Below are positions 1 to 64,000 of a stretch of DNA of 64,000 bases, piece by piece. Under the pieces are notes generated by a model. That model searched no databases and was not told where the DNA came from. It saw only the letters and a program-made list of their open reading frames with translations. Made by a program: the position numbers and the translations under genes. This DNA comes from Acidimicrobiia bacterium (GTDB lineage Bacteria; Actinomycetota; Acidimicrobiia; Acidimicrobiales; JANYDT01), in the NCBI GenBank assembly GCA_031368215.1, contig JANLRD010000135.1, positions 11,805 to 75,804 on the forward strand, read 5' to 3'. Within the stretch, counting starts at the first letter, position 1; each line of letters starts with the position of its first letter.

Positions 1-1015
1 CATCGACCGTGAGGACGAGGTTGTCGTCGGCAAGGCGAATGGGGGCGCCGCCCGCGAGCTCGACCCAGACGTTGTCGCGCTGGTCGTGCAGGGTGCGGAG
101 ACGCCCCGACTCCGGGGTCACGTCGACAATGCGGATGTGGCGTTGCGTCCGGTCGAGCAGGGTGATCGTCAGGCCGTGTTTCGTCCACTGCGCGTCGACG
201 AGGTAGGGGAACTCGTCGTGGGACCACGTGATGTCGTGGCGGGTGTCGTCCTCGATGGCGACGACGGCAAGGGCGAGAAGGGCGTTCTCTGTTCCCGCCG
301 CAGGATAACGATGGGTGGCAGGGGATCGCTCTGGATGGGTCGGGTCGGCGATCGTCCACACGTTGACCGGCGACACGTCGACCCGCTCCGCCAAGACGTG
401 CGCGGAATCGGGTGCCCACCAGAAACCCCGGTAGCGATTGAGCTCCTCGGCGGCGACGAAGTCGACGACACCCCAGGACACGGCTTCATCCTCTTCGCCG
501 AGGAGCAGACGATCGTCGAGAGATCCAGTACGCGCGCTGACGACACGTAGGCAGCGATCGCTCACGTAGGCCACGTGCTGACCGTCAGGCGAGACGCGGG
601 GATCGTAACCACCGGGCTTGGTCGCCAGCGTGTGCGTCGACCCGGTGTCGAGGTCGGCGACCACCAGCGTGCCGTTGACCGCGAAGACGGCGACCGAACC
701 GGCGGCGTCGACGTCATAGGCGGTGATCCCTGAAGCCTGTTCGCGCAGTCGTTCGCGACGGGCGAGCTCGGCGGCTGGGAGGGAACCATCCGCGCGCATA
801 TCAAGATTCAGCGGGTCGACGACAAGTCGCTCCGTCCACGTGCCGTCGTCGAGTCGATCGAGGCACCAGAGACGGTTCACCGGGTCATCGCCGCCGAGCG
901 ATCGTAGGAAAACCACTCGGGTGCCGTCGGCGTTCGGACGGTACGACTTCGGCTCGCCGCACGTGAATCGTCGGGTGCGGGCGTATTGACGGGGGAACGA
1001 CTCCGAGCCGGTCAT
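1..1015 (-). CDS. S9-family serine peptidase, DPP-IV-type N-terminal beta-propeller region (partial; 3' end outside window)
   Basis: My hand translation of the minus strand from ATG (CAT at 1013-1015) has no stop down to position 1. It reads MTGSESFPRQYARTRRF...VSPDGQHVAYV...VDFVAAEELNRYRGFWWAPDS. The EE..R..GFWW.PD block is the DPPIV_N signature. The gene is missing from the ORF track because no stop lies inside the window. Confidence 0.7.
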   Translation of the reverse strand, partial: MTGSESFPRQYARTRRFTCGEPKSYRPNADGTRVVFLRSLGGDDPVNRLWCLDRLDDGTWTERLVVDPLNLDMRADGSLPAAELARRERLREQASGITAYDVDAAGSVAVFAVNGTLVVADLDTGSTHTLATKPGGYDPRVSPDGQHVAYVSDRCLRVVSARTGSLDDRLLLGEEDEAVSWGVVDFVAAEELNRYRGFWWAPDSAHVLAERVDVSPVNVWTIADPTHPERSPATHRYPAAGTENALLALAVVAIEDDTRHDITWSHDEFPYLVDAQWTKHGLTITLLDRTQRHIRIVDVTPESGRLRTLHDQRDNVWVELAGGAPIRLADDNLVLTVD

Positions 1016-1074
1016 GGTGATCCGAGCGTATGCGCTCTCGCTCTTTTCCCCGGACCGTGGGTACCCTGGCGTTC

Positions 1075-1830
1075 ATGACAGAACTCCCGGATGGAAAGAA
1101 CGTTGTGGTCATCACGGGAGCGGGCTCGGGGATCGGCCGCGCCACCGCGCACCGCTTCGCCTCGGCGGGGTACGCGGTGGTCGTGGCCGATGTCGACAGC
1201 AGGGGGGCGACTGCGGTCGCCGCAGAGGTGGTGGCCGCTGGGGGCACTGCGAAAGCGATCCGGGTCGACGTGACCGATGTCGACCACCTCCGCTCGATGT
1301 TCCAACTGGCCGTCCAGGAGTTCGGTCGAGTCGACGTCGTGCTGGCCAACGCCGGCATCATGACCGGCGCGCCCGACTATCCCGACGCCTCGCCCGAGCA
1401 GGTCACCCGTGTTGTATCGGTCAACCTGATCGGGGTGATGCACACCTGCCAGATCGCCCTGCCCCACATGCGGGCCAACGGCGGCGCCATCGTCTGCACG
1501 GCCTCGACCGCCGCGCTCTCACCGCTCGAAGGGGATCCGGTGTACGCCGCCACGAAAGCCGGGGTACTGCACTTCGTGAAGTCGTGCGCCTCGTGGAGCG
1601 ACCGCTACGGCGTTCGAGTCAACGCGGTTCTTCCGGGCATGACCGACACGCCCATCGTCAACAAGACCGGCGACGGCGTGACGCCCGCGGCGTGGTTGGC
1701 GCCGGCCCTCAAGGTGGTCACCATGATCGCTCCCGAGGAAATCGCCGAAGCGATGTTCACCCTGGCCGGCGACACCTCCGCGAGCGGGCAAGCGGTGACG
1801 GTGTTCAACCCCGGGACGGCTCCGCGTTGA
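1075..1830 (+). CDS. short-chain dehydrogenase/reductase (SDR)
   Basis: ORF 1030..1830. Motifs: VVVITGAGSGIGRA (TGxxxGxG), NAG, YAATKAG (YxxxK). I prefer the ATG at 1075 (MTELPDG). Confidence 0.9.
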   Translation: MTELPDGKNVVVITGAGSGIGRATAHRFASAGYAVVVADVDSRGATAVAAEVVAAGGTAKAIRVDVTDVDHLRSMFQLAVQEFGRVDVVLANAGIMTGAPDYPDASPEQVTRVVSVNLIGVMHTCQIALPHMRANGGAIVCTASTAALSPLEGDPVYAATKAGVLHFVKSCASWSDRYGVRVNAVLPGMTDTPIVNKTGDGVTPAAWLAPALKVVTMIAPEEIAEAMFTLAGDTSASGQAVTVFNPGTAPR

Positions 1831-2281
1831 TCGCCTCGACGATCTCGGGGGTCTTCTTGAAGGTCATGCCGGTCGCCGAACGGTGCGCGTACTTGATCCG
1901 TCCCTTCGGGTCGATCACGAAGACCGATCGACGGTAGAAGCCGAGCGGTCCGAGCACGCCGTAGAGCCGACCAACCGCTTTGTCGTTGTCGGCCAGTAGG
2001 GGGAAGGCGAATCCTCCCTGGCGGTTGGAGAACGTCTCGTGGCTGGACACGCTCTGGGGCGACACTCCGAACACCTTGGCGTTGAGTCCCTCGAACTCGT
2101 CGAACTCGCGGGTGTAGGAGTTCAGCTGCAGCGTGCAGACCGGGGAGTTGTCTCCCGGGTAGAAGGCCAGCACCACATGCTGGCCGCGGTACTCGGACAG
2201 GGTGTACTCCCCCCCGCCCGTGCCGGGAAGGGTGAAGTCGGGGGCAACGTCTCCTACATCGACAGCCATACGAATCGACAC
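1805..2281 (-). CDS. peroxiredoxin, AhpC/TSA (Bcp-like) family
   Basis: ORF 1805..2281. VGDVAPDFTLPG...HVVLAFYPGDNSPVCT is the peroxidatic-Cys block. An alternative ATG lies at 2269. The 3' end overlaps the convergent SDR gene by 26 nt. Confidence 0.9.
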   Translation of the reverse strand: MSIRMAVDVGDVAPDFTLPGTGGGEYTLSEYRGQHVVLAFYPGDNSPVCTLQLNSYTREFDEFEGLNAKVFGVSPQSVSSHETFSNRQGGFAFPLLADNDKAVGRLYGVLGPLGFYRRSVFVIDPKGRIKYAHRSATGMTFKKTPEIVEAINAEPSRG

Positions 2282-2341
2282 GCTAACGGGTCTCGCCCGC
2301 GCGGCGTGAGCCGAGAAGTCGGTGAACGAGGGAAAGCCACC

Positions 2342-3163
2342 TCAGGCCGTTGGAAGGGTCCGCTGGCGAACCGCTTCGAAGAGCGTGATCAGCGCGGCGG
2401 ACGCGACGTTGAGCGAGTCGGCCTGGCCCGCCATCGGTATCACCACGGTCTCGTCGGCACCGGCCAGCCACTCCTCGGAGAGGCCGTGCATCTCCGACCC
2501 CATGATGATGGCCAGGGGTCCGCGGAGGTCGGCGCTGGTGTAGATCAGCGATGCCGCCGGGGTCGTGGCCACCGACCGCATCCCGGCGGCCCGGAGGTAC
2601 GCAATGACGTCCGGCGACGGCGCCACCACGACCGGCACGGCGAACAGCACACCGGTCGAGGAGCGCACGACGTTCGGATTGAACACATCGGTGACCGGGT
2701 CGCAGAGGATCACGGCGTGAACGCCAGCGGCGTCCGCCGACCGGAGGATCGTTCCCAGATTGCCCGGCTTCTCGATGGCCTCGACCACCAGCACGAACGG
2801 GTCTGCCGGAAGCCGTGAGCGCAGCCATTCCAGCGAGTGGTGCCACTGCGCGACGACGGCGAGGAGACCGTCGGGGCGGTCGCGGTACGCACTCTTCGCG
2901 AACGCCTCGCGGCTGAGTTCGCACACCGACGACCCGAGGCGACGCGCATCGGCGATCAGGGTCGTTTCGTTCTCGCCCTGGAACCACCCCGGCGACACGT
3001 AGAGCTCGACCGGGGCGACCCCCTGATCGAGCATGCGCCGAATCGCCCGGTACCCCTCGACGATGAATACGCCCTCGTCGTCGCGGTCGCGGCGGTCACG
3101 CAACCGGACGAGTCGCTTCACGCGGGGGTTGGTGACCGAGGTGATGATCTCGTCGGACGCCAT
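2342..3163 (-). CDS. RNA 2'-O-methyltransferase, TrmH/SpoU family
   Basis: ORF 2342..3163. SpoU knot motifs: KPGNLGTILRSADAAG, IMGSEMHGLS, IPMAGQADSLNVASAA. Confidence 0.85.
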   Translation of the reverse strand: MASDEIITSVTNPRVKRLVRLRDRRDRDDEGVFIVEGYRAIRRMLDQGVAPVELYVSPGWFQGENETTLIADARRLGSSVCELSREAFAKSAYRDRPDGLLAVVAQWHHSLEWLRSRLPADPFVLVVEAIEKPGNLGTILRSADAAGVHAVILCDPVTDVFNPNVVRSSTGVLFAVPVVVAPSPDVIAYLRAAGMRSVATTPAASLIYTSADLRGPLAIIMGSEMHGLSEEWLAGADETVVIPMAGQADSLNVASAALITLFEAVRQRTLPTA

Positions 3164-3221
3164 CAGATCACCCGGCCGGTCGGGAAGTAGGTGTACAGAA
3201 GATCTCGGGTTCGGTGTCGGT

Positions 3222-3983
3222 TCAGGAGAGCGTGGCGAGGATCTCGTCGGAGATGTCGAAGTTCACGTAGATCTCGGCCACATCGTCGAGATCGTCGAGG
3301 GCATCGACCATCTTCAGTACCTTCTTGGCATCCTCGGCGCTGAGTGGGACCAGGTTCTCCGCCACCATCGGGCGATCAACGGAGTCGAACGCGATGCCGG
3401 CATCGGTGAGCGCGGTGCAGACTTCGCCGACCGCTGTCGGGGCGCACCGAACCTCGAACATGTCACCCTGGTCGATCAAGTCATCGGCGCCGCCTTCGGC
3501 GGCAACGAGGAACAACTCATCCTCGGTGAGCAGACCCGACGATTTCTTCTTCGGCACCATGATCACGCCACGCCGCGCGAACTGCCACGCCACCGCCCCG
3601 GGCTCGGCGATCGATCCACCGTTCTTCGAGAACGCCGCGCGGACATCGCCCGCGGCGCGGTTGCGGTTGTCCGTCTCGACCTCGACCAGCAAGGCGCAGC
3701 CACCGGGCGCATAGCCCTCGTACATGATGTTCTCGGTCTGGATGTCGGCCTTGAGCTCACCGGTGCCGCGCTTGATGGCCAGGGTGATCTTGTCGCTCGG
3801 AAGCTGTTCGGACTTCGCCTTGAGGATCATGGTGCGCAGCGTGGCATTGGCACTCGGGTCACCACCGCCTTCACGGGCGGCGACCTCGATGTTGCGAACC
3901 AACTTGGCCCACAGCTTCCCGCGTGCCTTGTCGGCCGCGCCCTTCTTGTGCTTGATCGTTGCCCATTTGCTGTGGCCGGACAT
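3222..3983 (-). CDS. yebC: YebC/PmpR-family DNA-binding transcriptional regulator
   Basis: ORF 3222..3983. The N-terminus MSGHSKWATIKHKKGAADKARGKLWAKL is diagnostic for the family. Confidence 0.95.
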   Translation of the reverse strand: MSGHSKWATIKHKKGAADKARGKLWAKLVRNIEVAAREGGGDPSANATLRTMILKAKSEQLPSDKITLAIKRGTGELKADIQTENIMYEGYAPGGCALLVEVETDNRNRAAGDVRAAFSKNGGSIAEPGAVAWQFARRGVIMVPKKKSSGLLTEDELFLVAAEGGADDLIDQGDMFEVRCAPTAVGEVCTALTDAGIAFDSVDRPMVAENLVPLSAEDAKKVLKMVDALDDLDDVAEIYVNFDISDEILATLS

Positions 3984-4061
3984 GAGAACTCCTGGGAGGT
4001 CGAGGCGTCGGATCAGGCCGACGCGAAGGCAAGGTGAGGCAGAACTCGTGCGCTGCGGACA

Positions 4062-4757
4062 TCAGGTGACCGACGCGAACGCAATGGTGAGGAACAGTTC
4101 GTGGATGCGAGTGTCAGACGTGAGCTCGGGATGAAACGAGGCGCAGAGGATCTGCCGATTGATGCCGCCGCGTACGAGCACGGGCGTTCCGTCGTGTGAC
4201 GCGAGCACTTCGACACCCTCGCCGAGGGACTCGAGCTTCGGGGCGCGGATGAACACTGCCCGGAACGGCGCGTCGAGGCCGACGACATCGAGGTCCGCCT
4301 CGAACGAGTCGACCTGTCGACCGTATCCGTTGCGTCGGACCGTGATGTCGATTGCTCCGAACGTCCGCTGGTCGGGGCGACCATCGACCACCTGCGTGGC
4401 CAGCAGGATCATCCCGGCGCACGTGCCGAAGACGGGCAGACCGTCGGCGAGGCGAACCTCGAGGGCCTCGTAGAGCCCGCTCGTGCCGAGCAGCCGCGAC
4501 ATCGTGGTGGACTCGCCGCCGGGCATGGCCAACGCGTCGACATCGCCGAGCTGAGCCGGCGTGCGCACGTCGACGACGTCGCACCCGAGGCGCGTGAGCG
4601 CGACACGGTGCTCGGCGAAGGCGCCCTGCAGGGCGAGGACTCCGAGGCGTCGGCCATGCCACGGGCTCGCGGTGCGGTCGACGGGCGCGAGCTGGTCAGC
4701 GTGCGGACGAAGCCAGCCGCCGGGCGCGAGGTCTGACGGACGTGCGGCGACACCCAC
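4062..4757 (-). CDS. pdxT: pyridoxal 5'-phosphate synthase, glutaminase subunit PdxT
   Basis: ORF 4062..4757. Motifs: LGVLALQGAF, MPGGESTTM, GTCAGMILLA (nucleophile Cys), ASFHPELT. The first ~35 codons look like over-extension, so the true start is probably further downstream. Confidence 0.9.
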   Translation of the reverse strand: MGVAARPSDLAPGGWLRPHADQLAPVDRTASPWHGRRLGVLALQGAFAEHRVALTRLGCDVVDVRTPAQLGDVDALAMPGGESTTMSRLLGTSGLYEALEVRLADGLPVFGTCAGMILLATQVVDGRPDQRTFGAIDITVRRNGYGRQVDSFEADLDVVGLDAPFRAVFIRAPKLESLGEGVEVLASHDGTPVLVRGGINRQILCASFHPELTSDTRIHELFLTIAFASVT

Positions 4758-4850
4758 CTGGGGGCCTCGAGTCGTCAGCAGAGCGGTTCGGCATGGGGGT
4801 ACAAGGTTACGCGCAAACGATGGGCCCGCGTGGGCGAACCCGGTGGGTGG

Positions 4851-5741
4851 CTACCAGCCGCGTTCGGCGTACTTGACCTCGAGCTTGCCCATCTCGAGTC
4901 CGGGCATGAGGTGGCCGAGACCGCGGGACACCTTGGCCAGGATCGAGGGGTCCTGGAAGTGGGTCGTCGCTTCCACGATGGCCTTGCCGACGGTCGACGG
5001 ATCTTCGGACTCGAAGATGCCGGAGCCGACGAAGACGGCCTCGGCGCCGAGCTGCATGCACAGCGCGGCGTCGGCGGGGGTGGCGATACCACCGGCCGAG
5101 AACAGCGGCACGGGCAGCTTGCCGGTCTCGGCGATCTCGGCGACGAGTTCGTACGGGGCCCGAAGTTCCTTGGCCCACGCGAACAGTTCCGGCCCGTCGG
5201 CGAGGGTGATCTTCTTGATGTCGCCCGTGATCTGGCGCATGTGGCGGACCGCCTCGACGATGTTGCCGGTGCCGGCCTCGCCCTTCGAGCGGATCATGCA
5301 TGCGCCCTCGGAAATCCGCCGCAGCGCCTCACCGAGGTTGGTCGCGCCACACACGAACGGGGCGGTGAAAAGCCACTTGTCGATGTGGTGGACCTCGTCG
5401 GCCGGCGTGAGCACTTCGGACTCGTCGATGTAGTCGACACCGAGCGACTGGAGGATCTGCGCCTCGACGAAGTGGCCGATACGGGCCTTGGCCATCACCG
5501 GGATGGTCGTGACGGCCTTGATCTCCTCGATCATCTGCGGATCGCTCATCCGCGCAACGCCACCGTCGCGGCGGATGCGCGAAGGGATGCGCTCGAGCGC
5601 CATGACGGCCGTGGCGCCGGCGTCTTCGGCGATTCTTGCCTGCTCGACGTTCATCACGTCCATGATCACGCCGCCCTTGAGCATCTCGGCGAGACCACGC
5701 TTCACACGGGCGGTACCAACGGAACGGGACTGATCAACCAT
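4851..5741 (-). CDS. pdxS: pyridoxal 5'-phosphate synthase, lyase subunit PdxS
   Basis: ORF 4851..5771. Motifs: [65 protein letters not shown] prefer the ATG at 5741 (MVDQS). Confidence 0.95.
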
Positions 5742-5816
5742 GTTTTCCAGTGTACGACCCCGCTCCCGCAATCACAGCGTGATTCCACCCAGCGACGTGG
5801 AGCAGACTCGTGCGCT

Positions 5817-7253
5817 GTGTACGCCTCATCGCATGCTGCCGAACTGCTCGAGGCAGGGTTGGCCGCGGTTCGTGCCGCGAACGCTGTTCCGGCGTCGTTT
5901 CCATCGGACGCGCTCGCCGAGGCATCGGCCGTCACGGACCGAGGTTTCGACAGGACCGGCCGTCTCGACCTCACGGACGTGGCGTTCGCCACACTCGATC
6001 CTGCGTCGTCGACGGACCTCGACCAGGCCTTCGCCCTCGGGGTGGAGGGAGAGACCTTCGTCCTGCACTATGCGATCGCCGACGTCGGAGCATTCGTCGC
6101 CCGCGGCGGCGCACTCGAAGCCGAGGCCTGGCGACGCGCCAGCACGTTGTACCTCCCCGACGCCAAGGTTCCGCAGTACCCCGCGTCGCTGTCGGAGGGT
6201 GGTGCAAGCCTGCTGCCCGACGTCGACCGGCCGGCGATCGTGATGACCGTCGAGCTTGGCGTCGACCTCGCCCCGACCCTGCGATCGATCGACCGGGCCG
6301 TCGTGCGCAGCCGATCCAAGCTCGCCTACGAAACGTGCACACCGGACCAGGCCCATCCGCTTCTTCGGAGCTTCGCCGCCCGGATGGAGGCAAGCGACCA
6401 GGCCAGAGGGGCTGAACGGGTGCAGCGGCCGGAGCAGGAGATCACCCACGATCCCGAGGCGCCTGGTCAGCTCCGCCTCACCTTCCGCTCGCTCACCGCG
6501 AGCGAGGAAGCAAATGCGGCCATGTCGCTGGCGGCCAACCTCGCACTCGGTTCCATGTTCGTGTCGCACGGCCTCGGCCTGTTCCGAGACCTCGACGATC
6601 CGACTCGCCGTGATGTTGCGATGTTGCGTCGCACCGCGCGAGCCCTCGGCGTGGCGTGGGACGACGCCGAATCGCTACGGCAGGTCCTGCGCCGCCTTCG
6701 GCCTCATGTGGCCGCTGATGCGTCGCTCTCACTCGCCGTTCGTCGAGCGGGGGGAGGGGCGCGGTACCGGTTCTATCGGGCCAACGATGCCGGGGCGATG
6801 CGGTCCGAGGGCAAGGCCGGCGCCCCTGACGGACCATGGCACTCGGCTATGGGGGCGCCCTACGTGCACGGCACGGCACCGCTTCGGCGCCTCGCCGATC
6901 GTTACGTCCTCGACCTCGCCGTTGCGCTTCACGCCGGCGATGCCCCCGATGCGTTGGTCGAGCCGCTCACCACGCTGCCCCCGGTCATGGATGCCATTGG
7001 TATGCGCGCATCCAAGATCGACCGGGCGTGCATCGACCTCGTCGAGGCGGTCGTGCTCACCGGACGGGAAGGTTCCGTCTTTGACGGCGTCGTGGTGGAG
7101 TCCGATCCCGAACACGCCGTGGTCCACCTCGTGATTGATGGTATTCGCATTCGTCTTCCCCTCGCCGGCCGTTCGCCCGGCGACACGGTGAGGCTTCGGC
7201 TCGAGAGGACCGACCCGATGAAGGGGAGCATCACCTTCGAACCGGTCGACTGA
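5817..7253 (+). CDS. RNB-domain exoribonuclease (RNase II/R-like)
   Basis: This is the 3' part of ORF 4830..7253. Motifs: FATLDPASSTDLDQAF, LHYAIADV, YLPDAKVPQYP, HSAMGAPYVHGTAPLRRLADR, plus an S1-like C-terminus. The start is set at in-frame GTG 5817, just past divergent pdxS, and is uncertain. Confidence 0.8.
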   Translation: MYASSHAAELLEAGLAAVRAANAVPASFPSDALAEASAVTDRGFDRTGRLDLTDVAFATLDPASSTDLDQAFALGVEGETFVLHYAIADVGAFVARGGALEAEAWRRASTLYLPDAKVPQYPASLSEGGASLLPDVDRPAIVMTVELGVDLAPTLRSIDRAVVRSRSKLAYETCTPDQAHPLLRSFAARMEASDQARGAERVQRPEQEITHDPEAPGQLRLTFRSLTASEEANAAMSLAANLALGSMFVSHGLGLFRDLDDPTRRDVAMLRRTARALGVAWDDAESLRQVLRRLRPHVAADASLSLAVRRAGGGARYRFYRANDAGAMRSEGKAGAPDGPWHSAMGAPYVHGTAPLRRLADRYVLDLAVALHAGDAPDALVEPLTTLPPVMDAIGMRASKIDRACIDLVEAVVLTGREGSVFDGVVVESDPEHAVVHLVIDGIRIRLPLAGRSPGDTVRLRLERTDPMKGSITFEPVD

Positions 7254-7266
7254 TTGCCGGTGGAAT

Positions 7267-7374
7267 AGTGCACTGAGTCGGAAGTTCCTGTTACATCGAT
7301 CCTTTTGGACAATGCGCCGAAAGACAACCAATCAGCGCCATTCGATGTCGCAGGAACTTCCGCGAAGATGCACT
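7267..7374. repeat. long interrupted inverted repeat filling the RNB/htpX convergent intergenic gap
   Basis: Arms lie at 7267-7299 and 7342-7374. The perfect 12-bp core is cggaagttcctg / caggaacttccg. 25 of 33 arm positions are complementary. The stretch is locally AT-richer. Confidence 0.6.
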
Positions 7375-8302
7375 AAAGCTCGCGAAGGGCGTCGATGCGC
7401 TCGCTCAGCGGAGGGTGCGTGTCGAACATGCGATTGAGCCACGACAGCTTGCGCTCATTGCCCGGCTGCTCCTCGTCCGACGATCGGGGCATAGGCGATT
7501 CGATCCAGAGGTGCGCTGTTGCCCGCGAACCCGAGTGAACCACCGTCTGGTCATCGCGCAACTTCTCAAGTGCACTTATCAACCCAGGGGGATACCGCGT
7601 GATGGTCACCGCCGTGAGATCGGCGAGAGACTCCCGCTTGCGGGACACCGCGAACTGCATGAGCTTCGCGACGAGCGGGGTAATCACCAGCAACACGATG
7701 CCGAGCACCGCCACGAGCTGGGCTGCACCGTTGCCGTTGTTATCACGGTCGTTGCGATGGCGGGGGCCGCCCCACCACAGGAACCGCAGCGCCCAATCCG
7801 ACATCAGCGCGACGACCCCGACCATCGTGACGGCCAGCGTCGACACGAGGATGTCGCGGTTCTTGATGTGGGAGAGCTCGTGCGCCAGCACGGCCTCCAG
7901 CTCCACTCGATTCATCTTCGCGAGCAACCCCGTGGTGACCGCGATCGCCGCGTGCTTCGGGTCGCGGCCTGTGGCGAAGGCGTTCGGGGCGTCATCCTCG
8001 ATCACGTAGAGCCGCGGCTTCGGCACGCCGCTGGCAATGCACAGCCCCTCGATGAGATTGTGAAAGCGCGCATAGTCGGCCTGCGAGGCCGGACGGGCGT
8101 GGCTCATGGACAACGCCACCGCATCGCTCTTCCAGTACGCCAGTCCCGACGTGGCCACCGTGAACGCGACGGCGAGGATGAGTCCGACCGGGCCTCCGCC
8201 GACCACTGCGTTGAACGCCCACGAGGCCGCCAGGACGACCAGGACGAATGACGCGATCAGCGCGATCGAACGTCGCCGATTCGACGCGACGACATCAAAC
8301 AT
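7373..8302 (-). CDS. htpX: M48-family zinc metalloprotease HtpX
   Basis: ORF 7373..8302. It has HELSHIKNRD (HExxH), hydrophobic TM segments and a C-terminal FDTHPPLSERI. Confidence 0.9.
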   Translation of the reverse strand: MFDVVASNRRRSIALIASFVLVVLAASWAFNAVVGGGPVGLILAVAFTVATSGLAYWKSDAVALSMSHARPASQADYARFHNLIEGLCIASGVPKPRLYVIEDDAPNAFATGRDPKHAAIAVTTGLLAKMNRVELEAVLAHELSHIKNRDILVSTLAVTMVGVVALMSDWALRFLWWGGPRHRNDRDNNGNGAAQLVAVLGIVLLVITPLVAKLMQFAVSRKRESLADLTAVTITRYPPGLISALEKLRDDQTVVHSGSRATAHLWIESPMPRSSDEEQPGNERKLSWLNRMFDTHPPLSERIDALREL

Positions 8303-8332
8303 GGCGACCCCAGCAGGTCGGCGTGAACGCGA

Positions 8333-8893
8333 TCAGAACTTCACGCTGACGGGGCCCCGCTCGGCCTCGTCCGTCTGGAAGTATTCGCGCTGGGCGAACT
8401 TGAACTGCTTGGCCAAAATGTTCGACGGGAAGCTCTGGATCTTGGTGTTGTAGGAACGGACTTCGTCGTTGAAGTACTGGCGTGAATACGCGATCTTGTC
8501 CTCCGTGCCGGTGAGCTCTTCCTGCAGCTGCAGGAAGTTCTGGTTCGCCTTGAGATCGGGATACGCCTCGCCGAGCGCGAAGAGGCTCTTCAGCGTGCCC
8601 GTCAGAGCATTCTCGGCCTGGGCTTTCCCGGCCTCGCCCTTTGCCGACATCGCCGAGTTCCGGGCCGTGATGACGGCCTCCAGGGTGGCGCGCTCGTGCG
8701 CGGCGTAGCCCTTCACCGTCTCCACGAGGTTCGGGATCAGGTCGTAGCGGCGCTTGAGCTGGACTTCGATCTGCGCCCACCCGTTTTCGATGCGGTTGCG
8801 GACGCGGACGAGGCCGTTGTATTGCACGATCACGTAGATCACGACGAGGGCGATGATGCCGAGAATGATGAGCAGAGCCATAGGACTCATCAT
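8333..8893 (-). CDS. lemA: LemA family membrane protein
   Basis: ORF 8333..8893. It has an N-terminal TM segment followed by YNGLVRVRNRIENGWAQIEVQLKRRYDLIPNLVETVKGYAAHE, a typical LemA stretch. Confidence 0.9.
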   Translation of the reverse strand: MMSPMALLIILGIIALVVIYVIVQYNGLVRVRNRIENGWAQIEVQLKRRYDLIPNLVETVKGYAAHERATLEAVITARNSAMSAKGEAGKAQAENALTGTLKSLFALGEAYPDLKANQNFLQLQEELTGTEDKIAYSRQYFNDEVRSYNTKIQSFPSNILAKQFKFAQREYFQTDEAERGPVSVKF

Positions 8894-8929
8894 CTCACGG
8901 GCGTGGGCAGGAAACAGGCTGCTCGGGCA

Positions 8930-9997
8930 CTATGCGAGTAGGCGCTCATAGCGCTGTGCGTACAGCTTGGCCAACGCGTCGAAGGAGTACGCGTTCGCCC
9001 GCTTCGCCCCTTCTTCGCACAACCCGTCTGCGAGATCAGGCTCTGTCAGGATCCTGTTGAGTGACTTCGCCAATGCTTCGGCGTCGCCGGCCGGAAAAAG
9101 CAGCGAATCGATCCCGTCACGGGCAACGAGGCGGTACCCGTCGATGTTCGAGGCCACGACCGGCGTGCCGGCCGCCATCGATTCAAGCAGCACGACGCCG
9201 AACGACTCGCCGCTGAGCGAGGGAGCGCAATAGACGCTGGCGGCTCGCCACCGACGGGCCAGTTCGTCATCCGGAATTCGGCCGAGCCACTCGATCCGGA
9301 GGTCGTGGTACCTCGAACGAAGGTGCTCCGTCTGCGGGCCGATGCCGACCACCGACAGCCGGATGTCGCCCGGCACCATCTCGAACGCACGAAGGAGGAC
9401 CTCGAGGCCCTTCCGGGGCTCATGGCGTCCGACGAACAACACCGTGGGGGCCTCGACCGGCCACGGCTCAGCATTGCGGAAGCGGTCTAGGTCGACGCCG
9501 TTGAACAGCACGTCGTACTCATGGCCGAGGGCGCTGCGGGCCATCGCCGCGGCGGTTTCGCTCACCGCGCAACGCAGGTCGATCCGGTCGGCGAGCCGCT
9601 TGACGATGCCGCGGAGCAGCCGGTACGACTCGCTCTCGCCGGCGAGATGGAACGTCCCGACGATCGGCGCCCCTTTCAGCACCAGGGCCGTCATGGTGCA
9701 TCCGGGCACCAGCGGCTCGTGGAGATGCAACAGGTCGAACCGCTCGCTCGTCATCGCCCGCCAGGTGCGCAGCACCGCCGATGGGTCCGGGGCGATCGGG
9801 GCGACGGATCCGTTCGTGGCGAACGGCACAGCATTGCCGAGCGGGATGATTCCCGGCTCGGGCGGTGGGCCGTCGCACGGACCGAGGACCCGGCAGTCGT
9901 GACCCTGGCGGCGCAATGCCCGGGCGAGACCCAGCACCTGCCCCTGCACGCCACCGGGCAGCGACAGGGAGTACGGGCTGAACATCCCGATCCGCAT
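8930..9997 (-). CDS. pimA: GT4 glycosyltransferase, PimA-like (phosphatidylinositol mannosyltransferase)
   Basis: ORF 8930..9997. Motifs: MRIGMFSPYSLSLPGGVQ, GRHEPRKGL, PSLSGESFGVVLLESMAAGTPVVAS (E-x7-E). It sits downstream of pgsA1 and patA, as in mycobacteria. Confidence 0.8.
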   Translation of the reverse strand: MRIGMFSPYSLSLPGGVQGQVLGLARALRRQGHDCRVLGPCDGPPPEPGIIPLGNAVPFATNGSVAPIAPDPSAVLRTWRAMTSERFDLLHLHEPLVPGCTMTALVLKGAPIVGTFHLAGESESYRLLRGIVKRLADRIDLRCAVSETAAAMARSALGHEYDVLFNGVDLDRFRNAEPWPVEAPTVLFVGRHEPRKGLEVLLRAFEMVPGDIRLSVVGIGPQTEHLRSRYHDLRIEWLGRIPDDELARRWRAASVYCAPSLSGESFGVVLLESMAAGTPVVASNIDGYRLVARDGIDSLLFPAGDAEALAKSLNRILTEPDLADGLCEEGAKRANAYSFDALAKLYAQRYERLLA

Positions 9998-10069
9998 AGC
10001 CGGGCAAGCCTACGAGGTCAACGCGTCCCGCCGTTCCGCCGCCGCCGAGACCCGTGGGTCGGGGGGAGC

Positions 10070-10975
10070 TCAGGCCGTGGCGTGGTACCCGGGGTCGGAC
10101 GGCCAGACCGGCCGGAGGACGTGCCACTGCGTTGGCTCCGCGGCGATCATCGCTTCCAACTCGTTCGCCACGAGCTGCGTGAGCGCGGCGATGTCGGCCC
10201 GGAGCTTGCCGCTCCGTTCGAACTGGATCGACGGCTTGATCACTCCTTCGACGTAGCCGTCTCGCTGATACACGACGTTCGGCACGATCGCCGCGCCGGT
10301 CCGCAACGACAGTGTCGCCGGGCCCGCCGGCATCGTGGTCTCCTCCCCGAAGAACCTGACGGGAACACCACCCCCTCCGAGATCGCGGTCACAGAGAAGC
10401 CCGACGACGCCGTTGCGGCGAAGGGTACCGACGAGTTCTGCACCGGTCAGCGGGTCGTCGAGGGCGAACACGCGCATGCGGTTCCTCGTCCGCTGCTCGG
10501 TGAACCACTCGAACAGCTCGGGCGGCTCCACCCGCTCCGCGACGGTCGTCAGTCCCCACCGGTGCGCCACCCAGGTGCCGCCGTAGTCCCACGCGCCGAC
10601 GTGCGGCATGGCCATGATCACACCGTTGCCGGCCTCGAGGGCGCGGTCCACGATCCCTGCGTCGGAGGCACGTATGCCGGCGTTGACCTCCGCCGTCGAC
10701 GCTCCGTTCATCCGCATCATGTCGACCCAGTAGCGAGCGTAGCTCTGAAAGACCTGCTCAACACGGCTGTTGAGCTCGCGGGGGGAGAGGCGACCTCCCG
10801 CCAAGCGCTGCTGATGGCGTGCCGCGATCGCACGTTGCGCCGGGGAGAAATGGGGCAGCGTCTGGCCGGCCGTCCACGCGAGGCCCACGGCCAGCGGGAC
10901 GGGCAGCACCCGGGCGACTCGCGCTGCGGCCCGATACGCCGGCGTGACGAGGCGCTGGGCCATGCCGTGGCGCAT
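10070..10975 (-). CDS. lysophospholipid (LpxL/HtrB-type) acyltransferase, PatA-like
   Basis: This is the 3' part of ORF 10070..11248. It has MAMPHVGAWDYGG (H-x4-D type box). The start is set at ATG 10975 (alternative 10963), just past the pgsA stop at 11002. Confidence 0.8.
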   Translation of the reverse strand: MRHGMAQRLVTPAYRAAARVARVLPVPLAVGLAWTAGQTLPHFSPAQRAIAARHQQRLAGGRLSPRELNSRVEQVFQSYARYWVDMMRMNGASTAEVNAGIRASDAGIVDRALEAGNGVIMAMPHVGAWDYGGTWVAHRWGLTTVAERVEPPELFEWFTEQRTRNRMRVFALDDPLTGAELVGTLRRNGVVGLLCDRDLGGGGVPVRFFGEETTMPAGPATLSLRTGAAIVPNVVYQRDGYVEGVIKPSIQFERSGKLRADIAALTQLVANELEAMIAAEPTQWHVLRPVWPSDPGYHATA

Positions 10976-11001
10976 CGGTGCGAACCCGCCGGAGCCGCCC
11001 G

Positions 11002-11808
11002 TCACTTGTTCGAGCGCTGCTTGACCCGCTCGCGCCATGCCTCGATGGACGCACCGACGCGGCGACCCCGCTCCTCGTTCCACGTCTTCCACGGGGACAC
11101 CACCGGCCGACGGTCGCCCGGCGTATCGCGCCCGCGTCGTCGTCGGGCCGTCTGCTCCTGGCGAAGCGCCCGCCTCGCGGCAGCGACTTCGGACCACACG
11201 ATCTTCTCCGGCTTCACCGGTGGCGGTGGTTTCTCGGCCTGGCGCCACACCTTCACGAACCGCTGTACCGCCGTGATCGAGACGAGTATGAGCATCACCC
11301 AGAGGATGCCGACGAGCAGCCTCGGGAACGCCAGACCGATGGCAAGGGCGATGATCCGCTCGGCCCTCTCCATCAGGCCGCCTTTGGCCGAGAACCCGTA
11401 GATCTCCGCCTTTGCGCGCTGATACGAGATCAGGGTGGACACGCCGAGCACGGCGAAGGCCAGCATCGCCAGCCGCCCGCCGTCACGCTCTTGGAGATAC
11501 CACCCGATGCCGCCGAGCAGGAACGCGTCGGTGACCCGGTCGGCCACAGAATCAAAGAACGCACCGCGGATGCTCGAGGTGTGCGACGCCTTCGCGACGG
11601 CGCCGTCGAAGAGGTCGGGAAGCGCGGACGCGATGAGCAGACTGAGACCCCACCGTGGGTGACCGGCGCCGACGACGACAGCCGTGGCCACCGACATGAC
11701 CAGGCCAACCGCCGTGAGATGGTCTGGAGTGACGCCGAGGCGGGCCAGTCCGCGGCCGATCGGCTTGACGGCCTTGTCGGTTACCGCCCGTGCGTAGCCA
11801 TCGAACAA
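11002..11808 (-). CDS. pgsA: CDP-alcohol phosphatidyltransferase (PgsA1-like phosphatidylinositol-phosphate synthase) with a basic C-terminal tail
   Basis: ORF 11002..11808. DLFDGAVAKASHTSSIRGAFFDSVADRVTD matches the D-x2-DG-x2-A...G-x3-D-x3-D motif. Several TM segments are present. Confidence 0.85.
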   Translation of the reverse strand: MFDGYARAVTDKAVKPIGRGLARLGVTPDHLTAVGLVMSVATAVVVGAGHPRWGLSLLIASALPDLFDGAVAKASHTSSIRGAFFDSVADRVTDAFLLGGIGWYLQERDGGRLAMLAFAVLGVSTLISYQRAKAEIYGFSAKGGLMERAERIIALAIGLAFPRLLVGILWVMLILVSITAVQRFVKVWRQAEKPPPPVKPEKIVWSEVAAARRALRQEQTARRRRGRDTPGDRRPVVSPWKTWNEERGRRVGASIEAWRERVKQRSNK

Positions 11809-11938
11809 CGAAACCCCTCCTGGCCAAGACCTGGGCCGGGCACGATCAGCCCGGCGAATTGCGCACGCAAAACCTAGCGCGACACCAACCGGGCGGCTCC
11901 CGCCGAGCGTGGCGAATTGGGCGTGCCCGACGGTCGGC

Positions 11939-12472
11939 TCAGACGTCGTCGTACTGCGACCAGTCCTCGGGGTTGTCCTCGACGAGTGTCGTCACGGTCG
12001 ATGCGTCGACGCCGTCGATGAGCACCAGCCCACGCTTGGTCGGCGGATTGTCGGCCGAGTACAGCAGGATTCGCCACGTCGGACGACTGAGGAGTCCGCG
12101 CCAGCCCAGTTGGGCCGAAGCGTGGCCGACCGGGAAACCCACTGCCTCCGACGCGGCCGCGAGGGCGTCGACATCGCGGACACCGAGGCGGGGACCGGCC
12201 AGCATCCCGTAGGCCCCGAGCAGAACGAGCGCCATGCCGCCGATCACGAACCCCCGGTTGGTCAGCGTGGGTGTACCGCGGCGACCCACCGCCCAGGCGA
12301 CCATGAGGAGCGTGCCGACCACGAAGTACATGGCAGCCGGGTAGCGCCTGCGGACGTTGTCCGGGAACTGATACGGGCCGATGTAGTCGTGGGCATCGAG
12401 ATCATCGGGGAGCTCGTCCCGCAACTCCTCGAGAGTCGGCTTCGGTTCCTTCTTGGCCATCAGGGGATCCAT
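11939..12472 (-). CDS. hypothetical membrane protein (two hydrophobic segments)
   Basis: ORF 11939..12472. Third codon positions are G/C-rich. Hydrophobic stretches: AAMYFVVGTLLMVAWAV and FVIGGMALVLLGAYGML. I recognise no family. Confidence 0.6.
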   Translation of the reverse strand: MDPLMAKKEPKPTLEELRDELPDDLDAHDYIGPYQFPDNVRRRYPAAMYFVVGTLLMVAWAVGRRGTPTLTNRGFVIGGMALVLLGAYGMLAGPRLGVRDVDALAAASEAVGFPVGHASAQLGWRGLLSRPTWRILLYSADNPPTKRGLVLIDGVDASTVTTLVEDNPEDWSQYDDV

Positions 12473-12553
12473 CGTACCGGGGCGGCCCGGCTAGCCGTTG
12501 GCCTGGTCGGTTTCCCGGCTCCGTCTGTCCGTCCGTGCGGTGCGGGTCGACGT

Positions 12554-12626
12554 TGCGGCTGGACACCTCCCAGCGCTGTTGGGAGGTGTCCAGCCCCCAT
12601 ATATGGGGGCAACCTCTCTCCCAACG
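12554..12626 (+). repeat. double-hairpin intergenic repeat, copy 1
   Basis: Sequence tgcggct ggACACCTCCCA gcgctgt TGGGAGGTGTcc a GCCCCCATATATGGGGGC AACCTCTCTCCCAACG. Hairpin 1 has a 12-bp stem. Hairpin 2 is an 18-nt perfect palindrome. The element ends 2 nt from the HIT stop codon. Confidence 0.85.
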
Positions 12627-12628
12627 CG

Positions 12629-13186
12629 TCACCAGGCGGCGCGGAGCTTTGACCAGGTGGTGGAGAGGGCTTCGGGGACGACTCGGGTTTCGGCGATGGC
12701 GGTCATGAAGTTGGTGTCGCCGTCCCAGCGGGGGAGCGCGTGGATGTGGAGGTGGCCGGGGATGCCCGCACCCGCCGCGCGTCCGAGGTTCGCTCCGACG
12801 TTGAGGCCGCCCGGGTTGTAGGCCCGGGTGATGGCGCCGGTGGCGTGACGGACGAGCGCCCACACCTCGGTGTGCTCAGCGTCGTTCAGTTCACCCAGGG
12901 AACCGACGTGGCGGATCGGCATCACCATCAGGTGACCGCTGGTGTAGGGATACGCGTTGAGGATCACGATGGCATCGTTTCCCCGATGCACGATGAGGTT
13001 CCTCTCGTCGGAATTGCCATCGCTGTCCGACCTCAGGATCCGGCAGAACACGCATTGGGCTTCGTCGCCCGCGACCAGTCCTGCTGCCGCGTGGGCGTCT
13101 TCCTCGGCCGCGACCTTCGTGATGTAGTCGCCCCGCCACGAGGCATCGAGCCGTCCGAGCGCCGGTGACGGATCGCCGGAGTTCAC
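12629..13186 (-). CDS. HIT-family nucleotide hydrolase/phosphorylase (Rv2613c-like)
   Basis: ORF 12629..13186. Motifs: CVFCRI, NAYPYTSGHLMVMP, histidine triad GHLHIHALPRW. It overlaps the thrS stop by 4 nt. Confidence 0.9.
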   Translation of the reverse strand: MNSGDPSPALGRLDASWRGDYITKVAAEEDAHAAAGLVAGDEAQCVFCRILRSDSDGNSDERNLIVHRGNDAIVILNAYPYTSGHLMVMPIRHVGSLGELNDAEHTEVWALVRHATGAITRAYNPGGLNVGANLGRAAGAGIPGHLHIHALPRWDGDTNFMTAIAETRVVPEALSTTWSKLRAAW

Positions 13187-15138
13187 GCGCGGGCCTCGAC
13201 CTCGGCGGTCACCGCGGCGATGAAGTCGCTGACTTTCACGCCGCGCTCGACGTCCTTGCCGCGGGCGTTCACGCCAACGCTCTGCGCGCTTACGTCATCG
13301 TCACCCACGACGAGCACGTAGGGGAGCTTCTCGAGCTTGGCCTTGCGGATGCGGGCACCCAACGGCTCGTCGGCACGGACGAGATCGGCACGTAGGCCTG
13401 CGGCGCGGCAATCCGCAGCAACGGACTCGGCGTAGGCGTCGTGTTCGTCGCGCACGCCGAGCACGCGAACCTGAACAGGCGCGAGCCAAGTGGGGAACGC
13501 GCCGGCGTAGTGCTCCAGCAGCACGCCGAAGAACCGCTCCACCGAACCCATGAGCGCGCGATGCAACATGATCGGACGCTTGCGGGTGTTGTCGGCCGCA
13601 ACGTATTCGAGGTCGAAGCGATCGGGCAGGTTGAAGTCGTATTGGATCGTCGACAGCTGCCACTGGCGTCCGATGGCATCGCGGACCTTCACGTCGATCT
13701 TCGGGCCGTAGAACGCCGCGCCGCCCTCGTCGACGGTGTAGGTCAGGCCCTCGTGTTCCATCGCCGCAACCAGCGCGGCGGTGGCGTCGGCCCAGCCGGC
13801 ATCGTCGCCGACGGACTTGTCGGGATCACGAGTTGCCAGCATGGCCTCGAAGTCGGTGAACCCGAACAGGCGCAGGATCTCGATCACGAAGTGCAGGAGC
13901 GAGATGATCTCCTCGGCTGCCTGCTCCTGGGCGCAGAAGATGTGGGCGTCGTCCTGGGTGAATCCACGGATGCGCATCAGACCGTGGAGGGTGCCGGCGC
14001 GTTCGTAGCGGTACACGGTGCCGAGCTCGAACAACCGCAAGGGCAGCTCGCGGTACGAGCGCTGACGCGACCGGAACACCAGGCAGTGCATCGGGCAGTT
14101 CATCGGCTTCGGGTAGTACGTCCCGTTGTCCATCTCCATCGGGGGGTACATGCCGTCCTTGTAGAACGACAGGTGTCCCGAGGTCTCGAACAGTCGGGCA
14201 TTCGCAAGGTGGGGGGTGTACGCGAACTCGTAGCCACCCGCGGCGTGGCGCGAGCGTGACTCGTCCTCCATGAGCTTGCGGATGATGGCGCCCTTCGGGT
14301 GCCACACTGCGAGTCCGCCGCCCAACTCGTGGGGAAAGCTGAGCAGGTCGAGCTCGACGGCCAGCTTGCGGTGGTCGCGCTTCTCGGCCTCTTCGAGTCG
14401 GGTGAGGTGCTCCTGGAGTGCCTTGTTCGACTCCCACGCGGTGCCGTAGATGCGCTGGAGCATCGGGCGCTTCTCGTCGCCGCGCCAATAGGCGCCGGCA
14501 ACTTTCATGAGCTTGAAGGAACCGAGTCGGCCAGTCGACGGCACGTGAGGGCCGCGGCAAAGGTCGACGAAGTCGTCGCGGTTGCGGTAGTAGCTGACGA
14601 TGGTGCCGCCCCCACCTTCGGCAGCGTCTTCCTTGCCGCCGACGCCCTTGATGATCTCGACCTTGAACGGCTGATCGGCGAACAGGGCGAGGCCTTCATC
14701 GAGGGGCAGCTCACCGCGGACAAACGGCTGGTTCTCCTGGACGATCTCGCTCATTCGGCCTTCGATGCGGGTCAGGTCGCTCTCCGTGAACCGGGCGCCG
14801 TCGGGCAACTCGAAGTCGTAATAGAAGCCGTTGTCGATGGCCGGACCGATGGCGTACTTGGCGCCCGGCCACAGATCACAGACGGCCTGCGCCAACACGT
14901 GGGCCGTCGAGTGACGCAGCACATGGCGGCCGTCGTCGGAATCCGCGGTCACGATGGCGACGGACGCACCGTCGGGGAGTTCCCGGTTCAGGTCGACGAC
15001 CTCGCCGTTCACCTTCCCGGCCAATGCCGCTTTGGCGAGCCGGGCACCGATCGAGGCTGCCAGATCAGCCGTCGTCGACCCGGTCGGCAGTTCTTTCGCG
15101 GAGCCGTCGGGAAGGGTGAGGGTGATCTGGTCAGACAT
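13183..15138 (-). CDS. thrS: threonine--tRNA ligase
   Basis: ORF 13183..15183. It has a TGS-like N-terminus (ITLTLPDGS), HSTAHVLAQA, class II motifs (FRSRQRSYRELPLR, GTVYRYE) and an anticodon domain. I prefer the ATG at 15138 (MSDQ). Confidence 0.95.
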   Translation of the reverse strand: MSDQITLTLPDGSAKELPTGSTTADLAASIGARLAKAALAGKVNGEVVDLNRELPDGASVAIVTADSDDGRHVLRHSTAHVLAQAVCDLWPGAKYAIGPAIDNGFYYDFELPDGARFTESDLTRIEGRMSEIVQENQPFVRGELPLDEGLALFADQPFKVEIIKGVGGKEDAAEGGGGTIVSYYRNRDDFVDLCRGPHVPSTGRLGSFKLMKVAGAYWRGDEKRPMLQRIYGTAWESNKALQEHLTRLEEAEKRDHRKLAVELDLLSFPHELGGGLAVWHPKGAIIRKLMEDESRSRHAAGGYEFAYTPHLANARLFETSGHLSFYKDGMYPPMEMDNGTYYPKPMNCPMHCLVFRSRQRSYRELPLRLFELGTVYRYERAGTLHGLMRIRGFTQDDAHIFCAQEQAAEEIISLLHFVIEILRLFGFTDFEAMLATRDPDKSVGDDAGWADATAALVAAMEHEGLTYTVDEGGAAFYGPKIDVKVRDAIGRQWQLSTIQYDFNLPDRFDLEYVAADNTRKRPIMLHRALMGSVERFFGVLLEHYAGAFPTWLAPVQVRVLGVRDEHDAYAESVAADCRAAGLRADLVRADEPLGARIRKAKLEKLPYVLVVGDDDVSAQSVGVNARGKDVERGVKVSDFIAAVTAEVEARA

Positions 15139-15402
15139 AGCAGCACAATCCTTGCGGGAGTCATGCGAGGCGAAGGCCCGCACATCGGCAGAGCCGTAGA
15201 GCCTAGGGCCACCCTCTCGGAGCCCCGGGGCACCTTTTTCCGGCGTGTTCTCGGCGCGCTCGCCCGGGCGACGGTCGGTTCAGCTGTCGTCCCGTCGGTC
15301 CATGTTCGACCTGACCTCAGGTCCGCTGCTCATCGAGGAACGACACTTTTCCGGTGAACCCGTCGGAGTTTGCGCCGATGCGGCGATACTCCATTAGTGG
15401 GA

Positions 15403-15921
15403 ATGGCCGTCGAGGAACCTGAGCACGGCGAGTCGCTGTTGCGGCTCTATGACGACGCTCTCCCGCGTGTGTTCGGCTACCTCCGGAACCGCTGCGAGTC
15501 CCACTCGGCCGCAGAGGAACTCACCAGCGAGACCTTCCTCGCAGCCGTTTCCCAGATCCGCAGGGGGGTGCTCGACGAAGTGACCATCGCTTGGCTCATC
15601 GGTATTGCCCGTCACAAGCTCCTCGATCACTGGCGGCGGGGTGACTCCCGAGCAACTGACTCGTTCGATCCGGCTCTACCACCGAACGACCCCGCGCTCC
15701 ACGAAGACCCCTGGGACGCCGTGCTCGACCAACACCGTGTCGCCGTCGTTCTCGCAGAGCTCGGCGCTCATCACCGCAGCGCCCTCACCCTGCGCTACGT
15801 CGACGGCCTTCCCGTCGCCGATGTCGCCGAAACACTCGGCCGGACGCTTCACGCCACCGAGGCGCTTCTCGTCCGCGCCCGCCTCGCGTTCCGCCGTCTC
15901 TACGAAGGGAGCGACCAATGA
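15403..15921 (+). CDS. ECF-type RNA polymerase sigma-70 family factor
   Basis: ORF 15370..15921. Region 2: LYDDALPRVFGYLRNR...AEELTSETFL. Region 4: ALTLRYVDGLPVADVAETLGRTLHATEALLVRAR. I prefer the ATG at 15403. Confidence 0.85.
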   Translation: MAVEEPEHGESLLRLYDDALPRVFGYLRNRCESHSAAEELTSETFLAAVSQIRRGVLDEVTIAWLIGIARHKLLDHWRRGDSRATDSFDPALPPNDPALHEDPWDAVLDQHRVAVVLAELGAHHRSALTLRYVDGLPVADVAETLGRTLHATEALLVRARLAFRRLYEGSDQ

Positions 15922-16865
15922 GTTCGGCATTTGACTCGCTTCGCCGGATCGACCTGCCCGGCCCGGTCGACACGCGCTTTGCGTCCGAACTGAAGCAGCG
16001 CGTTGGCGTCGCGCTTGGCCTGGACGACGCCAGCCCCAGTTCTCCACCTCCTCTTTCCGCCCCAGATCGGAGCACCATGTCCCCACAGATCGTTCCGCAA
16101 ACCATCACGCCGTATCTGTGCGTTCGCGATGGCCGTGCCGCGCTCGACTGGTACCGCACGTACTTCGGTGCCGCCGTGTCGAACGTCTTCGACACCGATG
16201 GCAAGGTCGGCCACGCCGAGCTCGAGTTCGGTGGAGCGGTGTTCTACCTCGCCGACGAATTCCCGGAGATCGGGTTCCTGGCGCCCACAACGGTTGGACC
16301 CGGACACTCGCATCTGATGGTTGTTCGTGTCGCTGATATCGATGGCATCGTCGCTCGTGCACTCCAAGGTGGCGCGTCGGCCACGCCGGTTGCGGAGGAG
16401 CACGGCAGTCGCAATTCGTCGGTGGTCGATCCCTACGGTCATCAATGGAAACTCGGTAGCCCCGTCGTATCGGCGGTCGAAGCCTCCTCCCGGCGAGCAC
16501 CATCGGAGCCGTACTACCTGACGCTCACGACCCCAGACGTCGAACGTGGAGCGGCGTTCTATGGAGCGGTCCTCGGGTGGGAGTTCAGTGAGCCGTTCAA
16601 CGGCGGACGCCACGTCGAGAACACCAAGACGCCGATCGGGATGCGGCCGCCGGTCAATCCCTTCAGCACGACCGCGCCAGGCGAGATCACCATGTGGTGG
16701 GTCGCCCGCGACTTCGATGCGGCGGTCCAGCGAGTCCGAGACGCCGGCGGTTCCGTCGAAAGTATGAACACCTACGACTCCGGTCGCGAGGCCGTGTGTC
16801 TTGACAACCAGGGCATCGAGTTCCGCCTCAGCGAACCGGCCCCCGGTTACGACGTGCAGCGCTGA
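15918..16865 (+). CDS. tandem VOC/glyoxalase (PhnB-like) domain protein, translationally coupled to the ECF sigma gene
   Basis: ORF 15918..16865. Its ATGA start overlaps the sigma stop. Two VOC-like halves: ITPYLCVRDGRAALDWY...HAELEFGG and YYLTLTTPDVERGAAFYGAVLGWEF. Confidence 0.75.
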   Translation: MSSAFDSLRRIDLPGPVDTRFASELKQRVGVALGLDDASPSSPPPLSAPDRSTMSPQIVPQTITPYLCVRDGRAALDWYRTYFGAAVSNVFDTDGKVGHAELEFGGAVFYLADEFPEIGFLAPTTVGPGHSHLMVVRVADIDGIVARALQGGASATPVAEEHGSRNSSVVDPYGHQWKLGSPVVSAVEASSRRAPSEPYYLTLTTPDVERGAAFYGAVLGWEFSEPFNGGRHVENTKTPIGMRPPVNPFSTTAPGEITMWWVARDFDAAVQRVRDAGGSVESMNTYDSGREAVCLDNQGIEFRLSEPAPGYDVQR

Positions 16866-16936
16866 GACCATATAACCCGGGTCATCCGCCAGGGCCGGAG
16901 AGCTTTGGCTCTCGTTGATTCCTTGCGGGTGATCGG

Positions 16937-17356
16937 TCAGAGGTCGAACGACTCGGCGAGGAGATCGCGGAGATCGTCGTCGAGGTCGGCCGGAGTCTCC
17001 AGGTTGGCGACGAACCACTTCGTCGCCGAGTCACGTCCGTTGGTCATCGGCTTGTTGCGGATCGTGCGATGGCGAACGTCGCGTCGCATCGGAAAGGTCA
17101 GCGCTAGCCAGGTTCGCTTCGACCGGAGCTGGATCCAGCTCGACGGTCGCTTGAAGAAGATGCCGACGGAGACCGGCTCGATCGTCTCCGGACCAAGCGT
17201 GTCGACGAACGCCCGGACCGCTTCGAAGATGGGGCGTTCGAAGGAGGGGCCGGACGAGAAGTACTCGTCGACCGTCATGGCGGGGGCGCACTCGTGCGAC
17301 TGACCCTTCCGTCGGAACGAGCGCCGACACGAGGTACAGGTCCACGGATCGGCCAT
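16937..17356 (-). CDS. small conserved protein, DUF5655-like with an N-terminal CxxC...HxC element
   Basis: This is the 3' part of ORF 16937..17488. The ATG at 17356 (MADPWTCTSCRRSFRRKGQSHEC) avoids overlapping the upstream mshC gene. The family assignment is tentative. Confidence 0.55.
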   Translation of the reverse strand: MADPWTCTSCRRSFRRKGQSHECAPAMTVDEYFSSGPSFERPIFEAVRAFVDTLGPETIEPVSVGIFFKRPSSWIQLRSKRTWLALTFPMRRDVRHRTIRNKPMTNGRDSATKWFVANLETPADLDDDLRDLLAESFDL

Positions 17357-17376
17357 GGGTGCCTCAGTCGGTAGCG

Positions 17377-18501
17377 CTACAGGACGACGCCGAGGAGAAG
17401 AGCCGCGGTCGACACGCCCTCGCCTCGTGCTGCGGCAGCATCGATCGCCGCCACGGCGCCCGGTGTGTCGAGATCGTTGTCGAGACACGCCCGCACCTCG
17501 GCGAGCGCACCGTCGCCCTCACCGGCTTCGCGCCACGTGGCAAGACGTGCTGCGCCGGTCGGGAGCAGATGGTCGAACCATTCCCACCCGTCGCGGTAGT
17601 GGTGCGCCACGATGATGAGACGGATCACCATCGGGTCATAGCCCTCGGCCGTCAAGTCGCTCACGTAGCGGAGGTTGCCGAGCGACTTCGACATCTTCAC
17701 GCCATCGAGCTTCACGTAGGACTGGTGCATCCAATGCCGGGCCAGCGGCTGCCCGGTCGCCGCCTCGGACTGGGCCGCCTCGCACTCGTGGTGGGGGAAG
17801 ATAAGGTCCTCGCCACCACCGTGCAGATCGAGCGTGGTGGTCCCCAGCTCACGCATGGACAACGCCGAACACTCGATGTGCCAACCCGGGCGGCCCGGAC
17901 CCCACAGCGACTCCCACGACGGCTCGTCGGGAAGAGACGGTTGCCAGAGGATGAAGTCGAGCGGATCGCGTTTGTTCGGGTCCTCGACGTTGCCGCCCCG
18001 CTCGGCCGCATAGGCCAGCATCTGCTCTCTGGAGTACCCGCTGATCTGGCCGAACTTCTCGAACGACGCCACGTCGAAGTACACCGCGCCGCCCGCCTGA
18101 TAGGCGTGGCCGCTCTGGAGCACCTTGTCGATGAAGCCCAGGATGTCGGGAATGGCGCTTGTCGCCCGCGGCTCCGACCATGACGCAAGCTGCCCGAGAA
18201 CCCGCATGTCCTCATCGAACTTGGCCACTTCCTCGGCGGCGAGATCGAGATAGTGCACGCCCTTCTCGCGCGCCTTCGCCAGGATCGAGTCGTCGACGTC
18301 GGTGATGTTGCGTACGCACCGGGTCTCGTGGCCGAGGTCTCGCAGCCGTCGCTGGAGCACGTCGTACGTGATGAAACAGGCGGCGTGACCGATATGGGTC
18401 GTGTCGTAGGGCGTGACTCCGCAGGTGTAGATCTTCACGATCGGGTCGGGTTCGAAAGGAACGACCGACCGGCGGGCGGTGTCATAGAGCTTCATCGGCA
18501 C
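17377..18501 (-). CDS. mshC: cysteine:1D-myo-inosityl-2-amino-2-deoxy-glucopyranoside ligase (MshC, CysRS paralog)
   Basis: ORF 17377..18501 (374 aa). Motifs: class I HIGH (TTHIGHA), KMSKS, GRPGWHIECSA, LIFPHHE, LDNDLDTPGAVAAID, C-terminal LLLGVVL. It appears collinear with my recalled (unverified) MshC sequence. The architecture and short length fit MshC rather than full-length CysRS. Confidence 0.8.
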   Translation of the reverse strand: MPMKLYDTARRSVVPFEPDPIVKIYTCGVTPYDTTHIGHAACFITYDVLQRRLRDLGHETRCVRNITDVDDSILAKAREKGVHYLDLAAEEVAKFDEDMRVLGQLASWSEPRATSAIPDILGFIDKVLQSGHAYQAGGAVYFDVASFEKFGQISGYSREQMLAYAAERGGNVEDPNKRDPLDFILWQPSLPDEPSWESLWGPGRPGWHIECSALSMRELGTTTLDLHGGGEDLIFPHHECEAAQSEAATGQPLARHWMHQSYVKLDGVKMSKSLGNLRYVSDLTAEGYDPMVIRLIIVAHHYRDGWEWFDHLLPTGAARLATWREAGEGDGALAEVRACLDNDLDTPGAVAAIDAAAARGEGVSTAALLLGVVL

Positions 18502-18564
18502 GGCGAACGTTCTAGACGACGGAAGGACGTTCGGCGGGCAGTGCGTCCTCGGCGCGGTCCTGGG

Positions 18565-19221
18565 TCACGCATCGATCCCGGTCATACGCAGGGCCGACCG
18601 GGTCTTGTAGCGCATGTTGAGCTGAAGCAGGACGGCGGCGAACGCCTCGATCGGAGCGGCGTTCGACAGTCCACCGGTGTCGAGCGGGCGACAGCCGGGG
18701 ATCTTGCGCACGATGTCGGCGGTGACCTCGGTGGCCTTGATGTGGTCGGAGCAGATCAACACGTCGCTCTCGATCGGTTCGGTGATGTTGCCGAGTTCGC
18801 GCGCGGGCAGGTGGTGGAATGCCCCGGCGACGAGTGCGCGCGGGACAATCGCCTGGACGCTCGCCGCAACAGATCCTCTCGGAGGAACGAGCGGCTGGAA
18901 CTCGGGCCCGACCTTGGCGAGGGCGTTGGCCATCGAGATCACGACCTTGCCCTTCAGGAGATCGGCAACGCTCAAGGCGGTCGAGGCCGTGGACTCCCAC
19001 GGGGTGGCGATGATGACGACGTCGGCCGTGGCCGCTCCTGTGTTGGTGTCGGCCGTCAACGACAGCTTGTGATCCGGCCAGCGATCGAGGATCGAGTCGA
19101 CGGCCTCCATGGCCTTGTACTTCGATCGTGAGCCGATCACGACGTCGTAGCCGACCGATGCAAGTCGGGCCGCAAGCCCGCTTCCGGCCGGACCGGTACC
19201 ACCAAGGACTGCAATTCGCAT
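18565..19221 (-). CDS. NADPH-dependent F420 reductase (NpdG-like)
   Basis: ORF 18565..19221. It begins MRIAVLGGTGPAGSGLAARLASVGYDVVIGSR (Rossmann fold). Length is about 218 aa. Confidence 0.85.
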   Translation of the reverse strand: MRIAVLGGTGPAGSGLAARLASVGYDVVIGSRSKYKAMEAVDSILDRWPDHKLSLTADTNTGAATADVVIIATPWESTASTALSVADLLKGKVVISMANALAKVGPEFQPLVPPRGSVAASVQAIVPRALVAGAFHHLPARELGNITEPIESDVLICSDHIKATEVTADIVRKIPGCRPLDTGGLSNAAPIEAFAAVLLQLNMRYKTRSALRMTGIDA

Positions 19222-19418
19222 CCGCCGACTCTTGTCGAAAACGGCAGGTCCTCGCCAACCGGAACGCCCGTGACGTCGGTCGCAGCGGTTGTGGAGCGTC
19301 GTTCTTCGCGCCCCGGTGGCCAGTGGGGCGTAACCTGCTCAGCGGCATCACGGTCCGGCCCGGGCTGGTTCAGATGCTTGTTCGACTGCCTGGTCCGCGT
19401 GGCTGGCCTGAGTGAAGG

Positions 19419-20216
19419 GTGCGCCAGATGGGGTTGCTCACAGGGAAACGCTTGTTGATCACCGGGGTGCTGACTGATGCCTCGATTGCCTACGGCGTCG
19501 CCCAGACCGCTCTCGACGAGGGCGCCGCCATCGTCTTGACCGGAGCCGGGCGCGGTCTGTCGCTGACCGAACGCATCTCGCGTAAGCTGCGACTCCCCGA
19601 TGGCAGTGAGCCCGTCGAGGTTCTCGAGCTCGACATCACCTCGTCCGAGCAGATGGACGCTGTCGTCGCCCGTCTCACGGCGAAGTGGGGCGCCGTCGAC
19701 GGCTGTCTCCACGCCATCGGCTTCGCACCGCAATCGTGTCTCGGTGACGACTTCTTCGCCGCATCCTGGGACGACGTCGCCACGGCGGTGCAGATCTCGA
19801 CCTACTCCTACAGCGTCCTCGCCAAAGGCCTGCGTCCGCTGTTCCTGGCGGCCGGCGGCGGTGCACTCGTCGGTCTCGACTTCGATGCCACGGTCGCCTG
19901 GCCGGCGTACAACTGGATGGGCGTCGCCAAAGCCGGACTCGAATCGCTGAACCGTTACCTCGCCCGCGAGCTCGGCCCGGACGGTGTCCGGGTGAATCTG
20001 GTTGCCGCCGGGCCGCTCAAGACGCTGGCCGCCAAATCCATCCCCGGGTTCTCCAAGTTCGAGGACGTCTGGACGGAGAAGGCCCCGCTCGGCTGGGACG
20101 TCAAGGATTCGTCGGCAGTGGCGAAGGCCTGTTGCGCGTTGCTTTCCGACTGGTTCCCGATGACCACCGGCACGATGATCCATGTCGACGGCGGCTTCCG
20201 CGCCATGGGGGCCTGA
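19419..20216 (+). CDS. fabI: enoyl-[acyl-carrier-protein] reductase (NADH), InhA/FabI type
   Basis: ORF 19419..20216. Motifs: GLLTGKRLLITGVLTDASIAYGVA, YNWMGVAKAGLES, RVNLVAAGPLKTLA, ALLSDWFPMTTG. It reads collinear with InhA. Confidence 0.9.
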   Translation: MRQMGLLTGKRLLITGVLTDASIAYGVAQTALDEGAAIVLTGAGRGLSLTERISRKLRLPDGSEPVEVLELDITSSEQMDAVVARLTAKWGAVDGCLHAIGFAPQSCLGDDFFAASWDDVATAVQISTYSYSVLAKGLRPLFLAAGGGALVGLDFDATVAWPAYNWMGVAKAGLESLNRYLARELGPDGVRVNLVAAGPLKTLAAKSIPGFSKFEDVWTEKAPLGWDVKDSSAVAKACCALLSDWFPMTTGTMIHVDGGFRAMGA

Positions 20217-20725
20217 TGGCCGAGAAGCCATCTTCGCAACGACGCGTTGGCGTGCAGCCGTTCTCGAGAGAGATGGTGCAGGACCACCTCGATCGGATGG
20301 AGCTCAAGTTCGTCACCGATGACGACGGCGACTTCACCGTCGACTTCAGCCTCAACGACGAGGAAGAGATCGTCCTTCGGGTCCTCATGAGCGCCGAGGG
20401 TCCGAACGAGGACATCTTCGTGATCCGGGGCGTGACCAACCTGATGGTGCCGAAGACGCTGTGGCCCAAAGTCATGGCCGGCTGCAACCAGTGGAACCAG
20501 GAGCGTCGCTATCCGAAGGCGTACCTGTTCGTGCCCGAGAACGAGGAAACCCTGTTCGGCACGATCCATCTCGAAGGGCAGTTCCCCCTCGGGGCCGGAG
20601 TCACCCAGCCGCTCGTCGACGAACTCATCACCACGCTCGTGCAGACATCCTTCGCGTTCTGGCAGGACGCGTTCGAGTCGGGCCTTCTGGCTGAAGAAGA
20701 CATGCCCGAGACACCGAACGACTGA
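20216..20725 (+). CDS. YbjN-domain (putative chaperone-like) protein
   Basis: This is the 3' part of ORF 20132..20725. The ATG at 20216 overlaps the fabI stop (TGATG). The protein is acidic and about 170 aa. The family call is tentative. Confidence 0.65.
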   Translation: MAEKPSSQRRVGVQPFSREMVQDHLDRMELKFVTDDDGDFTVDFSLNDEEEIVLRVLMSAEGPNEDIFVIRGVTNLMVPKTLWPKVMAGCNQWNQERRYPKAYLFVPENEETLFGTIHLEGQFPLGAGVTQPLVDELITTLVQTSFAFWQDAFESGLLAEEDMPETPND

Positions 20726-20738
20726 GTTCGTGGATCGG

Positions 20739-22124
20739 TCAGCCGGCCGTCGCGTGCTTGGGGTTGGCGATGGCCACCCGAACATCGACGATCGATCGCA
20801 GGGCCGCGAGGACCTCGTCGTGTCGCGCGTCGAGATGTCCGTTCTTGATGGCGTCGGCGAGGGCCGCTTCGCCGTCGTAGCCCAACGTCGTTGCGGCGGC
20901 TCGTTGGGCGGCTTCGAGTTGGGGCCGCAAGGCAATCTCGCGTTCGACGATCGCCAAGACGTTCTGAGCAACTCGTGCATGGAAGGCGATGCGTCCTTCG
21001 GTCGCGGCCATGACATCGCGTTCGAGGTACCCGCGCACTGCGTCGAGGAGGTGACGAGATGACGGAAAGCCGATGTCGTCTCCGCTCTCCGCGGCGGTCG
21101 CAGTCGGGGTCACCGGCGCAACCGTGATGGTCGTCGCCGGCGGAGCTCCCATGAGCGTCAGGAGATCGTGTTCCTGTTCGGCGATTCGACGACCGATGGC
21201 CGCGAGCTCGACGCTTTGCAGTGCCCCGGACGTGTGGGCATTGCCCTGGGTCACGCACATCACGCCCCACATGAGGGTGCCGGCGACGATCCACCAGTGT
21301 ACGCGTGCGGCGTCGACCTCCGGATGTCCGTTGGCGAGATGGTACGCGCGCAGAAGATCCTCGATGGATCCGATACCGGCGACCTCGTGTGGGCTCCCGA
21401 AGCGCCACGCCCGCACGCTCAGCCAGCCAAGGTCCTCGGCGGGGTCGCCGAGATGGGCGAGTTCCCAGTCGAGAACAGCAGCCAATCCGGTGGGCTGGAC
21501 GATCACGTTGCCGAGGCGGAAGTCGCCGTGCACGATCACGGGGTCGATGGGTTTCGGGCGATGCGCATTGAGCCAACGAAAGGCGAGCTCGAACGTCGGG
21601 CTGTGATGTCCGAGCAGGTCGAGAACCTCGCGGTACTTCTGGAGCGGATGCACCTCGACGAGACCCGGCACGGATTCGGGCGCGACAGCGTGGAGCAGCG
21701 CGGCAGCTTCGCCGAGCTGGCTCACGAGGACCGATCGTGCGTGCGCGTACGGTTCGTCACGAAGGATCTTGCGGGCAATCGTCTCGCCGTCCACGTGATC
21801 CATGACCAGGAAGCCGGTCTCGAGCACGTCGTCGTCGGCGTCGCCGCTCGCCCGGATGGTCGGTACGGGAACGCCGGCCCGCGCCGCCGTCTCGAACAGG
21901 ATCGCTTCGAGCGGCATGCCGCCGGTGCGACCGACGGCGAGCGGGAGTCCGGGCGGGTCACGGCGAAGAATAAGCTGTTGCGTCGCGCCATCAGCCTCCC
22001 TGGCGTTGAACGACCATGTCTCCCGGCTCGCCCCGCCGCTCAAACGACGGAGCCCGTCGATCTCGGCACCGAGCAGGCGAGCGAGCCGGTCGCGAAGGTC
22101 AGCGGTGCTCGTGGGAGGGGTCAC
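20739..22124 (-). CDS. APH-fold phosphotransferase with an extra C-terminal helical domain (DUF6285-like)
   Basis: ORF 20739..22124. Motifs: LSGGASRETW, VIVHGDFRLGNVIV (HxDxxxxN), VLDWELAHLGDPAEDL. Confidence 0.8.
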   Translation of the reverse strand: MTPPTSTADLRDRLARLLGAEIDGLRRLSGGASRETWSFNAREADGATQQLILRRDPPGLPLAVGRTGGMPLEAILFETAARAGVPVPTIRASGDADDDVLETGFLVMDHVDGETIARKILRDEPYAHARSVLVSQLGEAAALLHAVAPESVPGLVEVHPLQKYREVLDLLGHHSPTFELAFRWLNAHRPKPIDPVIVHGDFRLGNVIVQPTGLAAVLDWELAHLGDPAEDLGWLSVRAWRFGSPHEVAGIGSIEDLLRAYHLANGHPEVDAARVHWWIVAGTLMWGVMCVTQGNAHTSGALQSVELAAIGRRIAEQEHDLLTLMGAPPATTITVAPVTPTATAAESGDDIGFPSSRHLLDAVRGYLERDVMAATEGRIAFHARVAQNVLAIVEREIALRPQLEAAQRAAATTLGYDGEAALADAIKNGHLDARHDEVLAALRSIVDVRVAIANPKHATAG

Positions 22125-22187
22125 GAAGTGAGCTTGGCAGTTGTGACTGGGCTCGGCCCAGTCGTCGGCGTCCTACGCTGGGGGACG

Positions 22188-22805
22188 ATGGGCCGCCGCG
22201 GATCACCACGCCAACGACGCGTCGTCAGCTTGGTGTCGCTCGCGATCACGTTGGCCGTGGTGCTCGTCCCAACGATCAGCAATGTCCGGTCGTCATCGCG
22301 GGCGCAGGCGCAGTCGACCCGCACATCGCAGTCGTCGGGGGCGTCGGGCGCCTCGTCGTCGTCGAAACCGGCTTCGTCCTCGTCCTCGGCATTGTCCTCT
22401 TCGTCGTCGGCGTCGGCAACGTCGGCATCGCCATCGGCCTCGTCGTCGAAATCGGCTTCATCGTCGTCGAAATCGGCTTCATCGTCGGCATCGTCCAACC
22501 GGACCGATCCTCGGCTTCGGCGCATCGGCTTCGCGTCCGAGCGTGGACTCGACTCGCACTGGCGAAAGCACGGGTCGGAGTTCAACGTTGCGTCGAAGGC
22601 GGAGTACCTCGCCATAGCTCAGGACCTGCGCGACGCTCCTCTGTCGGCGCGGGTGATCGAGGCGCCCCAGGCCAACGGCTCCTATGCCCGCTTCGATCGG
22701 ACCACCGGCGCGTTCCTCGCCTTCAACCGCGACCTCACTATCCGCACCTTCTTCCGGCCCGACGACGGCGAGTCCTACTTCCGTCGAGCCGTCAACCGCC
22801 GGTAA
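22188..22805 (+). CDS. membrane-anchored poly-Ser protein with a small C-terminal HWRKH-motif domain
   Basis: This is the 3' part of ORF 21168..22805, starting at in-frame ATG 22188. It reads MGRRGSPRQRRVVSLVSLAITLAVVLVPT (signal anchor), then about 70 aa that are mostly Ser, then a ~95-aa domain with good G/C third positions. Confidence 0.6.
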   Translation: MGRRGSPRQRRVVSLVSLAITLAVVLVPTISNVRSSSRAQAQSTRTSQSSGASGASSSSKPASSSSSALSSSSSASATSASPSASSSKSASSSSKSASSSASSNRTDPRLRRIGFASERGLDSHWRKHGSEFNVASKAEYLAIAQDLRDAPLSARVIEAPQANGSYARFDRTTGAFLAFNRDLTIRTFFRPDDGESYFRRAVNRR

Positions 22806-22826
22806 ATCCGCTCTGTCAGGGGATCG

Positions 22827-22973
22827 CCCCGCCGCACATCGAGGCTCCCATGCCGCACATCGCCTCACCCTTGCCGCAGATCGACCGTTTTCGTGCCGGA
22901 ACGTCGGAAAATTGGTCGATGTGCGGCGTGGAGGGGCTGATCTGCGGCGGAGAAGGGCTGATGTGCGGCGGGC
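22827..22973. repeat. inverted array of six 21-bp-phased GCCGCA(C/G)ATC decamers
   Basis: Forward decamers start at 22831, 22852 and 22873. Reverse-complement decamers start at 22918, 22939 and 22960. A 35-nt partly palindromic centre separates them. The array lies between two convergent stop codons. Confidence 0.8.
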
Positions 22974-22998
22974 TCAGCGGCGGCGGCGGAAGGTGCCG

Positions 22999-23739
22999 CT
23001 ACTCGACGAGGCGGAGGCCGGTGGGGGCGATGGAGCTTTCGACCTGGGGGAGGTCGACGACGAACTCGGTGCGGTGGGCGGGGAAGACGAACTCGCTGAG
23101 CAGGATGGCTTTGCCGTAGACATCGTTGGTGATGCGCTCGCAGCGCAGCACCGGTGACAGTGGAGGTATGCCGAGCAGGATGGCATCGGCGTCGGACGCA
23201 GCAGCGGCCCCGATCGTCTGCGTGGCGCCGCCGACCCGGACGGGGAGCACGTCATAGAACGTCGTCCGCTCGATCGAGGCGCGCGAGATCTCGGCGCCGA
23301 GGTGCTCGGGGACCCACACCGTCACCCGGGCGAAGGGCGTCCCGTCGGCGAGGTTGATCCGCCGCACCTGCAGGACGGTGTCGACGCCGAGCACCTCGCG
23401 AGCCCGCTTCGGGGCGCGCACGAAACCGAACTCGAGCACTCGCCGTTCCGGGGTGATGCCGTTCTCGGCGAGCTGATCCTCCAGGGTTCCGAGACGGCCG
23501 AGGGACTGACGCAGCGGCGTGGCGGCGACGAACCAGCCGAATCCCTGACGGGAGTCGACCAGCCCCTCCTCGCGGAGCGCGGCAAAGGCCTTGCGGACCG
23601 TGACCCGGGAGGCTTCATGGGCAGCGGAAAGCTCCGACTCCGACGGCAGCAGCGCACCGGCGGCCAGTTCGCCCGACGCGATCCGAGCCCGCACGGCGTC
23701 GGCGATGGCCTGGTATCTGAATGCTCCGCGCTCGCTCAC
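22999..23739 (-). CDS. GntR-family transcriptional regulator, HutC subfamily (UTRA effector domain)
   Basis: ORF 22999..23775. The wHTH region is [31 protein letters not shown], followed by a UTRA-like C-terminus. I prefer the GTG at 23739 ([14 protein letters not shown]). Confidence 0.85.
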
Positions 23740-23760
23740 TTGTACTATACTTGTCTTGTT
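23738..23760. promoter_or_regulatory. AT-rich segment with ACTTGT direct repeat (11-bp period), candidate operator/promoter between gntR and aconitase
   Basis: Sequence ACTTGTactatACTTGTcttgtttt. It is an unusually AT-rich stretch in a GC-rich genome. It overlaps the preferred gntR start. Confidence 0.3.
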
Positions 23761-23820
23761 TTCCTGCCGAAGCAACTACCACCCGTCGAACGAACCGTCA
23801 CCCGAACCGAGGAGTCCCCC

Positions 23821-26100
23821 ATGGCCGTCGCCGCCAACACCCCGCTCAGCCTCGTCGAGGCGGTCTACGCCAAGCTCGGGGCCAATGTCGCCATCGGCCG
23901 TCGGCGCCTCGGCCGGTCGATGACGCTCTCCGAGAAGATCCTCTTCGGCCACATGCGAGACGCCAACACCGATGAGTTCGACCGCGGCGTGACCTACGGC
24001 GACTTCTTCCCTGACCGGGTCGCCATGCAGGACGCGACGGCGCAAATGGCGCTGCTCCAGTTCATGACGGCCGGCCTGCCCCAGGTGGCAGTTCCGTCGA
24101 CCGTCCACTGCGACCACCTCATCCAAGCCCGCGTCGGCGCCATCAAGGACCTCGAAGTCGCCAACGACACCAACCGCGAAGTCTACGAATTCCTTCGCTC
24201 CGTGTCGGCCAAGTACGGCATCGGCTTCTGGAAGCCCGGCTCGGGCATCATCCACCAGGTCGTCATCGAGCAATACGCGTTCCCCGGCGGCATGATGATC
24301 GGCACCGACAGCCACACCCCGAACGCCGGCGGGCTCGCCATGGTCGCCATCGGGGTCGGTGGCGCCGACGCCGTCGATGTCATGGTCGGTCTGCCGTTCG
24401 GTGTCCGCTACCCGAAGCTCATCGGCGTGCAGCTGACGGGCAGCATGAGCGGTTGGACGAGCGCGAAGGACGTCATCCTCAAGGTCGCCGACATCCTCAC
24501 CGTCGAGGGCGGCACGGGTGCGATCGTCGAGTACTTCGGTCCTGGCGTGGCGAACATCAGCGCCACCGGCCGGGCGACGATCTGCAACATGGGCGCCGAG
24601 ATCGGTGCGACAACCTCACTGTTCCCGTACGACCACGAGACCGCGCTGTACCTCAAGGCCACGGGCCGCGAAGACATCGCCGACCTCGCTGATAAGCACA
24701 CCGATCTTCTGCGCGCAGATGAAGACGTCGAGGCGAATCCAGCCAAGTACTTCGATCGGATCGTCGAGATCGACCTCGACACCCTCGAGCCGCACATCAA
24801 CGGCCCGATGACGCCCGATCTCGCCCACCCCGTCTCCAAGGTCGGTGCCAACGCCAAGGCGGCGGGCTGGCCTCTCGAACTCAGCAGCGCACTGATTGGT
24901 TCGTGCACCAACTCGTCGTATGAGGACATGACCCGGGTCGCATCGATCGCCCGCCAGGCCGCGGCCTCGGGACTGAAGGTGAAGACGCCGCTCCTCGTCA
25001 CGCCGGGCTCCGAGCGGGTGCGCGCCACCATCGAACGCGATGGCATCCTCGCCGACCTCGAGGCCATAGGAGCCACCGTGCTCGCCAATGCCTGCGGACC
25101 GTGCATCGGCCAGTGGAAGCGTGATGACATGGCCGACGGCACGCCGAACTCGATCATCAACTCCTACAACCGCAACTTTCCCAAGCGCAACGATGGCTAC
25201 GGCTCGACGAACTCCTTCGTCGCCTCGCCCGAGACGGTCATCGCCTATGCGCTCGCCGGCACCCTCGACTTCAACCCGCTGACCGATGCCCTCACGGCGA
25301 CCGACGGTTCGTCGGTGATGCTGGCCGAGCCGATGGGGGAGAAGCTTCCGGCAAAGGGCTTCGAGTCTGGCGACACGATGTTCGAAGCACCGCCGGCCGA
25401 CGGCTCGGGCGTCATCGTGAACGTGTCACCGACATCGGACCGTCTGCAGCTGCTCGAACCCTTCAGCGTGTGGGATGGCAAGGACTTCGAGAAGCTTCCC
25501 GTGCTCATGAAGGCCAAGGGCAAGTGCACCACCGACCACATCTCCATGGCGGGGGTGTGGCTGAAGTACCGAGGGCACCTGGAGAACATCTCCGGCAACC
25601 TCTTCATCGGCGTGAACAACGCTTTCACCTCCGAGCCGGGCATGGGCTGGAACACGCTCACCCAGTCCGAGGCCATGATCCCCGACGTCGCCAAGGCGTG
25701 GGGCACGAGTGGTGTCCGGTGGGTCGCCGTGGGCGATCAGAACTACGGCGAGGGCTCGTCACGCGAGCACGCCGCCATGGAGCCCCGCTACCGCGGTGCC
25801 GCGGTGATCATCTGCCGCAGCTTCGCCCGCATCCACGAGACGAACCTGAAGAAGCAGGGCGTGCTGCCCCTCACCTTCGCAAATCCGGCCGACTGGGAGA
25901 AGATCGGCAAGGACACGCGGATCTCCGTCGTCGGTCTCGCGTCGTTGGCGCCGGATCAGCCGGTGAAGGTGTTGCTACACCAGGCAGACGGCTCGGTCGA
26001 CGAGATCAGCTGTAAGCACACGATGAACGATGAGCACCTCGGCTGGTTCCGTGCCGGTGGCGCGCTCAACCTCATTCGCGCGGCGGCCGGCAACCGCTAG
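23821..26100 (+). CDS. acn: aconitate hydratase, mitochondrial-type (~760 aa)
   Basis: This is the 3' part of ORF 23302..26100, from ATG 23821. Motifs: [73 protein letters not shown]. It appears collinear with mitochondrial aconitase as I recall that sequence (recollection, not alignment). Confidence 0.95.
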
Positions 26101-26137
26101 TGTCCCGAGGCCTTTCGTCGGTTACCCTCGGGCGACG

Positions 26138-28030
26138 TCAGGCGCGTTCGGCGAGGGTTCCGGCGAGACGGCGGGTTGGAGGCGTGCGACGCCCGCCGTC
26201 GCGGACCACCGACTCGCCTTTCGGTTCCTTCTTCTGCTTCGACTTCTTGGGTGCCTTCCGGGTGCGCTCGACCGTCGCCTCGGCGGCCGCGAGCAACGCG
26301 GCTGACGCGTAATTCGTTGTCGTCGACGACGCGCGCGCTGGAGTCGAGTCCGGCACGCGCTCGGCCGCCACAGGGACTTCGACCGGCGACACTGTCGTGC
26401 TGCGAGGCGTTGCGGGCTCGGCGGATCGCCGGTCACGCTTCGGCACGACAGGGGTCGGATCGGCCTTCGCCGTGGCGCGGGGTCGGGTGACCGCTTTGCG
26501 CTTGGCGAGCTGACTCTTGGACGCATCCTTCGCCGTGATTGGCTCGGTGATCGGCTTCGCCTTGACCCGGCCTCCGCTTGCTTTCGTCTTCGGTGCCCCG
26601 GTACCCGCAGCGGGCCGGACCCCGGATGCCGACGGCACACGTCCGTCGGGGGTGGTCTTCGCCAACTCGTCCGCCGACACCTCGCGGGCGACGTGGGCCT
26701 CGGGCGGGAGGGTCGCCATGATCGCCGCCATGACCCGTTCGGTGTCGGCGCGCACCGACGCCTCGGACGACGCACTCCGCGCGAGGCCGGAGACCGCCGG
26801 CCCGAAGGTCACCGACACGTGACGCGGGTCGGTGACCTGCCACAGATTGGGGACCTTGGCCGAACGGGGCCAGACCTGCTCGGTGCCCCACACCCCGCCG
26901 GGAATGACGGGGATGTCGGGACACAGCGCGGCAAGTCGGGCGACTCCCGTCTTGCCGCGCAGGATTGGGTCGAAGAACTCCTCGCCGCGCGGAATCGTCC
27001 CCTGGGGCAGGATGACAACGCATTCGCCGGCCTCCAACCGCTCTGCAGCCGCTTTGATCGGGGCGTCGGATCCGGTGCCGCGGTCCACGCGGATGCCACC
27101 CATCGCCCGGGCGAGCTGTCCGACCACCGGTGCATCGAAGACCTCTTTCTTGCCGAGGAACCTGGCGTTGCGGCCCGCCTTCGCGATGGCCAGGGAGATC
27201 ACGAGGGGATCGAAGTAGCTGCGGTGGTTCGTGGCGATGATCACCGCGCCGGTGCGGGGGAGGTGCTCCACGCCTTCGAACATGAATCGCACTCCAGGGA
27301 AGAACTCCGGGCGCGTGAACTGGCGGAAGAGGTCGAACGGCTCGATGCCGTTCACCGAGGGCACGCCCTCGGGGGTGTCGAGCGAGCGAACCGGCCAGCG
27401 ACGCACAACGGCGAGCGCCCGGAGACGGTAGTCCGGGTTCACCGCAGTCGGACGCCCCACGGCTCCGAGGAGGGGTGCGTCGAAGACCGAATCGGAGTAC
27501 GCGGCGCACGAGTCGAGATCGACGCCGCTCTCGTCGGCCCACGCTGTGACCGCGGCGAGCTTTCCCGGGCCCCACACGAAACCTCCGTCGAGGTCCCCGG
27601 TGTAGGTCCCCTCGAGTTCCCCGTAGCGAGTAGCGACAACGGCATCGAAACCGAGGCGCTTCGCCAACGGGGCGACGAGGTCGTAGGGCGACGTTGTCGC
27701 CAGCACCAACAGGTCCCCGGAGTTGCGGTGCGAGCGGAGGAGCGCCGGAGCGTAGGGCTGGACCTTCGGGAGGAGGACATCGGCGGCCCATTCGGCGACC
27801 CGGGCGACGTCGTCGCGGCGGAGTCCCTTCGCCCGTGACGACGCCCGTTTGGCCAGCTGCATCACGAGATACGACTCGCCGACCAAGTCGAAGAAACGGA
27901 ACAGCAGGTCTTGACCCGGAATGTGAGGAGTCGGCACGCCGAGTTGGGCGAACGCTTCGGCGAAGACGGGCCCGCTCGCTCCGGCCAGCAGGGTGCGGTC
28001 GAGGTCGAAGAACGCGGCGGTCCTGGTCAT
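26138..28030 (-). CDS. HAD-IB hydrolase / PlsC-type lysophospholipid acyltransferase fusion with a long basic low-complexity tail
   Basis: ORF 26138..28030. HAD motif I is AAFFDLDRTLL. The acyltransferase box is IIATNHRSYFDP (H-x4-D), plus FPQGT-like ILPQGTIPRG. The last ~185 aa are K/R/P/T/A-rich. Confidence 0.85.
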   Translation of the reverse strand: MTRTAAFFDLDRTLLAGASGPVFAEAFAQLGVPTPHIPGQDLLFRFFDLVGESYLVMQLAKRASSRAKGLRRDDVARVAEWAADVLLPKVQPYAPALLRSHRNSGDLLVLATTSPYDLVAPLAKRLGFDAVVATRYGELEGTYTGDLDGGFVWGPGKLAAVTAWADESGVDLDSCAAYSDSVFDAPLLGAVGRPTAVNPDYRLRALAVVRRWPVRSLDTPEGVPSVNGIEPFDLFRQFTRPEFFPGVRFMFEGVEHLPRTGAVIIATNHRSYFDPLVISLAIAKAGRNARFLGKKEVFDAPVVGQLARAMGGIRVDRGTGSDAPIKAAAERLEAGECVVILPQGTIPRGEEFFDPILRGKTGVARLAALCPDIPVIPGGVWGTEQVWPRSAKVPNLWQVTDPRHVSVTFGPAVSGLARSASSEASVRADTERVMAAIMATLPPEAHVAREVSADELAKTTPDGRVPSASGVRPAAGTGAPKTKASGGRVKAKPITEPITAKDASKSQLAKRKAVTRPRATAKADPTPVVPKRDRRSAEPATPRSTTVSPVEVPVAAERVPDSTPARASSTTTNYASAALLAAAEATVERTRKAPKKSKQKKEPKGESVVRDGGRRTPPTRRLAGTLAERA

Positions 28031-28156
28031 GCCCCAGTCTGGCCCACCCGCCGCGGCAGTGACATCCGGCGTCGTTTCGTTCTCATGCGTACCGTCGTCG
28101 ATCGTCGTCGGCGGTGCCGGGTCCTCGCACAGCCCGCGGAGCCAGCTCGTTCGCAG

Positions 28157-29500
28157 TCACGAACGGTCGGCTCGGAGGCGCCGCACCGTTGGCGATTCGA
28201 ACCGGATAGGAAGAACGAGACGAAAGCGCGGCGAGGGTCCGGGCGCATCGAGGCTGAGCCGGCCGCCCTCAGCGTGCGCGAGGGTTGCGGCGAGCGACAG
28301 ACCGATTCCGTGTCCTCGCGCGCCGGGTGCCCGACGAGCGAACGCGGTTTCGGCGTCTTTGAGCCCGGTGCCCTGATCGTCGACGGTGACCGTCACGTCG
28401 GTCCCCTCGTGGCCTCCGACAGTCACGGTGACGGTTCCGTTCCCGTGCTCGAGCGCGTTGTCCAGCAGAACCGTGACGATGTTCTCCAGGGCCGAACGCG
28501 AGAACATCGCACGTCGGTCCCCTCGATCGGGAGCATTGAGCTTGAGCATTCTTCGGTTCGCGGAGTATCTGCCGCGCTGGCGCGACACGACCCGCTCGAC
28601 CACGGCCGCGACGTCGATGACGTCGCGGTCCACGGGCTGATCGCGGGTGAGGGCAAGAAGGTGGGTGACGGTCTCCTCCAAGCGGTCGAGGTCGTCGAGT
28701 GCATCGGTGATCACGGACTCGTGATTCTCACGCGGGGCGAACAGTTCTGCTTCGAGGACCGTGCGTAGCCCGGTTATCGGCCCGCGCAGCTGATGCGAAA
28801 CGTCAGCGGAGAACGCGCGCTCGCGCTCGACCAAGTCGCCGATGCGTGCGGCCGCGGCGTTGAGTGCCCTGCCGGCCTCGTCCATCTCCCGAATGCGCGC
28901 CGGCGGGACCCGCGCGGTGAAGTCACCGTCGCCGAGCCGGATCGCTCCGAGACCCAACTGCGTAATTGGCTTCACGAGCCGGTGGGCGGCGGCATAGGCG
29001 ACGGCCGTCGCCAGGGCTAACACTGCCAAGGCCCGAAGGGTGATCAAGAACATGCGCTCACGGACGCGACCGGAGATGACCTGCGTCGGTTCTGCGACCC
29101 GAACCACGCCTGTCACCCGTGTGCCATCTCGGAGGGCGTCGGCGGCGACACGAAGCCCTGCGTGGGTGCCGACGTGTGGCTCGCCGTCGACCAGGGCGGC
29201 CTCGACGGGAGCGTCCCCGATATCCGGGCCGGCTCCGCTGACCCGGCGCTGCTGCAGGTCGTAGAGGGCGATCGTGCGTTCTTCGGTCTGCGCCTGAGTC
29301 TGCTCTTCAAGCCGCAGCGCCGCGGGGTTCGCGATGACGTCGACCGGTGCGATGCGTGCCACCCTGCTGACCTCGCGCACCAGGGAGCTGTCGGATTCCG
29401 AACGGATCCTCGTTCGCTCGACGAGAGCGAGCGGAACGGCGAACGCTACGATGGCCACCACCGCGGTTCCGACGAGTGCGACCAGGAGGCGGTTGCGCAT
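28157..29500 (-). CDS. sensor histidine kinase (TM-sensor-TM-HAMP-HisKA-HATPase_c)
   Basis: This is the 3' part of ORF 28157..29656. The ATG at 29500 lies just past the response-regulator stop at 29502. Motifs: FSADVSHQLRGPITGL (H box), LDNALEHG (N box), DDQGTGL, GHGIGLS. Confidence 0.85.
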   Translation of the reverse strand: MRNRLLVALVGTAVVAIVAFAVPLALVERTRIRSESDSSLVREVSRVARIAPVDVIANPAALRLEEQTQAQTEERTIALYDLQQRRVSGAGPDIGDAPVEAALVDGEPHVGTHAGLRVAADALRDGTRVTGVVRVAEPTQVISGRVRERMFLITLRALAVLALATAVAYAAAHRLVKPITQLGLGAIRLGDGDFTARVPPARIREMDEAGRALNAAAARIGDLVERERAFSADVSHQLRGPITGLRTVLEAELFAPRENHESVITDALDDLDRLEETVTHLLALTRDQPVDRDVIDVAAVVERVVSRQRGRYSANRRMLKLNAPDRGDRRAMFSRSALENIVTVLLDNALEHGNGTVTVTVGGHEGTDVTVTVDDQGTGLKDAETAFARRAPGARGHGIGLSLAATLAHAEGGRLSLDAPGPSPRFRLVLPIRFESPTVRRLRADRS

Positions 29501-29501
29501 G

Positions 29502-30230
29502 TCAGCAGGTCCGGTCGCCGAACTCGAGGCGGTACCCCACGCCGCGGAGTGTGTCGATCCGGACGGCGTCTCCATCGCCCGTGGCATCGCGAAGTTTGCG
29601 CCGCAATCCGGCGACGTGCACATCGAGTGTCTTGGTCGATCCGAACCAGTGCTCATCCCAGACGCGGGCCATCAGATCCTCACGCCGCACAACCTTCCCG
29701 GAATGGGCAACGAGCTCGGCAAGCAGGTCGAACTCCTTCGCCCGAAGCTCGAGCTCGACACCCCGCACGGTGACCCGACGCGACGCGTGATCGACGTCGA
29801 GCACGACCGGCGGAGCGTGTCCATCATCAAGCGACGGAGTTCTTGTTGCTGACTCGTCGGTATCGTCGCTCCGGCGGCAGTGCACCCGAATCCTCGCCAG
29901 CAGCTCGGCGAGACGGAACGGCTTGGCGATGTAGTCAACTGCGCCGGCGTCGAGGCCGACGACCACGTCGATCTCGTCGGTGCGGGCGGTAAGCATGAGG
30001 ATCCGCGGAGCTGGGCTCCGTGAGGCGATCTCCCGGCAGAGATCGACTCCGTCGACATCCGGAAGGCCCAGGTCGAGCAGCACGAGGTCCGGACGTTCGG
30101 AGATCAGCAGCTCTCGGGCACGTTCGCCGGTTTCGGCCCGTGATACGTCGTATCCCTGACTGGTCAGCGCGCGTACGAGTGGGTTCGCAATCCGGTCATC
30201 GTCTTCGACGACGAGGATCCGACCCCTCAT
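29502..30230 (-). CDS. OmpR-family response regulator
   Basis: This is the 3' part of ORF 29502..30782, from ATG 30230. Motifs: MRGRILVVEDDD, LVLLDLGLPDVDG, KPF, and the winged helix LRAKEFDLLAEL...LRGVGYRL. Confidence 0.9.
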   Translation of the reverse strand: MRGRILVVEDDDRIANPLVRALTSQGYDVSRAETGERARELLISERPDLVLLDLGLPDVDGVDLCREIASRSPAPRILMLTARTDEIDVVVGLDAGAVDYIAKPFRLAELLARIRVHCRRSDDTDESATRTPSLDDGHAPPVVLDVDHASRRVTVRGVELELRAKEFDLLAELVAHSGKVVRREDLMARVWDEHWFGSTKTLDVHVAGLRRKLRDATGDGDAVRIDTLRGVGYRLEFGDRTC

Positions 30231-30334
30231 GTCACCGGCACCGTCCACTCCCGGGACCCTAGTGGGTTCGTCGTGAGGACCGACTGAGAGCTCGGGTCCC
30301 CAACGGAGTACTTCGACGAGGGACGCCGGGTGGT

Positions 30335-33300
30335 TCATGCCGCGGTCTGGAGGTCGGCCTGTACGGACGGGAGGACCCCCGCAACCGTTCCGTAGCGGGT
30401 CACCGTCCTCCAGTAATCGGTCTCGCCGCCGAGCCACTTCGTCATCGAAGCGCCGATGGCATACAGCTGTATCGGTCGCCACACGAGACGAAGCAACGGG
30501 ACACACAGCAGCATCGACCAACGTTCTCGGTTGAGCACGACCACGACAGCACAGACAGCGAGGTCGGCGGCAACCGACAGCGCCACGACGCCGCCGGCCT
30601 CGTTGAAGTTGTGAACAAGCAACAGGTAGGCGAGGAAGAGGTCCGTGAACGGACCGAACAACGGCAGCACCACCTGGGACAGGAGCATCCATGGGAGCCC
30701 GAAAAGGCCCACTCGACCACCGCCGCGCGACAAGAGGCGGCGCTCGTGTTTGCCAAGCAGCTCGATGGTGCCGAAGGACCAACGCCGGCGTTGACGGATG
30801 ACGTCTCGCATCGTCTCCGGTGCCTCGGTATGGGCGATCGCCCGGGGTTCATAGGGGATCGACCATCCTGCGGAGAGGAGCGTGACGGTCAGGTCGGCGT
30901 CTTCGACGAGCGTGTCCGTGCTGTACCCACCTGTGCTGAGGACAGCGGATCGTCGGAACGCTCCGGCGGCCCCGGGCACCACCGCCATGACATCGGCCGC
31001 AGCCTGAGCCCGCCGGTCGAGGTTCAGCGAGACCACGTACTCGAGTGCCTGCAATTTCCCGAAGAGCGTCTTCTGGTTGCCGACCTTGACGTTGCCGGCG
31101 ACTGCTCCGACTCTGGGGTTGTCGAAGTGCGGCAGCATGGCCTCCACGAGGCCGGCGTCGACGACCGTATCGGCATCGATCACCACAACGATCTCGCCGC
31201 AGGCCTCCGAGAACGCGAGATTGAGCGCGCCGGCCTTCTTCGACGCGCATTGCGAGATGACGCGGACTGCGGGGTCCCCGGCCGCAGCCTGCTTCGCGAG
31301 GGTCGCGGTGTCGTCGGTCGATCCGTCGTCGATGACCAAGATCTCGATGGCGCCCCGGCCTTCGGGATGCCGCAACGCCTGCAGCGATGTGACCGTCTTG
31401 GCGATGACGACGGCTTCGTTGTGCGCCGGCACGGCAATCGTCACGGTCGGCCAGGGAGCGCCGGTCCGAGGGGCGGTGGCGGGCGGTATGCGGCGGCGCC
31501 ACCTTCGATGACGCGCAGCCTGCAGCAGGGCAAGTGGCACCGACCATACGAGCCGCGCGATCGACAACATCGCTACGACGGCCAGGAGGAGCAGAGTCGT
31601 TTCCCGGCCGGCCACCCACATCCGAAAGCCGGCGACGATGGCCAGGCCTCGAAGACGGGCGAAGACGCCGTCACGCGGCGCGTAAGGCGACCCGATCGAG
31701 CCATCCAGCCCGTCAACCGTGGTGAAGAGATAGCCCCGCCGCTTCAGATCCTCGATGATCCGCGGCAGTGCAGCGAGCGTTTGCGACCGGTCGCCACCGC
31801 CGTCGTGGAGGAGTACGACGGATCGCTCTTGCATCTGCGACGCGACTCTCGTGGCGATCGTCGCTGCCCCCGGCTGTGCCCAGTCCTGGGGGTCGACGTT
31901 CCACGCCACGGCGTGCTCCCCGAGATCGTTGGCGAGTTGATCACCGCCAACCTTCTTGCCGGACATGTCGCCGGCCCCGTAGGGCGAACGGAACAGAACC
32001 GCCTTGTGGCCCGTGATGCCCTCGATCACTGCTGCCCCGCCCAGGATCTCGACCTTGGCACGCAGGGTGCTTATCGTTGCGAGATTCTTGTGGGAGTAAG
32101 TGTGGTTGCCGATCACATCGCCGTCACGCATCGCTTCCCGAACCAGGCCCTGATGCTGCTGGGCTTGCTGGCCGATCACGAAGAACGTGGCTGGCACATG
32201 CTCGCGTCGCAACACCCCCAGGAGTTTCGGAGTCCAGCGGGGGTCGGGGCCGTCGTCGAAGGTCAGCGCCACGACACCGTTTACATGCACGTTCTCAACG
32301 GCACGTGACCCGCGTGCTCGAGTGTGGGAGGGCGATGCCAGCGGCCGCTGGCGCTTTGCCGCGGCGGGCAACGCGCCAAGCGCCCCCGGCTCCTCCGCAC
32401 CGACCCGCCACAGCGCCACACCTCCGAGGTGACGATCGAGGGCGAGTTGGGAGCGCAGCGCCATGGAACGGCGGTCGGGATACCAGATCGTCCGGTGATC
32501 GGCGAGCGTCCCGGTTGCCTCGCCGGCCGCGGCATCGAAGGACACCCTGGCGCCTGGCGCTGCCGCAAGGGCCGCAGCCTGACGAGCCGAGTATTCGACT
32601 GCGTGACCGGGCGCGGACCATGCGTACCCGTATGACGCAATGCCGAGCAGGAGCTTCGACGACGGGATCCAGCGGCGCGCCAGGTCCAGGCCCGCGCGTG
32701 TCCAGTCGAGCGAGGCGATCGGGCCGGCCGCCGTAGTCAGCTCGTGCTGGTCGTACGCCATCCACGTCACCCGGTCTGCCGCGCGGGCGATGGCCTTCAT
32801 GTCATAGGCGACAAGGTCCGGATCTTTCGGGTCCGTGAACGCGGGAACGGCCACGTCCATCGTGCGTGATCCGAGTGCCTCATGCAGATCCCTGAGGAAC
32901 GACGGGAACGAACGGCGCACCCCCGGCGTGAGGTTCTCGAAATCGATGACGACGCCGTCCCACCCCTTCTGCGAGATGAGCTTGGTAAGTGCACTTATCA
33001 CCTCGCGTCGTGAGTGCGGATCATCGAGTAACCGTTCGACCCTGTCCCCGTTGAACTTGCTGCCGTCGAAGTTCGAGACGACAGCGAGCGCGCGCGTGAG
33101 CTGAGCGTGGGCCCTGACCAGCGTGTCGCTGGCATCGGCGACTTCGAGTGTCCCAGATTTCTGTCCCAGGGTGATGCCGGTCGCGGCAAGCGAAGTCACA
33201 CTGGTGACATCAGCGTCCACGCCGGCTGACGTGTCCTCGTAGTCGGACGCGACATAGCCGAGGACGTCAAACGAGGGCCGCGCGTTCGTCAACGGTGATG

Positions 33301-33622
33301 ACGTCCTCGTCGCGGCCGACTCTGCGGACAGGTTGATCACCAGAGGCGAGGGCCGCTGAGAATATACGGGAAGAGCTAGAGCGGCCACAACCCCACAGAT
33401 CAACAAGACCGTTGTGGTGGCGATGGCCGTCCGACGAAGACGTCGCGGGCCGCGCCAATGAACAGCGGCGTAGATGGCCGCGACTGAAACACCGAACACT
33501 GCGGCGACGAGACCATCGACCGTTGCGAGCGCAGCCATGACGACGGCCACGACGGTAACTCCGATGATCTTGCGCGGTTCGACGCGTCGCGCCGCGGGGG
33601 TTGCCGTCGGGAAGAAGGCCAT
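30335..33622 (-). CDS. three-domain exopolysaccharide enzyme: GH18-like / CE4 (NodB) deacetylase / processive GT2 synthase
   Basis: ORF 30335..33775, with the ATG at 33622 (MAFFP) preferred. GH18-like: GWDGVVIDFENL. CE4: VALTFDDGPDP and GNHTYSH. GT2: LVIDDGSTDDT, VIDADT, VEDADLT, QRRRWSFG. TM segments lie at both ends. Confidence 0.85.
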   Translation of the reverse strand: MAFFPTATPAARRVEPRKIIGVTVVAVVMAALATVDGLVAAVFGVSVAAIYAAVHWRGPRRLRRTAIATTTVLLICGVVAALALPVYSQRPSPLVINLSAESAATRTSSPLTNARPSFDVLGYVASDYEDTSAGVDADVTSVTSLAATGITLGQKSGTLEVADASDTLVRAHAQLTRALAVVSNFDGSKFNGDRVERLLDDPHSRREVISALTKLISQKGWDGVVIDFENLTPGVRRSFPSFLRDLHEALGSRTMDVAVPAFTDPKDPDLVAYDMKAIARAADRVTWMAYDQHELTTAAGPIASLDWTRAGLDLARRWIPSSKLLLGIASYGYAWSAPGHAVEYSARQAAALAAAPGARVSFDAAAGEATGTLADHRTIWYPDRRSMALRSQLALDRHLGGVALWRVGAEEPGALGALPAAAKRQRPLASPSHTRARGSRAVENVHVNGVVALTFDDGPDPRWTPKLLGVLRREHVPATFFVIGQQAQQHQGLVREAMRDGDVIGNHTYSHKNLATISTLRAKVEILGGAAVIEGITGHKAVLFRSPYGAGDMSGKKVGGDQLANDLGEHAVAWNVDPQDWAQPGAATIATRVASQMQERSVVLLHDGGGDRSQTLAALPRIIEDLKRRGYLFTTVDGLDGSIGSPYAPRDGVFARLRGLAIVAGFRMWVAGRETTLLLLAVVAMLSIARLVWSVPLALLQAARHRRWRRRIPPATAPRTGAPWPTVTIAVPAHNEAVVIAKTVTSLQALRHPEGRGAIEILVIDDGSTDDTATLAKQAAAGDPAVRVISQCASKKAGALNLAFSEACGEIVVVIDADTVVDAGLVEAMLPHFDNPRVGAVAGNVKVGNQKTLFGKLQALEYVVSLNLDRRAQAAADVMAVVPGAAGAFRRSAVLSTGGYSTDTLVEDADLTVTLLSAGWSIPYEPRAIAHTEAPETMRDVIRQRRRWSFGTIELLGKHERRLLSRGGGRVGLFGLPWMLLSQVVLPLFGPFTDLFLAYLLLVHNFNEAGGVVALSVAADLAVCAVVVVLNRERWSMLLCVPLLRLVWRPIQLYAIGASMTKWLGGETDYWRTVTRYGTVAGVLPSVQADLQTAA

Positions 33623-33793
33623 GTCGCCATCATGTGCGGTGTCGGGCAAACGGTCGGCAAAGCCCACGACAAGAATCGGTTGCCAGGGTTTTGCCTTCCG
33701 GTGGTGCTGCACGGTCCGGCCGTTAACGCGCCCCCCGTCACGATCAGCGCACCTCCCGGTACCAGCCGGGTTCATCGAACAAGGAGCACTGCA

Positions 33794-34246
33794 ATGCGTC
33801 GTACCCTCATCATCTCGTGCATGACTCTGGCGGCCGCCGCCTTCGGCATGACCGCCGCATCGGCTGCCCCTGCAACGACCTCGCCCGCTGCAACGACCTC
33901 GCCCGCTGCAAGCAAGACCCCGACGACAGCGAAGTCCATCGTGTCTTCCACCGAGAAGGCGGTCCAGGCGGTCAAGAAAGCAGCGACGACCCCGGCGGTG
34001 AAAGCTGCCTCACCGATTGCCGCGACTCCGAAATCTGTCTCACCGAGTACGGCGAGAAAGAAGGTCAACATCAACACGGCGAGCAAGGCGCAACTCGAGA
34101 GCGTGAAGGGCATCGGCCCCGTGATGGCATCCGAAATCATGAAACACCGGCCCTATACGACCGTCACGCAGCTCGAGACCAAGCTTGCCAAGAAGTTCTC
34201 CGCGAAGACGGTCAAGAAGATCGAGCCGAACGTCACCATCGGTTGA
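33794..34246 (+). CDS. secreted ComEA-like helix-hairpin-helix DNA-binding protein
   Basis: This is the 3' part of ORF 33632..34246. The ATG at 33794 follows AAGGAG (33781-33786). Signal peptide: MRRTLIISCMTLAAAAFGMTAASA. A T/P/A-rich linker follows, then VNINTASKAQLESVKGIGPVMASEI (HhH). Confidence 0.75.
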   Translation: MRRTLIISCMTLAAAAFGMTAASAAPATTSPAATTSPAASKTPTTAKSIVSSTEKAVQAVKKAATTPAVKAASPIAATPKSVSPSTARKKVNINTASKAQLESVKGIGPVMASEIMKHRPYTTVTQLETKLAKKFSAKTVKKIEPNVTIG

Positions 34247-34306
34247 TCGATCGGTCCGACCCCGGGTCCACTTCTGGGTGAGTTCGGCGCTCCTGCGCTG
34301 ACCGGT

Positions 34307-34343
34307 GAAAGCGTCGCTCCTTCCCCAGAGGAGCGACGCTTTC
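34307..34343 (+). terminator. 15-bp perfect stem-loop downstream of the ComEA-like gene (no U-tract)
   Basis: gaaagcgtcgctcct (34307-34321) pairs with aggagcgacgctttc (34329-34343) around a 7-nt loop. It lies 61 nt after the stop. Confidence 0.5.
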
Positions 34344-34575
34344 GCGCGGTCACTGCCTTCGGCGCGACGATCGACCGGCACGACTCGGGTTTCACGGCGC
34401 CCCGCTGGAGCGGAGGCCGACACCGCCGACCGCCGAGGGAGCCCACACGCGATTGACGGGCTGGCGAGGGGGCACACCAGCCCGTCGAGTTACCTGATCA
34501 GCGTGCCTGATTCCTGCCCCAGCTGTCGAACAGTTGTCGGTGATGTCTTCGATCATCAGAACAGATGACGCTCCC

Positions 34576-34595
34576 CCTACCTACTAGTAGGTAGG
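34576..34595. promoter_or_regulatory. 20-nt perfect palindrome CCTACCTACTAGTAGGTAGG immediately upstream of the desaturase start
   Basis: I read it directly from the sequence. It ends 9 nt before ATG 34605. It is comparatively AT-rich. Confidence 0.5.
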
Positions 34596-34604
34596 CTGGC
34601 GATC

Positions 34605-35624
34605 ATGCTTTCCACGATGACTGATGTGCGCCCCGAGGACCGGGCGCTGCTGGCGGAACTGTCGGGTGCAGCAGAGCGTCTGCTGGAGCGCCACCTCGCC
34701 ACGTCCAAGCCCTGGTACTCCCACGAGATCATCCCCTGGTCGCTCGGACGGGACTTCGTCCCCGGTGAAGCGTGGTCCCCCGACGACGTGGTCCTTCCCG
34801 ACGCGGTGCGAAGCGCACTGTTCGTCAACCTCTTGACAGAGGACAACCTTCCGTACTACTTCGAGACCATCGACCGGATGTTCGGCAAGAACGACATCTG
34901 GGGCACCTGGTCGCATCGATGGACGGCGGAAGAGGCACGGCACTCGATCGCCATCCGCGACTACCTCGTCGTCACCCGGGCCATCGACCCGTGGGCACTC
35001 GAAGACGCCCGCATGGCGCAGATGAGCGGCGGTGAGGTCCCCCAACCGCAGACGGCGGCCGACGGCTTCGTCTACGTTGCGCTGCAGGAGCTCGCCACCC
35101 GCATCTCCCACCGCAACACCGGCAAGCTGCTGCAGGCCGAGATGGAAAAATCGGAGCATCCGGCGGCGCGTGCCGGGTACGACGTCATGGCCCGCGTCGC
35201 AGCCGACGAAAACTTCCACTACCTCTTCTACCGTGACATCACGTCGGCGGCCATCGAGGTCGATCCGTCGTCGGTCGTGTGCGCCATCGACCGCCAGATC
35301 AGCGACTTCGAGATGCCGGGTACGGGGATCGTCGGCTTCTCCGAGCACGCTCGGGCGATCGCCAGCGCCGGCATCTACAACCTGCCGATCCACTACGGCC
35401 AGATCCTCGCGCCAGTCGTCCTTCGTCACTGGAACCTCGAAGGCATCGAGGGCCTGAGCGCCGAGGCCGAGCAGGCCCGCGAGCGCATCGTCACGCTGCT
35501 CGGCCGCCTCGAGAAGGCGTCTGCCCGAATGAACGAGCGCACGGCACGCCGGGCGGCGCGGGCCGAGGCCGACGGCGCACCGGCCCGCACGGTGATCGCC
35601 GACGACGACCTCGTCACCGTCTGA
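34605..35624 (+). CDS. acyl-ACP desaturase (soluble di-iron, DesA1/DesA2-like)
   Basis: ORF 34605..35624. Motifs: LLTEDNLPYY, WTAEEARHSIAIRDYL (EExRH), ALQELATRISHRNTG, DENFHYLFY. Confidence 0.9.
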   Translation: MLSTMTDVRPEDRALLAELSGAAERLLERHLATSKPWYSHEIIPWSLGRDFVPGEAWSPDDVVLPDAVRSALFVNLLTEDNLPYYFETIDRMFGKNDIWGTWSHRWTAEEARHSIAIRDYLVVTRAIDPWALEDARMAQMSGGEVPQPQTAADGFVYVALQELATRISHRNTGKLLQAEMEKSEHPAARAGYDVMARVAADENFHYLFYRDITSAAIEVDPSSVVCAIDRQISDFEMPGTGIVGFSEHARAIASAGIYNLPIHYGQILAPVVLRHWNLEGIEGLSAEAEQARERIVTLLGRLEKASARMNERTARRAARAEADGAPARTVIADDDLVTV

Positions 35625-35716
35625 GGGACTGCCGCTCCGCTCTGGTGCGCCAAGACGAGCCAGGCGCCGCCGACCTGGCTGGCGCGCGCCGGCCGGATCT
35701 GGCGGCTCCCCGGTGA

Positions 35717-35789
35717 TGCGGCCAAACACCTCCCAACCGCGTTCAGAGGTGTTTGACCCCCATATATGGGGGCAACCTCTCTCCCAACG
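35717..35789 (+). repeat. double-hairpin intergenic repeat, copy 2
   Basis: Sequence tgcggcc AAACACCTCccaaccgcgttcaGAGGTGTTT ga CCCCCATATATGGGGG c AACCTCTCTCCCAACG. Confidence 0.85.
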
Positions 35790-35813
35790 GGTTGGGGCCG
35801 GTACGGTGGTGGT

Positions 35814-37217
35814 GTGTCTGTCGATCTTGGTGCGGGGCCTCTCACGACGACGCAGGCATTGGCGTTCACCTCTCGGGTGCGGGCCGGGCACAAGGGCATC
35901 GTCAGCGCCGGACTGACCACCCTCGACGGCCGCCTCGACGAGCGCGAGATCGTGGCGTTCGTCATCGAGCAATCCGACCGTGGGGGTGCCATCGACGCCG
36001 ACGACGGCGAAGTGCTGGCCGAGGCTGCCCATCTGGCGCTGTCGCTCCGCCGCCCGCTGGTCGGGGTGCTCCACTCGACCGGGGTCGACGTCAATGCCGG
36101 GCTGGCTGCACTCCATGGCTGGGGACGGGCCGCCCGTGCCCTCGCCGATTGCTCCGGCCTCGTCCCCGTGGTGCTGGTGGTCGACGGAGCCGCGGTCTCG
36201 GGTGCGGCACTTCTTCTCGGCCTCGCCGATCTTGTGATCATGACGAGCGTGTCCTACGCCTTCGTCAGCGGTCCGTCGATGGTCGCGGACTTCACCGGAA
36301 TGATCCTCGACAAGGAAACGCTCGGCGGCGCCGCCACCCATGCGCGCCAATCCGGCCTTCCGGCCGCGGTGGTCGACGACGTCACGTCGGCGCTCGACAT
36401 TGTCGCCACGCTCCTCTCCTACCTTCCCGACCATGGCGACGCGCTTCCGCCGGAGATCCCGACCGACGACCCGGTTGAGCGCGACGCCCCGGAGCTCAAT
36501 GAGCTCATTCCGGCCTCATCGACCGGGAGCTACGACGTACGGGCCGTGGCCCGGGCGGTGTGTGACGCCGAGTCGGTCCTCGAAGTACGGGCCCGTTGGG
36601 CGCCCAATCTCGTCACGGCGTTCGCGACCGTCGGCGGGAGACCGATCGGCATCGTCGCCAACCAGCCACTCGCCCTCGCCGGGACGCTCGACATCGCGGC
36701 CGCGCAGAAAGGCGCCTGGTTCGTGGCGCTGTGCGACTCGTTCAACCTCCCGATCCTCACCCTGGTCGACACGCCCGGCTACTTCCCGGGGAAGGATCTC
36801 GAATGGCGGGGCATGATTCGCCACGGAGCGCAGATGGCCTTTGCCTACGCCGAGGCCACGGTGCCGCGGGTCTGCGTCGTGCTGCGCAAGGCCTACGGCG
36901 GCGCGTTCATCGTCATGGACTGCAAGACGATGGGCAACGACCTCTGCCTCGCCTGGCCCGTCGCGGAGCTGGCGGTAATGGGAGCCAAGGGTGCCGTGCA
37001 GATCCTCTACCGCCGTGAGAGCGAGCAGGAGCGGCTGGTCCGCGAGCTCGATTACGCGGCCGAGTACCTGAACCCCTACGTGGCCGCGGAGCGCGGGTAC
37101 GTCGACGCGGTCATCGAACCGGGAGACACGCGGCGACTCGTCGCCAGGTCGTTCGACCTCTTGCGGACGAAGCGGGAGATGCTTCGGGGGAAGAAGCACG
37201 GCAATTCACCACTCTAG
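35814..37217 (+). CDS. acyl-CoA carboxylase carboxyltransferase (beta) subunit
   Basis: ORF 35766..37217. Motifs: IGIVANQPLALAGTLDIAAAQKGAWFV, LVDTPGYFPG, RKAYGGAFIVM. The longest ORF starts inside the repeat, so I placed the start at in-frame GTG 35814. The start is uncertain. Confidence 0.85.
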   Translation: MSVDLGAGPLTTTQALAFTSRVRAGHKGIVSAGLTTLDGRLDEREIVAFVIEQSDRGGAIDADDGEVLAEAAHLALSLRRPLVGVLHSTGVDVNAGLAALHGWGRAARALADCSGLVPVVLVVDGAAVSGAALLLGLADLVIMTSVSYAFVSGPSMVADFTGMILDKETLGGAATHARQSGLPAAVVDDVTSALDIVATLLSYLPDHGDALPPEIPTDDPVERDAPELNELIPASSTGSYDVRAVARAVCDAESVLEVRARWAPNLVTAFATVGGRPIGIVANQPLALAGTLDIAAAQKGAWFVALCDSFNLPILTLVDTPGYFPGKDLEWRGMIRHGAQMAFAYAEATVPRVCVVLRKAYGGAFIVMDCKTMGNDLCLAWPVAELAVMGAKGAVQILYRRESEQERLVRELDYAAEYLNPYVAAERGYVDAVIEPGDTRRLVARSFDLLRTKREMLRGKKHGNSPL

Positions 37218-37258
37218 GTGAAAGTTTGAGGCGAAACAGGCTAAAGATCCCACGGTGA

Positions 37259-37936
37259 GTGGTCGAAAGCAGTCATGTGTCCCGCCCATACGCTCATCGG
37301 TCTGTTGCGTTCGCCCGTCGCGGTCGGGCCGGTTTCGCCGTTGCCCTCGTCCTGACGCTCGGCGTGGGCGCTACGACCGCGATCGTGGCGCCGACGATGG
37401 CGTCCGCCCAGACCGCCGACCGTGATCCCAACGTGCTCGAGGCCCAGTTCATCTCCGGTGTGAACGCGCTCCGCACGAGTCAGGGGCTGGCACCGTTCAT
37501 CATCGACCCGGAGATCCGTCCGGTGGCGATGGGTTGGACGGAGAAGATGGCCGCTGCGGGCAGCATCTCGCACAACCCCAACCTCGCCAAGGAGATCACC
37601 GCGTCGTGGCGCAAGCTCGGGGAGAACGTCGGCACCGGACCCGACGTCGCCTCGGTCGAGGACGCGTTCGAGAACAGCCCGGGGCACCGCCGGAACCTGC
37701 TCGATCCCGAGTTCACCCTTGTCTCCATCACGGTCGTCGTCCGGGGTGAGCGGATCTTCGTGACCCAGCAGTTCCGGACACCGTCGGCGCAGGCCGCACC
37801 ATCGGCTCCGACGGGAGCGCCGACGGAACTGGCCCTGGCCGTCGTGGCGAAACCGGCCGCGACGAAGTCGGCTACCTCGACCAAGACCGCCAAGGGGAGC
37901 ACCCGCCGTACCGTCCGCTCGTCATCGCGGGCCTGA
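37259..37936 (+). CDS. secreted CAP/SCP-domain protein
   Basis: ORF 37259..37936. It has a signal/TM segment, then NALRTSQGLAPF...MAAAGSISHNPN...ENSPGHRRNLLDPEFT. Confidence 0.8.
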   Translation: MVESSHVSRPYAHRSVAFARRGRAGFAVALVLTLGVGATTAIVAPTMASAQTADRDPNVLEAQFISGVNALRTSQGLAPFIIDPEIRPVAMGWTEKMAAAGSISHNPNLAKEITASWRKLGENVGTGPDVASVEDAFENSPGHRRNLLDPEFTLVSITVVVRGERIFVTQQFRTPSAQAAPSAPTGAPTELALAVVAKPAATKSATSTKTAKGSTRRTVRSSSRA

Positions 37937-38054
37937 CTTTCGACCGGCTGGGGCCCGTCTCCGCTGGGTAGCGTTTCCTGCCACGTCGGTGCCGCAGGTC
38001 CGGGCCCGCCGCCCGAGCGACGATGTGTGCAGCGTTCGGGTTCGGGCGGTCACG

Positions 38055-38071
38055 GAAGAACGCCGTTCTTC
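38055..38071. promoter_or_regulatory. 17-nt palindrome GAAGAACGcCGTTCTTC upstream of the amino-acid ABC operon
   Basis: I read it directly from the sequence. It ends 15 nt before ATG 38087. Confidence 0.25.
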
Positions 38072-38086
38072 GTACACTCGTGTCCC

Positions 38087-39067
38087 ATGACCAGGACCTC
38101 ACTCCGGAAACGACGCGCCCTCCTGCTCGTCGCCCCAGCTCTACTCGTCGGCCTCAGCGCCTGTGGTAGCGACTCCGCGGATACCACTGCGGCGCCGGCC
38201 CAGACCGAAGCCGCGTCGACCGAAGCCGCCGCGACCGAAGCCGCCGCAACCGAAGCCGCGTCAGTCGAGACCGAGGCCATGGCTGCCGACACCACCGCCG
38301 CTGTCGCCATCAGCGCCGACTGCGCCAAGGACAAGCTCAGTCTGAAGACCGGCGGCACGCTCACCATCGGCACCGACTCGCCGGCCTATCCGCCGTGGTT
38401 CTCCGACGACGACCCGACGAACGGCAAGGGCTTCGAGAGTGCCGTCGCGTTCGCCGTGGCCGAGACCCTCGGCTTCACGAAGGATGAAGTGAAGTGGATC
38501 AAGGTGCCGTTCAACTCGTCGTACGCAACAGGCAAGAAGGACTTCGATTTCGACATCAACCAGATCTCGATCACCGATGAGCGCAAGCAGGCCGTCGACT
38601 TCTCCGACGGCTACTTCGACGTCAACCAGGCCGTCGTTGCGCTGAAGGATTCGCCGGCCATCTCGGCCAAGACTATTGCCGATCTGGCCAAACTCAAGTT
38701 CGGTGTGCAGCAGGGCACAACGAGCCTGCAGTTCGTCACCGACGTCGTGAAGCCTTCGTCGGAGCCGTTCGTCTACTCGACCAATAACGACGCGAAGGCG
38801 GCCCTCGCGGCGAAGCAGATCGACGCCATCGTCCTCGACCTTCCCACCGCGTTCTATGTGTCGGCGGCCGAGATCGAAGGTTCCGTCGTGGTCGGCCAGT
38901 TCCCGAGCAAGGGTGGCGGAGAGCAGTTCGGCATGCTGTTCGAAAAGGGCAGTCCACTCACGCCCTGCGTCAACGAAGCACTGGCCGTGCTGAAGTCGTC
39001 GGGCAAGCTGGCGGAAATCCAGACCGCTGAGTTGTCGACGGCAACGAACGCTCCGGTCTTCGGCTGA
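38087..39067 (+). CDS. amino-acid ABC transporter substrate-binding lipoprotein (family 3)
   Basis: This is the 3' part of ORF 38027..39067. The ATG at 38087 gives MTRTSLRKRRALLLVAPALLVGLSACGS (lipobox). The SBP_bac_3-like core includes LTIGTDSPAYPPW and FDFDINQISIT. Confidence 0.9.
   Translation: MTRTSLRKRRALLLVAPALLVGLSACGSDSADTTAAPAQTEAASTEAAATEAAATEAASVETEAMAADTTAAVAISADCAKDKLSLKTGGTLTIGTDSPAYPPWFSDDDPTNGKGFESAVAFAVAETLGFTKDEVKWIKVPFNSSYATGKKDFDFDINQISITDERKQAVDFSDGYFDVNQAVVALKDSPAISAKTIADLAKLKFGVQQGTTSLQFVTDVVKPSSEPFVYSTNNDAKAALAAKQIDAIVLDLPTAFYVSAAEIEGSVVVGQFPSKGGGEQFGMLFEKGSPLTPCVNEALAVLKSSGKLAEIQTAELSTATNAPVFG
38204..38278 (+). repeat. 15-nt tandem repeat (4-5 units) inside the lipoprotein linker
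   Basis: Units accgaagccgc(g/c)(t/g)c(g/a) start at 38204, 38219, 38234 and 38249, with a degenerate unit at 38264. They encode (TEAAx)n. Confidence 0.8.
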
Positions 39068-39219
39068 TCGACGTGCTCACCCGTCCACGCTCGCCGTCGC
39101 CCGAGCCATCGTGCTCCGGGCACGGCCGGGCGAGGCGGGCGTCCGCGTGGCCGACGTGACGACGTGAGGCGAACGCTCTCGGTCTTCGTCGTGCCGCGTC
39201 TGTTCGTAAGCCGCGACTC

Positions 39220-40044
39220 GTGCCGCGGCCCGTCATGACCGGCCGTTCGACTCGTCGCCACGCTCCGGCGTGGCGAGGCGGCGTCATTGCCGCCACCTCG
39301 ACCGTCGCCGTGTTCGCCGCGATCATCTTCGGGATCACCTCGACGCCGGGGTGGTCGAAGTTCCACGAGAGTTTCCTGTCGGGCTTTCATTTCCGCAAGA
39401 GCTTCCCGCTCGTGCTGAAGGGCTTCGCCCTCAATGTCCGCGTATTCGTCGTCGCGTTCGTGCTCTGCCTGGTCCTCGGCATGATCGTGGCGGTCATCCG
39501 GATGATCCCCGGGCCGGCGTTCTTCCCGTTCCGCCTCATCGCCATCATCTACACCGACGTGTTCCGGGCGGTTCCGTCGATCGTGCTGATCTACCTCTTC
39601 GGGTTCGGCGTTCCCGGTCTCGGGCTCGACCGCCCGTGGAATAATCCGGTGATCTGGGGCACGGTTGCGATCGTGCTCAACAGCGCGGCCTACGTCGCCG
39701 AGGTGTTCCGTTCCGGCATCCGCTCCATCCACCCCTCGCAGATGGCAGCGGCCCGATCGCTCGGACTGTCACGGGTGCAGGCCCTGCGGTTCGTGATCGT
39801 TCCCCAGGCGATACGACGTGTGATCCCTCCGCTCATCAACGACTTCATCGCGGTCGTCCAGAGCACCGCGCTGCTTTCCACACTCGGGCCACTCGAAGCC
39901 CTTCGTCGGGCGCAGAACTACGCCAGCTTCCGGTTCAACTTCACTGCCTACCTCGGGGCCACCCTGCTGTTCCTCGCCGTGACGATCCCCTTGGCCCGCC
40001 TCGGTGACACGCTCGTGGCCCGACAGGAGCGTCGGAGCCGATGA
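39220..40044 (+). CDS. amino-acid ABC transporter permease
   Basis: ORF 39220..40044. It has multiple TM segments and an EAA-like loop AARSLGLSRVQALRFVIVPQA. Confidence 0.9.
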   Translation: MPRPVMTGRSTRRHAPAWRGGVIAATSTVAVFAAIIFGITSTPGWSKFHESFLSGFHFRKSFPLVLKGFALNVRVFVVAFVLCLVLGMIVAVIRMIPGPAFFPFRLIAIIYTDVFRAVPSIVLIYLFGFGVPGLGLDRPWNNPVIWGTVAIVLNSAAYVAEVFRSGIRSIHPSQMAAARSLGLSRVQALRFVIVPQAIRRVIPPLINDFIAVVQSTALLSTLGPLEALRRAQNYASFRFNFTAYLGATLLFLAVTIPLARLGDTLVARQERRSR

Positions 40045-40808
40045 GCTCCGCCGAGCAGGGAGACCTGCAACTGATCGAATTGCGCGACGTCTTCAAGTCG
40101 TTCGGGAAGAACCAGGTGCTGAAGGGTGTAGATCTCACCGTACGTGCACATAGCGTCGTCGGACTCATCGGTCCGTCGGGCTCGGGGAAGTCCACCCTGC
40201 TGCGATGCATCAACCTGCTCGAGCCGGTCGACTCCGGCAGCGTGTTCGTGGGCGGCGTCGAACTCACCGCCGGGGGTGTCGACGCCGATGATGTTCGCAA
40301 GCGCATCGGCATCGTGTTCCAGTCGTTCAACCTGTTCCCGCACCTCAGCATTCTCGACAACATCACGTTGGCCCCTCGACGCGTCCGTGGATTGGGTAGG
40401 CGTGCCGCGGAGGAGGCTGCGTACGTTCTGCTCGACCGGTTCGGTCTCCGCGACAAGGCGTCGTCGTTCCCGGACAGGCTCTCCGGCGGACAGCAGCAGC
40501 GGGTCGCGATCATTCGTGCGTTGGCGATGGAACCCGAGGTGATGCTCTTCGACGAGGTCACTTCGGCCCTCGATCCCGAACTCGTCGGCGAGGTCCTCTC
40601 CGCGGTCCGCGAGCTCGCGGCCCTAGGCATGACCCTGGTGCTGGCCACCCACGAGATGGGGTTCTGCCGCGACGTCGCCGATCAGGTCGCCTTCTTGAAG
40701 GACGGACGGATCGTGGAGCAGGGAACGCCGGCGAAGCTCTTCACCGACCCGCAGCACCCGGACACGCAGCTCTTCCTTCGCCGGGTCATCGAGGCCGGTC
40801 GCCTGTAG
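40041..40808 (+). CDS. amino-acid ABC transporter ATP-binding protein (GlnQ-like)
   Basis: ORF 40041..40808. Motifs: Walker A GPSGSGKST, signature LSGGQQQRVAI, Walker B MLFDEVTSALD. It overlaps the permease gene by ATGA. Confidence 0.95.
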   Translation: MSSAEQGDLQLIELRDVFKSFGKNQVLKGVDLTVRAHSVVGLIGPSGSGKSTLLRCINLLEPVDSGSVFVGGVELTAGGVDADDVRKRIGIVFQSFNLFPHLSILDNITLAPRRVRGLGRRAAEEAAYVLLDRFGLRDKASSFPDRLSGGQQQRVAIIRALAMEPEVMLFDEVTSALDPELVGEVLSAVRELAALGMTLVLATHEMGFCRDVADQVAFLKDGRIVEQGTPAKLFTDPQHPDTQLFLRRVIEAGRL

Positions 40809-40942
40809 CTCTGCGGGGGCTCGGCCCGGTCGCCCGCTGCGGGTGGTTTCATAGCCAGCCAACGCCGTTCTGGGCCCCAATCCGCACGAAAACTGCCGTA
40901 GCGGGCGATGAAACCAGTGGGAGTGGGCGATGGCCCGAGTGA

Positions 40943-41599
40943 TCAGCGCGCGTACATCTCCAGAGCCCGCTCCAGGGTGGTGCTCACGACGCCGTACTCG
41001 TCGATCACCGCGTCGAGCCATGGCGCACGGGCATGGGCCACGACGGCGACCGGAGTGGGCAGGCCGGAGATCTCGACGGCACTGCGGACGAACGACGTTG
41101 CGTAGTCCTTCGGGCGGATGTCCGAGCTGAGTTCCATGAGCGCGTAGGGATCCGGTGTCCCGCCCGAGACGCGCCCGTCGGGGAACTCGACCGTCGTGGA
41201 ACCAGGTCGTGTACCTCCGCCGGCCAGACCGGTGCCGTCGTCGACGATCACCCCGCGGACCAGCTCCGGGCGGGCGCCGGCGATGAGGACCCCGATGTAG
41301 CCGCCGAGCCCTCGGCCCAACACCGTTGCCGGACCGATCGCCGCGAGGGCAGCGTCGGCATCGGACATGAGCTGCTCGCACGAGTAGCCGCCACCGATGG
41401 CGGACTCCGACTCCCCGTGGCCGCAGAAGTCGAGCGCGTGGATCGGACCAGACCAGGCTGCAAGCTCGTCGGGCACCTGGCGCGGCGAGGATTCGCCGAG
41501 TCCGTGGAGCAGGAGCAGCGCCGCGCCGTCGCCACCTCGGAGAGTGTGGAGCGCGAGGCGCAGACGTCCGTTCGTGAGCATCCTTGTCGTCGTGCTCAT
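40943..41599 (-). CDS. alpha/beta-hydrolase-fold protein lacking the usual GxSxG serine
   Basis: ORF 40943..41599. It has LLLHGLGES and DFCGHGES, but the nucleophile elbow reads GRGLGG. Confidence 0.7.
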   Translation of the reverse strand: MSTTTRMLTNGRLRLALHTLRGGDGAALLLLHGLGESSPRQVPDELAAWSGPIHALDFCGHGESESAIGGGYSCEQLMSDADAALAAIGPATVLGRGLGGYIGVLIAGARPELVRGVIVDDGTGLAGGGTRPGSTTVEFPDGRVSGGTPDPYALMELSSDIRPKDYATSFVRSAVEISGLPTPVAVVAHARAPWLDAVIDEYGVVSTTLERALEMYAR

Positions 41600-42588
41600 A
41601 CGAGGAACTCCAGGATCACGTTCGCGGTCTCGGCCGGGCGTTCGATGTGGATGAAGTGTCCGGTCTCGGCGAATGTCTCGAGGTGTCCGCCGCGCGGGAG
41701 TCGCCCGCGGAGGTCATCGGGCACGGTGCCCCAACCCATCTGCTCGACCTCGAGGCCGAGCAGACCGAGGAAGGGCATGGGAAGACCGGGAAGGCCGTCG
41801 AGGGACCAGGCTGGACGCCACGGACCGAACCCGCCCATGCGCATCATCGGGTCGATCTTCCAACGCCATCCGTCGGCGTCGTGCTTGGCCCCGACGGTGA
41901 CGAGGTAGCTCAGCCACTCCTTGGTGAGGCGGGGATTCATCCGGGCGCGGCGCTTCGCCAATTCGGCGATGGTGCCGGGCTTGCGTTGGCCGTCTGCGGA
42001 CTTGCGCTTGTGGTCGAGCCAGCCGCTCAGGTCCTGCTGCAGCAGACGGGTTCGTTCGTGGTTCGACACATCCGGGGCCGGCCGCATCGACGGCAGGCCG
42101 TCGATGTTGACGACATGGGTGAACTTGTGGGGGAGGGCCTGGGCGAGGCGCAGGGCCATCGCCCCGCCCTTCGAATGGCCGAGAACGGGAGCGGGCTTCG
42201 CCGTGACCATCGACATGACGGTGGTCGCGTCGCGAATGTCGGCCGCCCAACTGGTGAATGGCGTGGCGTCGGAGTCACCGTGGTTGCGGTGGTCCCAGCT
42301 CACGACCCGCCATCCACCGGCCGCGAGCATCGGAGCGAAGACGTCGAACGTGCGGGAGAAGTCGAAGCCGCCGTGGAGCAGGAACAGGGGAGGGGCATGC
42401 TCGCTCCCCCACTCGCACACTGCGATGCCGACGCCGTCGGCATCGGCGCGCCAGTGCCGGTCGGGGACCTGCGCGCCGGGGAAGCTGACGCCGTCTTCGG
42501 AGACGACTGCGCCGATGGACAGGTCCGCCAGGGTGACGCCGCCCTTGGCCCGGGTGCTGCTGATGCGGGTAGCCAGCGAAGTCGTCAT
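41596..42588 (-). CDS. alpha/beta hydrolase
   Basis: ORF 41596..42588. Motifs: FLLHGGFDFSRTF, DHRNHGDS, nucleophile elbow GHSKGG, C-terminal GHFIHIERP. Confidence 0.85.
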   Translation of the reverse strand: MTTSLATRISSTRAKGGVTLADLSIGAVVSEDGVSFPGAQVPDRHWRADADGVGIAVCEWGSEHAPPLFLLHGGFDFSRTFDVFAPMLAAGGWRVVSWDHRNHGDSDATPFTSWAADIRDATTVMSMVTAKPAPVLGHSKGGAMALRLAQALPHKFTHVVNIDGLPSMRPAPDVSNHERTRLLQQDLSGWLDHKRKSADGQRKPGTIAELAKRRARMNPRLTKEWLSYLVTVGAKHDADGWRWKIDPMMRMGGFGPWRPAWSLDGLPGLPMPFLGLLGLEVEQMGWGTVPDDLRGRLPRGGHLETFAETGHFIHIERPAETANVILEFLV

Positions 42589-44132
42589 CGGAGCTCCATG
42601 CGGTTGGGCGTGCCGGGTTCCTTGGGGTCGTCCGACGGCACGCCGCCGATCACGTTCACGGCCCGACCGACGCCCTCGGATGTCATCAGCGTGCGTACCT
42701 CTTCATCTGTGCACATACCATTGCCGACCGTTCGACGCCCATCGGCGAAACGAACGACGATGATCGTTCGGACCGGCGTGCCGTTGCGGTCGTGCTCCAC
42801 GGTGTACGTCTCGATCACGCCTTCGCCGCTGACGCCGTCGACGAGCTCGGGGCCGGTGCGTTCGCTTAGCGGAAGCACGACCTTCGTGGCCAGCCCATCG
42901 GCGCCCGGGAAGGTGGAAGGGTCGGTCGAGAGCACGTTGTATGCGTGCTTCGTGGCGGTCATGCCGAGCGAGCTGACGAGCCCAACGGTAGCCGGGTCGC
43001 CGGGGTCGCGCAAGCGATGTGTCATGGCGGCGAGCCCGTGCAGCGCGTAACTGTTCCCAGGCCCTCCGGCATAAGCGAGCCCACCGGTGACAGTGACCCC
43101 ACGCGGGTCGTCGGTCGCGACGCCCAGTTCGGCGAGTGCCATCTCGACCGCCGATGGGAAGCACGAATACAGATCGAACAGATCGACCCGCTCGACACCG
43201 TGTCCGGCGTGTGCGAATGCCGCAGCCGACGAAGCGCGGATCGCCGGTGAGGAGGTGAAGTCGATGCGCTCGGACGGGGTCCAAGCGTCGACGGAGCTCG
43301 CCCCGCCGAGAAACGCGACCTGATGCTCGGGGGCGATGCCGCGTCTGTCGGCTTCCTCGTTGCTCATGACGACGACGGCCGCCGAGAGGTCGACTTCCAT
43401 GATGGCGTTCATGCGCTTGGGGTAGGGAAAGCAGACCCACCTGTTGTCGGCGCTGGGTGTCGAGATCTCCCCTGGGGTGTAGGCGACTGGGAACCAGGCA
43501 TACGGGTTGGTCGCGGCGACAGCCGCGTTTCGGGCCATGAACGTTCCGAGGAATGCCTGATGCTCGTCGACGGTCCGGCCGGCCTTTGCCCGCAACGCGT
43601 TCTCGAACAGCGGGTAGAAGTGGATCGGGCCGGTCATGCCGTGACGCGCCTCGAGCGACGTGGTGAGAGGTCGTTGACCCTTGAGGAAGTCGCGGTGTCC
43701 CTCGAAGGGGGTCCACTCGAGAGCGAGTTGTTCCTTGATGGCGCGCCGACGTCCGTAGATGCACTCCGACCCGGCGAGGATCGCCACCTCCGCATCGCCG
43801 GCCACGATGCGATTGGCCAGGGTGTTGAGCAGTTCACCCGGGGAGTTCCCACCAGGGGGCACGGTGAAACCCTCGGGCGATGACGTGATGCCCGCGAGCC
43901 CGGCCACCGTGGCGCACACATCGGTGTAGCCCCAGGCCATCGGATCGACACAGGCCAGCAGGGCCGTCGATGCCTCGACCGGTGCGCCGGTCGCCCCGAG
44001 ACTCACGGTGTCGGCGATGGCCCGGCGGATCGCCTCGGCCATCATCGCCGCGGGTTCCCATGGTTCGAACGGTCCGTCGAGTTTGGGGTTGCGTCGGTAT
44101 TGCCCGGCGCCGACAAGTACGGCTCTACGCAT
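42585..44132 (-). CDS. thiolase-fold protein fused to a DUF35-type OB-fold-like C-terminus
   Basis: ORF 42585..44132. The layout is thiolase-like (AEVAILAGSE, VTGGLAYAGGPGN). The C-terminal ~110 aa (GVIETYTVEHDRNGTPVRTIIVVRFADGRR) resemble a DUF35 OB domain. Confidence 0.75.
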   Translation of the reverse strand: MRRAVLVGAGQYRRNPKLDGPFEPWEPAAMMAEAIRRAIADTVSLGATGAPVEASTALLACVDPMAWGYTDVCATVAGLAGITSSPEGFTVPPGGNSPGELLNTLANRIVAGDAEVAILAGSECIYGRRRAIKEQLALEWTPFEGHRDFLKGQRPLTTSLEARHGMTGPIHFYPLFENALRAKAGRTVDEHQAFLGTFMARNAAVAATNPYAWFPVAYTPGEISTPSADNRWVCFPYPKRMNAIMEVDLSAAVVVMSNEEADRRGIAPEHQVAFLGGASSVDAWTPSERIDFTSSPAIRASSAAAFAHAGHGVERVDLFDLYSCFPSAVEMALAELGVATDDPRGVTVTGGLAYAGGPGNSYALHGLAAMTHRLRDPGDPATVGLVSSLGMTATKHAYNVLSTDPSTFPGADGLATKVVLPLSERTGPELVDGVSGEGVIETYTVEHDRNGTPVRTIIVVRFADGRRTVGNGMCTDEEVRTLMTSEGVGRAVNVIGGVPSDDPKEPGTPNRMELR

Positions 44133-44452
44133 TGGTTGCTCCGGTCAGCGGGCGGGGCCCGGTGTTGATACGTACGTCGGCTTGCATGCGGTCACTGCTC
44201 CTTGGTCGTCATCGTCTCCTCGCGCTCCGGTCGGTGGCGGCGAGGACGCACGGCGGCGTCGTTGCTCGGCCTGCCGGCGACGTGGAGCGTCCAGCGACGG
44301 CGCTCAGGCTACGGCGAGATCGCCCGAAGAAGCCATCCGACACTCAGTGCCACGCCTGACCACCGCTGGGCCGTAGGCCGATCGCATCATTTCCTTTTCC
44401 ACCGACGTACAAACGCCGATGAGAACGGGGTCAGTATCCGTCATCGGTAGGG

Positions 44453-45250
44453 TTGGTGATCATGTCCCGCAGGCAGTTCGTCGCATCGGGGCCTCGTCGG
44501 GTTGTCCTGTCGGGACCTTTCGGCTTCCTCACCGGTGCACTTCTCCTCGCCGCGATCGTCACCGGTGCGCCTCCTGCCGGCGTGGCTGCGGTCAGGGCCG
44601 CATCAGTGACAGCGGCGCCGGGGGATTCGTGTGCTGGAGCGGCCCGGGCCGCTGTCGATGCGGCGGGCCGCCAACTGCAATGCGTGACCACCTCGGTCGG
44701 TAGGATCTGGGCATGGGGCGGAGCCCCGACGGAACTCGCCCTGGCCACCGTTCCGGCGTCGTGGTCGGGCGTGCTGGCCGACGAGAGCGGCGCCAATGCC
44801 GAGGCGCCCGTCCCTGTGCTTCCGGGTCGGTATGCGAACAGGGCCGCTATGGAGGCACGACTCGTCGAGCTGGCCAATAACGCCCGGGTGGCCAAAGGTT
44901 TGCGACCGCTGATCGTCGATCCACGCCTGACCCGACTCACCCGTTGGTGGGCGGCGAGCGCTGCTCAACCCGCCTATGCCGGGCGGGGCACCAACCACTG
45001 CCCGGCCAACCTGTGCGCGGTCCGAGCGGCCGAGATCGGCTATCCGAGCTTCGGTGAGGTGATCCGCGCCTGGAACCCGTTTCCGATGGGTGACATGGCC
45101 GACGAGCGCTTCTTCGTCGACTCACCCCGACACATGGCGATCCTCACGAACCCGAAGGTCACCCACATCGGCTTCGGCGTGCAGATCGTCGGGGATGCGA
45201 CGAATCCGCAATCGGTCGTCGTGGTCGGCCAGGTCGGCCGGGCCCGATAG
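44453..45250 (+). CDS. secreted CAP/SCP-domain protein
   Basis: ORF 44453..45250. It has a TM/signal segment, then NNARVAKGLRPL...FFVDSPRHMAILTNPKVTHIGFG. Confidence 0.75.
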   Translation: MVIMSRRQFVASGPRRVVLSGPFGFLTGALLLAAIVTGAPPAGVAAVRAASVTAAPGDSCAGAARAAVDAAGRQLQCVTTSVGRIWAWGGAPTELALATVPASWSGVLADESGANAEAPVPVLPGRYANRAAMEARLVELANNARVAKGLRPLIVDPRLTRLTRWWAASAAQPAYAGRGTNHCPANLCAVRAAEIGYPSFGEVIRAWNPFPMGDMADERFFVDSPRHMAILTNPKVTHIGFGVQIVGDATNPQSVVVVGQVGRAR

Positions 45251-45371
45251 CGCGCCGCCCGGCCGGGAACTTCGGGGTCTGAGTTGCTCTGAGCTGAGCT
45301 GAGAGCAACGGATACCCCGAGCTACAACGGCGCCGAGGTCACCTTCACGGTTCGTCCGGCGCCGTGGCAGC

Positions 45372-46178
45372 ATGGCGGCCATGAGCGAGAACCTCGTCGG
45401 AGTCCATGTCGAAGACCACGTTGTCGTTGTCGAGCTCCAACAGGGTCCGCACAACTTCGCATCAGCGCCGCTGCTGCATGCCGCTGTCGATGCGGTGCTC
45501 GCCGCGGTGGCCGACGGCGCCCGGGCGGCGATGCTGTGCTCGGAAGGGAAGTCCTTCTGTGCCGGCGCGCAGTTCTCCGGTGGAGCGGGGCAGAAGGCAG
45601 CCAGCTTCGGCAGGTACGTCCAGAACGACACCGGATCAGAGATCGGGCCGTTCTACGAAGCGGCGCTGCGGGTGTTCGAGGTCAGCGTGCCGATCGTTGC
45701 CGCGGTCCATGGTCCGGCGGTCGGAGCAGGGTTCGGCCTCGCCACGGCCTGTGACCTCCGGGTCACCTGTCCCGACGCCTTCTTCGCGACGAACTTCGTC
45801 AAGCTCGGAATCCACCCGGGTTTCGGGATCTCGATCACGCTGCCCGAGCTGATCGGGCCGGCGCAGGCAGCTGACCTGCTGCTCACCGGACGGCGGATCG
45901 CCGGTGAAGAGGCGTTCGCCCTCGGCCTGGCCAACCGGCTCGTCGCCCAAGACGATGTCCGCTCCACCGCGCTGGCACTGGCCAAGGAGATCGCCGCGAA
46001 CGCGCCGCTCGCCGTGCAGGCCACGCGGGCCACGCTTCGCGACGGACTCGCCGCCCGCGTGCGCACCGCCCTTCTTCACGAACGCCGCACGCAGGACCGC
46101 CTTGCCGCAACCGCCGATGCAGAAGAGGGCATCGCGTCGATGCTCGAGCGTCGGCCGGGCGTGTTCCACGGGAAGTAG
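45372..46178 (+). CDS. enoyl-CoA hydratase/isomerase (crotonase) family
   Basis: ORF 45372..46178. Motifs: FCAGAQF, VAAVHGPAVGAGFGLATACDLRV, LLLTGRRIAGEEA. Confidence 0.9.
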   Translation: MAAMSENLVGVHVEDHVVVVELQQGPHNFASAPLLHAAVDAVLAAVADGARAAMLCSEGKSFCAGAQFSGGAGQKAASFGRYVQNDTGSEIGPFYEAALRVFEVSVPIVAAVHGPAVGAGFGLATACDLRVTCPDAFFATNFVKLGIHPGFGISITLPELIGPAQAADLLLTGRRIAGEEAFALGLANRLVAQDDVRSTALALAKEIAANAPLAVQATRATLRDGLAARVRTALLHERRTQDRLAATADAEEGIASMLERRPGVFHGK

Positions 46179-46184
46179 GCGCGC

Positions 46185-47213
46185 TTAGTGGTGTGTCCAG
46201 CGGCGGAGGAGATCGCGCCAGCCAGGCCCCCACGGCGCCAAGGATCCGTCGGGGAACAACGCGTGCTCGCAGCGGGCGGAGTACGCCAGCGCATGTTGCA
46301 CTCCGGCCTGCGCAAGGTCATGTTCATCGGCCGTGAACGGACTCGCACGAGCTGCCTCGTAGTCACCGATGAACCCGAGGATTTCGTCAACCGTCGGGAT
46401 CATGGGGTCAGCCGTCGACCAGTTGGTCGAGAAGGCTCGGGCGACACCACCCACGACCCACGGCTCGGAGTCCGCGATGAGACTGTCGAGGTCATAGATC
46501 GAACTCACCCGGGGCTCCGGGGCGGGGCTGACAAGGATGTTCTCGGGACGGAGATCACTGTGGGCGACGACCACGCGTCCGACGCCGCGCGCCGTCAATC
46601 CGGCTTTCGCGGCGAGCGACCGGGCGTTGAGTTCGTCGATCCATTCCGCCCCGGCTGTGGTCGCAACGAAATCGAAGATCGGAGAGTGGGGCGGGGGGTA
46701 CGGGCCGGCCCAACGTGGGCGCAGCTCGGTGAAGGCGTCCGTATCGAGCTCTCGCACGATGTCGTGCATCGCGACCGCGACAGCTCGCCGCAGTGCCGGT
46801 GGTCGAACGTCGAGCGTGTCGCCGGCCTCGAGCCACATCTCCACGATTGCCGAGCCGGTCCCTGCTGGAATCGGCGCGTTGAGCAGCGGCGCGGCGACCG
46901 GAAGCCCGGCTGCGTGCAGTCGGCGCTGGGCACGTAGGACACTGATCAGCCGATCACCGCCATGTTGTCGATGCACCTTCACTACGATTCGCCGGCCATC
47001 GGCGAGGTCGAACCCGACAACGACGCCTGAGCTCGCTCGAACCAGGACGACGGCAGTCGGAACTCCGAAGGCGGAAGCCGTCGCGACTATGGCTTCGGCC
47101 GCTGCATCGAGCGGTGCCAAGACGTTGGGCTGGCCACCGCCGAACAGCTCCTGGAGCAGTGGACCGGCATGGGCCGCGTCCAGAGCCTTCGACAGAGCAC
47201 CGACGACGGTCAT
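46185..47213 (-). CDS. APH-fold phosphotransferase (kinase) family protein
   Basis: This is the 3' part of ORF 46185..48443, from ATG 47213 (MTVVGALS). Motifs: VVAHSDLRPENILV (HxDxxxxN), IYDLDS. Confidence 0.75.
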   Translation of the reverse strand: MTVVGALSKALDAAHAGPLLQELFGGGQPNVLAPLDAAAEAIVATASAFGVPTAVVLVRASSGVVVGFDLADGRRIVVKVHRQHGGDRLISVLRAQRRLHAAGLPVAAPLLNAPIPAGTGSAIVEMWLEAGDTLDVRPPALRRAVAVAMHDIVRELDTDAFTELRPRWAGPYPPPHSPIFDFVATTAGAEWIDELNARSLAAKAGLTARGVGRVVVAHSDLRPENILVSPAPEPRVSSIYDLDSLIADSEPWVVGGVARAFSTNWSTADPMIPTVDEILGFIGDYEAARASPFTADEHDLAQAGVQHALAYSARCEHALFPDGSLAPWGPGWRDLLRRWTHH

Positions 47214-47315
47214 CCTGACCAGTCTCGTCGCCCAGCGGGATGCCGCGAAGCGAGAAGTCACCCGTCGGAAAAAACTCGGCGTAAACACTTTGTAAAGCCG
47301 GATCCGCGTACCAGT

Positions 47316-48860
47316 ATGAATCGGGTGAGTACGACATCCGCTTCGCAAACCCTGAGCCCCGACCTCCGCCTGGGTCTGACCTCGGAAATGGTCGACCAGG
47401 GCTCCTTCGATCGGGCGGTCGAGCGATTCCGTGAACGCAAGATCGCACTTCCGACGTTCGCCCAGGTAGCCGATCCCACCCTGCAGCCCCCAGGAGCGCT
47501 GGCGTCGCTCCAGGGTCTCGACCCTGATGCCGCGGACAACCGCAACCTCTGGCGGGTCAACTGGTTCAACGCCGCCGACCGCAAGAGTCGCGTCGAGGTG
47601 CCCGTCCACGTGGTCCTGCCGCCGTCGCTCACCGGGGTCGAGGCGACCATCGTCGTCATGCTGGGCAACAAGTTCCCGATGATCCGCGCCCACAAGGTGC
47701 AGGCGGCCTACGCCGTGCTCGCCCCCCGCCTTGTCACGGGGCAGTTCGACCCGACCTCGCAACGCGCCATCTGGCCGTCGACCGGAAACTACGCGCGCGG
47801 AGGAGTTGCCATCTCGCGTCTCATGGCGTGCCGCGGGACGGCCGTGCTCCCGGAAGGGATGTCGAAGGAGCGATTCGACTGGCTGGCGCAGTGGACGGAG
47901 GACCCCTCCGATGTCGTTCGCACGCCGGGCACCGAGTCCAACGTGAAGGAGATCTACGACACGTGCAACGAGCTGGCCAAGGACCCGCAGAACGTGATCC
48001 TGAACCAGTTCAGTGAGTTCGCCAACTATCTCGGACACTTCCACGTGACCGGCCGTGCCCTGGGCATGGTCTACGAGCACGTGGCCTCGCAGATGCCGTC
48101 GAGCGCCCATCCGAGACTCCGGTGGTTCACGAGTGCGACCGGGTCCGCCGGGACCATTGCCGCCGGCGACTACCTGAAGGAGCACTACGGCACCAACATC
48201 GCCGCGCTCGAAGCGCTCGAGTGCCCGACGATGCTGAAGAACGGGTTCGGCGAGCACAACATACAAGGCATCGGCGATAAACACGTCCCGCTGATCCACA
48301 ACGTCATGAACACCGATGCGGTGATCGCCATCAGCGACCGGGCCACCGACAATCTCGACATCCTGTTCAACACCGCAGCTGGGATGGCCCATCTTCGCGA
48401 TCGTCTCGGGGTGCCCGGTGCGGTCATCGAGCAGCTCACCCACTTCGGGTACTCGGCCATCTGCAACACACTCGGTGCGATCAAGCTCGCCAAGGAGTTC
48501 CGTATGACGGCCGATGACGTCATCGTCACGGTGGCGACGGACGGGTCGGAGCTGTACCCGAGCGAGCGGGAGAAGTTCCTTGCCCGCGACTACTCACAGG
48601 GCTTCGGCGCGGTGGATGCCGCCGAGGTGACCGGCCGGTACCTGCAGGCGATCGATCGCGAGAACATGATTCAGCTCACCGAGATGGATCGTGAGCGGAT
48701 CTTCAACCTCGGCTACTACACGTGGGTCGAACAGCAGGGAACCTCGTTCGCCGACTTCACGGCCCGCAAGGAGCAGTCGTGGTGGAAGGCACTTCGTGAG
48801 CTCGTGCCGGTGTGGGACGAACGGATCACCGATTTCAACCAGCGCACCGGAATGGCGTGA
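47316..48860 (+). CDS. fold-type II (Trp-synthase-beta-like) PLP-dependent enzyme, unassigned subfamily
   Basis: This is the 3' part of ORF 47169..48860, from ATG 47316 (MNRVST). Motifs: GNKFPMIRAHKVQAAY (candidate PLP Lys), STGNYARGG, SATGSAGTIAAG. Confidence 0.75.
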   Translation: MNRVSTTSASQTLSPDLRLGLTSEMVDQGSFDRAVERFRERKIALPTFAQVADPTLQPPGALASLQGLDPDAADNRNLWRVNWFNAADRKSRVEVPVHVVLPPSLTGVEATIVVMLGNKFPMIRAHKVQAAYAVLAPRLVTGQFDPTSQRAIWPSTGNYARGGVAISRLMACRGTAVLPEGMSKERFDWLAQWTEDPSDVVRTPGTESNVKEIYDTCNELAKDPQNVILNQFSEFANYLGHFHVTGRALGMVYEHVASQMPSSAHPRLRWFTSATGSAGTIAAGDYLKEHYGTNIAALEALECPTMLKNGFGEHNIQGIGDKHVPLIHNVMNTDAVIAISDRATDNLDILFNTAAGMAHLRDRLGVPGAVIEQLTHFGYSAICNTLGAIKLAKEFRMTADDVIVTVATDGSELYPSEREKFLARDYSQGFGAVDAAEVTGRYLQAIDRENMIQLTEMDRERIFNLGYYTWVEQQGTSFADFTARKEQSWWKALRELVPVWDERITDFNQRTGMA

Positions 48861-48908
48861 GCGGTTCGATGGTCGCACGAGTCTCACGGCGTCCACAGTG
48901 AACACAGC

Positions 48909-50300
48909 GTGAGCGTCTCGGTCCTTCTCCGATGCGCGGGGTGCGCGGCGACCGTCGACCCGCTCGATGTCGGCGCCCCCGCGCCGTTCAGCTGTCCGAA
49001 CGCTGTTCGCGCCCCCAACGTCGACCACGTGCTCACCTGGGATCCGCTGCTTGCGGGGGTGCGTGAATGGCCTGACGACACGTCGACCAATCCGTTCCTC
49101 CGCTACCGAACGCTCCACCACAGCTATCACCTCCACCTCGGTCTCGGAGGAACCGATCCCGAGTACGTTCGGCTCGTCGAGCGCCTCGACGCGGCGTTGA
49201 TCAAGAACGGAGGGCCCGGGTTCCGGGTCGCTCCGTTGCTCCCGCTCGACGCGCTGAGCACGGCAACGGGCACGGATGTCTGGGTCCGCGATGACACGAC
49301 CGGTGTCGCGGGTTCCCACAAGGCCCGGCACCTCATGGCGATCCTCTTGCACCTCGAAGTCCGCAAGGTGCCGCTCCGCACCCCGTTGGCCATCGCTTCG
49401 TGCGGCAACGCGGCGATTGCTGCGGCCACCCTCGCCCGCGCCGCCGGGCGAACCGTTCAGGTCTTCGTGCCGACCTGGGCGAACCCGGTGGTGCTCGTCG
49501 AACTCCGGTCGCTCGGCGCCCGTATCGTCGAGTGCCCTCGCAAGGAGACCGATCCTCCGGGTGATCCCTGCCTGCATCGCTTCCACGAAGCGGTGGCGAA
49601 GGGTGCGCTTCCGTTCTGCGTGCAAGGTCCCGAGAACGGGTTCACGATCGACGGTGGAGCGACATCGGGACAGGAACTCGTCGACGCATTTTCCATGCTC
49701 GGGGTACCCGACCGTCTGTTCGTCCAGGTAGGCGGGGGAGCATGGGCTTCGGGCGTGTGGCGCGGGCTCCGCGACGGGCGCGGGCTTGGGGCGATCGACC
49801 GGCTTCCCGCGCTGCATTGCGTGCAGGCCAAAGGCTGTGCGCCGCTCGTGGAGGCGTGGCGCACCGTTGCCGGACGCGCGCTGCGAGCGTTGGGCCACGA
49901 GGAACTGTTCGATGAGGGCTTCGACGTGGTCGCCTCTGCGCTGGTCGCGAACGAGGCACGCAGTGCCGTCGAATCGGCCATGCAGTGGGCACTCACCCAC
50001 CGACCCGCGGTTATGCCGGTGTGGCACGATCCGCACGGCGTGGCGACCGGGATCCTCGACGACGAGGCCTACGACTGGGCCGTGCTGGTGCGGAGCATGC
50101 TCGTGAGCGGCGGCTGGCCCGTCACCGTGTCCGACGACCAGATCGCCGCGGCAACCACGTTGGTGAACGCCGGGTCGATCGACGCCGATGAGACCGGATC
50201 GGCGGCCGCCGCGGGACTCGTAGCGTTTCGAGAGCAGCACTGGGGCGTTGCCGACGAACGCGTCGCCGTTACCGTCACCGGGATCCGCCGGCGTCGGTAG
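48909..50300 (+). CDS. threonine-synthase-like fold-type II PLP enzyme
   Basis: ORF 48909..50300. It has an N-terminal CxxC-x16-C element. Motifs: DDTTGVAGSHKARH (PLP Lys context), ASCGNAAIAAA, VQVGGGAWASG. Confidence 0.8.
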   Translation: MSVSVLLRCAGCAATVDPLDVGAPAPFSCPNAVRAPNVDHVLTWDPLLAGVREWPDDTSTNPFLRYRTLHHSYHLHLGLGGTDPEYVRLVERLDAALIKNGGPGFRVAPLLPLDALSTATGTDVWVRDDTTGVAGSHKARHLMAILLHLEVRKVPLRTPLAIASCGNAAIAAATLARAAGRTVQVFVPTWANPVVLVELRSLGARIVECPRKETDPPGDPCLHRFHEAVAKGALPFCVQGPENGFTIDGGATSGQELVDAFSMLGVPDRLFVQVGGGAWASGVWRGLRDGRGLGAIDRLPALHCVQAKGCAPLVEAWRTVAGRALRALGHEELFDEGFDVVASALVANEARSAVESAMQWALTHRPAVMPVWHDPHGVATGILDDEAYDWAVLVRSMLVSGGWPVTVSDDQIAAATTLVNAGSIDADETGSAAAAGLVAFREQHWGVADERVAVTVTGIRRRR

Positions 50301-50354
50301 CGGGTACGCCGAAGCAGGGGGTGTGGCTCAACGCCGCCAGCGTGGACGGTTGGT

Positions 50355-50398
50355 CGTGTTTGCGAGCGGAGCGAGCTGCGTAACGCCGGGCACGGGGG
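50355..50398 (+). repeat. possible accessory module of the repeat family (module B)
   Basis: cgtgtttgcgagcggagcgagctgcgtaacgccgggcacggggg resembles 62207-62259 downstream of copy 4. By-eye alignment gives about 31 of 39 aligned positions plus an 8-nt insertion. Confidence 0.45.
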
Positions 50399-50471
50399 TG
50401 CCGCTAAACGCCTCCCAGGGCCGTTGGGAGGTGTTTTGCCCCCAGATATGGGGGCAACCTCTCTCCCAACG
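50399..50471 (+). repeat. double-hairpin intergenic repeat, copy 3
   Basis: Sequence tgccgct AAACGCCTCCCA gggccgt TGGGAGGTGTTT t GCCCCCAGATATGGGGGC AACCTCTCTCCCAACG. The 12-bp stem contains one G.T pair. Confidence 0.85.
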
Positions 50472-50526
50472 TTCCCCTGAGGAGTTCCGCCGGGCTCCGG
50501 TGATGACGAGCTAGCCTGGCGAACGA

Positions 50527-51147
50527 ATGTTCGTCATCGGCATAGATCCAGGGCTGACGAGGTGCGGGTTCGGCGGCGTCCGTCGGACGAAGGGCGGGCT
50601 CGAAGCGGTCTGTCACGGGGTGCTGGTGACTGCGCCGGATTCCCCGCATCCGCGCCGTCTCCGTGATCTCCACCGTCAGCTCGTCACGCTGATCACCGAG
50701 TACCGGCCTGATGTGGTCGTCGTGGAGCGGGTGTTCTTTCAGACGAACGTCCGGACCGCCATTGGTGTGTCGCAAGCGAGCGGCCTGGCTTTGGCGGCCG
50801 CCGATGAACTGGGGTGTGAGATCGCCCAGTACACGTCGAACGAAGTGAAGCTGGCGATCACCGGCGACGGTTCAGCCGAGAAGAAGCAGACCCAGGCGAT
50901 GGTCGCCCGGACACTGAAGCTCAAGGAGCTTCCCCGTCCCTTCGATGCCGCCGACGCGTTGGCCCTTGCCATCCACCACCTGGGCATGGCGAGCTATGCC
51001 CGTCTTGCCTCGAGCGCGTTCGGTGCCACCCCGCACGCCGCGCCCGCAGGTGCTGGCATCGGCAATGCCCGGATCGCCACGTCCTTCGGCGGGGTGCGCC
51101 TTGCGGTGACACCGTCCGGTCCGTCCAAGAAGGTGCGCGCCCGATGA
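50527..51147 (+). CDS. ruvC: crossover junction endodeoxyribonuclease RuvC
   Basis: ORF 50527..51147. Motifs: MFVIGIDPGLTRCGFG, VVVERVFF, ADALALAIHH. It carries a ~45-aa C-terminal extension. Confidence 0.95.
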   Translation: MFVIGIDPGLTRCGFGGVRRTKGGLEAVCHGVLVTAPDSPHPRRLRDLHRQLVTLITEYRPDVVVVERVFFQTNVRTAIGVSQASGLALAAADELGCEIAQYTSNEVKLAITGDGSAEKKQTQAMVARTLKLKELPRPFDAADALALAIHHLGMASYARLASSAFGATPHAAPAGAGIGNARIATSFGGVRLAVTPSGPSKKVRAR

Positions 51148-51782
51148 TCGGCTACCTGCGGGGCAACGTCGTCGACCGCACCCTCAAAGGTGAGCTCACC
51201 GTCGATGTCGGGGGAGTCGGCTACCGGGTCATCGTCCCCACCGGCCAGCTCGCCCGGATGCTCAGCGCACATACCATGTCCTCGAACCCGGAGGTCACGC
51301 TGTTCGTGCACACCAGCGTGCGCGAAGACGCGATCACGCTCTACGGCTTCGCGACCCGCGACGACCGCACGTGCTTCGAGCTGGTGCTCACCGCGCATGG
51401 TGTCGGACCATCGCTGGCGCTCGCGATCTTGAATATGCATTCGCCCGATTCACTCCGCACCGCGCTCGCGACCGATGATGTGGATGCACTCACGGCCGTG
51501 CCCGGCGTCGGCAAGAAGACTGCTGCTCGATTGCTCGTCGAGCTGAAGAGCAAGCTTGCCGATCTCAACGACTACGACGGGGCGATTGCTGCTGCGGGAG
51601 ACGCGTCCCCGCTGCCGGCCGACTTCGTCGCCGACGCAAGGGCGGATGTGCGCGCCGCTCTTGCCGGTTTGGGGTACGGCGCCGATGAGATCCGGGCTGC
51701 TCTGCGGCGGCTCCCCAGCGATGTGACCGACCCCTCGGCGCTGCTCAAGCACGCTCTCGGCCTTCTCTCCACCGGTGTCTGA
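51144..51782 (+). CDS. ruvA: Holliday junction branch migration complex subunit RuvA
   Basis: ORF 51144..51782. Motifs: [35 protein letters not shown] (HhH). It overlaps ruvC by ATGA. Confidence 0.95.
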
Positions 51783-52834
51783 TGAGCATTCCGCTGGAAG
51801 ACCCCGCTACTGACGACGACGGCCTCGAATCCCTCCGCCCGCGAAGTCTCACCGAATTCGTCGGACAACCGCAGCTCAAAGAGCACCTCGCTATCGTGCT
51901 CGAGGCGGCGCGAAAGCGCGGTCAAGCGGCCGATCATCTGTTGTTCGCCGGCCCTCCGGGGCTCGGCAAGACCTCTCTCGCGGCGATCGTTGCGCTCGAG
52001 ATGGGAGTCGGGTTCCGCATCACGTCGGGCCCGGCGCTCGAGCGAGCCGGTGATCTGGCGGCGATCCTCACGAACCTCGCCGAGAACGATGTGCTGTTCA
52101 TCGATGAGATCCACCGCCTGCCCCGAGCAGTTGAAGAGGTCCTCTACCCGGCAATGGAGGACTTCCAGCTCGACATCGTGCTCGGGAAAGGTCCGAGTGC
52201 GAGGAGCCTGCGTCTTGATCTTCCCCCGTTCACGCTGATCGGTGCGACCACCCGGGCCGGTCTCATCACGGGTCCGCTGCGCGACCGCTTCGGTCACACC
52301 GCACGGCTCGACTACTACGGTGTCGACGATCTTCGCCGGATCGTCGAACGGGCCGCGCGGATCCTCGATGTGTCGATCGAGGCTGACGGAGCCCACGAGA
52401 TCGCGCGCCGCTCGCGAGGCACTCCGCGCATCGCGAACCGCCTACTGCGCCGCATCCGTGACTACGCCGAGGTACGGGCCGAAGGCATCATCGACCTCGC
52501 TGCAGCCCGCAACGGCCTTGCCGTGTTCGACATCGACGAACTCGGCCTCGACCGTGTCGATCGTGCCATCCTCCGCGCGCTCACCACTCGCTTCGGTGGC
52601 GGACCGGCCGGGCTCTCCACCCTCGCCATCAGCATCGGTGAGGACCCCGAGACCCTCGAATCCATGTACGAACCGTTCCTCATCCAGATGGGTCTCATCA
52701 AACGCACGCCCAAGGGCCGTGTCGCCATGCCAGCGGCGTGGGAGCATCTCGACCTCACTCCGCCGAGCGATGCGGCAACGACTCTCTGGAGCGACGACAG
52801 CGTGCCGCCTTCGGATCGGCGCCTGTTCGACTGA
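51782..52834 (+). CDS. ruvB: Holliday junction DNA helicase RuvB
   Basis: ORF 51782..52834. Motifs: [23 protein letters not shown] (Walker A), LFIDEIHRL (Walker B), [21 protein letters not shown]. Confidence 0.97.
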
Positions 52835-52908
52835 CCGATCTCATGACACAGAGCGCAGACCCCTCTTCGACCACATACCAATCCCCGCGCCCCGCATCCG
52901 GCGTGCGG

Positions 52909-53937
52909 ATGGACGACTACGACTACGACCTCCCGTTCGCATCGATCGCGCAGCGACCGATCGAACCCCGCGACGCGGCACGCCTACTCGTGGCGCTTTC
53001 CGCGCGCCCAGCGCCGGACCATCGTCATATCCATGACCTCCCGTCGCTGCTGGAGCCCGGTGACCTGCTCGTCGTCAATGAGACCCGGGTCATCCCCGCG
53101 CGGCTGCATCTTCGCAAACCGAGTGGAGGAGCGGTCGAGGTGCTACTCCTCGAACACCGGTCCGATCAGAGCTGGCAGGCACTCGTCAAGCCGAGTCGGA
53201 AGGTGGCCAACGGAACGCGGTTACGACCCGGCCCCGGTCTTATCGTCGAGATCGGGGCGGCCCTCGAAGGAGGTCAACGCGTCGTCCGACTGCTTGGGGA
53301 CGACGGCGAACCGCTGGCCTACGGTGCCGAAGAACGTGCGCTGGAGACCTACGGCGAGGCCCCGCTGCCGCCCTACATCACGACCCCGCTCGCCGACCCC
53401 TCCCGCTATCAGACGACCTACGCGCGGGTTGCTGGCAGTGCTGCGGCACCCACGGCGGGATTGCACTTCACCCCGGCGGTCTTCGACGCGCTTGCGTTGC
53501 GCGGCGTCGGCGTGGCGAAGATCGACCTCGCCGTGGGGCTCGACACCTTCCGCCCGGTGACCGTGGATCGGCCGGAGGATCACGACATTCATTCCGAACG
53601 GTACGACGTTCCGGCCGCCACGTGGGATGCCGTGGTTCGCACCCGCGCTGCTGGTGGCCGCGTCGTTGCCGTTGGCACGACGACCGTACGTTCGCTGGAG
53701 ACGGTTGCGGCTTCGGGTGTCCTGTCGGGTCGAACCAAACTGCTCATCTACGGCGACTATCCCTTCGCTGCCGTGGATGTTCTGCTGACCAACTTCCACC
53801 TCCCGCGTTCGTCGCTGCTTCTTCTCGTCGAGGCCTTTGCCGGACCGCGTTGGCGCGCGCTCTACGCCGAAGCCATGTCCGAGGGGTACCGGTTCCTGTC
53901 ACTGGGAGATGCGCTGCTCCTCGGCCGACGAAGCTGA
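52909..53937 (+). CDS. queA: S-adenosylmethionine:tRNA ribosyltransferase-isomerase QueA
   Basis: This is the 3' part of ORF 52738..53937. MDDYDYDLPFASIAQRPIEPRDAARLLV is a typical QueA N-terminus. Other motifs: PLPPYI, APTAGLHFT, VGTTTVRSLE, LLTNFHLPRSSLL. An alternative start lies at 52843. Confidence 0.93.
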   Translation: MDDYDYDLPFASIAQRPIEPRDAARLLVALSARPAPDHRHIHDLPSLLEPGDLLVVNETRVIPARLHLRKPSGGAVEVLLLEHRSDQSWQALVKPSRKVANGTRLRPGPGLIVEIGAALEGGQRVVRLLGDDGEPLAYGAEERALETYGEAPLPPYITTPLADPSRYQTTYARVAGSAAAPTAGLHFTPAVFDALALRGVGVAKIDLAVGLDTFRPVTVDRPEDHDIHSERYDVPAATWDAVVRTRAAGGRVVAVGTTTVRSLETVAASGVLSGRTKLLIYGDYPFAAVDVLLTNFHLPRSSLLLLVEAFAGPRWRALYAEAMSEGYRFLSLGDALLLGRRS

Positions 53938-54054
53938 CGGACTATCGCCCTTGGCGTCCGTCCCACGTTTCGTAGGTCAAACGCGTGGCCGATCGCCGTC
54001 TATTTCCGCGGTCATCCTCGCATCCACGATGAGCAGGTCATAGGGTTCTGCCCC

Positions 54055-54795
54055 GTGAAGTTCGTTGTCGCTGAGTTCGTGCTCTACGCACTGGCGGCCT
54101 TTGCCGTAGGCGTGGCCGCTGGCGCCACATGGCAACGACGACCGATTCGTCGAGCCACAGACCGGGTGCGGCTACTTGAGCGGGCCAAACTCAGCGCCGA
54201 CCAGCGCTGGATCCACGTCGAACGGGAGCACGAGGCCCTGAAGACTGAACTCGCCGAGGCCCGCACGATGCTCAGGTCGGTGTCGGAACTGCGCACCGAA
54301 CTGGCCGAAGTCCACGCCGAGCGCCATGCGGCAGTCGCCGCGCGGGAGGCCGCCGAGATGCAGGTCGCGCGACTTCGCTCTGACCTCGACGCCCGCACAC
54401 TCCCGATGTTCACTCCGGTCCTTCCAGCGGTGACGAGAACGAGCGACGACACCGGGCTCGTGACCCGAGCAGCGGCGCGCGAGCGCGACGACGAGCGCGA
54501 ACTTGCCGATCGACTCGAGTTGGTCCATCGAAACGAAGCGCTCAACGCATCGCTCACCGAGAGGCTTCTCGCCGCCGAACGACATCTTCGCGACCTCCAG
54601 CACCGGCACAACAACTACGTCCGTTCCGCACAGGCCGCGCTGACTGCTGCGGTCGTTCGAGCCGAGCAGGCAGAGGCGGGCCTCTCGGTCGCCAAGGCCG
54701 CGCGGGTGACGCCCGAACCGAAGGCTGCCGGGGCAATCGTGATCGATCTGCGTACGTATCAACCTGCGGATTCGACGGGCCCCGAACCGGCGTGA
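54055..54795 (+). CDS. N-terminally anchored coiled-coil protein (module 1, gene A)
   Basis: ORF 54055..54795. The TM segment is FVLYALAAFAVGVAAGA. A long Ala/Glu/Arg/Leu-rich heptad-like region follows. Confidence 0.65.
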   Translation: MKFVVAEFVLYALAAFAVGVAAGATWQRRPIRRATDRVRLLERAKLSADQRWIHVEREHEALKTELAEARTMLRSVSELRTELAEVHAERHAAVAAREAAEMQVARLRSDLDARTLPMFTPVLPAVTRTSDDTGLVTRAAARERDDERELADRLELVHRNEALNASLTERLLAAERHLRDLQHRHNNYVRSAQAALTAAVVRAEQAEAGLSVAKAARVTPEPKAAGAIVIDLRTYQPADSTGPEPA

Positions 54796-55691
54796 CCGTC
54801 ACCTCGTCATCGGTGAATGAAGGTTCAGCCGGGCGGAAGGACGCCGGCCTCTCCGGTGCGACCGAAGAGGATCTTCCCGGACGTGCGGCCGCTGTTCTGA
54901 TCGGGATCGTCGGTCTCGTCGGGGTTGTGACGTTCGGCTGCATGATCGGCATTCCGGACCTGGAGCATCACCTGCGGTCAGACATCGAGCACCATGCGCT
55001 GCGCGACGTCAGAGCTGTGGAGGTGGCCGTCCATGGGCGTACCGCAGTGCTCACCGGATCCGTCCGGTCGGCCGATGAACGCCGTGCGGTGATCGATCGA
55101 ACCGCTCGACGATGGGGAGTTGCGCGGGTGGACGCAAGAGCTCTCGCGGTGCAGGTCCCGCGTCCGAGCGTGACGAAGCCCGCGTCTGCCGCGTCCGCTC
55201 GGCGATCCAATACCGCCGGCGCCGGGACGGCCGGTCGCTCCCACGCGGTTGGCGCGCCGACCTCGACAGCGCCGGCGACGACGACGACCGTGTTTGATCA
55301 AGCGGCGGTCGGACGGCTCGAGACGGAGTTGTCATCGATCCGCCTCGCCGCTCCGATCGTCTTCGCGCGTTCGAGTCCAACGTTGCTCGCATCGGGGAGG
55401 ATCACCCTCGACCGGATCGCCGAAGCTCTGTCCCGGACGCCCGTGCCCATTCGTATCGAGGCCCACACCGATTCCAGCGGCGATCCGCAAGCCAACGTGA
55501 TCCTCAGCACCCAGCGGGCTGAGGCCGTGCGAAACGCGTTGATCGCGAGAGGCGTCAGTCCAGCGATACTCACGGCGGTCGGAAGGGGAGCGTCCAGCCC
55601 GATCGCCAGCAACGGCTCCGCTGCGGGGCGTGCCAGCAACCGGCGAGTGGAGTTCATCGTCGTTTCCCCGACCGCCGGACCGAATCCGTAG
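54792..55691 (+). CDS. TM-BON-OmpA_C peptidoglycan-binding protein (module 1, gene B)
   Basis: ORF 54792..55691. Its GTGA start overlaps gene A. The BON-like part is VAVHGRTAVLTGSVRSADERRAV. The OmpA_C part is IVFARSSPTL...IEAHTDSSGDPQANVILSTQRAEAV...NRRVEFIV. Confidence 0.85.
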   Translation: MTVTSSSVNEGSAGRKDAGLSGATEEDLPGRAAAVLIGIVGLVGVVTFGCMIGIPDLEHHLRSDIEHHALRDVRAVEVAVHGRTAVLTGSVRSADERRAVIDRTARRWGVARVDARALAVQVPRPSVTKPASAASARRSNTAGAGTAGRSHAVGAPTSTAPATTTTVFDQAAVGRLETELSSIRLAAPIVFARSSPTLLASGRITLDRIAEALSRTPVPIRIEAHTDSSGDPQANVILSTQRAEAVRNALIARGVSPAILTAVGRGASSPIASNGSAAGRASNRRVEFIVVSPTAGPNP

Positions 55692-55825
55692 GCTTCACGC
55701 AGAAGGTATCCGCTGCGAGGAGTGGCAGTGATTGCCACGAATCGGTGTCACGGGGGAACTACCTTCGAACAGTACCGCTGGCTTCGTCATCGTTCGACGA
55801 GTTCTGTGAGACCTGAGGTCACCCG

Positions 55826-63567: not shown

Positions 63568-64000
63568 CGTGGTGTCGAGCCGTTTTCTGGTGAGGTCACC
63601 GGAGCGACCGGTCGTGATGCAGCGTTCGAGGCGGGCTGTTGCGCCGCCGCGTGTGTCTTCTCGTGCAGCCGGATCAGAGAGTCGGCGGTTCGCTGCGGAT
63701 GCTGGGCATGGAGGTCGTGGTCGGCGTCGGCGAACCATTCGATATCGACCGACATGGGGCTGGCGTTCGCGCACTCGGCTGCGCCGACCGCCTTGTCGTG
63801 GCTCCAATCGGCGGCGCTGTCGGCGAGAAGGAGCGCGGCGGGTACTGCGAGCCGGGCGAAGCTGGCAACCGGATCGTGTTCCCAGAGTGCCCGCAGGATC
63901 GCGAGATGGCGGTCACGGCTGAGCCACGCAGCGATGGTGCCGTCGTGTCGCACCTCGAAGTTTGCGAGTGACCCGTCGATGCCGCTCTCCGGCCAGTCCG
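63564..64000 (-). CDS. alpha/beta hydrolase, C-terminal part (5' end outside window)
   Basis: ORF 63564..63953 stays open upstream to 64000 in my hand translation (...DWPESGIDGSLANFEV). It has ADADHDLHAQHP (catalytic His context). Its stop overlaps the downstream start (ATGA). Confidence 0.6.
   Translation of the reverse strand, partial: DWPESGIDGSLANFEVRHDGTIAAWLSRDRHLAILRALWEHDPVASFARLAVPAALLLADSAADWSHDKAVGAAECANASPMSVDIEWFADADHDLHAQHPQRTADSLIRLHEKTHAAAQQPASNAASRPVAPVTSPENGSTPR

Follow-up and report, generated by a model that had tools for sequence, protein, structure and literature searches.

A family of polar double-hairpin repeats at gene ends in a narrow clade of Acidimicrobiia

We describe here a family of intergenic double-hairpin repeats (element A), found in the 64,000-nt window (the whole stretch of Acidimicrobiia DNA that was analysed; G+C content 66.7%) and in related genomes, together with its anatomy, its position and polarity relative to neighbouring genes, its restriction to one clade, the conservation of its sites between species and the constraint on its sequence. 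With about even confidence we read element A as a domesticated REP/BIME-like repeat that spread in the past in one ancestor and may now be a gene-end module acting at the 3' end of the transcript. The sharp ends, the expansion in one clade and the existence of empty sites argue for past mobility, by a mechanism that would leave no target duplication, and the fact that old orthologous copies are still constrained suggests a present role. This role would most likely be exerted in cis, on the transcript end of the preceding gene. We infer that the element acts at the RNA level and has a part in termination or stabilisation.

Anatomy and modular arrangement

A preliminary description of the window had listed four near-identical copies at 12554-12626, 35717-35789, 50399-50471 and 62122-62189/90. 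All four were recovered at these positions on the plus strand, 73 nt each, copy 4 lacking the final bases of its tail. The 28-nt core CCCCCATATATGGGGGCAACCTCTCTCC occurs four times in the window at up to three mismatches and not once in 100 shuffled sequences, and a search of the window with the 18-nt tail motif returned only the same four places. The features referred to below are as follows.

12554-12626, plus strand: element A copy 1 (core search, repeat search and folding; orthologous copy in related locus L032)
12554-12559, plus strand: TGCGGC of copy 1
12559-12574 and 12578-12593, plus strand: arms of hairpin 1 of copy 1
12593-12610, plus strand: hairpin 2 palindrome of copy 1
12611-12626, plus strand: tail of copy 1, AACCTCTCTCCCAACG
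12629-12631, minus strand: TGA with which the HIT-family gene (12629-13186) stops, separated by 2 nt from the copy 1 tail
35717-35789, plus strand: element A copy 2, flanked by a fatty-acid desaturase gene (stop 35624) and by a carboxyl-transferase gene
50338-50398 (approximate), plus strand: degenerate remnant of module B (GTGGACGG..TTGCGAGCGGAGCGAGC..GCCGGGCACGGGGG) that immediately precedes copy 3
50399-50471, plus strand: element A copy 3, flanked by a PLP-dependent enzyme gene (stop 50300) and by ruvC (start 50527)
62122-62189, plus strand: element A copy 4, 30 nt past the stop of an ABC-3 permease gene; the tail ends after CTCTCTCC
62190-62289, plus strand: module B, with core GTGTTGCGAGCAGTCGAGCGAAGCGAGCGGCGCAGCGCC and its own degenerate tail, ending directly at the stop (62290-62292) of a converging 425-aa gene
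About 12487-12492, 35811-35816 and 50512-50517 in the window, and about 2538-2543 in related locus L097: TANNNT hexamers

Each copy consists, in this order, of TGCGGC, hairpin 1, hairpin 2 and a pyrimidine tail ending CCCA-RYG. Hairpin 1 has up to 16 pairs around the invariant core AACACCTCC/GGAGGTGTT, with CACCTCC and GGAGGTG unchanged in all copies; hairpin 2 is GCCCCC-ATATAT-GGGGGC; the tail is AACCTCTCTCCCA followed by R-Y-G. The preliminary description was right on the consensus, on hairpin 1 with its variable top and loop and on the 18-nt palindrome of hairpin 2, perfect in copy 1 alone. It was also right on the invariant tail, except for the bases missing from its end in copy 4; the orthologue of this copy in L017 has a complete tail. 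The genes around the window copies were confirmed by Pfam, and the distances to stop codons also stand as first given: copy 1 ends 2 nt from the stop of the minus-strand HIT gene (TCA at 12629-12631), and copies 2, 3 and 4 begin 92, 98 and 30 nt past plus-strand stops. Open reading frames have been called across element A, in L100 (6738-7409, a public gene call) and in the window (50248-50514, by a GC3-based caller), and the element can therefore seed spurious ORFs or false N-terminal extensions in annotation. The window also holds inverted repeats that are unrelated to element A, at 7266-7375 (34-nt arms, 76% complementary) and 22828-22972 (64-nt arms, 70%).

The genome-wide pattern search proposed in the preliminary description found further copies: a scan of the GTDB representative genomes with CCCCCANATNTGGGGGCAACCTC matched at least 92 stretches in relatives. 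Among the matches listed, all of these belong to five Acidimicrobiia MAGs (JANOJN, JANPFX, JANMYF, JANPDB and JANOHI) that come from glacier-fed streams. A sixth related assembly also carries the element, and the carrier genomes number seven, namely that of the window, the five MAGs and GCA_043720055.1. The copy set used here comprises 99 pattern-matching copies (those of the window and of the at least 92 listed loci).

In the alignment of copies, conservation sets in abruptly at the T of TGCGGC and stops at the G of RYG. These sharp boundaries lie at -40 and +32 relative to hairpin 2, and the flanks are random. No information content was found in the 50 nt left of TGCGGC, and no conserved target motif stands beside either end (~0-0.2 bits). 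Standard copies have neither terminal inverted repeats nor target duplications. Most copies are singlets with a random left flank; about seven of ~100 are symmetric, each end bearing a hairpin 2 and a tail (L009, L045, L046, L051, L054, L075 and L084), with ~45-nt inverted arms and TG...CA termini, and the five of these examined by eye have no target duplication. A decayed left arm of a formerly symmetric element was rejected as the origin of the singlets, there being no residual signal left of TGCGGC. In bystander copies, which the search pattern had not picked out, the tail and the G-C stem of hairpin 2 are retained and the hairpin 2 loop varies; the ATG of this loop is missing from ~17-20% of copies.

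A second repeat module (B) of ~85 nt, overlooked in the preliminary description, ends in the same tail as element A and directly follows that tail in 28 of 101 copies. It is laid out as a variable 15 nt, the core GTGTTGCGAGCAGTCGAGCG-N-AGCGAGCGGCGCAGCGCC, ~10 variable nt and the tail GGGGCAACCTCTCTCCCA-RYG. On the gene-sense strand the body of B is C-rich (41.5% C, 27% G), in which it resembles a putative Rho loading site. Module B follows copy 4 in the window and is absent from the same site in L017. The orthologue of copy 3 in L020 is without a 68-nt stretch (about 50302-50369) covering the first half of the B remnant. At least nine orthologous groups have A in one species and A+B in another, the difference always being exactly one tail-to-tail unit; it could reflect an insertion, or a deletion between two 19-nt direct repeats. 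The arrangements seen are A, A+B, A+B+B, B'+A and symmetric, with one tail common to all modules. Since A and A+B alternate by one tail-to-tail unit, the family is mosaic in the manner of BIMEs.

Scans of IMG/VR viral contigs for the tail and the B core, and of PLSDB plasmids for the A+B unit, gave no match. Rfam, against which the preliminary description had wished the copies to be checked, has no match at any of them at gathering thresholds, and an E-value scan of 62100-62300 (copy 4 and module B) reached 18.9 bits at best, the threshold being 55. The sole gathering-level Rfam match in the window is the ASdes sRNA (34932-34999, minus strand, 43.8 bits vs a threshold of 40), antisense inside the fatty-acid desaturase gene 34605-35624. 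The desA1 gene of M. tuberculosis is known for the same antisense ASdes arrangement.

Position relative to stop codons and conservation of sites

Genes at the related loci were called with a crude and imperfect GC3-based caller, and a converging gene was recognisable beside 52 copies. The tail of A, or of the last B, lay 0-9 nt from the stop of this gene in 41 of the 52 and within 14 nt in 45. All three stop codons (TGA, TAG and TAA) are used, and the stop never falls within the element. Same-strand upstream stops lie 16-98 nt from TGCGGC, and at 15 nt or less in merely two of 46 cases. On its sense strand, the abutting gene is followed, after the stop and a gap of 0-9 nt, by the purine-rich tail complement (16 nt), then by hairpin 2 and finally by hairpin 1. 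Copies 1 and 4 of the window obey the tail-to-stop rule, the latter through B. Copies 2 and 3 belong to another class, sense to the upstream gene and with the tail towards the start of the next gene; about one third of all copies, these two included, are oppositely placed relative to the upstream gene. Some 20 copies lie between convergent genes. The arrangement of HIT stop and element A tail recurs in L032, L099, L100 and L101, and the site is empty in L097.

The common orientation noted in the preliminary description is real for the four window copies, all of which are on the plus strand, but single contigs of related genomes carry both orientations. The all-plus pattern of the window is a chance effect of a small sample. 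What matters is how a copy faces the adjacent stop codon: the tail lies against the stop of an opposite-strand gene.

Two features of the surrounding DNA were also recorded. TANNNT hexamers (TACGAT, TACGGT, TAGCCT and TACGCT) occur 6-10 nt upstream of the starts beside the copies and are conserved between species, which suggests leaderless or very short-leader promoters and a placement of the elements between transcription units. The DNA on the TGCGGC side is hypervariable in length and sequence at several sites; in L101 (6684-7204, MAG OTE_8) the spacer from the TGCGGC end to the next gene is ~400 nt, compared with 58-81 nt elsewhere.

All four window sites are occupied in related species (copy 1 in L032, copy 2 in L022 and L087, copy 3 in L020 and copy 4 in L017). 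The related loci were fetched by their carrying A, and the four window sites and the HIT site are those at which site stability was tested free of that bias. The HIT site is filled in six genomes and is empty in GCA_965186675.1, which has a 32-nt spacer there (HIT protein 83% identical). The copy 4 site is empty in GCA_031368095.1, with a 26-nt spacer between convergent stops and a neighbouring protein that is 79% identical. About 75 kb from relatives with ~65-83% identical neighbouring proteins contained no module, the density in the window being 1 per 16 kb. From the empty sites and the module-free relatives we concluded that the family expanded in, and is confined to, one narrow clade. At L093 (3077-3133; HIT 68% identical) the whole 57-nt gap between the convergent HIT and luciferase-like genes is occupied by an unrelated near-perfect nested hairpin, GGAGTGATTT..GGCGCTC-TCA-GAGCGCC..AAATCACTCC, which may represent a different family of gene-end palindromes. 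Two related MAGs (L022 and L087) lack, in their orthologous regions, a 6.4-kb stretch of the window (28073-34446). Its products are a response regulator, a histidine kinase and a protein of 1146 aa with domains of the GH18, polysaccharide deacetylase and GT2 (chitin-synthase-like) types; its borders showed neither a transposase nor a repeat.

Across 45 pairs of orthologous copies, element A was 90% identical over all 73 columns and 86% identical over the 52 columns not fixed by the search pattern. The far flanks, mostly coding, were 88.7% identical, and the 60 nt adjoining TGCGGC were 72% identical against a baseline of 61% for unrelated sequence. Non-orthologous copies reached 85% over all columns and 80% over the unfixed ones. 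The variable columns differ between orthologues nearly as often as between paralogues, and the core columns never vary. The orthologue of copy 1 in L032, for example, is conserved, and the spacer adjoining it is not. We concluded that the core is under constraint, because it is invariant while the free positions and the neighbouring intergenic DNA have diverged. This column pattern is what purifying selection, or conversion, leaves behind, and not what recent spread does.

The first alternative is a purely selfish element of the REPIN or PATE kind with no host function, which we consider unlikely. Its hairpins would be recognised by a transposase encoded elsewhere in the genome, either a single-copy HUH enzyme (RAYT or IS200-type) or another kind, the position at stop codons would reflect tolerated insertion points in a compact genome, and the uniformity of the copies would come from turnover or gene conversion. 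Such an element would be expected to show what is seen here: sharp ends with a hairpin near both and no terminal inverted repeats or target duplications, expansion in one clade whose relatives have empty sites, and gain and loss of B modules. The ancestral spacers of just 26-32 nt already hold the -10-like hexamer of the next gene and so offer few harmless insertion points, and REPINs persist by vertical descent for long periods (bioRxiv 10.1101/2021.07.10.451892). The orthologous copies weigh against it, however, since their free positions are near saturation and their core is invariant, and recognition by a transposase protects no old, immobile copies. Tolerance alone would explain neither the fixed polarity nor the restriction of the 0-9 nt spacing to the tail side. 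The two hairpins are unrelated to each other, unlike the ends of IS200/IS605 elements or REP doublets. The preliminary description had also suggested a search for a RAYT or IS200-type gene. The 725 kb surrounding the copies yielded none: tblastn with approximate RAYT and IS200 TnpA queries, a weak test, gave a best E-value of 0.36 and no Y1-transposase-like ORF; the genes between paired copies are housekeeping ones (typA, tdk and dnaE-like).

Folding and candidate functions

The domesticated-repeat reading places the action of element A on the transcript, and the predicted hairpins are very stable (z-scores of -2.6 to -7). In a 95-copy alignment, compensatory change in hairpin 1 was found only at its base (39 doubly changed cells vs 27.5 +/- 3.7 in shuffled alignments), a value reached by 1 of 500 shuffles in a test that is inflated by relatedness among the sequences. 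More than half of the copies have a mismatch at pair 13 of this hairpin. The stem of hairpin 2 is fixed by the search pattern, so no covariation signal is obtainable from it. The preliminary description had proposed a mutually exclusive fold in which the tail pairs with the 3' arm of hairpin 1. This pairing exists and is the predicted MFE structure for copies 2 and 3 and altogether in 10 of 99 copies (91% of the helix is paired), but it has no covariation and contains a C-C mismatch in half of the copies. The structured RNA that had been put forward is thus weakly indicated, by covariation at the base of hairpin 1 and not by any in the alternative helix. Hairpin 1 on the plus strand has 103 G-T against 46 A-C pairs (14 vs 1 at pair 7) and is more stable on that strand by 1.2 kcal/mol, whereas the energies of the whole element are equal between strands. 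The G-T excess favours folding of the plus strand; the predicted whole-element energies give no strand preference.

The head of element A (TGCGGCTGGA-CACCTCC in copy 1, 12554-12572; consensus TGCGGCAGAACACCTCC) resembles, with a one-base gap, the 3' terminus of bacterial 16S rRNA, which we take to be TGCGGCTGGATCACCTCC. Hairpin 1 looks like this terminus paired to a Shine-Dalgarno sequence, a likeness that was noticed post hoc and could be due to chance.

The events that we envisage for a domesticated repeat are as follows. Element A would have proliferated in the ancestor of one narrow group of Acidimicrobiia, as a non-autonomous mobile element whose copies landed in the first few bases past stop codons with fixed polarity. 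Afterwards the copies would have stayed at the same sites across species with their core sequence held constant. Stable sites and a constant core suggest that the element serves the host, or at least that some factor recognises its sequence specifically. The two stable hairpins might then cause pausing or termination, possibly together with Rho, or block 3' exonucleases, and the 16-nt tail would set the distance between the stop codon and the first hairpin at ~16-25 nt. Canonical terminators are largely missing from high-GC Actinobacteria, and the way in which their transcripts are ended remains a matter of debate. Hairpin-plus-T-run terminators were at background here (8 found vs 7.3 expected; 9 vs 8.0), and it is this lack of an excess, together with the gene-end position and the very stable hairpins, that implicates the transcript 3' end. 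A hairpin barrier alone needs no near-invariant sequence, so a binding factor has to be assumed as well. The terminator module considered in the preliminary description agrees with the gene-end position and disagrees with the absence of a U-tract after a hairpin on both strands, which also counts against the gene-end reading, as do the third or so of copies with the opposite placement and the fact that neither a transposase near the copies nor a target motif or duplication defines a mechanism of insertion. A canonical intrinsic terminator was rejected, since no T-run follows either hairpin on either strand; the only matches of a terminator scan inside a copy were two weak stems, both from the tail region in copy 4 and neither of them hairpin 1 or 2.

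A bolder form of the domesticated-repeat reading, which we regard as quite doubtful, makes the element the general gene-end signal of the clade, with the 16S-mimicking hairpin 1 linking translation termination to the fate of the transcript. A single burst would have placed it with fixed polarity in the first 10 nt behind the stops of at least 100 genes, and its dedicated sequence-specific reader could be the ribosome or some protein with affinity for the 16S 3' end.

Very low probability is given to a translation-linked RNA switch, in which hairpin 1 is a covalent mimic of the duplex between Shine-Dalgarno and anti-Shine-Dalgarno sequences. A ribosome terminating 0-9 nt away would cover the complement of the tail, decide which helix forms and thereby control exposure of GGAGG, the output being expression of the downstream gene or mRNA decay. 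The invariant CACCTCC and GGAGGTG, the two near-isoenergetic predicted folds, a stop codon distance within the ribosome footprint and the likeness of the 5' 17-19 nt of the element to the 16S 3' end speak for such a switch. The alternative helix, however, has the mismatch and the missing covariation described above, the ~20 copies between convergent genes have nothing downstream to regulate, the spacing from GGAGG to the start is usually too long, and the loop ATG of hairpin 2 is dispensed with in about one copy in six to one in five.

It is equally hard to credit a family of DNA-level binding sites, in which the palindromes and tail are bound as double-stranded DNA by a nucleoid-associated, topological or regulatory protein and the copies are intergenic only because a 73-nt site cannot fit inside a gene. 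Gyrase and IHF do bind at BIMEs. The arms and the tail are conserved in sequence beyond what pairing demands, hairpin 2 can be a perfect 18-bp palindrome whose centre is AT-rich in a genome of 67% GC, and no clear strand preference in folding emerges. The centre of hairpin 2 is nevertheless free to vary in bystander and symmetric copies while the G-C stem is kept, as expected of a hairpin more than of a dimer operator. The excess of G-T over A-C pairs in hairpin 1 argues for a single-stranded form, and there is no obvious reason at the DNA level for polarity towards stops.

Several other candidates were discarded. Integron attC sites share CCCAAC/GTTGGG with the element, but the copies are 11-23 kb apart, in both orientations and without an array; those of the window sit among housekeeping genes (thrS, ruvC and accD-like). 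Readings as parS-like sites or uptake sequences fail on spacing, context and length. A small ORF starting at the hairpin 2 ATG and coupled to the next gene was rejected as a general explanation because the ATG is often missing; its stop overlaps the next start in copy 1 and comes ~35 nt earlier in L099.

Comparison with known systems

The REP/BIME-like element was the best fitting of the three options in the preliminary description, the family being abundant, extragenic, palindromic, mosaic and limited to one clade. Like the REP, BIME and REPIN sequences of Proteobacteria, element A is short, extragenic and palindromic, has many copies per genome, is inherited vertically at stable sites, and combines palindromic units with other short motifs in variable arrangements. 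Many E. coli REPs also lie close behind stop codons. Element A probably does not belong to REP proper, with which it has only these general features in common. A REP is a 20-40-nt palindrome with a GTAG-type head, whereas element A has 73 nt, two unrelated hairpins, a single-stranded tail of 16 nt and no GTAG-type head at either end. REPINs are inverted doublets, whereas all but about seven of ~100 element A copies are singlets. REPs have a RAYT transposase; for element A no RAYT was found in the 725 kb searched, and there is no sequence similarity to the REP system. The REPIN-RAYT system is described mainly from Gammaproteobacteria, and the host of element A belongs to an actinobacterial class.

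PATEs, which derive from IS200/IS605, are like element A in having no terminal inverted repeats or target duplications, in their strand asymmetry and in a hairpin that lies a few to ~16 nt inside each end. This origin was rejected, since the ends of element A have no target tetra- or pentanucleotide, hairpins 1 and 2 are dissimilar and unrelated, and no TnpA was found; a search for TnpA or TnpB near the copies found none, and the IS605-related RNAs of Rfam gave no match. BOX elements of pneumococcus, Correia elements of Neisseria and ERIC are modular, ~100-150 nt long and transcribed with their neighbours, and can affect mRNA processing. Element A is likewise modular and of similar length, and its rare symmetric variants have inverted arms. 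Standard copies of element A differ from them in being without inverted termini and target duplication, for which reason a MITE of a DDE transposon was likewise rejected, and we know of no cognate DDE transposase for these copies.

The closest analogue in position and conservation is probably TRIT of Mycobacterium, with which we compared element A by its published description, so that the analogy is one of position and conservation only. The TRIT family, reported only from Mycobacterium, numbers 147 palindromic copies that are conserved in sequence and confined to a narrow range of distances from stop codons (PMC3152330). Both families are actinobacterial, lineage-restricted and palindromic, with sequence and structure conserved, copy numbers of the order of 100 and a very narrow distribution of distances to the nearest stop codon; for both, a binding factor has been proposed to explain the conservation of sequence (for TRIT, PMC3152330). 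Most TRITs extend into the 3' end of the coding sequence (around -8), whereas element A never includes the stop, and TRIT is one long, largely bidirectional palindrome, whereas element A is asymmetric and polar; no sequence relationship was seen. In later Term-seq work, TRITs overlapped only 2-4% of mapped M. tuberculosis termination sites (bioRxiv 10.1101/2022.06.01.494293), and a terminator reading of element A calls for caution for that reason.

A literature search for Acidimicrobiia and REP found no paper, nor did we find a published description of element A, which documents REP/BIME-like repeats in a class for which the literature searched held none. It offers a defined sequence for testing termination, pausing or 3'-end protection, and stands as a second lineage-specific gene-end repeat beside the contested mycobacterial TRIT. 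In our best reading, element A is a new family of REP/BIME-type repeats and no new kind of system; what appears new is its unusual design, an asymmetric double hairpin with a tail, in a lineage where no such family was found described.
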